Positions 1-46,903 of a DNA stretch of 46,903 nucleotides are shown one piece after another. The notes below the pieces were generated by a model, which saw nothing but the letters and a program-made list of their open reading frames with translations, ran no database searches and was not told the DNA's origin. The DNA comes from a virus. A program made the position numbers and the translations under genes. The stretch lies in the IMG/VR virus record IMGVR_UViG_3300045988_041451. One strand, 5' to 3'. Numbering within the stretch: position 1 is the first letter of the stretch; every line of letters starts with the position of its first letter.

Positions 1-95
1 ATTTTTTTTGACTTTACAGGCAAAAATACCGGACCTTCCGCGCCCCGCATTCGTGGCCCCCTGCGGAAGTACCTTGCGCCCTGCCGCCATCGTTG
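1..95. repeat. Direct terminal repeat copy 1 (identical to 46809-46903)
   Basis: Base-by-base comparison: attttttttgactttacagg...gccgccatcgttg is identical at both ends of the window. Confidence 0.97.
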
Positions 96-112
96 CAGCA
101 GTCGCAGGACAC

Positions 113-147
113 AAAAACAGGGAGATCACCTCGTCAGTGTCTCCCTG
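113..147 (-). terminator. Intrinsic terminator ending the early/regulatory leftward transcription unit
   Basis: Perfect 8-bp stem CAGGGAGA (118-125) / TCTCCCTG (140-147) with a 14-nt loop. On the minus strand it is followed by TTTTT (117-113). Confidence 0.55.
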
Positions 148-240
148 TGCTCTCGCTCTTGTACTATGTGGTGCGGTCACGTTGCTTCGCTCTCACTCGT
201 CCGCTTGTCCATGCTACCATCATAGCACACTTGAATGTCT

Positions 241-480
241 CATTGTGTCTCATGTTTCTCTCTGCCCTGCCTCTGCTCCCTGTCGTGTCTGTCCACTCTG
301 CTCCTCCTGTGTGTCCTTGCCGCCCTCTCGCGCCTCCTGCCGCCGCCTCCGTCTCCTCTGCTGTCTCTGCTCTCCTGTCCTTCTGTACTGGCTCTCACTG
401 CCTCCGTGCGCTCCACTGCCTGTCCTTTGCCTCTGGTTTCTCTTGTCTGCCCTGCTATGTATGTACTGCTGCCGATGCTC
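241..480. other. Adenine-depleted CT-rich low-complexity tract inside the non-coding gap between the late regulator and terS
   Basis: I count 10 A in 240 nt and none in 296-386 (91 nt). Short degenerate repeats occur: CTCTGCTCC at 271 and 296, CACTGCCT at 395 and 414, TGTCCTT three times. All six frames are open because stop codons cannot form. Confidence 0.8.
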
Positions 481-693
481 CTGCTCTGATCTCCTGCGTG
501 TCAGAGTCTGACACCTGCATCTGCTCCGGCTCTCTGATCTGCTCCCGATCTGGCCATCTGATATTTCCAGAAAAGAAAACGGCAACGAATACCCCACCTT
601 GTTTTTTCGTGGTTCTCCGCTGCCGTGAGATGGATGTGTTGTGACCTGCTCCATGCAGATGCGATGAAGGCGGCTCCTGCTGCCGTGCGTTCA

Positions 694-1359
694 TCATGTC
701 CTCTGTGTCTTCATTCCCTTCTTCTTTCTGCGATCAATTCTGTCCGCATTGCTAACCGCTTTTACTTTCTGATTTTCCTGAAAATATTTTCCAGATTTGT
801 TTCCCGACTCTATACCCCCACTTTGTTTTTCAGGGGATTTCTTCAGCATCTTCCATTCCTTGTCCAACTTCCAGTCCGTGTATGCTTCCTCGTTCTCCTC
901 GATCATTCGCTCAATGCGTCCCTTATTCAGCAACATCTCAATCGCTTTGTTATATCTCTTGTTGCACTGGCTCCGTGACATCGGGATGCTCTCCTGAATA
1001 TCCTTCCACGGTTTCATGTCGATGTGTCGCAATTCGCAGATTTCTCTTTCCAGACTATCCTGCGGCAGATAATCCAGAATGTCCATCACGCGGACGATTG
1101 CTTTCTCCACTTCTTCCTTCTGTGTGTAGATTCTCTCCTCGATGTCTGACATCTTCAGGATGATGCTTGCTGCTCCATTCCCTTCTCCTGAAGACGATCG
1201 TGGCAGTGGTCTATATCCGACACCACCGATCGGAGCGTCCCTCTCTTCCGCAATCCTGACCAGCCTCTCGTCAAGCTGCTTCTTTCTCTTCTCTGCCCGG
1301 TAAATCTGGCCGAGCATCCATTTCAGGACATCCGCCTTCTCGTTGTTCGTTGCATCCAT
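694..1359 (-). CDS. Putative late-gene transcriptional activator (sigma-70 region-4-like HTH, DUF1492/RinA-ArpU-like position)
   Basis: 221 aa with an AGGAGG RBS. The C-terminal LPQDSLEREICELRHIDMKPWKDIQESIPMSRSQCNKRYNKAIEML resembles a sigma region-4 HTH. It is the last gene before the packaging module on the circular map. Confidence 0.6.
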   Translation of the reverse strand: MDATNNEKADVLKWMLGQIYRAEKRKKQLDERLVRIAEERDAPIGGVGYRPLPRSSSGEGNGAASIILKMSDIEERIYTQKEEVEKAIVRVMDILDYLPQDSLEREICELRHIDMKPWKDIQESIPMSRSQCNKRYNKAIEMLLNKGRIERMIEENEEAYTDWKLDKEWKMLKKSPEKQSGGIESGNKSGKYFQENQKVKAVSNADRIDRRKKKGMKTQRT

Positions 1360-1364
1360 CTCTG

Positions 1365-1661
1365 TTACCTCCTGTTTGCTTTACTCTTTCTTTGCCGCCT
1401 CTTCTGACGCTTTTCTTCTCTCCTTGCCTGCATTTCCCTGATTGCCTGAATCTGTTCTTCGTCTGCCCTTTTCTGCTCCTCTGTGTACTCTCTTCTTGTC
1501 CTGCCGTCCTTTAGCTGGTAATGGAAGTACAGGGCCATCCCGACGATGTACAGTGCCAGTGCTGCGACTGCCAGAAGAATCAGAATGAGCACTCCCCAGC
1601 ACACTGCTTTTATCACGCTTCTTTTCCTCCTTTCGTTTCTTCTCCCTCTGTTTCTCCTCAT
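1365..1661 (-). CDS. Small membrane protein (one TM helix, basic coiled-coil tail)
   Basis: 98 aa. Hydrophobic segment VIKAVCWGVLILILLAVAALALYIVGMALYF. No clear RBS. Confidence 0.45.
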   Translation of the reverse strand: MRRNRGRRNERRKRSVIKAVCWGVLILILLAVAALALYIVGMALYFHYQLKDGRTRREYTEEQKRADEEQIQAIREMQARREEKRQKRRQRKSKANRR

Positions 1662-1708
1662 GTGTCAGATGCCCGACAGCACAACTCGCCGTCGGGTCTG
1701 AATATCCT

Positions 1709-2374
1709 TCATGATTCTTTCCTGTTCTCACTCCTTCTCCTCCTCTGGTTCCGTTCTGCTCGCAGTAACTGCTGCCGTCTCACCATCGGAATCCCTTTTC
1801 GTCTCCGGCCGTTGTTGGTCATGAGTATTTTCATGAGTCTCTGTGCTTTGACGAGTTCAGTTGTGATAATCCTGCTGCTGTCAATGATGTTCTGCTCCAA
1901 CTGCTCCGCCGTCCATCCGGTTTCCTGTTCCAGTTCCTGAACTGTCATTCCTATCGCTTCCGCCCATCTCTGAACGAACGGAGTGTCTGACTCTTCTTTC
2001 GTCTCTGCTGCAACCTCTGCCTGCAACTCCATTCTTTCGCGTACCTGTTCGGTTGCTTCTTCCAGTGATGCAGATGTCTCTGTTGTGACCTTCAGGATTG
2101 CTTCTGCCACTTCTTCGTGTGGCTTCCCTGTCATCTCTGCGATCTGCTTTGAACCTGCCTCGAATCTTTTCAGACGTTCCATTTCTGCTTGCGAGGTGAT
2201 AACCGGGGCCATGAGTGCTGATTTCTTTTCCATCTCCTCGATTTCCCTGTCCATTTTCTTTGCCCTCTCGATGTCTTCCTCTGTTGCGATCATCGGTGTC
2301 AGAACAGGAGTCTCCTCTGCTTTCTTTCCTGTGATTTTCTCTTTAATCCACTTTGCTGCGTCTCTCAATCTCAT
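1709..2374 (-). CDS. Hypothetical acidic protein
   Basis: 221-aa ORF on the operon strand with an AAGGTGA RBS. No recognisable motif. Confidence 0.6.
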   Translation of the reverse strand: MRLRDAAKWIKEKITGKKAEETPVLTPMIATEEDIERAKKMDREIEEMEKKSALMAPVITSQAEMERLKRFEAGSKQIAEMTGKPHEEVAEAILKVTTETSASLEEATEQVRERMELQAEVAAETKEESDTPFVQRWAEAIGMTVQELEQETGWTAEQLEQNIIDSSRIITTELVKAQRLMKILMTNNGRRRKGIPMVRRQQLLRAERNQRRRRSENRKES

Positions 2375-2397
2375 CTCTTCACCTTCTTTCTCGCCCT

Positions 2398-2829
2398 TTA
2401 GTTGAAAGGCGGTAACTCTTCGCCGTCTGGAATGTTCATGAATCCGTCATCACCTGTCATTCCGTACTGATCGTCGTTCCGGTTCTGGTTCTGTTCTGCT
2501 GCCGCCTTGCTTTCTGCGAACTCAATGTCACTGACATAGATTTCTGTGGTGTACACCTTTCTCCCTTCCCGGTTCGTGTAGCTTCCTGTTCGGATTTCTC
2601 CCTCGACGATCACCTTTGTTCCCTTGTGCGTGTATTTCTCCACAAACTCCGCCTTCTTCCCGAAGGCAACGCACGGAATGAAGTCTGCGTTCTGCTGATT
2701 TCCCTGTCTCTGTCCTCTTCTGTCCACGGCGAGCGTAAATCCTCCCACCGCTGTCTGCTCCGGTCCGTTTGAATACCGGATTTCCGGCTCCCTTGTCAGG
2801 CGGCCCATCAAAATTGCTTTGTTCATCAT
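2398..2829 (-). CDS. ssb: Single-stranded DNA-binding protein
   Basis: N-terminal MNKAILMGRLTREPEIRYS OB-fold signature, a Gln/Asn-rich linker and an acidic C-terminal tip DGEELPPFN. Confidence 0.9.
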   Translation of the reverse strand: MMNKAILMGRLTREPEIRYSNGPEQTAVGGFTLAVDRRGQRQGNQQNADFIPCVAFGKKAEFVEKYTHKGTKVIVEGEIRTGSYTNREGRKVYTTEIYVSDIEFAESKAAAEQNQNRNDDQYGMTGDDGFMNIPDGEELPPFN

Positions 2830-3011
2830 CTTCTCCTTGCTATTTTCTTGAAAAACTCGCTGATGTCATTGATTGCCATTTTCAACACGGTCATAATCGT
2901 GACCAGAACGATGATTCCGATCACGATTGCAACTCCTAACATGAACAGGCCAATCACTGCCGACACGCTTGCTCTTGCGATGTCCTCCATCAGTAGTGCC
3001 AGCTTGTGCAT
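2826..3011 (-). CDS. Small membrane protein
   Basis: 61 aa. TM segment AVIGLFMLGVAIVIGIIVLVTIMTV. ATGA overlap with ssb. Confidence 0.55.
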   Translation of the reverse strand: MHKLALLMEDIARASVSAVIGLFMLGVAIVIGIIVLVTIMTVLKMAINDISEFFKKIARRR

Positions 3012-3012
3012 C

Positions 3013-3150
3013 TCATTCCCTCCTCTCCATCAGCTTTTTCAGCAGTTGTTCGTGCATTGCTTTATATGCAGAGCACTCCGCCTCTGATCGGATTGTGCTC
3101 TCCTGCTGCTTTTTCAGTTCTTCTCGAAGCATCTGGTTCTCTTCGGCCAT
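3013..3150 (-). CDS. Possible 45-aa coiled-coil ORF (below the ORF-track cutoff), or a frameshifted C-terminal extension of the mazF-like gene
   Basis: My translation is MAEENQMLREELKKQQESTIRSEAECSAYKAMHEQLLKKLMERRE. GGAG lies just upstream of the ATG. This frame stays open upstream as far as the G9 tract at 3219-3227. Confidence 0.3.
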   Translation of the reverse strand: MAEENQMLREELKKQQESTIRSEAECSAYKAMHEQLLKKLMERRE

Positions 3151-3202
3151 TTTCTCCGATTCTTCCTTGCTTCTGTCCTTCACGCTGCTCTGAATCTGCT
3201 GT

Positions 3203-3622
3203 TCAGATTTCCGCGAGGCCCCCCCCCGATTGATTTTCGGCTCCTGCCAGTTTGATTCCGAGTCCGATCAGGAGTGCAATGTCAATCTGCTCCATTTCCT
3301 TCTCTGATGCCTTACCGACGAAGTTGTTGATTCTCTCCACAGACACCGGAGTCGGCTGTTCGCATAATGCCTCTGACTTTCTTCCGGTGCTCCTGATCGT
3401 AACGTGCGTCGGAAGGTCTTTCTTCGGTGCTGATGTCAGGAAAACCACTTCGAGCACATCGCTGTGCTTGTTGTTCGCATCGCAGGAGACGATCACCGCA
3501 GGTCTGTCCTTTTTCATCTCACTTCCGACGTGTTCCTTGCTTGCGTTGTTGATGTAATAGATTTCGCCTCTTCTGTACTGCTGCTCTGTCTCTGTTTCTT
3601 TGAATCCGTTTAATAATGCCAT
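3203..3622 (-). CDS. mazF: MazF/PemK-family toxin endoribonuclease
   Basis: It aligns by eye to B. subtilis EndoA/MazF. Shared segments are RRGEIYYI, GSE..KDRPAVIVS, LPTHVTI, ALCEQ and EMEQIDIALLIGLGI. Confidence 0.85.
   Translation of the reverse strand: MALLNGFKETETEQQYRRGEIYYINNASKEHVGSEMKKDRPAVIVSCDANNKHSDVLEVVFLTSAPKKDLPTHVTIRSTGRKSEALCEQPTPVSVERINNFVGKASEKEMEQIDIALLIGLGIKLAGAENQSGGGLAEI
3219..3227 (-). repeat. C9 (plus) / G9 (minus) homopolymer at the 3' end of the mazF-like ORF
   Basis: Counted directly: c at 3219-3227, the Gly-Gly-Gly codons just before the stop at 3203-3205. Confidence 0.95.
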
Positions 3623-3636
3623 GTCAATTCCTCCCT

Positions 3637-3873
3637 TTAGTTCGTCAGGTTGTTTTTCCCTGACGGAAGCAACAATTTTAACAGTTTCTCTTCCTTCTCG
3701 TTCTGCTCTTGCGAACCTTTAAGCATTGCCGCCGTGTAACTGGTTGTCAGTTGCAGTGACAAGCCGATGTCTCCGCCTGTCTGCTTCATAAATTGCTGAA
3801 ATGCCATGAAGTGCATCTTCACTGCCTGTTCCATCGCTTCCAACATCTCTTCGTCACTCATTTTCTTCGCCAT
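3637..3873 (-). CDS. Hypothetical helical protein upstream of mazF (candidate non-canonical antitoxin)
   Basis: 78 aa immediately 5' of the toxin gene. No AbrB/RHH motif recognised. Confidence 0.5.
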   Translation of the reverse strand: MAKKMSDEEMLEAMEQAVKMHFMAFQQFMKQTGGDIGLSLQLTTSYTAAMLKGSQEQNEKEEKLLKLLLPSGKNNLTN

Positions 3874-4468
3874 TGTCTTCCTGCTCCTCTCTGTATGGTT
3901 CCGGTAATGGCTGCCATGCGATAATTCTCAAAACTCTCCAACCGCTCGAACCATTCACGAACCCTGACCACTCGCCTCTCCATGTGCAACTGATGCCTAC
4001 CGTCTGGAATAATCTCTGATAGTTCCCGAACCGGAAATACTCAAACCACACGAGCACATCTTCGCCTTCCTCCGGCATCCGGTCTTCTGACCGAATCCAT
4101 CCGCCTCTGTATTCCGGTGCTGTTTCAATCTCTTTTCCTTCTTCTCCGAACCGTTCCCTGCCTATCCGGTTGTACTCATCGAATATCCTCTGGAACTCCT
4201 CGTCCCATCTTTTTCCGAGGCCTGTTCCCTCGCCTGCTGCCACATGAGCCAGTTCATGCGCGAATATCTCTGTCGCATCCGTGATGCTCAATTCTGCGCT
4301 GATTGCGATGACTGGTGTCTCTCCTTTGCTGAACTGCGTGAACCCGAACACTCGGTTTCCTTCATCGTCTTTTATGCTCGGTTCAATGCAGGCTTTGTAT
4401 TTCTTGTCTGGATAGAGGCCCCGAAAAGCCTCATCCAGAATCGCGAATGGTGAATTTATAAAAATCAT
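3854..4468 (-). CDS. HExxH metallopeptidase-like domain fused to a DUF551-like C-terminal domain
   Basis: The start was moved to MIFINSP, which has an AAGGAGG RBS. HELAH motif in FAHELAHVAAGEG. The C-terminus ...AWQPLPEPY is typical of phage DUF551. Confidence 0.65.
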   Translation of the reverse strand: MIFINSPFAILDEAFRGLYPDKKYKACIEPSIKDDEGNRVFGFTQFSKGETPVIAISAELSITDATEIFAHELAHVAAGEGTGLGKRWDEEFQRIFDEYNRIGRERFGEEGKEIETAPEYRGGWIRSEDRMPEEGEDVLVWFEYFRFGNYQRLFQTVGISCTWRGEWSGFVNGSSGWRVLRIIAWQPLPEPYREEQEDNGEENE

Positions 4469-4478
4469 GTTTTCCTCC

Positions 4479-5891
4479 TTATGCTCCGTACTGCATAGCA
4501 GGCTGATCTGCATACTCTGCTGCATCTGCTCCTGCCTCTTTCGGAATCTCCTGCTGCCGGATGCCTACGACGCAATATCCGTCTTCCAGTGCTGATGATG
4601 TTCCTGCATCGTCCATGCAGACGATTTCCAGTGTCAGTTCTCTTCCGGTTGCTCTGCCCTGCATAAATTCAAGTGCGCTCACGATCATTCCGGTTCTGAT
4701 CTTGTCATTTTTCAGAATCAGGTATGGTCTTCTTCCGGCGATCACATCCTCGAAGGTGTCCGTGGAGAGCCTGATGTACTCCTTTTCCTCCTTGCTGTCA
4801 GACGGAAGATTGTTCATCTTCTCTTCCTGTTCCTGCTCGCGCAGCTTTCTGGCCGTCTCTTTGTCGATTGCTGCCTGCTCCTCATCGTACCTCTGCTCGT
4901 CTGTTTTCTCCGCCTCTGCCTTGTTGACGTACTGATCGCAGTTCTCGCAGGTTCCTGTCTTCACGTTGCAATCTGCGTATCTCTGGCAGGAGTAGCACAA
5001 CGATGTGATGCTCTCTGGATGCGCCTGCTCCCACTCTTCCTCCTGCTCCTGTTCTTCTTCCTGATCGGACTCTTCTTCGTCCTCCGGTTTCTCATAGTCC
5101 TTCGTATATTCCATCTGTCCCGGTAACGTGTCAGACTCTGACACATCTTCCGGCTCTGGCCGCTTCGCTTCTCTGACCTCTTTCCATGTCGGGGCCTCGC
5201 CCTCTTCATGTGCCTTCAGCATCTCCTCCTGATCTTCTTTTGACATTCCAGAGAGTTCGTATGCAGCAGAGAACGTCAGCTTGCCTTCTTTCAACTGCTC
5301 CACGAACTCCGGCAACAAATTACTGTTGATTCCATCAATCTGTGCCACCTTCGTTCCTGACAGTTTCATAATGTTCGCCACAACATCTCTGATCTTCTTT
5401 CCATCCAGTTTCATTCCCTGAAGTGTCAGTCCGTGCTCTTTCATGTACTGCAAGGACTCTTTCAGCTTCTGCGCTTCTTCGAGCTGATCTTTGATGTTCT
5501 TCGTTCTGTATGAGTTCGCAACGATGATCTGCACCATCTCCTCGTGTTCTTCGGCAGGTGTCAGAATCTGACACGTTGCCACCTCGAACTCTGAATACCC
5601 TTTTTCGAGCAGAAGGTTCAATGCTCTCCATCTCATTTCACCAGAGATGATTCTGTACTCTCCTTTCTCGCAAGGGTCATATGTAACTGCCATATTCTCA
5701 ATCAGTCCCACAGCAAGAATGAGGTTCGACAACTCCTCAATATCCTGTCTGGAATAAAAGTTCATGTCATTGCTGTACATCTTTTTCACGCTGATGTCTC
5801 TGGTTCTGAACCGTGCCTTCGGTCTTTCTTCTGCTGCCGCTTTGCTGTTCCGGTTGATTGCGTCCATAACGCTCCATCCTGCTGCCATCAC
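4479..5891 (-). CDS. ParB/Srx N-terminal domain protein with Cys cluster and DUF3850/ASCH-like C-terminal domain
   Basis: ParB box YRIISGEMRWRALNLL. An acidic linker follows, then CYSCQRYADCNVKTGTCENCDQY. The C-terminal YIRLSTDTFEDVIAGRRPYLILKND...CVVGI is PUA/ASCH-like. Confidence 0.8.
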   Translation of the reverse strand: MMAAGWSVMDAINRNSKAAAEERPKARFRTRDISVKKMYSNDMNFYSRQDIEELSNLILAVGLIENMAVTYDPCEKGEYRIISGEMRWRALNLLLEKGYSEFEVATCQILTPAEEHEEMVQIIVANSYRTKNIKDQLEEAQKLKESLQYMKEHGLTLQGMKLDGKKIRDVVANIMKLSGTKVAQIDGINSNLLPEFVEQLKEGKLTFSAAYELSGMSKEDQEEMLKAHEEGEAPTWKEVREAKRPEPEDVSESDTLPGQMEYTKDYEKPEDEEESDQEEEQEQEEEWEQAHPESITSLCYSCQRYADCNVKTGTCENCDQYVNKAEAEKTDEQRYDEEQAAIDKETARKLREQEQEEKMNNLPSDSKEEKEYIRLSTDTFEDVIAGRRPYLILKNDKIRTGMIVSALEFMQGRATGRELTLEIVCMDDAGTSSALEDGYCVVGIRQQEIPKEAGADAAEYADQPAMQYGA

Positions 5892-5955
5892 TTATCCTCC
5901 TTCGTCTCTGTATCTGATGACTTATCCACAATATCCACATTCACTGACGGGATAA

Positions 5956-6324
5956 CTACTCCTTCAGTACCACCTGAATCTGCTTCAGTTCCTTCTGGCT
6001 TGCTTTCGCAATGTCCAGATGCTCGTCCGATGCTTCCTCGTCGATGTATTCCTGAATCAGTTCTTTCAGTTCCTCCGGGTCAATCACGATCTTCAGGTGC
6101 TTCACCATTGCTTCTCTGACCAGCTTTGAGCACTGCTTGTCTGTCAGGTCCCTTTTGTTGTCAATCTCCTTCAGTGCTTTGTCATATGCTTCTGTATCGA
6201 ATCCGTAGCAGTTCATCAGTTTCTTTACAAACCAATCGCTCCGTTTCTTCTCCGTCTCTGCTTCTTCTGCCTTCGCTCTTAACTCATCCAGCGTGTCCAG
6301 ACTAATCGTTGCCGTTCCTTCCAT
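5956..6324 (-). CDS. Hypothetical protein
   Basis: Start placed at MEGTATISL, which has an AGGAGG RBS. 122 aa, helical and acidic. Confidence 0.55.
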   Translation of the reverse strand: MEGTATISLDTLDELRAKAEEAETEKKRSDWFVKKLMNCYGFDTEAYDKALKEIDNKRDLTDKQCSKLVREAMVKHLKIVIDPEELKELIQEYIDEEASDEHLDIAKASQKELKQIQVVLKE

Positions 6325-6583
6325 GCCGTTTGCCTCCTTTCTGCTGTTGCTTGATTCTTCGTCTGATCTTGTTCTTCCATTTCTTCCTTGTCCGTTTCTT
6401 TCTTGCGTGTCTTGCGAGGTTTCTCCATTTCTTCGGGATGTCATCCTCTTCTGCTGCTCTATACAGGCCAAGAGGGAGCACCATCGGAGGCCAGCGGTCC
6501 GCATAGGCCAGACCGCCGTTCACCATCATTCCTGATATTCCTGCCATGCTGCCTCCTCCGCTGAACCATCCTCCGAACATCAT
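6302..6583 (-). CDS. Hypothetical Gly/Met-rich protein with a highly basic tail
   Basis: 93 aa. A GGAGGG RBS overlaps the ParA stop. The composition is odd, so this could be a non-coding spacer. Confidence 0.4.
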   Translation of the reverse strand: MMFGGWFSGGGSMAGISGMMVNGGLAYADRWPPMVLPLGLYRAAEEDDIPKKWRNLARHARKKRTRKKWKNKIRRRIKQQQKGGKRHGRNGND

Positions 6584-6586
6584 CCT

Positions 6587-7366
6587 TTATCCCTCCATGT
6601 CTTTCAGCAACTCTTCTGCTACTTCTCTGTAATCCTTTGCGACGATTCCGCTCTTTGAGAACTTCGGCAGAGGTACGCGCTCCATTGTTGCCTTCTCTGC
6701 CACGATCGAGCGTCTGATTGCTGTCTGGAAGCAATCCTGACCGGATGACGCTTTCAACCACTCCTCAACCTGAAGACTTGTCATGTTCTTCTGACGCATC
6801 GTCATGAGCAGCTTCATCCTGATGTCTGGATTGAATCCTCGCAGGTCTTCCAACTGCTCCTCCATGTTCACGATCGCCTCGATCTCGAACCCTCCGACCT
6901 TCACCGGAAGAATCACGAGGTCTGCTGCCACCAGAACATTCGTCACTGTCATGTCCATCAGGAGTCCGCAGTCTACGATGCAATAATCGTATCTGTCCTG
7001 AATCTCTTCCATCGCCATCTTGAAGCGGAGAATCTGGTTGTCCTGTTCCAAGAGGAGCAGTGTCATGTTCGTTCTCATCAAGAATCCGTTTGCCGGAATG
7101 ATACTAATGTTTTCGTATGGTGTCTCGTCAATCAACTGCTCTGTGCTATATGTACCACCGATCGCCCGGTGCTTTTCTAATAACTCCGACATTCCGATGC
7201 CCTGCGGCTCGAATCTGCCGTACAACATTGAGATGTTCCCCTGCTGATCTGCGTCAGCGATGAGCACTCTCTTTCCATACTCTACTCCGAGGATGTATGC
7301 CAGCGATGATGCTGTCATCGTCTTTCCGACTCCGCCCTTCTGTGTCATAACTGCAATAATTTTCAT
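6587..7366 (-). CDS. parA: ParA/Soj-family partition ATPase
   Basis: Deviant Walker A MTQKGGVGKTMTASSLAY. DADQQGN and VDCG motifs. 259 aa. Confidence 0.9.
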   Translation of the reverse strand: MKIIAVMTQKGGVGKTMTASSLAYILGVEYGKRVLIADADQQGNISMLYGRFEPQGIGMSELLEKHRAIGGTYSTEQLIDETPYENISIIPANGFLMRTNMTLLLLEQDNQILRFKMAMEEIQDRYDYCIVDCGLLMDMTVTNVLVAADLVILPVKVGGFEIEAIVNMEEQLEDLRGFNPDIRMKLLMTMRQKNMTSLQVEEWLKASSGQDCFQTAIRRSIVAEKATMERVPLPKFSKSGIVAKDYREVAEELLKDMEG

Positions 7367-7620
7367 GATGTGTGTCCTCCTGTTATCAATTTCAATTTTC
7401 TTCGCAAGCGTTCTGCGTGTTCATTCGTCACGATATACTCTCCGCACTCCTGCCTCCACATATCCTTGTGCCTTGTGTCTCCGTCGTACCATCTGCACTC
7501 ATCGCAGACGAAGCAAGGTTCTTTTGCTTCTCCGGTACAGTTGTCTATCGTTTCCACGTTGTTCGCACAATGGTTGCAGAGGCATCTTCCGCACGGAAAA
7601 GCGCAATCACTTCGTCTCAT
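7363..7620 (-). CDS. Cys-rich hypothetical protein
   Basis: 85 aa with 12 Cys (CAFPCGRCLCNHCANN...CFVCDEC). ATGA overlaps on both sides. Confidence 0.6.
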   Translation of the reverse strand: MRRSDCAFPCGRCLCNHCANNVETIDNCTGEAKEPCFVCDECRWYDGDTRHKDMWRQECGEYIVTNEHAERLRRKLKLITGGHTS

Positions 7621-7880
7621 GCTGTTCTGTATCTCGCATTTTCGTCTTCCCGGCTCCTCGCCCAGCTTTCCAGTTCATCAATCGCTCTCTTGTAGCAAGC
7701 AACGTCATCGTCCTCTTCGACTTTGATGATCTGCTTCCGATCGGGACCGTCTCCCTGATAAATCTTGATGAATCCGGGCCTGTTCATGGAGAATCTGCTG
7801 TGAACACGCAAGTTGTATCTTCTCCCGATAGGTCTGTACACCTCATAGAACTTTCTGACTACTGCTGCATATTCATCCAT
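7617..7880 (-). CDS. Hypothetical protein
   Basis: 87-aa ORF translationally coupled within the operon. Confidence 0.6.
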   Translation of the reverse strand: MDEYAAVVRKFYEVYRPIGRRYNLRVHSRFSMNRPGFIKIYQGDGPDRKQIIKVEEDDDVACYKRAIDELESWARSREDENARYRTA

Positions 7881-7890
7881 GCTCCTGTCC

Positions 7891-8337
7891 TCACTTTTTC
7901 TTCAGTGGCGAGATTGTGCCTTCTTTCCAGACACTGTTGTTCGGTTCTTTCATCCACTGTGGAGACAATAACTCGCAATACTCTCGCAGCACCTCCACCG
8001 CATCCTCTGATGTGTAACAGGTTGCGACGTAGTGTCCGACTGCTGCCATGTCAGTCAGGAACTCTTTCTGCGACTTCTGGTGCTTTCCGTCTCCGAACTT
8101 CATCTCGATGTACAATCCGCAGTAAATTCCTTTCGGGTACGGCAGGCAGAGATCAGAGACACCTGCCTTCACTCCCATCTGCTTCAGTTTGACCGCCTCT
8201 GCCTTGTTTCTGCTGCCTCCGTTCGGAATGTGATGCAGCCACTTCAATTCCGGGTACTGTCTCTCGTTCCAAGCCGCCCACGATGCCACGTTGATCTGCT
8301 CCGTGTCCTCGCTTCGCTTTGCATATCTCAAATTCAT
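7891..8337 (-). CDS. VRR-NUC domain nuclease
   Basis: PD-(D/E)xK pattern GVSDLCLPYPKGIYCGLYIEMKFGDGKHQKSQKEF. 148 aa. Confidence 0.8.
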   Translation of the reverse strand: MNLRYAKRSEDTEQINVASWAAWNERQYPELKWLHHIPNGGSRNKAEAVKLKQMGVKAGVSDLCLPYPKGIYCGLYIEMKFGDGKHQKSQKEFLTDMAAVGHYVATCYTSEDAVEVLREYCELLSPQWMKEPNNSVWKEGTISPLKKK

Positions 8338-8561
8338 TCCTGCTCTGCCTCTCTTTCATCCTGTACTGCTGCCGCTATCTCTTTCTCATTCAGATCGGAC
8401 TCGTTGCTGATCTCAATGCAGAAGATCGGCTGCCCTCCGTCCGTGATTCCGAACATCTCTCCGTCATACTTCTTCCGTTCCTTCGGATTCGCCGCAATGA
8501 CCACCACTTCGGATTCTGCATCGAACCCCTGAAGATACTCAATCAACTCTTTCGTCTTCAT
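8334..8561 (-). CDS. Hypothetical protein
   Basis: 75-aa coupled ORF. Confidence 0.6.
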   Translation of the reverse strand: MKTKELIEYLQGFDAESEVVVIAANPKERKKYDGEMFGITDGGQPIFCIEISNESDLNEKEIAAAVQDEREAEQE

Positions 8562-9001
8562 CTCTTCTTCCCTCCTGTCAGGAGTTCCATGTCCTGAAGA
8601 ACATCTCCGGTCACTCCCATTCGCTTCATCCGATCAAAAACTGTCTCTTTCTTCAGACCCAGCTTCCAGAGAAGCCAGTCTTTCAGACCTTCCTTGTCGG
8701 TATAGTATCTTGTCCAGATTCCTTTCCGGTCCCTGATGACCATTCTGGCCGTCTCTCTGCTGATGCGTTTATACTCTTCCTGTTCCGGTGAGAGTCCCTT
8801 GCGCTTCAGTTCTGCAAGCACGGTATTGATGCAGTATGCCTCAACCTTCCCGATTCCTGCTGCGTTCAAGATGCTCGCCTTCGCATCTTTCAATGCGGTC
8901 TGTGCAGCTTTTTCGCTCTTTCTCTTCATCGCTTCGTATGTGATCGGCTCTGGTGTCAGGTGCTTCGCTCCATCCGCTTTCAACACATATCCTTCTTTCA
9001 C
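8558..9001 (-). CDS. Hypothetical protein
   Basis: 147-aa coupled ORF. Confidence 0.6.
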   Translation of the reverse strand: MKEGYVLKADGAKHLTPEPITYEAMKRKSEKAAQTALKDAKASILNAAGIGKVEAYCINTVLAELKRKGLSPEQEEYKRISRETARMVIRDRKGIWTRYYTDKEGLKDWLLWKLGLKKETVFDRMKRMGVTGDVLQDMELLTGGKKR

Positions 9002-9789
9002 TGCTTTTCCTCCTTTGCTTCCTTCGTCTCCTGTTTCAGTTCCTGCGCCCTTTCCAGAATGGCTCTGTTGTATTCGTACTCATGCACCCCATAGGCCCAT
9101 AGATTTTTCTGTGCTCCCCGGAGTCCGTAGTTATACGCGGCCAGAACGTCATATGGCAACTGCTCCGCCGGAACGGTTCCCTTCAGCTTCTCCTGAAGTT
9201 CTGACAGGATGTCCACCCCGACTCTCACGTTCTGGAATGGCTGCGTCAGGTCTGTGCAGTTCAGTTCCTTCATGCGCTCCTGCTGCCATTTCTCTGCGAT
9301 CTGCATGAGTCCGACAGGTGCTCCGCCGTCTCCGGCAGCGTTCCACACGCACTTGCTCTCCCTTTCGATCAGGGCGAACACCATCTCATAATCCACATCG
9401 TTCTGCTCGCAGATTATGTATGTGTACACCTGCATGATGACAGGGAACTGACCGCCTGCTTTCTTGCACTCTTCAGTTATTTCGTGATAGTAGAATCCTT
9501 CCACCTGTTCTCCGCTCCAATCCTGTGACATCGTGTTGTATGGATATTCATACTGACCATAGATGTCGCAACCATATTCCTGCTGCATCCGCAGTTCCTG
9601 TCTGGTCTGTTCTTCCTTCATTGCCATCACCTGTGCATTGATCTCTTTCTCTCTTCCGCACCTTGCGATGCTCACCGCAACTCCGGTCAGGAGCACGACT
9701 GTTGCCACTCTCTTCCAGTTAATCCCTCTTGCGAGTGCTCTTGCGATTCTGACCGCCTTTCTTCGCCTTGCTCTTCTTCGTCTTCTCAC
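8998..9789 (-). CDS. Membrane-anchored lytic transglycosylase (SLT domain)
   Basis: SLT motifs ERESKCVW...GLMQIAEKW...AYNYG with an N-terminal TM VATVVLLTGVAVSIA. The start is ambiguous: ATG at 9789 overlaps rep by 71 nt, and GTG at 9708 is an alternative. Confidence 0.75.
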   Translation of the reverse strand: MRRRRRARRRKAVRIARALARGINWKRVATVVLLTGVAVSIARCGREKEINAQVMAMKEEQTRQELRMQQEYGCDIYGQYEYPYNTMSQDWSGEQVEGFYYHEITEECKKAGGQFPVIMQVYTYIICEQNDVDYEMVFALIERESKCVWNAAGDGGAPVGLMQIAEKWQQERMKELNCTDLTQPFQNVRVGVDILSELQEKLKGTVPAEQLPYDVLAAYNYGLRGAQKNLWAYGVHEYEYNRAILERAQELKQETKEAKEEKQ

Positions 9790-10717
9790 TCTTCTTCCCT
9801 CCTTTCTCCTCCTGCTGTTTTCTCATTCGAGCATATATGTAATACTGGCCGTTCCACTTGTTGTACCTGATCTCTGATTCCGTGTACTCATAACCCTCTG
9901 ATGCGTACCACTTGTTCAGATGCTCCTGCACTGGAAGCGTACCGTTGACCATCTTGTCCACATGGCTCTGCTTTGTCTTGTAATGGTTCTTGTGTTCATC
10001 CGGTTTCTTCAGGTTCTTCGATGGAGTCCAGATTTTTTGATGCTTTCCTTCTTCGGAATCCTTGCCCTTGCCTTTTGGCTTTGACACATACTTCGCCATT
10101 CCTACAAGTCCGTTTTCGTCTTTCTGAAGGCGGCGAACCTGATTCCTCTTTCCGTATGTCCAGAGGCTTTCCACTGTGTCCATGTCCATGTCTCCGTCGA
10201 GTACGATGTGATGATGCCATCTGCCTTTCTCTCCCTGCTCCGTAACGTACACATACCGAGCGTTCGGAAGACCTCTCTTCTTTCTCTGGTAGTTCAGGCG
10301 GCGGATATAGTTCTGCATATGACTCTTCGCCACTTTCATGCTCGCAGGTGTGTACTCTGCCGAATATGTGAACGTGGCCCATATATCCCTGTCACCAAAA
10401 TTCTCATTGATGACTCTCTCACACTGCTTCCTGCTGTTCTTCTCATTCAGGTTCCTCTGTGCCTGTCTATCCTTCTTCCTTCTGCCCTCCTCTGGAATCT
10501 CTTCGACTCTCTTTCTGGTGAACTCTGGATATATCTCGACTTCCAGTTGCTCCCCTGCTTTGATCTCCTTTGTGGCATACACATACTTGATCTTCTTTCC
10601 ATCCATCATCCTCTTGATGATGTCCTCTTCCAGATTCTCAATCTGCTTCTGATATGCCTCTTCATAGTCATACTCTACATAGACATTCTTCTTTCTCCGT
10701 CTCTTGCTCTGCTCCAT
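9719..10717 (-). CDS. rep: HUH-superfamily rolling-circle replication initiator (Rep)
   Basis: HUH-like GRWHHHIVLDGD and catalytic Tyr motif GMAKYVSKP. 332 aa. Confidence 0.7.
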   Translation of the reverse strand: MEQSKRRRKKNVYVEYDYEEAYQKQIENLEEDIIKRMMDGKKIKYVYATKEIKAGEQLEVEIYPEFTRKRVEEIPEEGRRKKDRQAQRNLNEKNSRKQCERVINENFGDRDIWATFTYSAEYTPASMKVAKSHMQNYIRRLNYQRKKRGLPNARYVYVTEQGEKGRWHHHIVLDGDMDMDTVESLWTYGKRNQVRRLQKDENGLVGMAKYVSKPKGKGKDSEEGKHQKIWTPSKNLKKPDEHKNHYKTKQSHVDKMVNGTLPVQEHLNKWYASEGYEYTESEIRYNKWNGQYYIYARMRKQQEEKGGKKSEKTKKSKAKKGGQNRKSTRKRD

Positions 10718-10805
10718 CCTGAATCACCTCTGTCACTTCTCTTTATCGTTGAAGTGTTACTATCCATTACAAGTCCGCCGAACCGCTTCGGGACGCTTGT
10801 TTTGA

Positions 10806-10834
10806 TTGACTTTTCAGGCCGTTCGCAGTACAAT
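10806..10834 (+). promoter_or_regulatory. Sigma-70-type promoter on the plus strand (TTGACT-17 nt-TACAAT)
   Basis: -35 at 10806-10811 and -10 at 10829-10834, with exactly 17 nt between them. It lies in the 327-nt gap upstream of rep. Confidence 0.55.
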
Positions 10835-10840
10835 AATACC

Positions 10841-10909
10841 GAGATGTGTGTTGACCTGAACGTCAACGAATCGCCTTCGGAAGCCTGCAAGCAATTCCGA
10901 AGGCTTTTT
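10841..10909 (+). ncRNA. Candidate about 69-nt antisense (countertranscript-like) RNA opposite the rep leader
   Basis: Bounded by the promoter above and a terminator. It contains hairpin GTTGAC(10850-55)/GTCAAC(10862-67) plus the terminator hairpin. No plus-strand ORF. Confidence 0.45.
10873..10909 (+). terminator. Intrinsic terminator, plus strand only
   Basis: Perfect 10-bp stem GCCTTCGGAA(10873-82)/TTCCGAAGGC(10895-904), 12-nt loop, then TTTTT (10905-09). There is no U-run in the minus orientation. Confidence 0.6.
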
Positions 10910-11044
10910 CATTTCATGCACTTCTTTTTTCTTCTTTCTCTGTCTTTCTGGTTACACTTGTCAATTTCACTTTTGCTGAATCTTCCCTGCTGTTGACGAT
11001 CATTGCGATCGCAGCGAATACCTTCAGCGCATCCGGTTGTGTTC

Positions 11045-11485
11045 TTACTGCCATGAGTTTCCCTCCTCTGCTGCTCTCTTGATCTGTTCCTGCCATGTTT
11101 CTCCTGTATCCACGATTTCAAACTCTTTACTCGGCAGGCTGTTCAGATGGACCATCTGCCTGCATACAGGGCATTCATGCCAATCGTCAAAAGGCTGTCT
11201 GTTCACCATCGTTATGCTTCCACAGCTTCTGCATCCAAATATCCACATTCTCACTGTTTCGTGCTTCTTTGCTCTGTTCAACTGCATTGCAAAGTCATCG
11301 AGTTCGTCCAGTTGTTTCTTCCGTCTTTCGATGGCTTCTTCCTGTCTGTTGTACGGTCCGCCGCATCCCCAGTATTCCATTGTGCCTCTCAATTTCTCCT
11401 CGAACTCTTCTATCTCTCCTCGAAGAACTTCTCTCTGGTGCTCAATGATTGTGTTCACTCTGTCTTTAATGTTCATTGCTCTCAT
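11045..11485 (-). CDS. Zinc-ribbon hypothetical protein
   Basis: 146 aa with CRSCG...CPVC. GAGGA RBS. Confidence 0.6.
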   Translation of the reverse strand: MRAMNIKDRVNTIIEHQREVLRGEIEEFEEKLRGTMEYWGCGGPYNRQEEAIERRKKQLDELDDFAMQLNRAKKHETVRMWIFGCRSCGSITMVNRQPFDDWHECPVCRQMVHLNSLPSKEFEIVDTGETWQEQIKRAAEEGNSWQ

Positions 11486-11495
11486 GTACTATTCC

Positions 11496-11732
11496 TCATT
11501 CCGCGCCGATATAATTCAGGACTCTTTCGATCATTATGTCGTAAAACTGCTCGATGACATCCTGAAGCACAAATTCGTTTCCGTCGCAGTCCTTCACTTC
11601 AATCTCGTCCCAGTCTCCTTCCATTCCGATCTGCTCTGCCATCTCCTCGAAGGACTCCTGAACATTCTCCTGTGTACCGGAGTATTCACATCCTCTGGAT
11701 AACTCCTCACGCAGTCTCTCCTCTACTTTCAT
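11496..11732 (-). CDS. Hypothetical acidic protein
   Basis: Start set at MKVEE, which forms an ATGA overlap with the upstream stop at 11729. Confidence 0.55.
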   Translation of the reverse strand: MKVEERLREELSRGCEYSGTQENVQESFEEMAEQIGMEGDWDEIEVKDCDGNEFVLQDVIEQFYDIMIERVLNYIGAE

Positions 11733-12565
11733 TCGTCTTCTTGCCATATTGCGTTCGCCTCCTTTTTGCAATCTCTTTCCATGTAATAGTCATACAGGAA
11801 CTCTTTCTGTGCCTTTGTGTACTCTTTGACCGGATTCTTTGTCGGAAAAGCAATTCCTCGACTCGGATTGTGTAAGAGAACCCACCCTCTTTCGACGAGC
11901 CAGTCTCCGGCTCCGATCAGGCCGACATTGCATTTTGTCTGCAAGTCAATGTCTCCGTTCATTGCTTCCTCCGGGAATTTTTCGCTCATGTAATTCTGTG
12001 CCCATTCCTGATGTGCTCCCCATTCCACTCCATGAAAAGTTCCGTCCGGCTCTAACCATCCATAATCCTCTGTGGTGTGATTTTCTTCATCCATCATTCG
12101 TTTCGTGAAACTGTCGAGTGCATCCTGCTGCCTATCCTCCGCAGTCTCTTCTCCGAGTTCCTTCCTGATTTCTCTCTGTGTGCTTTCCGATATGTGGTCC
12201 ATTGCTACGTCCCACCGTTCAATCATCCTCCGCAGGTCCTTCTCTGCTTTCTTCCGTCTTTCGACTTCTTTCCAGATGTTCATGCTCTGCGGCATCTGCT
12301 CTTCTTCTCCCGGTTCGTATGTTTCGAGATGATATGTACCTGCTGCCGTGCTCCCCTTCAGAGCGGCGCGGCCGAGCAGAATGTCTTCTGCATATCTCCT
12401 GATCTGTGCCTCCGGTGTGTCTGTTCCGGTCATGCTATCCATCAGAATCTCAATGACTTTCTCGTGGCTCTTTTCTCCGGTGTAAAACCATTCTCTCGCA
12501 AGCTGCGTGATGAACTCTCCGTGAATGTCGAATGAAATCCTTCTCACTATTGGTCCGTCGTTCAC
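11729..12565 (-). CDS. Hypothetical protein
   Basis: 278 aa. GTG start with an AGGAGG RBS and a GTGA overlap with the methyltransferase stop. Confidence 0.65.
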   Translation of the reverse strand: MNDGPIVRRISFDIHGEFITQLAREWFYTGEKSHEKVIEILMDSMTGTDTPEAQIRRYAEDILLGRAALKGSTAAGTYHLETYEPGEEEQMPQSMNIWKEVERRKKAEKDLRRMIERWDVAMDHISESTQREIRKELGEETAEDRQQDALDSFTKRMMDEENHTTEDYGWLEPDGTFHGVEWGAHQEWAQNYMSEKFPEEAMNGDIDLQTKCNVGLIGAGDWLVERGWVLLHNPSRGIAFPTKNPVKEYTKAQKEFLYDYYMERDCKKEANAIWQEDE

Positions 12566-13584
12566 CTTTGTTCCTCCTTTTCTCTGACTTCATTCAGGAT
12601 TATTTTTCGGAAGATGCTTTCAAAGATCGGAACTGCGATGCTGTTCCCTGCCTGCTTATATAATGCCGTGTAGTATCTCCCTTTCTTCTGCTGTGCTTTC
12701 TTTGCTCTCTCGAAGTCCTCGTCCGTGTAGCCTTGCAATCGCCAGCACTCCAACTCCGTCAGGTATCTGTATCTTCCCTTTCCGCAGTCAATCACCTGCG
12801 CTGGTGTTCTGTCCTGCCGTGTTGTGATCGTGAAGGCATAGTCTTCGATGATCGTTGCTCTTCTTACGCTCCCGGTCACTCCGATCACCTCTCTCACGGA
12901 TGGCTGTGTCACATCGTACACTTCCGGCACTTCTTCGTTCTTTTCCAGAAACTCATCAATGCTCCGCATCGGTGTCCGAATCAGTTCGTCGAACTGAAAC
13001 TTCTCTCCTCCGAGGACGGATATTGTGAACACTCTTTCTCTGGCCTGCGGCAATCCGAACTCTCTGGCATCCAGCACCTCATAGTTGTTCGTGTACCCCA
13101 TGCGCTCCATCTCTTTCTGATACCGGATGAAGTTTGCGATCATGTGTCGGCTCGTTACGTTCCGCACATTCTCCCATATCACATATTTTGGTTTCCACTT
13201 TCCCATCTGCTCGATGATATGTATTGTCTCCCACATCAGGCTCGACCGTGTTCCGCTTCCCTGATCGGCTCCTTTGCCTCTGTTGATTCTTCCGTCCTCT
13301 GCCTTTGCTTTCCCCTGATGTCCTGCAATGCTCATGTCCTGACATGGACTTCCGTGAATCAGGATGTCAGGCTTCAGATTCCATCCGACAACGCTCTGCG
13401 TCTTGTACGGCAATTCCTCTGCGAACATCGAATTGTATGACCTCACGGCCTTTTCATCTATTTCCACATAGTCAATCGCCTTCGTCCGGATGCCGAGGTT
13501 GCGGAGCGCACATCGCGGACTCCCTATTCCTCCGAACAGTTCCAGAATTTGCACTGGCCGCTGTTCATTAAGCATCTGCATCAC
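12562..13584 (-). CDS. dcm: DNA (cytosine-5)-methyltransferase, no cognate endonuclease seen
   Basis: Motif I ILELFGGIGS, motif IV GSPCQDMS, motif VI WENV, motif VIII QARERVF, motif X GNSIAVP. Confidence 0.92.
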   Translation of the reverse strand: MMQMLNEQRPVQILELFGGIGSPRCALRNLGIRTKAIDYVEIDEKAVRSYNSMFAEELPYKTQSVVGWNLKPDILIHGSPCQDMSIAGHQGKAKAEDGRINRGKGADQGSGTRSSLMWETIHIIEQMGKWKPKYVIWENVRNVTSRHMIANFIRYQKEMERMGYTNNYEVLDAREFGLPQARERVFTISVLGGEKFQFDELIRTPMRSIDEFLEKNEEVPEVYDVTQPSVREVIGVTGSVRRATIIEDYAFTITTRQDRTPAQVIDCGKGRYRYLTELECWRLQGYTDEDFERAKKAQQKKGRYYTALYKQAGNSIAVPIFESIFRKIILNEVREKEEQR

Positions 13585-13805
13585 CTTCTTTTTGCCTTCC
13601 TTTTCTTTTTCCTCTGTATGATCGGGCAGTCATCCATTCTTTTTTCATCGTGTGACCCATCAGTTTTGATGATGTGGCCTGTCAGGAAGCATTCACCCTC
13701 TTCAAATTTCTCTGCCTCCACTAGCCAGAACGGACAGGCTGTGCAGGCTTTCGGCAGTTCTTCCGCTGCCACCATGAATCCATGTGCATCATAATTTGTT
13801 ATCAT
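13581..13805 (-). CDS. Hypothetical Cys-containing protein
   Basis: ATG at 13805 (MITNYD) is preferred over the GTG at 13844. CTACPFW...CFLTGH...DDCP. Confidence 0.5.
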   Translation of the reverse strand: MITNYDAHGFMVAAEELPKACTACPFWLVEAEKFEEGECFLTGHIIKTDGSHDEKRMDDCPIIQRKKKRKAKRR

Positions 13806-14024
13806 GTTTTTCTCATTCACCTTCTCTCTGGCAAGCGTTCTCACCGCGTCTGCCTTTTCACCTTAAAAAGTGCTAAAACCTGTTATCCATCCATACAGCG
13901 TTCTGGCAGACTGTACGCGCCGCCATGTTTTCACGATGCTCCGATAATGTCTTTCGGCTTGCCATCATCAGTGAACACGTTGCCGTCGTGTCCAGACAGG
14001 GCGAATGCCCTGTTTCGGCTTTTA

Positions 14025-14375
14025 TTACATATCAAGCAATTCTTTCAAGAGTTCTGCTGTCCACTCTGTCAGTTTCTTTCCTGATTCCAGATACTGTTTC
14101 AATGCTTCTCTCTGTTCTTTCATTTTCTCCTGTGTTGGAAGCTCTACCGTTTTACCTCCCTGCTCTATTGCGTTGAAAATCGCATACAGTACGAGCAGAC
14201 AATCTTCTTTGCATTTGTACTCTGCAATCTCTTCGGCGCATCCGCCAAACACCTGAATCGTGTGTCTGATTTCTTCTTTCTTCCCCTCCTTGAAGTTCTC
14301 TTCCTTATATCCGATTCCCTCAATGTGACCTGACGTATTGAAAATCCTTGTTTTGTCCTGTGATAAAATGAACAT
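14025..14375 (-). CDS. Hypothetical protein
   Basis: 116 aa, AAGGAG RBS. Confidence 0.6.
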   Translation of the reverse strand: MFILSQDKTRIFNTSGHIEGIGYKEENFKEGKKEEIRHTIQVFGGCAEEIAEYKCKEDCLLVLYAIFNAIEQGGKTVELPTQEKMKEQREALKQYLESGKKLTEWTAELLKELLDM

Positions 14376-14391
14376 CCTCTTCTCCTTTCAT

Positions 14392-14694
14392 TCACTTGAA
14401 ACTGTATTCAACAACTTCTGCGTTTGGTCTTACTTTGATGTCTTCTTCATACATAAATGCTTTGCACTGGAAGAACTGGACTGAATGGTCAAATGATTCC
14501 TTCACCTTGTTTGCTGGAAGAATCACTTCTATCACTGCCACTTCATCGTGTCCTCTGATTGCCACGAACTTCACTGCATCTTCCGGCTTTTCGCATATGT
14601 ACACATAGCCATCCCATCCTCTTTTTATCGCTCCATCTGCAACAATCTTTCTCATGATTTCCGGTGTTGCCGCATGATAGTATCTCTTTCTCAT
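14392..14694 (-). CDS. Hypothetical protein
   Basis: 100 aa, ATGA coupling to the upstream ORF. Confidence 0.6.
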   Translation of the reverse strand: MRKRYYHAATPEIMRKIVADGAIKRGWDGYVYICEKPEDAVKFVAIRGHDEVAVIEVILPANKVKESFDHSVQFFQCKAFMYEEDIKVRPNAEVVEYSFK

Positions 14695-15230
14695 TTTCTC
14701 TCTTGCCTCCTCCTCTCTCTTGCATCCAGTGTGTCCATCATTTTTGCGTATCTGTTTCGTTTCTCTTTCTGCGCTTTGTAATCCTCTGCGAATTTCTGAA
14801 CATCTTCCCCGGCAATGCTTGCATCGGCCATCTGATCTGCTGTTTCTTCCATCTTTTCAATCATCTCTGCTTCTTTGTCATAGGCCATGTTGTACATTTC
14901 TTCTATTAGTTCTTCAGGAACTTCATTTGCTTTCAACTTGTAGATGTCAGCTTTCAGCTTTGCAATCACCTTGTTATTTTCTTCTGTGATTTTCTTTGCT
15001 GTTCCCAGTTCCGCATTAAGTAGCTTATTCTCTTTCTCTGCTTTGTCTGCTCTCTCCCACGCGATCTCTGCATTTTTCTTCATGCTATACGCAGTATCTT
15101 CTCGAATGTTGTCCTCTGCCAGTTCCAGAACTCCCTCCATTGCGAATCCGACGTAACTGTTTTCTCCGAGTCCTTCCACGATCTTTCTGATCTTTTCGAT
15201 TGCCTGTCTTTCCTGTTCTTTCGTTGTCAT
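14691..15230 (-). CDS. Hypothetical coiled-coil protein
   Basis: Start moved to MTTKEQ, which has an AGGAGG RBS. Confidence 0.6.
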   Translation of the reverse strand: MTTKEQERQAIEKIRKIVEGLGENSYVGFAMEGVLELAEDNIREDTAYSMKKNAEIAWERADKAEKENKLLNAELGTAKKITEENNKVIAKLKADIYKLKANEVPEELIEEMYNMAYDKEAEMIEKMEETADQMADASIAGEDVQKFAEDYKAQKEKRNRYAKMMDTLDARERRRQERK

Positions 15231-15249
15231 GCCTGCTCCTCCTTCTCTT

Positions 15250-15642
15250 TTACACATCGAAGCATACGCTGTGATATGCCCACAGACTTCCGCTTCTCTC
15301 GACTATCTTGTACCAACTTGTGAATGCCTGTCCTGTGCAGTCGTATATTGAAGGTCTGCATGTCATTACTTCGTTCTCTTCGAAGTACACCGCAGCATCT
15401 TCTTTGCTGTTCAGGAATGATGGAAGCTGCATCAGCACTATATAGCCATCAATCCCATTGTCTTTTACCAGTCTTCGCTGTGGCTTCTCTTTTTCTTTTC
15501 TGAAGAATCCTCTGATGTCTCTCTTTAGTTCTTTTATATATTCCAGCGCGGCATCTGTTTTCTGCGCCATCGGCATCATTTCCTTGAAGCTGTTTATCGT
15601 TTCATATGCCAGTTTCAGGTCGTTCTCACTTCGTATCTGCAT
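15250..15642 (-). CDS. Hypothetical protein
   Basis: 130 aa, GGAGGAAG RBS. Confidence 0.6.
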   Translation of the reverse strand: MQIRSENDLKLAYETINSFKEMMPMAQKTDAALEYIKELKRDIRGFFRKEKEKPQRRLVKDNGIDGYIVLMQLPSFLNSKEDAAVYFEENEVMTCRPSIYDCTGQAFTSWYKIVERSGSLWAYHSVCFDV

Positions 15643-15653
15643 TGTGCTTCCTC

Positions 15654-15959
15654 CTATCTCTCAACCTTCATCAACCAGTCTGCTTCATCTTCTGTCACGA
15701 TTCCGAAGTATTCATCTGTTCTCGTGAAGAAAAATTCAATTCCATAAAACTGCTTGATCGCCAGCTTGAACACTTCCCATCTGTCCTGACAGCTTCTGCA
15801 AGTGTTTTCCCAGTATTTGAAGCCGAGTCCCTGATCTGGATTTCCGATTCCCGGTGTTGCTTTTCTTCTTTCGTCAAGGGCCTTGTCCCATGTGCGAATA
15901 GTTTCTTCTAATTCGCCGCCCATTTCTGTCTTCATGAATTTCTCTTTATTCAGTTTCAT
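15654..15959 (-). CDS. Hypothetical protein
   Basis: 101 aa, AAGGAG RBS. Confidence 0.6.
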   Translation of the reverse strand: MKLNKEKFMKTEMGGELEETIRTWDKALDERRKATPGIGNPDQGLGFKYWENTCRSCQDRWEVFKLAIKQFYGIEFFFTRTDEYFGIVTEDEADWLMKVER

Positions 15960-16007
15960 GTCTATTCTCCTTATATGTACTCCCCGGCATTTCCGCCGGG
16001 GCCTGTT

Positions 16008-16172
16008 CTATGCAGTCAGTCCTGCCTGCTTTGCCATCTGCAATCCGATCATGATTCCTTTAATCTCACGCTTCTCGCCGCTGGTCAGTTGCTTCAGCAG
16101 TGAGATCATTTCCTCGATGTCCTTTGTCTGGTTCTCTAATTCCTTTCTTTCGGTTTCAAGTGCTACTGCCAT
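16008..16172 (-). CDS. Small hypothetical protein (54 aa, below the ORF-track cutoff)
   Basis: My translation is MAVALETERKELENQTKDIEEMISLLKQLTSGEKREIKGIMIGLQMAKQAGLTA. AGGAGG RBS. It fills an otherwise empty gap. Confidence 0.4.
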   Translation of the reverse strand: MAVALETERKELENQTKDIEEMISLLKQLTSGEKREIKGIMIGLQMAKQAGLTA

Positions 16173-16190
16173 GTGTCTTCCTCCTTTCTT

Positions 16191-16427
16191 CTATGCTGTT
16201 ACTGACTCATAATCTTCGAGCAGTTCCTTCAGGTTCGCTTTTCTCCAACGATGAAGCCGTCTGTCTCCGGTGATGTTCTTCACTGGTTCCGGGAGCGGTT
16301 CGCCTGTAATGACGTTTCTTTCCCAGTACAGATACTGTTTTAATGAATTGTGATAGTGTCCATCGTTATGCACTTCTATGTATTTGTTTGAGTTCCTTCG
16401 ATTTCTGTATACCTGAATCGTTGTCAC
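16191..16427 (-). CDS. First early-operon protein, hypothetical
   Basis: 78 aa. GTG start 8 nt after AGGAGG. Confidence 0.55.
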   Translation of the reverse strand: MTTIQVYRNRRNSNKYIEVHNDGHYHNSLKQYLYWERNVITGEPLPEPVKNITGDRRLHRWRKANLKELLEDYESVTA

Positions 16428-16463
16428 TGTTGTTGCCTCCTTTATGATGATGTGTGTTTCTCT

Positions 16464-16531
16464 GTGTCTTCAAGACATATTATAGTGTCTTAACTCCACT
16501 TTGTCAACATATTTTTGTGTCTTAATTCAAC
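16464..16531. promoter_or_regulatory. Operator repeats of the lysis-lysogeny switch (three GTGTCTT-containing sites)
   Basis: Site 1 is GTGTCTTCAAGACA (16464-77; its TGTCTT-C-AAGACA portion at 16465-77 is a palindrome). Site 2 is GTGTCTTAACTCCAC (16485-99). Site 3 is GTGTCTTAATTCAAC (16517-31). They overlap the divergent promoters. Confidence 0.6.
16479..16507 (-). promoter_or_regulatory. Early leftward promoter, perfect consensus TTGACA-17 nt-TATAAT
   Basis: On the minus strand the -35 is at 16507-16502 and the -10 at 16484-16479, with a 17-nt spacer that contains operator 2. Confidence 0.7.
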
Positions 16532-16539
16532 TTTTATTA

Positions 16540-16568
16540 TTGACCTTTTATTTTTTGCGTGGTATTGT
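16540..16568 (+). promoter_or_regulatory. Repressor promoter TTGACC-17 nt-TATTGT with TG extended -10
   Basis: -35 at 16540-45, -10 at 16563-68, TG at 16560-61. It is 34 nt upstream of the repressor ATG. Confidence 0.55.
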
Positions 16569-16601
16569 TATAGAAGAAATACAGAAAGAGAGGTGAGCAA
16601 C

Positions 16602-16991
16602 ATGACGCAAGGCGAGCGCGTCCTTGAAATACGAAAAGCATTAAGTTTGACAATGGATAAATTCGGAGAAAAGTTGGGAGTTCAGAAGTCTGCGATTTCT
16701 AAAATAGAAAAAGATAGAGTCAACTTATCCGACCAGATGGTCAAACTGATCTGTCGAGAATACAATGTGAATTATGACTGGCTTATGGATGGAGAAGGTG
16801 AGATGTTTTCCGATCTGCCGCAGACAGTTCTTGATGAACTCTGCTCGCAGTACGAACTTGATGACCTCGACCGATTCATCGTCGAGTTATATGTCGGACT
16901 TCCGAAGGATGTGAGGGATGGCATAAAAGCGAGGGCGAAGGACCTTATTCAGAAAAGAGAGGTTTCAGAGGGAGGTAAAAATATTGAATGA
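16602..16991 (+). CDS. CI-like XRE-family HTH repressor
   Basis: The start was trimmed to MTQGERVLEIRK. The HTH is LSLTMDKFGEKLGVQKSAISKIEKDRVNLS. 129 aa. It is divergent from the early operon. Confidence 0.85.
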   Translation: MTQGERVLEIRKALSLTMDKFGEKLGVQKSAISKIEKDRVNLSDQMVKLICREYNVNYDWLMDGEGEMFSDLPQTVLDELCSQYELDDLDRFIVELYVGLPKDVRDGIKARAKDLIQKREVSEGGKNIE

Positions 16992-17226
16992 TATTTCATT
17001 TGAGAAATTACAACAAGAATTACAAGAAAGTGCGCCTGTACTTCGGGTACATGGCCGTGCTTTCCCAGTTGTAAATGTACCCGGAACTGCAACCAAACCC
17101 GGCTTCACTGTTTGGATAAGGAACAACACCGAAATTATGGTTATTCTTAATGAATACGAAGATTCTTTTGAATGTCGGGATATTACAGCCGGAGAGTATT
17201 GCAGGCTTGAAAAAGTTATGCGATAA
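16984..17226 (+). CDS. Hypothetical protein (TTG start)
   Basis: 80-aa ORF overlapping the repressor stop by 8 nt. No motif recognised. Confidence 0.4.
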   Translation: MNDISFEKLQQELQESAPVLRVHGRAFPVVNVPGTATKPGFTVWIRNNTEIMVILNEYEDSFECRDITAGEYCRLEKVMR

Positions 17227-17236
17227 CCGAATACAA

Positions 17237-17260
17237 AAGGGAACCCATCTGGATTCCCTT
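17237..17260. terminator. Hairpin between convergent genes, possibly a bidirectional terminator
   Basis: AAGGGAA(17237-43)/TTCCCTT(17254-60). It is flanked by ACAAAA upstream and CTCTTC downstream. Confidence 0.4.
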
Positions 17261-17273
17261 CTCTTCGTGTCGG

Positions 17274-17384
17274 CTACTGATATATGTATATGTACTTGAT
17301 AAACTCATATATTCTCTTCAGGAGAGTTTCAGAGTCTATCTTGTTCAGCAGTCCGATTATTTTCTGCCGAATATCCATTTTCAT
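17274..17384 (-). CDS. Possible 34-36-aa ORF downstream of the second HTH gene
   Basis: MKMDIRQKIIGLLNKIDSETLLKRIYEFIKYIYIYQ with an AAGGAGG RBS. Confidence 0.3.
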   Translation of the reverse strand: MKMDIRQKIIGLLNKIDSETLLKRIYEFIKYIYIYQ

Positions 17385-17443
17385 CGCCTCCTTTTGAAAA
17401 TATTACCATTTTTTTCAGGCTTCGTGAATGGGTTCGGCTCTCG

Positions 17444-17461
17444 TTTCCGTAATTACGGAAA
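17444..17461. promoter_or_regulatory. Perfect 18-bp palindrome TTTCCGTAATTACGGAAA
   Basis: Read directly from the sequence. It lies 43 nt downstream of the HTH gene stop. A second small hairpin, CTGCG/CGCAG, sits at about 17475-17490. Confidence 0.4.
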
Positions 17462-17503
17462 TCGTTCTGTGATCTGCGTATCATCGCAGCTCATGTGATA
17501 TAC

Positions 17504-17704
17504 TTATTTATATTCAGAGTCATAGAGAGCACTGATCTTCGTGTCAAGCGCAATCGCTATGGCTTCCAGTTGCCGGAGCGTCGGAGATGTCAGACCGTTC
17601 TCAATCGTATTCAGTGTCGTTTTGCTGATTCCGGTCATCTTTTCCAACTGCTTCAGTGTTACATTTTTTTCAATCCTTGCCTGCCATGTTAGTATTTCCA
17701 TCAT
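17504..17704 (-). CDS. Small XRE-family HTH protein (Cro-like or module regulator)
   Basis: The start was trimmed to MMEILTW, which has an AAGGAGGG RBS. The HTH is VTLKQLEKMTGISKTTLNTIENG. Confidence 0.8.
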   Translation of the reverse strand: MMEILTWQARIEKNVTLKQLEKMTGISKTTLNTIENGLTSPTLRQLEAIAIALDTKISALYDSEYK

Positions 17705-17784
17705 TCCCTCCTTGTGGTGAACTATTATGTATTCATCCAAGAGGTTTGAAGGATGGCAAGGAAAAAATTTATGTGGGGTTTGCT

Positions 17785-18192
17785 ATGAGAAAATATAATA
17801 AATGGGCCGCCTTGTTCGGCGGATGGTTTGGTCTTCATCGGTATCTTTCCGGTGAGATCGGAATGGGTATTCTGTACACATTGACTTGCGGCGGATTCTG
17901 TATCGGATGGATTCGTGATATATGCGTTTCTTTTTCATCTCGATCTGACGCATGGAGTCAATGGTCCGATGTGTGTGGAGAAGCTGCCGAGGCGCGAAAA
18001 CGTCGTGCTCTGAATGGTGAACTTACTCCTGTACATATTGACCTAAAAGCAAAGACAGGCACTTTCGCAGGTTCCGAAGGCGGACAGTATCACACCACTT
18101 TGTCCGGTTGCACTTGCCCGGACTTCCAGAAGAGGAAAGTTCCTTGTAAGCATATGTATTATCTTGCTATAAAATGCAATATTGAAATCTAA
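17785..18192 (+). CDS. TM2-domain membrane protein fused to a SWIM zinc finger
   Basis: The start was trimmed to MRKYNKW. TM2 signature WAALFGGWFGLHRYLSGEIGMGILYTLTCGGFCIGWIRD. SWIM signature CTCPDFQKRKVPCKH. Confidence 0.75.
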   Translation: MRKYNKWAALFGGWFGLHRYLSGEIGMGILYTLTCGGFCIGWIRDICVSFSSRSDAWSQWSDVCGEAAEARKRRALNGELTPVHIDLKAKTGTFAGSEGGQYHTTLSGCTCPDFQKRKVPCKHMYYLAIKCNIEI

Positions 18193-18319
18193 ACATAGAA
18201 AAAGACAGTCCCTGACAAGAACTGCCTTTCCCCATCATTTCCTATGTAGCACATAACTTCATAGAATACAGATTCGCAACCTTTATTCTACCACGAAGTT
18301 GTGCTGCTGCATAGCTTTA

Positions 18320-18340
18320 TTTTTTTACGCTTTTTTTACG
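18320..18340 (+). repeat. Tandem TTTTTTTACG x2 just upstream of the integrase RBS
   Basis: Copies at 18320-29 and 18331-40, separated by one C. Confidence 0.85.
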
Positions 18341-18358
18341 GCAGAAAGAAGGGTTTTT

Positions 18359-19753
18359 ATGAATAGTACATACTTCAGACCGCAACCGGAACTCTTCGGC
18401 CTGCGTGTTGTTAAATATATACGTTGTTCCCATGACGGTCAGGTCCTTCACGGTGACACTCTGGAAGCGCAGGACGCTCTCCTCGATGAGTTCATCAAAG
18501 TGAATCGCATGGTGCTGATTGACACTTTCATCGACGAGGCCCTGACTGCCCGGAAGAAATTCACTCGCCGGAAGGAATTTGTCCGGCTTCTTGATGGTGT
18601 CCGTGCTCACAGCTTCGACATGATTCTCTTTACAAAACTTGACCGTTGGTTCAGGAATATCGGAGACTATCACAAAATTCAGGAGATACTTGAAGCAAAC
18701 GGAGTCCAGTGGAAGGCGATCACGGAGTCCTACGACACCACCACCACGAACGGCCGCCTGCACATCAACATCCGTCTGTCCGTTGCACAGGATGAGTGCG
18801 ATCGTGACAGCGATCGAATCAAAGACGTATTTGCATACAAACTGAAGAATAAAACCTATCTTTCCGGTTCCCTTCCTCGTGGTCTGAAACTAGATGATGA
18901 GAAGCACGTTATCATTGACCCGGAGTGGAAGCAATTTGCTCTTGATATGTTCGATCATTTTGAGCAGACCAATTCCAAGAGAGGGACATTGCTCTATCTG
19001 AAGGAAAAATACGGAATCTATTTGTGTTATGACACTATTTCCCGGAATCTTCGCAACTCTCTGTATAAAGGGATGTATCGTGATGACCCTGATTTTTGCG
19101 AGCCTCTAATCGAGCCAGAGCGATTCGACCGTATTCAGGTTTTAGGAAAACGGAACGTGCGTCAGCGTTACTCTAACCGAACATATATCTTCACTGGACT
19201 TCTGATCTGTTCTTCCTGCAATCATTATCTTGTCGGCCAGACAACTCACCGAACTCTTTCTGACGGAACCGAAAAGCACTATCCGTCGTATAGGTGCAAT
19301 CAGAGGTATCAGTCACATAGTTGTGATCGGAACCGCAGTTATCGTGAGGATTATGTCGAAGAATACCTTCTCCAACATATCCGCCCTGCTCTGTCCGAGT
19401 ATGTGGCAGAATATGAAGTGACCGGAACAAACCCTGCTCGGAAGAATCCTGCTGCTGAAGCTGCGAAGATACGAACTAAGATGCAGAAACTGTATGAACT
19501 GCACATGGATGACTTGATTGATCGTGATACATATAAAAGGGATTATTCCGCTTTTCAGGAGAAACTGAAAGAACTGGATTCCATTGTTGTTGCTCCTTCT
19601 CGTGATCTTGCTGATCTGAAGAAGCTGCTTGAACAGGATTATGAGGAGATATACAGAACATTTTCTCCGCAGGAGAAGAATGCTTTCTGGAAGTCCTTCG
19701 TGCAGTCAATCACTGTTCACGAGGGCGGAGAAATGGATATTGTTTTTTTATGA
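18359..19753 (+). CDS. int: Large serine recombinase (integrase)
   Basis: The start was trimmed to MNSTYF. Resolvase-type N-terminus VVKYIRCSHDGQ, a recombinase domain, the zinc ribbon CSSCNHYLVGQ...YRCNQ and a C-terminal coiled coil. Confidence 0.9.
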   Translation: MNSTYFRPQPELFGLRVVKYIRCSHDGQVLHGDTLEAQDALLDEFIKVNRMVLIDTFIDEALTARKKFTRRKEFVRLLDGVRAHSFDMILFTKLDRWFRNIGDYHKIQEILEANGVQWKAITESYDTTTTNGRLHINIRLSVAQDECDRDSDRIKDVFAYKLKNKTYLSGSLPRGLKLDDEKHVIIDPEWKQFALDMFDHFEQTNSKRGTLLYLKEKYGIYLCYDTISRNLRNSLYKGMYRDDPDFCEPLIEPERFDRIQVLGKRNVRQRYSNRTYIFTGLLICSSCNHYLVGQTTHRTLSDGTEKHYPSYRCNQRYQSHSCDRNRSYREDYVEEYLLQHIRPALSEYVAEYEVTGTNPARKNPAAEAAKIRTKMQKLYELHMDDLIDRDTYKRDYSAFQEKLKELDSIVVAPSRDLADLKKLLEQDYEEIYRTFSPQEKNAFWKSFVQSITVHEGGEMDIVFL

Positions 19754-19757
19754 TCTT

Positions 19758-19807
19758 GTTTCTACTAACTACGCACCGCCCGTCGGTACTGCGTAGTTAG
19801 TAGAAAC
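19758..19807 (+). terminator. 18-bp perfect inverted repeat after int (a terminator, or a dyad-symmetric attP candidate)
   Basis: GTTTCTACTAACTACGCA(19758-75)/TGCGTAGTTAGTAGAAAC(19790-807) with a 14-nt loop, followed by a TTCTTTT run. Confidence 0.5.
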
Positions 19808-19889
19808 GATTCTTTTGTGCAGTTTTGCTTTTCTCTGGCTCCGATCGGGGCGCGATCTGGACTTTGCAAAAGGCAAATTGCACAAAAAA

Positions 19890-19928
19890 AGAGGGCCGAA
19901 CAGGGAACTGCTCCCTGCCCGGTCCTCT
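19890..19928. terminator. Bidirectional intrinsic terminator between int (+) and endolysin (-)
   Basis: Stem AGAGGGCCG/CGGTCCTCT (one G-U pair) with an inner stem CAGGGA/TCCCTG. It is flanked by an A-run (19884-90) and a T-run (19928-31). Confidence 0.6.
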
Positions 19929-19942
19929 TTTACTTTCTCATC

Positions 19943-21583
19943 TTATTTCTTCAGATAACTCTTTGAACTGAATCCGATGTACTCAACACCGTCGAGAGTG
20001 ACTGTGATGTATAACCACTTCACTCCGTTGTATGTGGTGTAATAACCATAGTTATGCACTTCAGTTCCTGCCGGAATGACGCACAATGCTTTTTTGTTGC
20101 TTCCTGCATCGTTTCTGCAATACAGCGCATCGGTTGTCTTGTAAGTTCCTGCAAGGCTTCTGTCATAACTCTTTGCATAGCAAGTTGACTTCACGGTCTT
20201 TGTGATCGGCTGGTCTTTTTGCTGTGGTTTGGTTGTAGTTGCTGCGGAGCCGTTCAGAATCTTGTTGACCTCTGCCTGAATGACTGCCGGGTCATATCCT
20301 GCCGCCTTCAGAGCGTTCTTTCTTGCATCTCCATTTCCCCACTGACCTGCGATGACCTCATGAGCCACTGTCGAAGTGCTCTTGCCCGGTGTCTGAACCG
20401 GATGACTCTGTGCTGCATCGGAGTCATACTTCGGAGTGATGAATCCTCTGATATAGCGTCCATTGATGGAAATTGTTCTCTTCTTGACTGCATTTTCAAA
20501 ATTGCCTTCGGTTACTACGAAGTAACCGGATGCCTGATTGACATAGGTTACTGTTCCAACGTGGTCAGGGTTTCCGGTGTTGTCTCCGATTCCGTTGTCT
20601 TCCCAGTCGTATATTACACCTTCGCCCAGTTTCGGAACGTGTGCGTCGTTCTCTTCCCACACTCCCATCGCTTTCGCTCTCTCGATCAGATAATAGCAAC
20701 TAATCTCGATCGGCATGATCGGAGTATATTTGAGAGCGACTGCCAGCGCGGACCATGTACACGCACACCACGGCCACGAGTATTCCATTTTCGTATTTCT
20801 CGGAAGTGCTCCGGTGAAACTGTTGTAAATGTCAATGATGTACTTGTACGAGCCGTCTGCTTCCTTCTTTCCGACCCAGCTTTCCACCAGATCGACAACT
20901 GCCTGTCTTGAATACATTTTCTTTTCTTCCTTTCCTGAATCTGTTGTTTCGTCTTTGACATACTGCTTTATCCAGCGGACGCAACACTCGTGCCTGCTCT
21001 GGAACTTCTTGTCCCCGACCTGATTGTTGTTGCTGGTGTCCCGCTGATCGAGCAGGAGGGATGCGAAGATCGTGTCCGGTGTGTACGGCTTCGATGCTCT
21101 GCCGAAGATTCTCTTCACTGGTCCCAGTCCTCCAAGATGCTCGATCTCACACCACATCATCTGCGCTTTGATGTCAGTCACTCCATACGCTTCTGCGCTC
21201 TTGATGTATGTGTTCATCAGTTCAGAGAACAGTTCGTCCTGACACTTCTTCCCGGCCGCCGTGGTGATGATCGCGATCAGTGCCTTCTTCTCTGCTGCTG
21301 ACGGATTCCATCCGGTTGCTTCCCAGTCAGCGGACAGTTTCTTCTCAATTCCTGCCGTGTCTGCCTTTCTGAATGCTGCTGCATCTGCGGCCAGAATCAT
21401 CTTACAGAGTCTTCTGCCTTCGTTTCCATAGTTCTGCGCCCATCCGAGAGTGCATGTCTTCTCGTTTGCGGAGTTCGCTGCCTTGCCTGCATATGCTGCA
21501 TAGTTCTGTCCACCGTAAATCTGACCACCTGATTCCACTCCGCCGATGATCTTTGCCAGTATTTCAAGATGTTCTTTTTTCAT
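19943..21583 (-). CDS. Multidomain endolysin: N-terminal glycosidase-like domain + CHAP + CW_7 + SH3b
   Basis: CHAP Cys WPWCACTW and His DHVGTV. CW_7-like VAHEVIAGQWGNGDARKNALKAAGYDPAVIQAEVNKIL. The C-terminus is SH3b-like. The N-terminal GGVESGG suggests a glycosidase, tentatively. Confidence 0.85.
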   Translation of the reverse strand: MKKEHLEILAKIIGGVESGGQIYGGQNYAAYAGKAANSANEKTCTLGWAQNYGNEGRRLCKMILAADAAAFRKADTAGIEKKLSADWEATGWNPSAAEKKALIAIITTAAGKKCQDELFSELMNTYIKSAEAYGVTDIKAQMMWCEIEHLGGLGPVKRIFGRASKPYTPDTIFASLLLDQRDTSNNNQVGDKKFQSRHECCVRWIKQYVKDETTDSGKEEKKMYSRQAVVDLVESWVGKKEADGSYKYIIDIYNSFTGALPRNTKMEYSWPWCACTWSALAVALKYTPIMPIEISCYYLIERAKAMGVWEENDAHVPKLGEGVIYDWEDNGIGDNTGNPDHVGTVTYVNQASGYFVVTEGNFENAVKKRTISINGRYIRGFITPKYDSDAAQSHPVQTPGKSTSTVAHEVIAGQWGNGDARKNALKAAGYDPAVIQAEVNKILNGSAATTTKPQQKDQPITKTVKSTCYAKSYDRSLAGTYKTTDALYCRNDAGSNKKALCVIPAGTEVHNYGYYTTYNGVKWLYITVTLDGVEYIGFSSKSYLKK

Positions 21584-21600
21584 ATCCTGATACCTCCACG

Positions 21601-21624
21601 AAAAGAGGCGGATTGCTCCGCCTC
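21601..21624 (-). terminator. Terminator-like hairpin between the holin and endolysin genes
   Basis: GAGGCGG(21605-11)/CCGCCTC(21618-24) with a 6-nt loop, followed on the minus strand by UUUU (21604-01). Confidence 0.4.
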
Positions 21625-21640
21625 CTGTTCCTTGCTGTTC

Positions 21641-21895
21641 TTACTGCTCGTCTTCGTCTTTGATGGCATTCACTTCCAGAAGCTGTCCTTCTCCGATTTC
21701 GACGTTTGCTGCATCAGTCAGACCTTCTCCGATGATGTATGCGATCACGGATGCGCCTGCCATGATGATAGCAGTCACCTGTGTTGCAGTGTTCTCTGCT
21801 CCGCCTGTTGCTACGATCATCATAGAGACGAAGGACGCAACTGCTGTCCATAATTTTCTACTTGTCAGTTTCTTCATCCAGTTAATGTTTTTCAT
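21641..21895 (-). CDS. Holin
   Basis: The start was trimmed to MKNINWMKK, which has an AAGGAGG RBS. Two hydrophobic segments. It lies immediately upstream of the endolysin. Confidence 0.7.
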   Translation of the reverse strand: MKNINWMKKLTSRKLWTAVASFVSMMIVATGGAENTATQVTAIIMAGASVIAYIIGEGLTDAANVEIGEGQLLEVNAIKDEDEQ

Positions 21896-21914
21896 GTTTT
21901 TTTCCTCCTTGAAA

Positions 21915-22262
21915 TTATACAACTGCTTTGATTGCCTGTTCATTCAGGAAATCTTTCTGTTCATGTTTTACTTTCTGCGCGTATTCGAGAGCTGCGTGCA
22001 TATCTCCGTTGCAGTGAGCATCGGGAATCCTCTGGACGGCTCTGGCCGTTGCCTCTCCCAGTGCCAGAGAAGCGTTGATGCAGTTAATGATGCAGAGTTC
22101 GCTCTGCTCTCTGGCTCGCTCTCTTTCGTCAACCTTTGCCTGTCTTGCCTCTCTTTCTTTGCGTTCCTTCTCTGCTCGCTTCTGAATGTTCTGCTCGATC
22201 AGCCAGAAACAAAAGCCTGTTATTGCTGAAGGAATGCTCGCCGCAATGACGATCGCTGTCAT
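21915..22262 (-). CDS. Membrane-anchored coiled-coil protein of the lysis cassette
   Basis: The start was trimmed to MTAIVIAASIPSAITGFCFWLI, which has an AAGGAGGTGA RBS. Confidence 0.55.
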   Translation of the reverse strand: MTAIVIAASIPSAITGFCFWLIEQNIQKRAEKERKEREARQAKVDERERAREQSELCIINCINASLALGEATARAVQRIPDAHCNGDMHAALEYAQKVKHEQKDFLNEQAIKAVV

Positions 22263-22290
22263 GTCCACCTTTCTCACCTCCTTGTTTTGG

Positions 22291-22494
22291 TTACTGTACA
22301 TTCATGTACTGGCAATTCTTGCACGGCTCCTGTCCGGCCGGGATGTGGTAGTCCTGACATTCACCGCATGAACCAAAAACAGGACATTCCGGTCCCCGGC
22401 ACTCTTCAAGAGTTCTCCGGCAGTGACCGTCATGTCCTGCGTGACTGCACTTGAAATTATTCTTTCGGTGCGTCCTGTTCTTTCTTTGCCTCAA
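22291..22494 (-). CDS. Cys-rich small protein (uncertain)
   Basis: 67 aa with 9 Cys and 5 His (CSHAGHDGHC...CPVFGSCGEC...CKNC). It overlaps the xkdX-like stop by 38 nt. No clear RBS. Confidence 0.4.
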   Translation of the reverse strand: MRQRKNRTHRKNNFKCSHAGHDGHCRRTLEECRGPECPVFGSCGECQDYHIPAGQEPCKNCQYMNVQ

Positions 22495-22603
22495 TGATCT
22501 CCGCCTTCTGGTCTTCGGTAATCCATCCCCTTGTCACCGCATTTTCCAGACCTGTGTCATTCAACCTTCCTGCAAGGTACAGTTTTTTCAGACGATTATA
22601 CAT
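22457..22603 (-). CDS. XkdX-family small protein
   Basis: The start was trimmed to MYNRLKKLYLAGRLNDTGLENAVTRGWITEDQKAEI, which has a GGGAGGTGA RBS. Confidence 0.65.
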   Translation of the reverse strand: MYNRLKKLYLAGRLNDTGLENAVTRGWITEDQKAEIIEAKKEQDAPKE

Positions 22604-22994
22604 TCTCTTCACCTCCCAAACTTGCAACGATGAGGTCATCCACGATTCCGCTCAGTTCTTCGTTGCTGGCTTTCAGTGCTGCATTCTCATCCTGAAGTGA
22701 TGCCACCTGTTCCTGAAGAATCTCCATCTCGGTCTTCTCTTCGCCCTCCTGCTCTGCCTTGATTGCTTTCTGCAACCATGCCTCACGGTTTTTCTCGATG
22801 GACTCTTCCAGATTCTCTCTGTACTGTGTTTCCAGAGTGTATCTGTCATAGGTGTACACCTGATCGCCCTCTTCTTTCTCGATCGGGCCTTCGATGTTCT
22901 CATAGAAAATGACTGTGCAAGTTCTGCCGACTACTTTCGGCAGTGCCTCGATCTCATGCTGCACAAGCGGCTTGATGTTGCTTTCTGTTCTCAT
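22596..22994 (-). CDS. XkdW-like tail-fibre-associated protein (acidic, C-terminal coiled coil)
   Basis: 132 aa. It sits immediately before the XkdX-like gene, as in PBSX. Confidence 0.5.
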   Translation of the reverse strand: MRTESNIKPLVQHEIEALPKVVGRTCTVIFYENIEGPIEKEEGDQVYTYDRYTLETQYRENLEESIEKNREAWLQKAIKAEQEGEEKTEMEILQEQVASLQDENAALKASNEELSGIVDDLIVASLGGEENV

Positions 22995-24099
22995 TGCTCA
23001 CTACTCCTTTCAGCAGTTTCAAATTGATAAACGGCTTCACACGTTCCTTCCAGAAGTTCCATGAATCCGAATTGTAAATGAATCCCATGTATGAGATCAT
23101 GCCGGATGCGTTCGTCGGTGAAATGTATGAGATTTTTGAAATCTTCTTCGCCTTGTGGCTTATCCTGAACATGATTGACTTTCGCAGTGTTGTCCATGCT
23201 CCTGCATGGAATTTATACCCTAAGAAGTCCAGCGGCCTGTCCTTCAGTGGAAAGACCTGCCAGTTTGCTTTCACCTGCATCTTTACCTTTCTCAACTCAT
23301 CCGCAATCATTCGGAGTGCTTTGTGTAATCTCCGTTTATTTGAATCAAATAGGACTATATCGTCCACATATCTTGTATGGTGCTTTGCACCTGTTTTCTC
23401 TGCGATCATGTGATCTATGTCCTGAAAGAAAAAATTGCAGAACCACGGTGATGTGTAGAGTCCGACCGGAATCCCTACTGCGTCAGCCTCTGGAAGCATC
23501 CTCGTGTGATCTGCCATAGGCTGTTGATAGCTGGCAATCAGTTTGAAGGCGAGGTTCAGGAACTTCCTGTCCTTGATTTTCTTTTCCAGTTTCTGCCGCA
23601 GGGCCTCGTGATTCATCGTCGGATAACAGTGGTGAACATCCAGCTTCAGGATTTTGCTCGTCCCGATCGGGTCACTCTTTATCCAATGGTTAATCATCTT
23701 TCGTGCTCCGTCTGTACCTTTGCCCGGTACGCATCCGCAGGAGAACTTGTCGGCTCCATGCTCAACAATCTCTCTGAAGACCTGAACGAACGCATGATGG
23801 ATGCACTGATCTGGATAGAATCTCGGCACGGCGATGACTCTCTTTTTCTTCTTGATACCGTCATAGATTTCTCTGATCGTGTATTTTGCCGGAACGAAGG
23901 TTTCATTCAGGAGCATTTCCTGAATCTTTCTGGCATAGCCTTCGAGGTCATTCAGGATTCTCTGCACGGAAGGCCGTTGCGTCTTTCGCTTTGATGCCCT
24001 CCTGATCGCGAGTTTGATGTTTTCAATATCCGTCACTCTCTCGAACAGATGCCCGATTCTCTTCGTCCATACGATGTTCTTCAGTTTCTGTAATTGCAT
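22954..24099 (-). CDS. DGR reverse transcriptase
   Basis: RT motifs RVIAVPRFYPDQCIHHAF, LKLDVHHCYPTMNH, IPVGLYTSPWFCNFFF, YVDDIVLF and FLGYKF. It lies adjacent to the TR. Confidence 0.92.
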   Translation of the reverse strand: MQLQKLKNIVWTKRIGHLFERVTDIENIKLAIRRASKRKTQRPSVQRILNDLEGYARKIQEMLLNETFVPAKYTIREIYDGIKKKKRVIAVPRFYPDQCIHHAFVQVFREIVEHGADKFSCGCVPGKGTDGARKMINHWIKSDPIGTSKILKLDVHHCYPTMNHEALRQKLEKKIKDRKFLNLAFKLIASYQQPMADHTRMLPEADAVGIPVGLYTSPWFCNFFFQDIDHMIAEKTGAKHHTRYVDDIVLFDSNKRRLHKALRMIADELRKVKMQVKANWQVFPLKDRPLDFLGYKFHAGAWTTLRKSIMFRISHKAKKISKISYISPTNASGMISYMGFIYNSDSWNFWKERVKPFINLKLLKGVVSNENRKQHQAACAA

Positions 24100-24414
24100 T
24101 TTGAAATGGTTTCTCCTATCTCTTTGTCAGCCTCATCGGTTTTCCACGCAAGGTACTGGCCGATGCCATTCACGGCTTTCATTTTTGCCAAGGGGCAAGG
24201 ACAGAACTTTCGTCCTGTTCCGTACCGGAGTACGGAGTGTAAAGTCACGATACATTTATACCAAATATTGAGAAATGTATCTAAATTAACGAGATATTGA
24301 CAAAGTGGGCGGCCGCCGATGTTCCAGTTCGAGTTCCCAGAGCCGTTGTTACAGTTCCGGTAGAAGGGGCCAGCATTGGACCCGTTGTTCACGTTAGCAC
24401 CAGAGATGACCAGC
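24100..24414 (-). ncRNA. DGR template RNA (TR plus structured spacer up to the RT start)
   Basis: TR at 24303-24414. Three adjacent hairpins at 24185-98, 24201-18 and 24220-35. The middle stem is fully paired only in the minus-sense RNA (G-U). Confidence 0.6.
24303..24414 (-). repeat. DGR template repeat (TR)
   Basis: 112-nt gap-free match to 24572-24683, with all 10 mismatches at TR adenines. Confidence 0.92.
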
Positions 24415-24521
24415 CGCTCGTGTCTTTACACCCTACAATTTTATTTATTTTCTGCTCTCATTTCAGGCGGCATCCTTCCAGCATGATTTTTCCACTTTAC
24501 TTTTCCTTTGCCGGAAGGTTT

Positions 24522-24544
24522 CATGGGGGAGGGAATCCCCCATG
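24522..24544 (-). promoter_or_regulatory. GC-rich hairpin just 3' of the VR and target stop (DGR target-recognition hairpin candidate)
   Basis: 9-bp stem CATGGGGGA/TCCCCCATG with a 5-nt loop, 16 nt beyond the stop codon at 24560-62. Confidence 0.55.
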
Positions 24545-24559
24545 TCCCCCTCGAAATGG

Positions 24560-26437
24560 TTATTTCCGACCAAGAGGGCGGCCGCCGAAGTCCCAGTTCG
24601 AGCTCCCAGAGCCGTTGTGACAGTTCCGGTAGAAGGGGCCAGCATTGGACCCGAGGTACACGTAAGCACCAGAGAAGACCAGCTCACCGCCTTCGGCCTG
24701 ATAGTAGTAGTCAGGGAAGTATGTGTTTGATGAGCCAGTTGCATCGGTGCAGATTTCAATTTCCGGCCACTCCGGGTCATAGCCAAACTCTTTGACATAT
24801 CCGTTCGCCTTCGCTGCTTCATAGCCTACTTTGAAATAGTCTCCTTCGTATACTTTATCCGCATAGCTGCTGTGCTTGTTGCAATAATAGTGCTGCCAGT
24901 TTTTAATGTTGTCACCATCGCGGAACTGCCACATATTTCCGAACCAATCCTCAATCCATAAGAATCTGATTGCGCTCATTCCATTCGTTTTGCCTTCAAT
25001 TCTTCCGTTCGGTGATGCCATGTCGATCGTTGCTCCTGTTGGCTGAAGTGAAGACCATAACACGCTTGTTGTCTTGATTGCCACCGGGTCCCCATCGAAA
25101 TATACGCACACTGCATTTTCTACTTCGGAAGAATCCTCAATCTTTGTGACTCTTCTGTCTGCTGCCAGACTCTGTGACCAGAGTCCTGCTCCGATTGAGA
25201 TTCCCTGACCGACTGCGAATCTGTTTCCGTATGTCTTCTCTACGGTGATATAGTTTCCTGTTCTTTCCTGAAGTGCCAGACCCTTCGTTCCGTCTTCAGG
25301 GAACTCTGTTCTTCCTGCTCCGAGGATTGACTGCGCGTTCGTGCTTGCGAACATTACAATGAACAGAGTGTCGAGCAGGTGCATGGTCCAGACATCATCC
25401 AGACACCACTTGTCTCCCTTCGCTGTGCAGAGTGTCCTGAACTGCGCTCTGGTTTTATTGTGTGCCGGGAAAACTCCTGCTTTTGATTCCAGCTTCGTCC
25501 CTTCTGTGTTGAGTGAGCCGGGGAAGATCGGAATGTAAATCTTCTCGCTCTGACGATCTCCGTCGGTGAACGCATGGTCAAGATGACATCTTCCGACCGG
25601 ACCTGCTGCCACCCATCTGTATTCCCACTTCACTCCGTCGGAGTCTGTCTCGAAATATCTTGCTGTGTACACCTGTGGCACTTCAAGCATGACATCTCCG
25701 TTGCTTCCGTCCCACTGGAAGTCCGCATCACCGAGATATGCGTTCACGCTCATATCCTCTGCCACGTTGCAAGGCTTCACGGAGTTGTACGGATATACGC
25801 TCGCCATGAAGTCATTCTGCACGGTTCCGTTTCCGACTGCTGCCTTCGCAACCAGTCCGACCGCTGCTCCGACTCTCTCCCATGTTGTCGAAGATGCTCC
25901 GACCTTTCTTCTTGCTCCATAGCCACGCAGAGCATCGCTCTCCACTGCGGTCACTCTTGCTTCCAGTGCTTCGAGATCGCTCTGAAGGGCAAGTGCTCCG
26001 GCAGACTTGATGGTCACGGTTGATGCGTTCGCAACTTCAAGATAGTAACTCATGTTGATAACACTCGGAACCACTCCGTTGTATGCAGGCATATAGTCGG
26101 ATGTGCTTGCTGTTGCGATGGAGTACAGAATCTCGCCCTTGTCCGGGTCAGATGCAAACACACCAAACTCTGTGATGTCATATCCTGCTGTCAGTGTGCT
26201 GTTCTCCATTGTGATCTTCAGCACCAGTGCTGAATCTGTATTGATAACTTTGTTTGAGATCGGGAATGTCTGCTTCACGGTCTTCAGCGCAGTTCTCTGT
26301 GAGATGTCCTCGCTCGAAGTATATGAGCCACTTCCCGACTGTGCCTTTGTGATCTGAATGGCACATTTTCCTGCCTGCGCTTTTGCGAGCAGTGCTTTTC
26401 CATCCTTCGTCAGTTTTCCGGGATTCCAAATAAGCAT
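24560..26437 (-). CDS. Tail fibre protein, DGR target (VR in the C-terminal lectin-like tip)
   Basis: The N-terminus is tail-collar-fibre-like (MLIWNPGKLTKDGKALLAKAQAG...ITEFGVFA). The C-terminus ...GSNAGPFYRNCHNGSGSSNWDFGGRPL is encoded by the VR. Confidence 0.9.
   Translation of the reverse strand: MLIWNPGKLTKDGKALLAKAQAGKCAIQITKAQSGSGSYTSSEDISQRTALKTVKQTFPISNKVINTDSALVLKITMENSTLTAGYDITEFGVFASDPDKGEILYSIATASTSDYMPAYNGVVPSVINMSYYLEVANASTVTIKSAGALALQSDLEALEARVTAVESDALRGYGARRKVGASSTTWERVGAAVGLVAKAAVGNGTVQNDFMASVYPYNSVKPCNVAEDMSVNAYLGDADFQWDGSNGDVMLEVPQVYTARYFETDSDGVKWEYRWVAAGPVGRCHLDHAFTDGDRQSEKIYIPIFPGSLNTEGTKLESKAGVFPAHNKTRAQFRTLCTAKGDKWCLDDVWTMHLLDTLFIVMFASTNAQSILGAGRTEFPEDGTKGLALQERTGNYITVEKTYGNRFAVGQGISIGAGLWSQSLAADRRVTKIEDSSEVENAVCVYFDGDPVAIKTTSVLWSSLQPTGATIDMASPNGRIEGKTNGMSAIRFLWIEDWFGNMWQFRDGDNIKNWQHYYCNKHSSYADKVYEGDYFKVGYEAAKANGYVKEFGYDPEWPEIEICTDATGSSNTYFPDYYYQAEGGELVFSGAYVYLGSNAGPFYRNCHNGSGSSNWDFGGRPLGRK
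24572..24683 (-). repeat. DGR variable repeat (VR), followed by a GC-rich IMH-like element
   Basis: See TR. The shared GGCGGCCGCCC sits at the 3' end, and the flanks diverge beyond it. Confidence 0.92.
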
Positions 26438-26449
26438 TTATAATTCCTC

Positions 26450-27265
26450 CTATCGTACTGTTGTACTTGTTTCTTTTACTTCACCATACAGCGCAATGTT
26501 CACGCTGCTCTCTTTTGCTTCACTGGCTGTTGTCAGATGATTCAGGACTGTCGTTGTGTTCTCCACATCTGTCACTCCTGCTGCACTCTGGCCTGCTGCC
26601 GTTTCGGTCTGCACCTGAATATCATTTCTGACAGTTGTTTCTCCGACTGTCTCTCTAATATATCCGGCCGCATACACTCCGTTCGGGACATCGTAGTCTC
26701 CGAGCAGTACGTTCGGGACGATTGAGTCCTGTGTTGAGAACATCCATGTGCAGGCATTCATGCCGGATGAAATATTTCTCTCGACGATGACTCTTCGCAC
26801 ATGAGATCGCACGTTCTTGACCTTCTGCACGAGTCCTGTCAGTTCCTCCATGATGTCCGATGTCATCAATGCTGATGTTACGATGTCGAATGTTCCCGGT
26901 GTGTATGGAGGCTCGTCGAAGTCGAACCACTCCACGACCTTTCCACCTCCGAGAACGACATCGACCATCTCTGATACTGCTGCCGGGGTTCCTGCCTTCG
27001 TGTACCAGTTCAGAGTGTTCTTGATGATCGCTTTCTTCTGCTCGATCGGCAATGTCTGCGAATAATACATTGCCCTCTGCTCCACTGCGAAATAATCCAG
27101 TGTCTTCTCGTCCAGCTTGTCGATGTCAGAGAAGCACTTTGTCTTCTCTGCCTTCTCGATCACCATTGCAACTGCCTTTTGAAGTGCGTAACTGATTGCC
27201 TGCATCTCTGGTGATTTCTCATCTTTCCACATTTCGGCAATTCCGCCCTCTGACAGTTTAATCAT
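26450..27265 (-). CDS. Tail protein I-like baseplate protein (P2 gpI / XkdU-like)
   Basis: The start was trimmed to MIKLSEGG, with an ATGATTAA overlap with gpJ. DKLDEKTLDYFAVEQRAMYY is typical of gpI. Confidence 0.7.
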   Translation of the reverse strand: MIKLSEGGIAEMWKDEKSPEMQAISYALQKAVAMVIEKAEKTKCFSDIDKLDEKTLDYFAVEQRAMYYSQTLPIEQKKAIIKNTLNWYTKAGTPAAVSEMVDVVLGGGKVVEWFDFDEPPYTPGTFDIVTSALMTSDIMEELTGLVQKVKNVRSHVRRVIVERNISSGMNACTWMFSTQDSIVPNVLLGDYDVPNGVYAAGYIRETVGETTVRNDIQVQTETAAGQSAAGVTDVENTTTVLNHLTTASEAKESSVNIALYGEVKETSTTVR

Positions 27266-28400
27266 CCTCAATTCCTCCATAGGCCACTTTTTTCGTTGTG
27301 ACCTTCGCCACGGCTGTCTTCTCAATCTTCCTGAAGACTGGTGCGTTGATCTCCACTCTCTTTGCTCCTGCATCTTCGAGCATACAGATCAGCTTCGACG
27401 GATTGATGTCGCGTCCGATCTTTGACCGCTGCCATATGATGTAATTCTCGACGGCAGCATTGACCGCACTCTGAATTGTGTTTGCTTGCGCTGAATCACT
27501 CTTGTTAATGTAGTATTTCAGGTCAAGCGCATATTCTACTGTGTCCGGTGCTTTTACGATCACTTTGTCCGTCAGCGGACGGATGTTCTCGTTGTGCAGA
27601 TAATCCTGCAATGACCGGATGATGCTCTCGTTCGGGAGTTCTCCATCGTTCATGATGAACTCGATCAGAACCTCCGTCGGATTCTCGCTGTCGATGTATA
27701 CGTCCGTGATGGATGAGTTGAAAGTCTTCACCCAGTATCTGTATGACTCTTCCGGTCCTGCAACTGAATACTTGCTCGGCGCGATGTAGATTCGCTCTGC
27801 AAGGCTGTCATCTGATTCGATGTCAGTTCCTCCTGTTGATTCTTCCACGCTCTCTGCGCTCTGGATGTATGCGATCGGGTCCACAAGCACGTTGATGTCT
27901 CCTGCCATCAGTCCATTTCCTGACGTTCCTGCCGTCTGGCAGGTGCAGATCAGTTCGATGCTTTCTTCCCCTGTTGCGATTTCTGCATATTCATTCGTCT
28001 CGAAGTACAGTTCGCCATTCGTGACTCTTGTTCCGGCCGGAATTGCGACCGGATGCGGACGCAGGCCAGACAGTGTGAACTTGACTTTCACGACTGCTGC
28101 CTTTGCAGGTTCTCGCTTGATTCCTTTCAGTGCGGCCAGATTGTCCATAAACTCGCCGTAACTGTATTTCAGCAGGTCCTGCTTCCCTGCACGATCGACA
28201 TAGAGCAGTGCCTGATATATCTGAATCGAGCAGGCATACAGAACCAGCGCAGGAGGGTCTGCCCTTCCCAGTGTTGTCGGTGTTCCGGTCAGTGTCTCAT
28301 ATCTCTCCTGATAGTCCGACACCATTTGCCTCTGCACATCGTCCAGTGTGATGTAGTCAATGAAGCTCACCTCTGGCAGATTTTCGATTTCGTCAATCAC
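27258..28400 (-). CDS. Baseplate J-like protein
   Basis: 380 aa. GTG start after AGGAGG. Assigned by position and length between the gp25-like and gpI-like genes. Confidence 0.8.
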   Translation of the reverse strand: MIDEIENLPEVSFIDYITLDDVQRQMVSDYQERYETLTGTPTTLGRADPPALVLYACSIQIYQALLYVDRAGKQDLLKYSYGEFMDNLAALKGIKREPAKAAVVKVKFTLSGLRPHPVAIPAGTRVTNGELYFETNEYAEIATGEESIELICTCQTAGTSGNGLMAGDINVLVDPIAYIQSAESVEESTGGTDIESDDSLAERIYIAPSKYSVAGPEESYRYWVKTFNSSITDVYIDSENPTEVLIEFIMNDGELPNESIIRSLQDYLHNENIRPLTDKVIVKAPDTVEYALDLKYYINKSDSAQANTIQSAVNAAVENYIIWQRSKIGRDINPSKLICMLEDAGAKRVEINAPVFRKIEKTAVAKVTTKKVAYGGIEDD

Positions 28401-28401
28401 T

Positions 28402-28713
28402 TCAGTTCCTCCTCTCTATGTATATTGTCGGTTCAATAGAGCCGTCTCCATTGACCTTGCCTTCCACATTTGCCACTGTAACCTCTGGAATATACTCTTC
28501 GAGTTTTTCTTCCAGTTCGATTGCCAGAAGGTTCAGTGCCTCCTGCGGAGGTCTTGAAATGAACTCTCTTTCGAGTCCGAATCCCCTGCTTCCGGGGATT
28601 GTTCCAACCATCGACAGGATGAGTGCTTTGATCTGGCTGTCAATGCGCTCTATTCCCTGTGTATCACCTGATGCAGACATGATATTGATGGATTTTATGA
28701 GTCGTTTTGCCAT
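28402..28713 (-). CDS. GPW/gp25-family baseplate wedge protein
   Basis: 103 aa. IKALILSMVGTIPGSRGFGLEREF matches the gp25 signature. Confidence 0.8.
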   Translation of the reverse strand: MAKRLIKSINIMSASGDTQGIERIDSQIKALILSMVGTIPGSRGFGLEREFISRPPQEALNLLAIELEEKLEEYIPEVTVANVEGKVNGDGSIEPTIYIERRN

Positions 28714-28726
28714 CTGCTCGCCCTCC

Positions 28727-29122
28727 TTAATACTCGGAGAATGTCAGCGAGACTTTCGCCTTCACCAGTTGTCCGCTGTTCCATATCTCGTCCCATGTCT
28801 CTGATATGGATTCCAGTTTCATCTTCCCGGTTCCGACCTTCTTTCCGCCGATGTACAGATAGTCCACTGTTCCGCCCTCGCAGGCTTTTTCCAGTTTTTC
28901 CAGTGTGGCTCTCGGCCGCACACCTCTTTCTGCTGCGAGCACTGCTTCCAGTGTCACACTGGATGAATCAGGACCTGCAAATTCGCTTTTCGGTTTTCCG
29001 TTCACGATGTTGTGTGTGTGCCATCTGGCCGACACTGTTCTCTTAAAATTGTTGAATGTCAGGGTCTTATTGCTGTTCACCTCAAAGGTGATCGTTCTTC
29101 CCCAGTTTCCAATCTTTCCCAT
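28727..29122 (-). CDS. Small tail/baseplate protein (tentatively GpU-like)
   Basis: 131 aa. The pattern FEV..F.R..W..H...KP..EF.GPD..V.L..VL resembles P2 GpU-family proteins from memory. Confidence 0.5.
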   Translation of the reverse strand: MGKIGNWGRTITFEVNSNKTLTFNNFKRTVSARWHTHNIVNGKPKSEFAGPDSSSVTLEAVLAAERGVRPRATLEKLEKACEGGTVDYLYIGGKKVGTGKMKLESISETWDEIWNSGQLVKAKVSLTFSEY

Positions 29123-29134
29123 GCGGCTCCCTCC

Positions 29135-29533
29135 TTACAGTCTCGCTTCTAATTTTGAGAGCCGATTCAGGATGCTTCCGAGCGTTGTTGCTCCGCTTCC
29201 ATCCTTCAGCGTTATGTTTCCGCCTTTATACTGGATGTATGCTTCTCCTTTTTTCTCTCCGAGTTCCTTGCGGAAAACTCCTTTTCCGCTCACACTCGGT
29301 TTGTTGGCTTCGTTCCAGTATCTTCCCATCACCACTCCGGCCGCGCACCCATTTGACAGGTGTAATACAAGCACCTCCGCTCCGACAGGAGGCATCTTGT
29401 ACTCGTCCCCCATTGAAAAAACCGGGAGATCGTCCGTCACGGAATCGTCAAGATCAGGATAGGTCACACTTATCATTCCGCTTCCGTAGTCGATGGATGA
29501 TACTCTTCCGATTCTGATGTTTTTCTCTGCCAT
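29135..29533 (-). CDS. Baseplate assembly protein V-like (spike/hub OB domain)
   Basis: IRIGRVSSIDYGSGMISVTYPDLDDSVTDDLPV...PPVGAEVLVLH matches the gpV pattern. Confidence 0.7.
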   Translation of the reverse strand: MAEKNIRIGRVSSIDYGSGMISVTYPDLDDSVTDDLPVFSMGDEYKMPPVGAEVLVLHLSNGCAAGVVMGRYWNEANKPSVSGKGVFRKELGEKKGEAYIQYKGGNITLKDGSGATTLGSILNRLSKLEARL

Positions 29534-29550
29534 GCTTTCTCCTCCCTTCT

Positions 29551-30843
29551 TTAGTCGAATGTGCCTGAATCAACCCATCCATAAACATTGCTTTTGCTGT
29601 CTGTATGAATAAGGTGATACGGATGTGCCTTTCCATTTCCGGCGCAGTTCGGGCCGAGTGTGATCTTCGCCTTTCCTGCTCTAGCACTGTACCCTTTACT
29701 TCCGGGCCATGATGAAATATAGTGTGTTCCTCCGTGGAAGTTCACAATGTCCCCGACTTTGTATGACTTTTTCGTGGTTGTCGGCTTCTTCTTTGTCGGA
29801 GTCTGTTTCTTCGGTGTGTATGACAGTCTTGTCTGGCACTTGTGCATCTCAACGCTCTGCTTCGTGTTTCCATCCGACACCTCTGTCGTTGACTTATCTA
29901 CGAAGTATTTTCCGTTTGCTTTTCCCATGCCGGAGATCGTCACGCACACTCCGGCGCATATCTTCGGATTCGGCCAGATTTCTCCCGATAGTGTTGTTGC
30001 CTGCTCGTTTGACTGGTTCACCGCTGCGGCCGCCTTGTAATATGCGTCTGCTGCGTCGGATGCCGTCTCATTGATCTTCAGGACCCTGCTGCCGGATGCC
30101 TTCTCTGCTTTCAATCCGAGAAACACGCTGATCTCTTTGCTGTTCTTTCCTGACTTGTAGGATATTCTCGCCCCGGTGTATGTTCCTTCCAGTGCGTCCT
30201 CATAGTCCCAGTTGTCATCCACGAATGACTCTCTTTTCAGTGTTGCCACTGATTTCTTCTTCTCCTGCGCCGTCTGATCGTATATGACTATCTTTGAGTT
30301 GAACACTTTCATTGACAGTTCATAGCTTTTGCAGACTTCGTACAGAAAAGCTGAATCTGATTTCTCTGACTGTTCAATCGCATTGATCGTGATTGATGGT
30401 CCAGAGTATGAGAGGTTCAGCTTGTACCTTTTTGCAATTTCTGTCGCGATCTTCTTGACCGTGACCTTCTTCCATGTTTTCGTCCGCTCCCTGCTCTTGA
30501 ATGATTCGCTTGCCGGAATCGCCAGTGCTCCGAAGGTTGCCTTCAGTGGTCCTCCGCTGAACTTGATGCTGTCCAGCACGAATTTTCCGCAGTCGAGTTT
30601 CAGATGCTTTCCTTCTGCGTTCCAGTTCTGGAATGTGATGCTTCCGCTGATCTTGTCTCCTTTTTTGGGATACCACGCGCCCATCCACTTCATCCCGATG
30701 TTGTGCAAGGAAATGTCAATGGAATCGCTGTCTCCTGATGCTACGTCCGTGTATGAGACGCTTTCCAGATACTCCTTCAGCTTCGTTGTGACATTCTTTC
30801 CATTGAAGGACAGGGACGGAACCGCTTTTCTCGGATTACTCAT
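29551..30843 (-). CDS. Late control gene D-like tail/baseplate hub protein with an extra C-terminal domain
   Basis: The start was trimmed to MSNPRKAVPSLSFNGK, coupled to the gpX-like stop. 430 aa. Confidence 0.75.
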   Translation of the reverse strand: MSNPRKAVPSLSFNGKNVTTKLKEYLESVSYTDVASGDSDSIDISLHNIGMKWMGAWYPKKGDKISGSITFQNWNAEGKHLKLDCGKFVLDSIKFSGGPLKATFGALAIPASESFKSRERTKTWKKVTVKKIATEIAKRYKLNLSYSGPSITINAIEQSEKSDSAFLYEVCKSYELSMKVFNSKIVIYDQTAQEKKKSVATLKRESFVDDNWDYEDALEGTYTGARISYKSGKNSKEISVFLGLKAEKASGSRVLKINETASDAADAYYKAAAAVNQSNEQATTLSGEIWPNPKICAGVCVTISGMGKANGKYFVDKSTTEVSDGNTKQSVEMHKCQTRLSYTPKKQTPTKKKPTTTKKSYKVGDIVNFHGGTHYISSWPGSKGYSARAGKAKITLGPNCAGNGKAHPYHLIHTDSKSNVYGWVDSGTFD

Positions 30844-31096
30844 CTTCTTCCATGTCCTCCGTGTCTGAATAATATTCTTCGTTCTCATCATTATCTGACC
30901 GCCAGAACGGAGCGTCCTCGTCCACCTCTTCCGGCAGATCAGGCACGGTCAGAACCGTACCTGAAGGGAAGATGAGGACATCCAGAAGCGGCCAGTTCGC
31001 TTCAATCAGGTTCTTCATGTACTTTTCTTCACCGTACAATTTGTAGGCGATCAGGTCCCATGTATCTCCCTGAATCGTTGTGTATGTGCTCGCCAC
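30836..31096 (-). CDS. LysM-like tail protein X (XkdP/gpX-like)
   Basis: YTTIQGDTWDLIAYKLYGEEKYMKNLIEAN...GTVLTVP is a LysM fold motif. Confidence 0.75.
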   Translation of the reverse strand: MASTYTTIQGDTWDLIAYKLYGEEKYMKNLIEANWPLLDVLIFPSGTVLTVPDLPEEVDEDAPFWRSDNDENEEYYSDTEDMEEDE

Positions 31097-31112
31097 CGCG
31101 ATGCCCTCCTTT

Positions 31113-34100
31113 CTATGCGAACGATGTTCTCTTGTGTTTCTTCATCCACTCTTTCATCAGCTTCTCGAACTCCGCCTGACTCATCCGGTTCGCTTCCACG
31201 ATGTCCTCCTTGCTCGGTGCTTCGCCCTCGAAGTGATATGTCGGACTGAACGCGAATGTCATCGGCTGTTCATCCTGCTTGCTCTTGCCCTGCTGTCTGT
31301 CTCCTGTCAGCGTTCCGATCGTCTCTCCGATGACGGAACTCCTGCTCTGCACCGTTGCTGGTGCTTCGATTTTTCTGACTTCGTTGCTACTGTCAAGAAC
31401 TGGCTGCGCCATCGACTGTGATGCTGCTTTCTGCACGATTCCGGCCGTGGCTGTCATACCTCTTGCAAGGCCCTCGCCTACGAACTGACCGGACTCAATC
31501 ATCACTCGCGATGGTGAGTGAATTTTCAGTGCTGAATTGACTGCTGCCGCTGCCGATGCTGCGATGCTCGACGCTGCGGCCATGACCGCTCCTCGCATGG
31601 CATTGATGCCAGAGACGAGTCCGCTCATCATGTTGACACCTGCTGAATACAGGCTCACACTTGCGAATGCTGCCCTGATGCCGTTTGCTGCGCTTCTGGC
31701 TGCTGCAACTGCCTGATTGCATCCGCTCTGTACTGCTGCCACAAGCTGACTCATTCCTGACCGCACCACCGAAACGATGCTGCTCATTCCGCTCGTCGTG
31801 ACTGATCTGGCCGTATTGACCGTCGTTGTCGTGATTGTGCGAATCTGGTTCAGTGTGATCGTTGTGATTAACTGCATCTGCGTCATTCCTGATCGCACTG
31901 CTGTCTGCATCATCATCATTTGAGCCTGCGTTGTTATAGCCGACTGCATCATGTTCGTTCTGACCGTCAGCGACAGTTGTGTCATTCCGGTCTGCATCGC
32001 CGTACTTGCTGCCGTTGAGCCTGTCTGAATTGCTGTTCTAAGTGACAGCATCGCCACGGTCACGGTCAGCGTTGCCTGCGCCATTCCTGACTGAATAGAT
32101 ACCGTCAGGGACAGCATTGCCGCAGACATGGCTGTACTCCATCCTTGTGTGCTCGTCGCGATTCCGGTCTGAATAGATGTCATTGTTGAATCTATGTTCA
32201 CGGAAATTTCTGACAGGGCAGTCTGGATGGACGAACCCATCTGCGTCATTTTTTCGGCCGTTCCGGTTGTGAACGACTCCATGATTGACTGCACATTTGT
32301 CTGCATTGTGGTCAGCGAAGTCTCGACCAGAGTTGAGGTCTGCGTCAGAGATGTTGACATATTCGTGCCGATTTCTGACCACGCAGTTGTTGTGCTGTTC
32401 GACACATCCGACCAGCATTGATTCAATGCTTCTGTGACCGTCTGTGTCAGTTCTGAAATTGTCTGTGTGATAGTCGCAGCACCATTGCTGATTCCGTCTG
32501 CCATCGCGTTGATTGTGTCAACGCTGGCATTCGCTGCCGATGCTGTTGCTCCTGACATTCCAGAATCAATTCCTGATGTGATTCCGTTCGTGATCGCGGC
32601 TCCTGATGCTGTTGCTGATGCTGTGACACCCGGAAGGTTTCCGTCGATCGTACTGCTCAATGTGCTTGTTGCTGTCTGGCTTAATGCAGAAATCTGTTCC
32701 TGCAATCCTGCCGAGCCAGTGGCCACACCTGTTGACATTCCGTTCGTCAGGCTCGTTCCTGCTGCCAGTCCTCCGGCATCCAGTGCGCCCTGCTGCGACT
32801 GCAACCCGGTCAGAAGGCTGTTCATCGTCTCTGTTCCGGTTCCCTGCGCCGTTGTATTCAGCGTTCCCTGCATACTAACGAGGGAGTTGTTCAGAGATGT
32901 CATCGCATCTGTTCCTGACTGCCCTGCGGCCGTCTGTACGAGGTACGATGATGCGTCGATTCCTCCTGCCAGTGACGCATTCATGTTCGTTCCGTACTGC
33001 GTCAACAGTGATGTGTCTATCTGATAACCGTTCTGTGCTGCGAGTGATGCGTTCTGTGCCGATGCTGTGATGCTCGGTGTGCTTGCATCAATTCCTGCCG
33101 CCACACTTTCTCCGGCTGCTGTTCCTGCCTCTTCTCCGTCTCCGGTAAACCATCCGACGAAATCACTCCACAAACCTTTCACGGAGTCCACGAGGCCACC
33201 GAAGGCATTTATGATGCCTTCTCCGATTCCTTTTATGAGATCGGCTCCGACCTGAATCCAGTCGGTTGTGAATATTGCTTCTATGATTGCTGCCGGAATC
33301 TGTACACAAGCCTGACCGATTGTCGGGATTGCCTGAATGAGTCCAGACACGAGCGCGACGATCAACTGGATTCCAGATGATACGATTGTTCCTGCATTTG
33401 ATGCGATCGCCTGCACGAATGCGATGATTCCCTGAATCGCAGCCTGCAAAATTAAAGGAATCGACTGAACGATTCCCTGTACCAGAGTTTGAATCATGGA
33501 AAGTCCGGCCGTGATGATGCTCGGCAGTGCCTGTGCAATACCTGACAGCAATCCGACCACTAGCTGAACCCCTGATGCGATGATCTGCGGCAGCATCTGA
33601 ATCAATCCTGACAGCAATGTCTGAACCATCGAAACGGCTGCCGTCAAAATTGATGGTAAATTCTGTACAATTCCCTGAATCAGACCGAGCACCAGTTGGA
33701 TTCCGCCCTGCACGATCATCGGCAGTGCCGAAACGAGGCCCTGAAGGAATGTCATCACCACCTGCGTTGCCTGCGAGAGCAACTGCGGCAGGGACGAGAG
33801 GATTCCGTTCACCAGATTCAGGATGATCTGGACTCCATCCGTAAAGATGTACTGAAGACCAGATACAATTCCCATCGCAATGCCCTGCACGAGCGTCAAT
33901 CCTGCTGATACAAGCTGCGGCAGCGATGAGAGCAGTGTGTTTGCTAACTGGAATATGAGATTGACTCCTGCGGTAATGATTTGCGGAGCCTGCTGCGCTA
34001 TTCCGATAGCAAGCTGAACGACCATCTGGATTCCCATATTGAGCAGTGTCGGGAGCATGACGGCCAGTCCGTTGATGAGTTGCGTTCCGATCTGCAATGC

Positions 34101-35612
34101 AGCACTCACAATCGTCGGGAACTGCGATAAAATTCCCTGTGACAAGTTCTGCGTTGCCGTGATTCCTGCCTGAATGATCTCCGGCATCTTGCCGACCATT
34201 CCTTGCAGGAACTGCGCCAGAAGCGTTGCTCCTGTCGTGTAAAATTCAGCGATGTACTGCACAATCGCCGTGATGATTGAAGTTGCCAGTGTAGCCGCTG
34301 CCGATGTCAGTGTCGGGGCATTGTCAACCAGTCCTCGAAGAAGAGAACTCATGAGTGTTGATGCCATCGTGACAAGCTGTGGTGCGTAGTTTGCGACCTC
34401 TGTCACGCAGTCGGCCAGAACATCTCCAAGCGTTTCCGCCATGCCCTGAAAACCGCCATCTGCGAGCGCATCGGACAGTCTGTAAATCTGATCGGTTCCA
34501 AACTGTACGACTTCCCGGAGCGGTCCCTGAAGGTTTTTGTAAATCTTGATACCAGTGTCTTCGAGTGCTGACTGGAAGATCGCCAGATCGCCGTTCAGGT
34601 TGTCCAGTTTCGTCTGTGCCATCGCCTCAAGCGCACCGTCGCAGTTTTCCAGTTCTTTCGTGAGGTTTTCCCACTCTGTCGAACCGTCTTCCAGCGTCGT
34701 GTTCAGACCTGACATGAGGTCATTCAGAGCGTCAACGTGCTGCTTTCCACCGATCGCGGCCAGTGCTGCGTTTCGCTCTTCTTCCGTGCATCCAGACAGT
34801 GCCGTGTTCAGGGTTTCAAGCGTTGCCTTTAATCCGATGAACTTTCCTTCCGAGTCGAAGGCAGATATTCCGAGAGATTTCATCATCTCTCCTGCCTGTC
34901 CGGTTCCGGTTGTCAGGTTCGCCATGATCGCGTTCAATGCGTTTCCGGCTTCGCTTCCCTTGATACCTCTGTTCGCGAGTACACCGAGGGCCGTTGCTGA
35001 CTCAGTTAGTGGCACGTTCAGGTTCGTCATAACACCGCCGACACCCAAATATGCCTCCATCAACTGTTCCGCTGTCTGGTTTGACTTGTTGTTCGCCTTC
35101 GCGCAAATATCCAGATACCCGGCCAGATTGTCCACGCTTACTCCGCAGGCCGACATACTGTCCGTTACGAGGTCAGACGTTCGCGCCAGATCGAGTCCGG
35201 TTGCCTCCGATAGTCGCAGAACGCTCGGCAATGCCGAGATAGAATCATTTACTGACCATCCAGCGAGGGCCATGTATTCGAGGGCGGCAGAACTTTCCGT
35301 GGCCGTCTTCGATGTGGTCCTTCCACACTCCATTGCGGCCGCTTCCAGCTTCTTGTATTCCTCTTCTGTTGCTCCTGCTGTTGCTGCTGTCGAGGACATC
35401 TGTGCCTCGAACTCTCTTCCGACGTTTACGCTTGCGACTCCGACTGCTCCAATGGCTGCTCCTGCTGCCGTCAGAGACTTTGCTGCAAGCTGTACACTTT
35501 TAACTCCGAGTGAGCCTAACCCTTCCAGTCCTTTTTGTGCTCCCTGAAGTGCAGAGTTGAATGACTTTTCAAGCTGACCTGCAATCTTCACCGATACCTT
35601 ATATTCACTCAT
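31113..35612 (-). CDS. Tail tape measure protein
   Basis: 1499 aa. Helical N-terminal TMP core, hydrophobic 22-aa-type repeats and an S/T/A/M/Q-rich C-terminal half. It follows the frameshifted chaperone. Confidence 0.9.
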   Translation of the reverse strand: MSEYKVSVKIAGQLEKSFNSALQGAQKGLEGLGSLGVKSVQLAAKSLTAAGAAIGAVGVASVNVGREFEAQMSSTAATAGATEEEYKKLEAAAMECGRTTSKTATESSAALEYMALAGWSVNDSISALPSVLRLSEATGLDLARTSDLVTDSMSACGVSVDNLAGYLDICAKANNKSNQTAEQLMEAYLGVGGVMTNLNVPLTESATALGVLANRGIKGSEAGNALNAIMANLTTGTGQAGEMMKSLGISAFDSEGKFIGLKATLETLNTALSGCTEEERNAALAAIGGKQHVDALNDLMSGLNTTLEDGSTEWENLTKELENCDGALEAMAQTKLDNLNGDLAIFQSALEDTGIKIYKNLQGPLREVVQFGTDQIYRLSDALADGGFQGMAETLGDVLADCVTEVANYAPQLVTMASTLMSSLLRGLVDNAPTLTSAAATLATSIITAIVQYIAEFYTTGATLLAQFLQGMVGKMPEIIQAGITATQNLSQGILSQFPTIVSAALQIGTQLINGLAVMLPTLLNMGIQMVVQLAIGIAQQAPQIITAGVNLIFQLANTLLSSLPQLVSAGLTLVQGIAMGIVSGLQYIFTDGVQIILNLVNGILSSLPQLLSQATQVVMTFLQGLVSALPMIVQGGIQLVLGLIQGIVQNLPSILTAAVSMVQTLLSGLIQMLPQIIASGVQLVVGLLSGIAQALPSIITAGLSMIQTLVQGIVQSIPLILQAAIQGIIAFVQAIASNAGTIVSSGIQLIVALVSGLIQAIPTIGQACVQIPAAIIEAIFTTDWIQVGADLIKGIGEGIINAFGGLVDSVKGLWSDFVGWFTGDGEEAGTAAGESVAAGIDASTPSITASAQNASLAAQNGYQIDTSLLTQYGTNMNASLAGGIDASSYLVQTAAGQSGTDAMTSLNNSLVSMQGTLNTTAQGTGTETMNSLLTGLQSQQGALDAGGLAAGTSLTNGMSTGVATGSAGLQEQISALSQTATSTLSSTIDGNLPGVTASATASGAAITNGITSGIDSGMSGATASAANASVDTINAMADGISNGAATITQTISELTQTVTEALNQCWSDVSNSTTTAWSEIGTNMSTSLTQTSTLVETSLTTMQTNVQSIMESFTTGTAEKMTQMGSSIQTALSEISVNIDSTMTSIQTGIATSTQGWSTAMSAAMLSLTVSIQSGMAQATLTVTVAMLSLRTAIQTGSTAASTAMQTGMTQLSLTVRTNMMQSAITTQAQMMMMQTAVRSGMTQMQLITTITLNQIRTITTTTVNTARSVTTSGMSSIVSVVRSGMSQLVAAVQSGCNQAVAAARSAANGIRAAFASVSLYSAGVNMMSGLVSGINAMRGAVMAAASSIAASAAAAVNSALKIHSPSRVMIESGQFVGEGLARGMTATAGIVQKAASQSMAQPVLDSSNEVRKIEAPATVQSRSSVIGETIGTLTGDRQQGKSKQDEQPMTFAFSPTYHFEGEAPSKEDIVEANRMSQAEFEKLMKEWMKKHKRTSFA
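33330..34200 (-). repeat. Internal degenerate repeats within the tape measure (LPxIIxAGxxLxxxLxxGIxQ units); approximate bounds
   Basis: At least 10 successive units are visible in the translation (LPQLVSAG..., LPQLLSQA..., LPMIVQGG..., LPSILTAA..., LPQIIASG..., LPSIITAG..., IPLILQAA...). Confidence 0.6.
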
Positions 35613-36096
35613 GACTTATGCTGGCTCACCTCCTTCATGTCATCGCACAAGTCTAAAAGGTCAAAAAAAGACAGGTCCAGAAAATAATCCAGACCTGTCT
35701 TCAGGTTCATTGACAAGACAAGGCATAACTTTCGGAGTTCCGACAGTTCGTCGATTCTTATTCCTCTCCGAAGAAAAAACTTGTGACTCTGTTTTTGACT
35801 TTGATTGCATCTCTCGGTGCAAGCTGCTTGTAAAACTCGATCGGGTAATCCGTTGCGGATGCTGCGATGACGAGTGTGTATTCCAGATTCGTCTCCGGCA
35901 GCACTGTCACGTTGCCGGAAGTGTTCAGGACCTTGTTCGCCTTAATCATATCGTTTGCGGTCAGGTTTTCCAGACCGGAGAAATCAATCTCGGACACTTT
36001 CGCGCCCTCGAAATCATACACCTTTGACAACTTCATCTTGCTTTCCTCTGCCTGTACTGCTGCCTGCTCTACTACTTCGTTTTTAACTTCATTCAT
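35609..36096 (-). CDS. Tail assembly chaperone, -1 frameshift-extended product (gpE+E' / G-GT analogue)
   Basis: The -1 frame is open for 54 codons from the slippery site. It ends in a TGA that overlaps the tape-measure ATG (TCATGA). Confidence 0.65.
35663..35700 (-). terminator. Terminator-like hairpin inside the chaperone extension, upstream of the tape measure
   Basis: 9-bp stem AGACAGGTC/GACCTGTCT (35669-77 / 35692-700) with a 14-nt loop, followed on the minus strand by T7 (35669-63). Confidence 0.4.
35758..36096 (-). CDS. Tail assembly chaperone (zero-frame product)
   Basis: 112 aa between the tube and tape measure genes, ending ...VTSFFFGEE. Confidence 0.8.
   Translation of the reverse strand: MNEVKNEVVEQAAVQAEESKMKLSKVYDFEGAKVSEIDFSGLENLTANDMIKANKVLNTSGNVTVLPETNLEYTLVIAASATDYPIEFYKQLAPRDAIKVKNRVTSFFFGEE
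35773..35779 (-). promoter_or_regulatory. -1 programmed frameshift slippery heptamer T_TTT_TTC
   Basis: The minus strand reads AGT TTT TTC in the zero frame. This fits the X_XXY_YYZ pattern. Confidence 0.65.
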
Positions 36097-36113
36097 GATT
36101 TTTTATCCTCCTT

Positions 36114-36638
36114 TTATACCTGACTTCTGATTTTTGCCAGCATATCCTTTCCATTCAGCACGAACTTGAAGTTCAGCTTGTCGAGTTCCAGTGTGGTCTT
36201 GTTGTTGATCTGAATTTTGATGTACAGAATTTCCAGTTCAACCTCTGGTTCCATTTTCTTTCCCTTTGTTGCTTTTCCGAGGTTTGTGTTCGTTGCCTTT
36301 CCTCTCACAACGATCTTGACCGGATAATAGCCAGTTGCTCCGGTTGTCGGGTCCATGCACTGCATAGATGCCCGGAGAGTCAACTGCGGCGGAGTCGTTG
36401 TGTCGATGATGCTGAACATATCCTCATAGAGTACAGAGAATGGAATCTTGATCTTGATTGATGCGAACTGGCCTGTGACTGCATCCTCAATCTCTCCGAG
36501 CACTCCTGCTCCTTCGAGTGTGTCTGTCAGTGCTTCCAGTTCTCCCAGTTCGATCTCACCGGAAATTCCGATCAGCTTCTTCGCTTTGTCGTTGTACACG
36601 TTGTAATGGTTTAATACTTCAGGAATAACAATACCCAT
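36114..36638 (-). CDS. Tail tube protein
   Basis: 174 aa directly after the sheath gene. MGIVIPEVLNHYNVY...GEIELGELE is typical of P2 FII-like tube proteins. Confidence 0.85.
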   Translation of the reverse strand: MGIVIPEVLNHYNVYNDKAKKLIGISGEIELGELEALTDTLEGAGVLGEIEDAVTGQFASIKIKIPFSVLYEDMFSIIDTTTPPQLTLRASMQCMDPTTGATGYYPVKIVVRGKATNTNLGKATKGKKMEPEVELEILYIKIQINNKTTLELDKLNFKFVLNGKDMLAKIRSQV

Positions 36639-36640
36639 GA

Positions 36641-38089
36641 TTATTCACCTCCTCCTGATAATGCGTTCTTTAACATATCCGTGTCATAGGACAGGATGTT
36701 GTCAATCTCCTGTGCAGGTGTATATGGTGCGATGCGCTGTCTGAATGTGATCTTTCCTGCCAATGTGTCCGTGATCGGGTTATCACTTGCGAGGTACTGC
36801 ATCTCTGCTCCGGCCCATTTATCCGGTGCATATGCCGCGCATCTGATATTCTCTGAATCAATGATACTTTCGATCAGCACATGGTTCATCGGGTCATCGA
36901 CCTTCTCGAAATAGGTCTGAATGAAATTGTTGCCGTGCCAGTTAAACATTCTTCTGACTGCGAGCCAGATGTCTTTTGCATCTCCACTGGAAGGAAATGC
37001 ACCTGTGTAGTTGCCCCACAGCTTCCATCCATTCATGTTGATCGCTGTTGCTACTCCATAGGTGTTCACTGTGCTTCCCTGATCCTGATCGAGAGTCACT
37101 TCTGTTCCGTCTGCCAGACAGGTTCCTGTCACTCCGAGCATTTCATTCGACGGAGACAGGGACGGCACATCGTCATTGCTTGCATCGGTGTATGCGATCA
37201 GTGCTGCAACTACGGCAGACATTGCGAACACATAATCTCCAACCTTTACACACGGCCATGTCGGATAACAGAACGCAGAAGTGAATCCGCTGTCCTCTTT
37301 TGTCTTCTTGCAGTCCGTGTATTTTGTTGCCTTCGTTGTGTCCAGATCGACCAGTGCAACCGCCTTGAATACTCCGTTGATGTTCGCCGCCTTTGCGGAC
37401 ATTGCGATTCCGACTTCTGGAATCTGTGACCATCCCGGAGCAACAATCAATCCCGGAACAACTCCGAGTTTTGGATATACCTGTCTTACTACTTCCAGAC
37501 CGCTTTCTTTTCCTGTGGATGCGTTATACGCTCCAATGATGTCCGTCTTTGTAATCATGGACGGGTCAAGCACATTTCCTGATACTGTGATAGAGGTTGC
37601 AGATGCTCCCTTTCCTCCTTCAATCAGATTGACGATCAGGCTTCCGTCAGTGTCGAACTCTGTTGTATAGTCAGTTCCTGCTGTCAGTGTTGCTGATGCA
37701 GCTTTCACAACCAGTCCTTTCGGGATGATTCCCTTCGTGCTGATCTTCGCCTGCATCTGGCTCACTGTTGCAGTTGTTTCCGTCAGTGCTTTCTTGTGCT
37801 TTGTTGGGTCAAGTACGTTGATATAGACCGCAGGTGACACCTGATAGATGTTATTTGTCGCATACATCATCTGACACAAGGTATAGTTTTCAAAGTCATC
37901 CACATATCCCAGTGCGGCCATCGCCTCTGCTGCCGAGTTTGCGAGAATCGGTGTGTTGATTACTTCTTCCGGGTTCTGCACCATATTGACCGGAGCAGTT
38001 CCCACAACGACCGGAATTGAGCAGGAACCAGTGATCGGCGCGGTCAGCGCAGTTGCTTCTTCCTGCACAAAAACTCCATGTTTGCTCAT
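36641..38089 (-). CDS. Tail sheath protein
   Basis: 482 aa. MSKHGVFVQEEATA... N-terminus. AAGGAGG RBS. Confidence 0.9.
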   Translation of the reverse strand: MSKHGVFVQEEATALTAPITGSCSIPVVVGTAPVNMVQNPEEVINTPILANSAAEAMAALGYVDDFENYTLCQMMYATNNIYQVSPAVYINVLDPTKHKKALTETTATVSQMQAKISTKGIIPKGLVVKAASATLTAGTDYTTEFDTDGSLIVNLIEGGKGASATSITVSGNVLDPSMITKTDIIGAYNASTGKESGLEVVRQVYPKLGVVPGLIVAPGWSQIPEVGIAMSAKAANINGVFKAVALVDLDTTKATKYTDCKKTKEDSGFTSAFCYPTWPCVKVGDYVFAMSAVVAALIAYTDASNDDVPSLSPSNEMLGVTGTCLADGTEVTLDQDQGSTVNTYGVATAINMNGWKLWGNYTGAFPSSGDAKDIWLAVRRMFNWHGNNFIQTYFEKVDDPMNHVLIESIIDSENIRCAAYAPDKWAGAEMQYLASDNPITDTLAGKITFRQRIAPYTPAQEIDNILSYDTDMLKNALSGGGE

Positions 38090-38092
38090 TGT

Positions 38093-38401
38093 TTATTTTC
38101 CTCCTTCTGTTTTATATTCCAGTGCCTTTCTGAACGCACTGAAGATATATCCTTTTCTTTCACGCAGCATCTTCTCTGCAAGCGGATATTTGATGACCGG
38201 AATGAACAGGTTTCTCATTTCCGGTACGTCTTTGCAGGCTTTTTTTGCTGCTTCAGGAATCTCTGTGTATACTCTGTTCTGGATTCCGATGCCCGGAATC
38301 GTAGGTCCCACATACATCAGATTTTCCTGTTTCACTTCTTCGGCTACTGCCTGTGTTTCAGTCTCTTTTACTGCTTCAGCAGTATCTGTCTTCCTCGGCA
38401 T
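38093..38401 (-). CDS. Hypothetical tail-module protein
   Basis: 102-aa ORF between the tail-completion genes and the sheath. Confidence 0.5.
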   Translation of the reverse strand: MPRKTDTAEAVKETETQAVAEEVKQENLMYVGPTIPGIGIQNRVYTEIPEAAKKACKDVPEMRNLFIPVIKYPLAEKMLRERKGYIFSAFRKALEYKTEGGK

Positions 38402-38873
38402 AATGCTTCGGTTCCCTCCTTCCTATCTTCGGCACGTTGAATGAGATTGCAACTCCTCCGAAGTAGAACGGATATGTGTCTTCATCCTGAACGGCCCATT
38501 CGATGTCCTGCTCTGCTCTGAACTTCTTGTTCAGAAGAGGCTCTGCTGCAAATCTGTCCACCACATCCTGAATCATGTTCATGATGTGTCTGTGACCGAT
38601 ATTCTTCTTTGAGTGATCGCATATCCCGAAGTGAATCTCTGTTGCGACCACCCACGGACTATCATCGTCCGCAGTTTTTCCTGTTTCTAATTTCACGAGA
38701 GCATATGGAAAGAACTGCGATTCATCTTCTTCGTCATCTGTCACAACTGGAAGGTTCTGTTCGTACACATTCAACCCTGTCACAGTTTCCCCCGACGTAT
38801 TCTCTGTTGTGATTCCCTGAAAAAGTTTCTTCATTTCTTCCACAAGGTCCCTCTGAAGTTCTGCTGCTGTCAT
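38376..38873 (-). CDS. Putative tail completion/terminator protein
   Basis: 165 aa. Assigned by its position upstream of the sheath. Confidence 0.55.
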   Translation of the reverse strand: MTAAELQRDLVEEMKKLFQGITTENTSGETVTGLNVYEQNLPVVTDDEEDESQFFPYALVKLETGKTADDDSPWVVATEIHFGICDHSKKNIGHRHIMNMIQDVVDRFAAEPLLNKKFRAEQDIEWAVQDEDTYPFYFGGVAISFNVPKIGRREPKHYAEEDRYC

Positions 38874-38876
38874 TGC

Positions 38877-39443
38877 TTACCCCACAATCTTCTTGATCTC
38901 TGCTTCGAGGTTCTTGCGAAGGTCTGACTGTATCGGCTCTTTAAGTGCTCCTGCCATTCCTCTCTCGCCCTGATATACTTTTTCAACCATTTTCGGGACA
39001 GAGTTTGAATGAAACACCTTGACCGGGAGCCTGTCTTTGCCTTCCCTCTGCATCACCAGTCCGTTGCGCTTGAACGCTTTTCCGCCTTGCGAACTGACCA
39101 GTTGCTTCAGACCGCCGTTCACGATGTCTGCTGCCGCGGCCGCTCCGCCTTTTTTCGGTCTGCCTGCCCGGTTCTTAAATCGCACGAGTGTCAGAGGCTT
39201 TCCATCCGCATCCACCGATGCCGTGAGGTTTCCTGTTGACGCATTTTTGATCTTCATGTGACTATTGAATCCGACCTGCTTAACTGTATAGGCTCCTTTT
39301 GCGCTTTGCGCGATTCGTTTCCTTGCCTGCCTTGCAGTCTTGTTCACGGCATTCTTGAATACCTGTGGGGCCTTGCTCTTCATGTCTCCCAGTTTCTTCT
39401 CAACCAGTTCCAGTTCTGCCCTGTTTACCTCATAGGTAATCAT
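38877..39443 (-). CDS. HK97 gp10-like neck/tail-component protein
   Basis: 188 aa. The N-terminal VEKKLGDMKSKAPQVFKNAVNKTARQARKRIAQ is gp10-family-like. Confidence 0.6.
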   Translation of the reverse strand: MITYEVNRAELELVEKKLGDMKSKAPQVFKNAVNKTARQARKRIAQSAKGAYTVKQVGFNSHMKIKNASTGNLTASVDADGKPLTLVRFKNRAGRPKKGGAAAAADIVNGGLKQLVSSQGGKAFKRNGLVMQREGKDRLPVKVFHSNSVPKMVEKVYQGERGMAGALKEPIQSDLRKNLEAEIKKIVG

Positions 39444-39763
39444 CCTCTGTTCGCCTCCAACGTGATCGAATAGATTCCATCTTCAGCAATCGCATCGGCC
39501 ACTCTGTATGATCTCTTGTCCAGACTCACGGCTGTTCCCTGCTTCGGGAGCGGTCCATAATCTTCCGCAGATACATACATAAGCACCTGTTTGACGTATA
39601 TTCCGTCCATGTGCTGACTGTATCTCTTCTCTCGTTCAATCTGCTCGTTGTTGTCGATCTGCACTGCCATCGGCTTTCCGTTGACTGTGTGTATCTCCGA
39701 GAACTCATCCACGTTCAAAAAAGTCTGCTGCACATCCCTCTTTATGATGTCTTTGAAGGTCAT
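39440..39763 (-). CDS. Head-tail adaptor / head closure protein
   Basis: 107 aa. Assigned by position and size. ATGA coupling. Confidence 0.55.
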   Translation of the reverse strand: MTFKDIIKRDVQQTFLNVDEFSEIHTVNGKPMAVQIDNNEQIEREKRYSQHMDGIYVKQVLMYVSAEDYGPLPKQGTAVSLDKRSYRVADAIAEDGIYSITLEANRG

Positions 39764-40068
39764 GCTTTCTTCTTTCTCGTTGTGGTTCTTGTCGGTTTCT
39801 TCGCAGGAGCGGTTTTTCTTTCCGGTGTCTCTGGAATACGTCCGATCAGTCCATCAGTGCCTGCATCGCTCATTCCCGGCATACCTGCAACGGCTGTCAC
39901 CGGAATTGCCTGCGCTGCTTGTGGTTCTGGCTCGTCTTCCTTCCACATTGCAGTTCCTGCTTTGAGCCACAATTCTGTCATTTCCTGATCGTTCACCGGA
40001 AGGCTTTCGCCTGTACTATACTGATGTGCGTGGTACAGTACAGGGCGAAGCGCAATCAGTTCTCTCAT
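39760..40068 (-). CDS. Hypothetical head-module protein
   Basis: 102 aa with a basic C-terminal tail. Confidence 0.5.
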   Translation of the reverse strand: MRELIALRPVLYHAHQYSTGESLPVNDQEMTELWLKAGTAMWKEDEPEPQAAQAIPVTAVAGMPGMSDAGTDGLIGRIPETPERKTAPAKKPTRTTTRKKKA

Positions 40069-40394
40069 GCGTTGATATTGACGAGCACTGATGTTTCTGC
40101 TGCCTTTGCCGCTTCTGTTGCGAATCCGGCCGCAGTATTTCCTGATGCAGTTGTTGTCATCTTGCCTGCCGCAGTGACATACACCTCTGCCCCTGCTGTG
40201 ATCTCGCTGTCATCTTTCTCGAATCGGAACACACCCTTCACATGAAGGCTTCCAGTCTCTCCCGGCTGGATTGTCATGCCTGCCACACCGACTCTCTTTC
40301 CGAGAACGATCACGGAATTTGCTTCAATGGCACTGCTGCCTGCGTTCTTGTAGTCGATAGACTCTCCGCGCTGCCAGTATTCTGCTTTACTCAT
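40065..40394 (-). CDS. DUF2190-like small head protein
   Basis: 109 aa. ...GETGSLHVKGVFRFEKD...AGAEVYV pattern. It lies directly after the capsid gene. Confidence 0.6.
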   Translation of the reverse strand: MSKAEYWQRGESIDYKNAGSSAIEANSVIVLGKRVGVAGMTIQPGETGSLHVKGVFRFEKDDSEITAGAEVYVTAAGKMTTTASGNTAAGFATEAAKAAETSVLVNINA

Positions 40395-40413
40395 TGCGTT
40401 TGCCTCCCTTCTC

Positions 40414-41985
40414 TTATGCCAGTTCCAGTTTTGTCTCTACTTTGACACCCGGATTCTTCACCATTCCTCTGTAATCCATGACGGAGATGCCCCAATCAAG
40501 GAAGATGTCCCACACGAATCCAAGCTGACCCGGTGCTTCCATACGACGAATGTTCGGGATTTCCTGACCGTTCAGGTAATCAACTTCGATTCCATCACAG
40601 TCTCCGGCTGCTCCGAATAACCACCACGGCATCACGTTACCCATGCCGCCGCAGAGCGCATTGATTGTCGGGTCTTCCACAACCTCGATCTGATCTCTGT
40701 ACTGATACAGTGGATTGACTGCCTGTGTGTTGTCTGTGGTATTGATCGTCGGTGAGTTGAACAGTGTGTACATATCAAACTTCATGCCAGAAGGAACGAC
40801 GATCTGTGCAGGATTGATGATGATTGCTTCTCCGAACTGGTCTTTCTGGTTCGCGAGTGCCATAATCATCGTCTGCATCGCTGCCTGTGTCACTCCTGTT
40901 CCTGTCTTCAGAAGGTTCTTGTGGTTTGAACCGAACAGAGCTGTTCCGTCATAGATTGCCGGGTTATTGACGAGAATCTGGAACACCTGCTTGTTGATGG
41001 TTTTTCTCGCTGCTGCCGCATAACGAGCCGGAAGGGATGTCACCAGAGAGATGTCATCATCAATGAAGGCTTTTCTGGACAGGGTGAACTGTCTTCCGTA
41101 GGTCTTCAGTTTTCTCTGTGGCAGCTTGTCATCGGTGAATACATCATGTTTCAGTTCACCATTCTCCGGTACTTCCAGAAACTCTCCGACTGGACCTGCA
41201 ACATAATAATTGTCGTGTGTCTTGAAGTCCGGGAGGCTTCCTTTCTTCGTAAATCTGTCGAATGTGACTGCAACCTTCTTGTGACCTTCTCTGTATGCTT
41301 TCTCAATCGTCTGATCTAAGATTGCCGGGAACGCTGCCTCTGGATTGTAGAATCCTCTTGACAGGAGAGAATACAGTTCGTCGGAGTTTCTTCTGTTCAG
41401 TCCTCTCTCGCTTGTTCCGTCCATCTGAAGGCACTCGATTGCAAGGTCGCGCATACGCATACCGATCATCTGTCTCGCTCCGTCTGCCGGATTCTCGATC
41501 TGAAGACCTGCCTTCATGAGCAGGGAATCAACTGCTGCTCTTCTGAACTTGTCCTCTGCGCTGTCTCCAACGCTTACTCCGGTGTGAACTGGTGCGGATG
41601 CCTGTCTCATATGCTCGATGACTGCTGTTCTCACCTGCTCCACTGTTGTTCCGTTGTCGATGAATCCTCTGACCTGTTCATTCATGCCGAAATCGCGGCA
41701 CATCTCCTCGATCTGTCTGATTCTTGCTCTTTCATTCTCGACTGCGCTTCTGGCTCCGTCTCCGTTGCCTTCTCCACCTTCGTCTCCATTGCCTTCGCCC
41801 TCGCCTGCTGCCGCGCCTCTGGAACTTCCCTCGCCGCCTGCTGTGGCTCCTGCTCTGTCGAGTGCTTCGATTGAACGCTGCAAGGTGTCAAACTCCGCCC
41901 TCTCTTCTGCTGTCATTGCTCTGCTTTCCGCTCTCGCTGCCTGCAAGATTTCGTTCTGCCGAGCCAGCATCTGTTCTCTTGTCAT
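40414..41985 (-). CDS. Major capsid protein (HK97-fold) with a long N-terminal scaffold-like domain
   Basis: 523 aa. N-terminal coiled coil, a Gly/Glu/Asn linker, ENERARIRQIEEMC and then the capsid body. It follows the protease with an ATGA overlap. Confidence 0.75.
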   Translation of the reverse strand: MTREQMLARQNEILQAARAESRAMTAEERAEFDTLQRSIEALDRAGATAGGEGSSRGAAAGEGEGNGDEGGEGNGDGARSAVENERARIRQIEEMCRDFGMNEQVRGFIDNGTTVEQVRTAVIEHMRQASAPVHTGVSVGDSAEDKFRRAAVDSLLMKAGLQIENPADGARQMIGMRMRDLAIECLQMDGTSERGLNRRNSDELYSLLSRGFYNPEAAFPAILDQTIEKAYREGHKKVAVTFDRFTKKGSLPDFKTHDNYYVAGPVGEFLEVPENGELKHDVFTDDKLPQRKLKTYGRQFTLSRKAFIDDDISLVTSLPARYAAAARKTINKQVFQILVNNPAIYDGTALFGSNHKNLLKTGTGVTQAAMQTMIMALANQKDQFGEAIIINPAQIVVPSGMKFDMYTLFNSPTINTTDNTQAVNPLYQYRDQIEVVEDPTINALCGGMGNVMPWWLFGAAGDCDGIEVDYLNGQEIPNIRRMEAPGQLGFVWDIFLDWGISVMDYRGMVKNPGVKVETKLELA

Positions 41986-42644
41986 CTGCTTTTTCCTCCT
42001 CTTGCGATGTTTTTGTTATACTGTAACTGCCGAGCATAGGTTTCATTCCATGCCGCCGCCTCATCTGCCGTCATTGAACGGCCTACTCCGACCGTAGGGT
42101 CTGCCGGAACGCTCACGATGCTGATTTCATACGGAATCCACCGCTTTGCGATCGAGCACGGACCGGTGAAACGTCCATCCATTGACACCTTGTTCGGTGC
42201 TACTTCTTCCCAGTCCTCTACCATGTAACCGACAGACACTCCTTTCAGAGTCCCGGATTTCACTTTCTGATAGATGACTTCGGATTCTGCGTCAGAGTCA
42301 AACGTGATCTCTGCATAACCTCTCTGATCTTCAATCCATGCCTTGTTAATTTTCCCGATAACCTTGTCTCTCTTGTGGTTATAGAGAACGACACCGATTG
42401 AATTGAGTCTTGTCAGGTCCGCGCATTCCCCTGTATGGTCCAGAATTTCCTGTCCGAACCATCTTGTATATGGTGCTTCCGAAGAGAACGAGAGCACGAA
42501 TGTCCTTTCGTTCCCTTCACCCTCGACTGCTCTGATCTGGCAGTCCACGAGTGCTCTGATGCCTTTATTTCTTTCCTGCTTCTGCTCCGGTTCCTCCCTT
42601 GACAGGGGTCTTCTCTTCGCTTCCGCCATCTGTGCCATTGTCAT
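41982..42644 (-). CDS. Prohead maturation protease (HK97/S78-like)
   Basis: FVLSFSSEAPYTRWFGQEILDH...VVLYNHKRDKVIG...GVSVGY. The start is ambiguous: ATG at 42644, or GTG at 42686 after AGGAGG. Confidence 0.7.
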   Translation of the reverse strand: MTMAQMAEAKRRPLSREEPEQKQERNKGIRALVDCQIRAVEGEGNERTFVLSFSSEAPYTRWFGQEILDHTGECADLTRLNSIGVVLYNHKRDKVIGKINKAWIEDQRGYAEITFDSDAESEVIYQKVKSGTLKGVSVGYMVEDWEEVAPNKVSMDGRFTGPCSIAKRWIPYEISIVSVPADPTVGVGRSMTADEAAAWNETYARQLQYNKNIARGGKSR

Positions 42645-44121
42645 TCTGGCCTGTGCTATTTTCTTCTTTTTTCTGCACTTTGCCACCGAAAACCACACCT
42701 CCTAAATCAATTCCTTTCTTCTGTCCATATTTCAGGACTTCCGCCATATCGTCGATCTGTGTCTGCCAGTCTCGACCGTTCTCTGCCGCGATCTGTTTGA
42801 ACGTCTTCTGCCCGGTCTGCATCGCCGTCTTTGTTGCATTTGACTCTTTCACCGGGTCAATCCATTTCTTCGGCTGTTTAATCCATTCGTGTTGCAGATA
42901 TTCCTCTTTTCTTTCCCAAAAGTCTGCAATATCCACCTTTCCTGCCAACACGCAGGAGATCACGAAGGTTTCGTATATCTCATCCAGTACGGCCAGAATC
43001 TGTTCTTCCTCTTCCGCAAACGTCAATTCGTCCTCAATGGCTCCCTGACGCGCAGATGAATAATTTGTCTCTGACATATCGCGGCTTGTTGCTTCGTAGG
43101 AAATGCCCTGTCCTGCTCCGACGAGACGCTGTTGCAGCTTCACGAATGAAGTTGCGTCTTCTGCCTGTCCTGTCGGGTTTACGACCTGCACTTCGTCTCC
43201 TGCGTTCAGTTCTTTAATCATGCCCGGAGTCAGGGTCTTTCCGTCATAATTCGCCTTGTCCTGCGATGCTCCGACGTTTCTTCCGATACCAGACACCGGA
43301 AGGGCCTTCTTGATGAAGACCGACAGGCAGGCGGCAATTCTCTCTTTGACCGATACTGCCGTGATGAACTCATTGACATCTCGAATCCTTGTCACTGTCG
43401 GACTCATGTCAGACATCTCTCTGATCTGGCTCGGACGTTTCTTCGTGTAGTAGAAAATGACATCGGATGCCTTCAGATACACCGGGTTCCCGATTGTATA
43501 TCCGTCAATCTGGTACTGCCTTATCCAATACCCGACCGGGCGATTGTAGGTGTTGTATTCGATGCCGCCGACCACACGATTTCCGTTTTTCTCCGGCATA
43601 ACGTGCATTGAGTCCAGTTCATCCACTTCGAGCATCTGAAGAGAAAACGGCAGGATTCCGTCTCGTGTGTATCTCTTCACGAACAAGATTCCTCCGTCCA
43701 CTTTCTTTCTCATGACGGCCATTCGCAGAATCTGGTTCAGGCTCTGCTGTCCTGTCACATCGCAGTTTCTTGCCTTGCACCAGATTTTCCACAATCGTTC
43801 CAGTTCCTTGTTGACCGCGTTCTTCTTCGTCATTGATCGAAGCTGAAATCCGGTTCCGACAACGTTTCTTTTGTATGCTCCAAGAACGGAGTTCATCACA
43901 TCAGAGTTCCGTTCAAGGTCCCTTGCTCGCGCTCGCACATACTCTCGGTTTCCTCTGTCGGTTGCCTCTGCCGAATAGTTTGCAACTCTCCACCCGGCAT
44001 TCAACCTTGCGTCGTTTCCTGCATCATAGTTCCGCAGTTCGTTTCTCCATGCCACTCTTCGTGCGCCCCATTCAGGAGACACAAATGAGATTGCTGCATC
44101 CAACCAGTTCACCGTTCTCAC
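42565..44121 (-). CDS. Portal protein (lambda family)
   Basis: 518 aa. WGARRVAWRNELRNYDAGNDARLNAGW is typical of lambda gpB-like portals. Start is GTG at 44121 or 44112. Confidence 0.88.
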   Translation of the reverse strand: MRTVNWLDAAISFVSPEWGARRVAWRNELRNYDAGNDARLNAGWRVANYSAEATDRGNREYVRARARDLERNSDVMNSVLGAYKRNVVGTGFQLRSMTKKNAVNKELERLWKIWCKARNCDVTGQQSLNQILRMAVMRKKVDGGILFVKRYTRDGILPFSLQMLEVDELDSMHVMPEKNGNRVVGGIEYNTYNRPVGYWIRQYQIDGYTIGNPVYLKASDVIFYYTKKRPSQIREMSDMSPTVTRIRDVNEFITAVSVKERIAACLSVFIKKALPVSGIGRNVGASQDKANYDGKTLTPGMIKELNAGDEVQVVNPTGQAEDATSFVKLQQRLVGAGQGISYEATSRDMSETNYSSARQGAIEDELTFAEEEEQILAVLDEIYETFVISCVLAGKVDIADFWERKEEYLQHEWIKQPKKWIDPVKESNATKTAMQTGQKTFKQIAAENGRDWQTQIDDMAEVLKYGQKKGIDLGGVVFGGKVQKKEENSTGQNDNGTDGGSEEKTPVKGGTGAEAGKK

Positions 44122-44348
44122 CTCCCATCAAAGAAGGCAACGTATGTATCATCCAGAAGTCCAGATGCCTCCTGCGCGTTCACTTCTGCCTGAAGTTCCT
44201 TCTGCATCTGTCGCAGAAGTGACAGGTCTGCTCTGGTCAGTTTTCGGCTTCCGATCTGGTATGACTGGCCTCCGATCAGGACCGTTCGGATTGCTGTGTT
44301 GACTTGCTTCAGCAACTCTTCGGTGTTCATTTGTTCCATTTCTTCCAT
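44118..44348 (-). CDS. gpW-like head-tail joining protein
   Basis: 76 aa between terL and portal. LIGGQSYQIGSRKLTRADL matches the lambda gpW pattern. Confidence 0.7.
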   Translation of the reverse strand: MEEMEQMNTEELLKQVNTAIRTVLIGGQSYQIGSRKLTRADLSLLRQMQKELQAEVNAQEASGLLDDTYVAFFDGR

Positions 44349-44359
44349 CGACTTTCCTC

Positions 44360-46201
44360 CTATACCCAGTTTTCATTTGCTTTTATCCACGCTTCTTCAG
44401 GAGCGTACTGCTTTTCCTCCTGCTGCGGCTGTTCTGGTTCTTCCTCACTGTCCAAGTGCATCGAACGAACTCCTCTGATGTCTGCCGCTGCCAGCGCGTA
44501 CACTTCTGCGTCGAGGTAATGGTTGTCGATGTGAGAACGCTTCGGAACCCATTTCTGAATCGTTTTCTTTCCCGACTTCGTGTTTATCTTATGCTCCGCA
44601 GTCACCTGTTCTGCGTATTCAGTATCGCATCCCTCGTATACCATCCATGAGCCTCGACCGTTTGGTTTTTTCATTCTGGCCGCGATCATGTCTTTGTACT
44701 TGTCACCGTCAACGAGCACCAGATTCATTCCGTGCGCTGCGCTTGTCGGTTTATTGATTTTTGACATCTTGAAATGCGACATCATGGGATTGTTCGAGCC
44801 TTTGACTGGCAAGGCCCAGTCTGAATTGTTCGCGCAGAAGTCATATGTTCCGTCTGAATCATATCCAGAGTCAATCAGACACAAGCACACAACCAGTTTC
44901 TGACCGTCTTCTCGCTCATATGCCAGATTCATCACTCTTTCAATATCCGCAAAAGACATTGCCTGTCCATGCGCGATATTTTGCGAGGTGATGTGATCTC
45001 CCCATGCTCTTATAGTCCAATACAAGCACGTTTCCTGCACATCGACACCACCAGTCAGCATCCTCGCCCATCCCGGCACTGCAAGTTCTGGCAGATCAGT
45101 CTGCCTTTCGGCCACTGTGTCTGCCGTTGTCTTCAGTTTCGTGTCCTCCCACGGCTCCGCCAGCCACGAGTTGACGAAGTTTTGCAGTTTCTCCGGGTCA
45201 TCCTTTGAGTCAAGGAACTCTTTCACAATCTCCGCCCATGACAGGAATCGTGAATACAGAGCATTGAGCCAGTATGACACCTTTCTCGGCTTTCCGATGC
45301 AGGTTCCTTTCACATCTCTCCACTCGCCCTGCCGAAGCATCTTGATTTTGTCCTTGTCGGTAATCTCGCATCCGCACTCCTGACACACATAGACGGCCTC
45401 TTTTGCCCTCTCTGCGTTTGTCATCCCTTCTCCGCTCGGAAAATGAATCTGTTTGAACGCGAACGTGATATACTCTCCGCAGTGCGGACACGGCATGAAA
45501 TAATGCCTCTGCTCGTCTGCATCTTCGTGAATCTGCCAGACATAGTTCGTCTTCAGCGTCGGTGTTGAGCAAGTGTATATCTTCTTGCTGTATGTGAATG
45601 TTCTGGTTCTCTCCTTCGCCAGATTGTAAGGCGATGCCTCTTTTTTCGATGCACCGTCCATCTTGTCAATCTCATCGAAAAACAGGTACTTGATTGACTT
45701 TGATGCCAGTTTTCCGGGAGAACCGGAACCTCGAAGGTATATCTTCATCCCCCGGAACTTCAGGTTCAGTTCCTTCGATGAGTGTTCATAGAATCTCTCC
45801 TTGATCTCTGGTGTCTTTGTCAGAGACGGCTTGATTCTGTCGTTTGATGTGTCCTTCGCCAGATCATCGCTCGGATATACGATCATAGTCGGTGACGGAC
45901 TATCCATGATTATCCATCCGAGCATATTGAGCATCGCTTCTGTTCCTCCGACCTGTGTCGGCTTGCAGAAATTGATCTCCTGAATGTATGGGTCATTGAA
46001 CGCATCCATGATTCCGACCAGATACGGAGTGATGTCATTCGACCACTGGCCGGAGAAGTTGCTGGACTCATCCAGTATTCTGTATTTTTCCGCCCACTGT
46101 GAAACGGTCAGCTTTTCCGGTTTCTTCAGTGTGGCTTTAATTGTGTTTACAAATAAATTTCTCGTCCGTTGCCGGGAACGCTGTCGTTCAGACGATGACA
46201 A
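44360..46201 (-). CDS. terL: Terminase large subunit (GpA family)
   Basis: 613 aa. Walker-like KPTQVGGTE. Zn ribbon CPHCGEYI...CQECGC. TTG start after AGGGGTGA. Confidence 0.92.
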   Translation of the reverse strand: MSSSERQRSRQRTRNLFVNTIKATLKKPEKLTVSQWAEKYRILDESSNFSGQWSNDITPYLVGIMDAFNDPYIQEINFCKPTQVGGTEAMLNMLGWIIMDSPSPTMIVYPSDDLAKDTSNDRIKPSLTKTPEIKERFYEHSSKELNLKFRGMKIYLRGSGSPGKLASKSIKYLFFDEIDKMDGASKKEASPYNLAKERTRTFTYSKKIYTCSTPTLKTNYVWQIHEDADEQRHYFMPCPHCGEYITFAFKQIHFPSGEGMTNAERAKEAVYVCQECGCEITDKDKIKMLRQGEWRDVKGTCIGKPRKVSYWLNALYSRFLSWAEIVKEFLDSKDDPEKLQNFVNSWLAEPWEDTKLKTTADTVAERQTDLPELAVPGWARMLTGGVDVQETCLYWTIRAWGDHITSQNIAHGQAMSFADIERVMNLAYEREDGQKLVVCLCLIDSGYDSDGTYDFCANNSDWALPVKGSNNPMMSHFKMSKINKPTSAAHGMNLVLVDGDKYKDMIAARMKKPNGRGSWMVYEGCDTEYAEQVTAEHKINTKSGKKTIQKWVPKRSHIDNHYLDAEVYALAAADIRGVRSMHLDSEEEPEQPQQEEKQYAPEEAWIKANENWV

Positions 46202-46215
46202 ACTCTTTCACCCCT

Positions 46216-46758
46216 TTACTCGCTTTCGTCCTCGTCCTCTTCCTCGTCCATCTCTTCCAGTATCTGTGATGTGGTATCTTTGTCTATTTTCAATGGGTCA
46301 TATTCCGACAACTCCTCCAATGTTTGAAAAATTTCTCTTTCCAGAATGTCCAGAATGACATTCACATCATCCTCTGACACGATCAGAGGTGCGACCTTCT
46401 GCGGAACGGACAAAAGCCTGTTCTTGAAATTCACAAGCATATCTGTCAGAAACTCCTCCACATCGTCTGCCTCATGAAGCTCTCTTTTCAGCTTCCGCAG
46501 CTTCAGGATTGAGATTTTCTTCTTGATCTGCTCGTGCTCGGCCTGTTCCTTTTCTTTGTTGTAGCCTGTACCCTGCTGCACTTCCGCTTCCAGCTTGTAA
46601 TTGATGTATTCAGGGACGCATTTTTCCAAAACATAGTTTTTTTGTTTCTTTTCACTCGACAAACCCTTTGAAAACAAGCCGAACTCGTTCTTTAATTGCC
46701 GGACACGACGGTCTGTGATGCCTAAAATGGCGGCGAGTTCTTTCTGATTTACATCCAT
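46216..46758 (-). CDS. terS: Terminase small subunit (Nu1-like HTH)
   Basis: N-terminal HTH MDVNQKELAAILGITDRRVRQLKNE, an acidic C-terminus and a GGAGGTGA RBS. Confidence 0.8.
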   Translation of the reverse strand: MDVNQKELAAILGITDRRVRQLKNEFGLFSKGLSSEKKQKNYVLEKCVPEYINYKLEAEVQQGTGYNKEKEQAEHEQIKKKISILKLRKLKRELHEADDVEEFLTDMLVNFKNRLLSVPQKVAPLIVSEDDVNVILDILEREIFQTLEELSEYDPLKIDKDTTSQILEEMDEEEDEDESE

Positions 46759-46808
46759 TTTCTGATTTTCACCTCCATTTCAGCGGCAAAAGAGGAAGGA
46801 AGTGCCGT

Positions 46809-46903
46809 ATTTTTTTTGACTTTACAGGCAAAAATACCGGACCTTCCGCGCCCCGCATTCGTGGCCCCCTGCGGAAGTACCTTGCGCCCTGCCGCCATCG
46901 TTG
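46809..46903. repeat. Direct terminal repeat copy 2 (identical to 1-95)
   Basis: Exact 95/95 identity with the start of the window. Confidence 0.97.

Follow-up and report, generated by a model that had tools for sequence, protein, structure and literature searches.

A diversity-generating retroelement without Avd at the tail-fibre tip of a gut phage

A reverse transcriptase (RT) gene beside two near-identical repeats, one of them inside a tail-fibre gene, raises the question of whether a phage diversifies the tip of its own fibre, and of how it would do so when the usual helper protein is missing. We analysed such a locus in a window of 46,903 nucleotides, i.e. the whole stretch of viral DNA in IMG/VR record IMGVR_UViG_3300045988_041451. 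It is a further example of a well-known type of system, the diversity-generating retroelement (DGR), here without the usual helper Avd. We are confident that this DGR is functional, with a layout of target gene and variable repeat (VR), template repeat (TR), spacer RNA and RT, and no Avd (Table 1).

Table 1. Features of the DGR locus, in window coordinates.
Feature	Position	Strand	Basis or remark
Acidic ORF, 132 aa, pI 4.3	22596-22994	-	41-nt overlap with the RT stop
DGR-type RT, 381 aa	22954-24099	-	Pfam, PHROG, PDB relative
Structured spacer RNA between TR and RT	24100-24302	-	fold z-score -3.9
RT-18 RNA (Rfam RF03021)	24120-24197	-	60.2 bits; gathering score 41.3
Predicted spacer-side duplex strand, UGACAAAG	24122-24129	-	3' tail of RT-18, then AGA; RNAalifold, covariation
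Spacer hairpins	24249-24281, 24220-24235, 24201-24218	-	followed by RT-18
Predicted TR-side duplex strand, CUUUGUCA	24298-24305	-	minimum-free-energy fold, RNAalifold consensus
IMH* (TR-side counterpart of IMH)	24299-24318	-	CGGCGGCCGCCC + ACTTTGTC
Template repeat (TR)	24303-24414	-	pairwise comparison with VR
GC-rich hairpin	24522-24544	-	9-bp stem CATGGGGGA/TCCCCCATG, about 24 nt past the stretch of VR/TR homology
Target gene, 625-aa tail fibre	24560-26437	-	ORF list, Pfam, PHROG, model
IMH	24568-24587	-	GC-rich CGGCGGCCGCCC (24576-24587), then TCTTGGTC, unlike the TR side
Variable repeat (VR)	24572-24683	-	about 37 codons ahead of the C-terminal GRK tail of the target

The repeats and the fibre tip

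The preliminary description of this DNA had proposed that TR and VR align without gaps over 112 nt and differ at 10 positions, all of them opposite adenines of the TR. We re-aligned the two repeats, both read on the minus strand, and obtained exactly these mismatches (plus-strand 24306, 24320, 24323, 24334, 24350, 24385, 24386, 24389, 24395 and 24407). Ten of the 24 TR adenines are changed, none of the 88 non-adenine positions differs, and the spread of mismatches to other bases that would speak against a DGR was not seen. The probability of all 10 mismatches landing on A is 3.5e-8 (hypergeometric). An independent repeat search recovered the pair as 24299-24414 and 24568-24683, and a search of the window gave a single VR. 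The codon comparison agrees with what had been reported: AAC codons of the TR appear in the VR as TAC, TAC, CTC, CAC, AGC and GAC, ATC twice became TTC, and CCA became CCT.

This last change has to be read differently. The GC-rich run CGGCGGCCGCCC is the same in TR and VR and the next bases differ (A24306/T, T24302/G), consistently among relatives. As in other DGRs, an IMH and its counterpart IMH* are thus found: a GC-rich stretch after which the TR has ACTTTGTC and the VR has TCTTGGTC, a difference that is fixed across relatives. The mismatch at 24306 is synonymous, it sits immediately 3' of the GC-rich element, and its VR base is T in all inspected relatives except one. Hence, it is a fixed difference between IMH and IMH* and not a product of live mutagenesis, so that the live mismatches number 9, at 23 mutable adenines. 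All ten adenines singled out earlier are indeed TR adenines, but one of them marks a boundary. The 23 others each occupy codon position 1 or 2, in 10 AAY, 2 ATC and 1 TAC codons, and no stop codon can be reached by mutating an A. This design gives a theoretical repertoire of up to ~7e13 DNA and ~3.7e13 peptide variants over 13 codons of the target tip. A hairpin equivalent to the one downstream of the VR (6-9 bp, G5/C5) is predicted at the same position in 12 of the 12 loci that we folded, the window and 11 relatives, with 7-9 bp in 11 of them; it is a candidate target-recognition hairpin or cruciform.

The VR had been assigned to the last 40 or so residues of the 625-aa fibre. It covers residues ~585-621, and the TR lies 145 nt past the stop codon (~146 in the earlier count). 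The gene itself comes after the Baseplate_J and Tail_P2_I genes, carries the Phage_tail_fib collar domain (PF12571) at residues 9-144 and matches PHROG families annotated as 'tail protein' and 'tail fiber'. A Pfam search found no lectin or FGE domain in the target. The C-type-lectin/FGE-like fold expected for the C-terminus was recovered from an AF2 model of residues 291-625 (pLDDT 92.6). The sole significant PDB matches of the modelled C-terminal domain are the chains of TaqVP (5vf4; E = 1.3e-7, probability 1.0), a DGR variable protein with a C-type-lectin fold, at 14% sequence identity and global TM-scores of 0.48 and 0.43, below 0.5. Fold matches in BFVD include TvpA-like and sulfatase-modifying-factor-like phage proteins and crAss-like fibre proteins. 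This high-confidence model suggests that the fibre ends in a C-type-lectin-like variable-protein domain. The VR lies, as in other DGRs, at the 3' end of a target ORF whose modelled variable domain has a lectin fold.

The carrier is a temperate phage of the contractile-tail type, with a P2/PBSX-like baseplate module, of Lachnospiraceae-type gut Firmicutes; its host group comprises Lachnospiraceae and Oscillospiraceae. A megablast search of the INPHARED phage collection returned no match. Among cultured hosts, relatives occur in Blautia ammoniilytica, Agathobacter sp. LCP21S3_B2 and Clostridium sp. OF03-18AA.

The reverse transcriptase and its neighbours

The RT, described beforehand as a 381-aa protein with YVDD on the same strand, is encoded by an intact, full-length ORF. 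It matches Pfam RVT_1 (E = 4.4e-20) and PHROG 1423 (E = 8.8e-87), and among solved structures it is closest to 8ub7_A, a reverse transcriptase of 328 aa (E = 1.8e-17), with group II RTs ranking lower. We take 8ub7_A to be the RT of the BPP-1 DGR (bRT). The catalytic aspartates align with those of 8ub7_A and are intact, and R74 and I181 of bRT have conserved counterparts, R and V (cf. PMC7826257). NCBIfam models of group II intron, retron and Drt RTs all score below their cut-offs (100.4 of 300 for the group II intron RT, 67.8 of 200 for Drt3a, 42.6 of 235 for the retron RT).

Motif 5 of the RT is YVDD and motif 4 is VGLYTSP. The first half of the DGR motif 4, [I/V/L]GxxxSQ, is thus present, and SP stands in place of SQ. 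The combination of SP and YVDD is common to all 65 RT homologues above ~55% identity, and SQ is found in 47 more distant ones. The replacement is a known variant: about 10% of DGRs have another dipeptide than SQ, SP being one of those recorded (PMC3521204), and the bRT mutant Q187P retains A-mutagenesis (PMC7826257). The RT gene begins 203 nt beyond the TR and on its strand, i.e. a DGR-clade RT with intact catalytic motifs stands beside a TR, as in known DGRs.

We found no avd homologue in the window, and the gaps from VR to TR (145 nt) and from TR to RT (203 nt) hold no ORF. Five basic ORFs of the size of Avd lie elsewhere in the window and have no Pfam match. The DGR of BPP-1 requires Avd. 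The protein accompanies about 74% of DGRs and is hence not universal; 75 of 372 DGRs lack an accessory gene, and Lineage 3 is devoid of avd (Wu et al. 2018, PMC5758913). Its absence is what one would expect of Architecture A and Lineage 3 (PMC5758913).

Might the acidic ORF that overlaps the RT stand in for Avd? Its homologues follow and overlap the RT in every recovered locus that extends past it, down to 30% RT identity, although the search was partly seeded within the RT/ORF overlap, which favours RT-linked copies. The long homologues (161-164 aa, pI 4.7-4.9) also fit the published description of CH1, a protein of 160-169 aa and pI 4.7 confined to Avd-less DGRs (PMC5758913). A dedicated DGR accessory protein replacing Avd, which could be the CH1 of Wu et al. 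2018, is nevertheless unlikely. The longer homologues bear a C-terminal Phage_tail_APC domain (PF16778, 51-73 bits, above the Pfam threshold) and hit 'tail fiber assembly' families in PHROG, and the ORF has the fibre gene on one side and XkdX on the other, a place that suits a fibre chaperone. Furthermore, a Pseudogracilibacillus siphophage (L092) has a homologous DGR but no such ORF, and an acidic protein would hardly bind RNA as Avd does. By its sequence relatives the ORF is akin to tail-fibre assembly chaperones, and it is most likely a phage gene that flanks the cassette.

The spacer RNA and a proposed route of transfer

An Rfam scan of the window yielded RT-18 only, with neither RNA domains of an intron nor a retron msr/msd. 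RT-18 occupies the same position, in the spacer from TR to RT, in 28 of the 28 related loci scanned. In the spacer alignment 97.7% of the cells pair, versus 31-50% in slid controls, and compensatory changes occur at 12 pairs. The duplex between the TR end and the RT-18 tail recurs as at least 6 different sequences among distant relatives. Duplexes of cognate strands exceed non-cognate ones in stability (-8.4 versus -5.9 kcal/mol, permutation p < 5e-5), and their covariation score, from a mini-alignment anchored by hand, is 0.458 versus 0.115 in shuffles. This covariation suggests that the 3' tail of RT-18 pairs with the 3' end of the TR, in a way that resembles the template:primer duplex of BPP-1. 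By analogy, the duplex 24298-24305 : 24122-24129 may have a role in priming.

Diversification could then proceed as follows. An RNA of the TR and the ~200-nt spacer would be made, probably within the late tail operon; one promoter-like site lies upstream of the TR but is no better than expected by chance. Covariation indicates that the spacer folds into a conserved multi-hairpin structure ending in RT-18, and that the tail of the latter, UGACAAAG (24129-24122), pairs with the TR end, CUUUGUCA (24305-24298). If the analogy with the TR:Sp duplex of BPP-1 holds, a spacer nucleotide would act as cis-primer beside the first template base, at about 24306. The RT would copy the TR toward its 5' end, reading U, C and G correctly and placing random bases opposite A, as the substitution pattern suggests. 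The cDNA would finally replace the VR from the IMH (24576-24587, flanked by the hairpin at 24522-24544) to the 5' homology boundary at 24683, a step to which the transfer boundaries and the mirrored TR changes described below both point. The presumed benefit of a diversified fibre tip, judging from BPP-1, is altered receptor specificity and host range.

The paper that described RT-18 assigned it no function and tied only RT-10 to a DGR (Weinberg et al. 2017, PMC5737381). A constant TR-to-RT spacer whose tail pairs with the TR may be a new side result of this work. We lean slightly towards the view that the orphan RT-18 is the cis-priming scaffold RNA of a broad Avd-independent DGR lineage, with RT identities down to 30%, SP and SQ subclades, and both myophage and siphophage contexts. 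Its 3' tail (...AAG-A) would pair with the (U)CUU... that follows the GC-rich part of the IMH* of the TR. If true, this pairing would set primer and first template base into the active site of the RT with no help from Avd, and would give the first concrete hold on how mutagenic retrohoming works where Avd is missing.

Recent activity and comparison with known systems

Is the element at work? We used a population-level comparison of related phages in place of read-level heterogeneity of the VR. The window and its relative L006 share one TR sequence, yet between their VRs 16 of the 24 A-sites and none of the 88 others are changed (Fisher P = 7.7e-14). Between L003 and L004, which also share an identical TR, the VRs differ at 14 of 25 A-sites versus 0 of 87 others. 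When the 22 unique VRs of the clade are compared with their own TRs, 260 of 550 A-sites (47%) and 2 of 1824 non-A sites (0.1%) are changed. Differences that distinguish the TRs of lineages are mirrored in the cognate VR in 8 of 9, 10 of 11 and 13 of 15 cases. Such A-site variation among near-identical genomes is the evidence used for DGRs of gut phages (PMC8008677). Our comparison shows that the DGR works and was recently active, current activity in the window phage being taken from its relatives.

One might speculate that the element is a relic, once active in the lineage and now silent in this genome because it is not expressed or because a host or accessory factor is missing. The evidence for activity is comparative, there is no Avd in the window, and some relatives have decayed: the RT of L094 is split over three frames, and in L002, L015 and L019 VR and TR have collapsed into one hybrid copy. 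But the RT here, full length and with intact motifs, is 94-99% identical to those of relatives whose VRs all differ, and the TR, the IMH, the hairpin and RT-18 are each conserved and undamaged. Decay mutations at the non-A sites of the VR number 0 of 88, and we regard a silent relic as improbable. An ordinary 112-nt direct-repeat duplication that diverged by normal mutation and selection beside an unrelated RT (a retron, a group II intron remnant or a defence RT) would be in line with the partial NCBIfam matches of the RT, but these are far under the cut-offs, Rfam finds neither intron domains nor msr/msd in the window, non-A changes of the TR are copied into VRs, and mismatches confined to the A of one copy, repeated in 22 independent VRs, refute it.

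We thus retain a functional DGR, and with it the mutagenic homing of BPP-1 type first proposed for this locus, which is supported by the A-restricted TR/VR pair, the modelled lectin-fold fibre target, the IMH with its hairpin and the DGR-type RT. As in BPP-1 (mtd-avd-TR-brt), A-specific mutagenic homing diversifies the C-terminal lectin-like tip of a tail fibre, and the target gene carries its VR at the 3' end, with a GC-rich IMH and then a hairpin. The TR again lies just upstream of the RT, and a pairing of the structured spacer between them with the 3' end of the TR is predicted, much as TR117-129 pairs with Sp47-56 in BPP-1 (bioRxiv 10.1101/2023.10.23.563531). Yet, unlike BPP-1, the DGR of the window has no avd, its RT has SP in place of SQ at the end of motif 4 and YVDD as motif 5, and its spacer is RT-18 where that of BPP-1 is RT-10 (PMC5737381). 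In addition, we found no sequence similarity between the target and Mtd, and the phage has a gut Firmicute as host and a P2/PBSX-like baseplate module.

Compared by description, the locus resembles the Avd-less Architectures A1/E1 and Lineage 3 (PMC5758913), with target, TR and RT on one strand and no avd, HRDC or MSL. The small acidic ORF flanking the RT recalls, again from description, Architecture E (CH1), but differs from the CH1 setting in its resemblance to a tail-fibre assembly chaperone. The target shares its modelled C-type-lectin fold with the DGR variable protein TaqVP of Thermus aquaticus, which is a cellular protein whereas the target is a phage fibre. RT-18 lies upstream of an RT gene, as in the definition of the family (Weinberg et al. 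2017), but unlike in that description it is here always the TR-to-RT spacer of a DGR, with a 3' tail predicted to pair with the TR end. Finally, Hankyphage, Quimbyvirus, Faecalibacterium prophages and crAss-like phages are likewise temperate phages, of the human gut, whose DGRs are aimed at lectin-fold tail proteins, whereas the host group here is that of Lachnospiraceae and Oscillospiraceae.

The repeat pair and the fibre tip

The window is the genome of a temperate tailed phage, and the toxin, recombinase and SSB genes of its early region are ordinary features of such phages. Judged from its sequences and those of its relatives, the retroelement is a true DGR that has been active recently and diversifies the tip of the tail fibre; it belongs to a known class lacking Avd, the usual DGR helper protein, and sits in a temperate phage of gut Firmicutes. 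The preliminary description had reached the same interpretation for the fibre tip, which is borne out by the template and variable repeats (TR and VR), the reverse transcriptase (RT), the predicted fold and the VRs of the relatives.

Features of the genome and of the retroelement cassette
Feature	Position	Strand	Remark
SSB	2398-2829	-	early/lysogeny region
PemK/MazF-type toxin gene	3203-3622	-	early/lysogeny region
Large serine recombinase (integrase)	18299-19753	+	early/lysogeny region
Acidic ORF	22596-22994	-	132 aa, pI 4.3; overlaps RT stop
RT	22954-24099	-	381 aa, YVDD
ORF across TR and spacer	24081-24392	-	103 aa; treated as spurious
RT-18 (RF03021)	24120-24197	-	in the TR-RT spacer
TR	24303-24414	-	112 nt
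G/C hairpin	24522-24544		9 bp
VR	24572-24683	-	112 nt
Target (tail-fibre) gene	24560-26437	-	625 aa
Tail_P2_I gene	26450-27373		precedes target gene
Baseplate_J gene	27258-28400		precedes target gene

Realignment confirmed the ungapped TR/VR match and recovered the ten mismatches at the positions first reported, all at TR adenines: the TR holds 24 of these, and 0 of the 88 other sites differ. Ten random mismatches would all hit adenines with P = 3.5e-8. The same pair was found by an independent repeat search, which extended it by 4 nt at the 3' end. The description was also right in placing the VR at the end of the fibre ORF, the TR just past the gene (the gap is 145 nt) and a 381-aa RT with YVDD after it, and the codon changes that it listed from TR to VR were all correct on recheck. 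Its reading of the ten mismatches as mutagenesis needs one amendment. The pattern is real, but the 3'-most mismatch, at 24306 (CCA to CCT), lies just beyond a GC-rich run and is T in the VR of all relatives inspected but one. Hence, this mismatch is a fixed difference between IMH and IMH* and does not reflect live mutagenesis. Both repeats indeed end in an identical 12-nt GC-rich run followed by fixed TR/VR differences (IMH in the VR, IMH* in the TR).

All 23 mutable adenines are at codon position 1 or 2 (10 AAY, 2 ATC and 1 TAC codons). Their mutagenesis cannot reach a stop codon, and we computed that ~7e13 DNA and 3.7e13 peptide variants are reachable. The hairpin lies ~24 nt downstream of the VR, and an equivalent was predicted in 11/11 relatives folded. 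Scoring non-adenine positions only, and allowing up to 35% mismatch, we found no second, remote VR in the window. A sigma-70-like site upstream of the TR, at 24466-24438(-), scored no better than shuffled sequence, and no terminator was found on the minus strand. The 103-aa ORF, open from inside the TR across the whole spacer to just beyond the RT start codon, matches no family and is probably open by chance.

The target protein starts with a Phage_tail_fib collar domain. Its last 335 residues were modelled with pLDDT 92.6 and pTM 0.90. TaqVP is the variable protein of a Thermus DGR and has a C-type-lectin fold. As had been expected from the sequence, the modelled C-terminal part resembles this type: TaqVP chains were its only significant fold matches in the PDB (E = 1.3e-7). 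Matches in BFVD included many tail-collar fibres of gut phages, among them TvpA-like and sulfatase-modifying-factor-like proteins. Only the fold search gave such matches; comparing the target's sequence with the PDB returned nothing meaningful.

Diversification among related loci

The strongest part of the case is the comparison of activity among relatives. Scanning IMG/VR with the RT as query gave 35 related loci, and almost all loci with sufficient sequence upstream have a TR/VR pair of their own, in which nearly all of the 8-20 mismatches fall at TR adenines. The TRs of the window and of the related locus L006 are identical, and their VRs differ at 16 sites, all facing adenines, against 0/88 others (Fisher P = 7.7e-14). 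Two other loci, L003 and L004, show the same pattern, with 14 adenine-facing and 0 other sites. In lineages whose TRs differ at non-adenine sites (9-15), the cognate VR mirrors the change in 8/9, 10/11 and 13/15 cases; information has therefore passed from TR to VR since those lineages split. Among 22 unique VRs, 260/550 adenine sites are changed relative to the TR and only 2/1824 of the others. The bases at the changed sites, as seen after selection, are G (48%), T (29%) and C (23%).

Relatives of the RT occur in genomes and MAGs of Fusicatenibacter (92% identity), Mediterraneibacter, Agathobacter, Blautia, Clostridium sp. and Dysosmobacter, and one target homologue bears the name Lachnospiraceae phage tail protein. 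Related prophages are carried by Blautia ammoniilytica Sanger_23, Agathobacter sp. LCP21S3_B2 and Clostridium sp. OF03-18AA. Among INPHARED phages there was no megablast match to the cassette and no near-identical record. Two RT matches that are ~71% identical (L037 and L038) lie at opposite ends of a 49,929-bp Dysosmobacter MAG contig (CANQPD010000022.1), a layout that suggests either that a circular phage genome was assembled with its ends overlapping or that there are two cassettes.

Three loci carry a single VR/TR hybrid copy each (L002:3664-3779, L015:~2830-2950 and L019:~2600-2720). The 5' part is VR-like, with mutated adenine sites, and the 3' part is TR-like and runs straight into the spacer and the RT; the VR-TR interval of ~260-270 nt is absent. 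Either these are real deletions by VR/TR recombination or the repeat collapsed during short-read assembly. A real deletion would inactivate the DGR and lengthen the fibre ORF, and in the collapsed hybrids the 103-aa frame would form the C-terminal extension of the fibre. Imperfect tandem repeats of ~150 nt (~70-77% identity) are found ~3.4-4 kb downstream of the RT in related loci (e.g. L016:8384-8811). They sit downstream of the lysis genes, show no bias towards adenine and are unrelated to the DGR; they are probably CW_7-type cell-wall-binding repeats of the lysin, as in ORF 19943-21583 of the window.

The reverse transcriptase and its neighbours

The RT matches RVT_1 and PHROG 1423, and group II, retron and Drt models all scored far under their cut-offs. 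Its closest solved relative, ahead of group II intron RTs, is 8ub7_A, a 328-aa reverse transcriptase which we take to be bRT, the RT of the Bordetella phage BPP-1. The three catalytic aspartates align between the two, and the equivalents of bRT R74 and I181, residues shown to promote adenine mutagenesis (PMC7826257), are R and V. Motif 4 is VGLYTSP instead of [I/V/L]GxxxSQ. SP together with YVDD is found in 65/65 homologues above ~55% identity; a further 47, more distant, carry SQ, in nearly all cases along with YMDD. The SP need not count against function, since such variants are on record among DGRs (PMC3521204) and bRT Q187P still mutagenises adenines (PMC7826257). One protein found with the RT query (P0070, 431 aa) aligns with 86% of the query at 98% identity and has in addition a precomputed match to the cytosine-C5 DNA methylase family PF00145; a fusion, a frameshift or a chimeric assembly may explain it.

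There is no avd gene in the VR-TR gap or in the TR-RT gap (203 nt), and none of the Avd-sized basic ORFs scanned elsewhere in the window has a Pfam match. In a large survey, 75/372 DGRs had no accessory gene and a 'Lineage 3' was without avd (PMC5758913). Downstream of the RT come the acidic ORF, an XkdX-like ORF, a holin-like ORF and a CHAP/CW_7 lysin. We considered the acidic ORF as a new DGR accessory gene because a homologue overlaps the RT stop in every recovered locus extending past the RT, including those found with the ORF's own profile. We downgraded this idea. Longer homologues (161-173 aa) have a C-terminal Phage_tail_APC tail-assembly-chaperone domain above the Pfam threshold and match PHROG tail-fibre-assembly families, the ORF occupies the usual chaperone position after the fibre gene, and the DGR of a Pseudogracilibacillus siphophage (L092) has no significant homologue. 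We therefore take the acidic ORF to be a phage gene for fibre assembly; TR and RT then sit between the fibre gene and that of its chaperone. Homologues were seen in L011, L085, L090 and L091, among others.

CH1, an accessory gene of 160-169 aa and pI 4.7, was described in Avd-less DGRs only (PMC5758913). It may belong to the same chaperone family, since the acidic homologues of 161-164 aa (pI 4.7-4.9) fit this published description, on which the comparison is based. If so, the role of CH1 would be that of a chaperone in tail-fibre assembly, not one in retrohoming. A distant relative, L094, was discarded as a DGR-less control for the acidic ORF: its gene table has no RVT_1, but tblastn revealed an RT split over three reading frames (L094:6911-7944) and a TR/VR pair with 9/9 mismatches at adenines, and RT-18 is present. 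The split recalls the three-frame RT reported in Quimbyvirus (PMC8008677); sequencing error or recent decay could also account for it.

RT-18 and its pairing with the TR

The source paper of RT-18 gave it no function and tied only RT-10 to a DGR, that of BPP-1 (PMC5737381); we found no later paper giving RT-18 a function. All relatives tested have this compact RNA element, and its position is the same in 28/28 related loci scanned. The loci bearing it reach 30-42% RT identity; most such distant ones have the canonical SQ, and one is in a siphophage context (Pseudogracilibacillus). The whole spacer is strongly structured (fold z = -3.9). In an alignment of 12 spacers, the proportion of cells that pair is 97.7% (31-50% in slid controls), and compensatory changes are seen in 12 pairs (0-1 in the controls).

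RNAalifold predicted a long-range helix joining the 3' end of the TR (CUUUGUCA, 24305-24298) to the RT-18 3' tail (UGACAAAG, 24129-24122). Distant relatives have other sequences at these two places, and these also pair: UCUUAUUAG with CUAAUAAGA, CUUAUAUUU with AAAUAUAAG, and UUCUUAAA with UUUAAGAA. A CUU:AAG core is invariant across relatives. Duplexes between cognate strands are more stable (-8.4 kcal/mol) than those between non-cognate strands (-5.9 kcal/mol; permutation p < 5e-5). The covariation score is 0.458, against 0.115 in shuffled and 0.02-0.15 in slid controls, in a mini-alignment whose hand-chosen anchoring biases the result towards pairing. Comparison of these sequences demonstrates the pairing of the TR end with the RT-18 tail.

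In BPP-1, the TR 3' end (TR117-129) pairs with Sp47-56, and A56, beside the first template base, serves as primer (bioRxiv 10.1101/2023.10.23.563531). By this analogy we infer that the duplex primes reverse transcription, in which case cDNA synthesis would start at ~24306. TR/VR identity ceases to be enforced exactly at ~24306. How Avd-less DGRs are primed is a question that the large DGR survey did not settle (PMC5758913), and the structural work on BPP-1 examined RNA elements solely in Avd-bearing DGRs (bioRxiv 10.1101/2023.10.23.563531).

As a textbook DGR, the element brings nothing new to the concept. That gut phages are enriched in DGRs is known, and Avd-less architectures have already been catalogued. 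What it offers is a clean natural data set: a family of prophages of gut Firmicutes, some of them carried by cultured isolates, gives clear evidence at the population level that the tail fibres go on diversifying. Novelty may lie solely in identifying the orphan RNA RT-18 as the spacer that, throughout a whole lineage, adjoins the TR and pairs with it. The pairing of RT-18 with the 3' end of the TR points to a way in which reverse transcription might be primed without Avd, and provides a testable model for Avd-independent priming. The DGR of the window departs from the BPP-1 prototype by the lack of Avd and by the SP of motif 4, and the duplex between the TR end and the RT-18 tail would correspond to the TR:Sp pairing of BPP-1.
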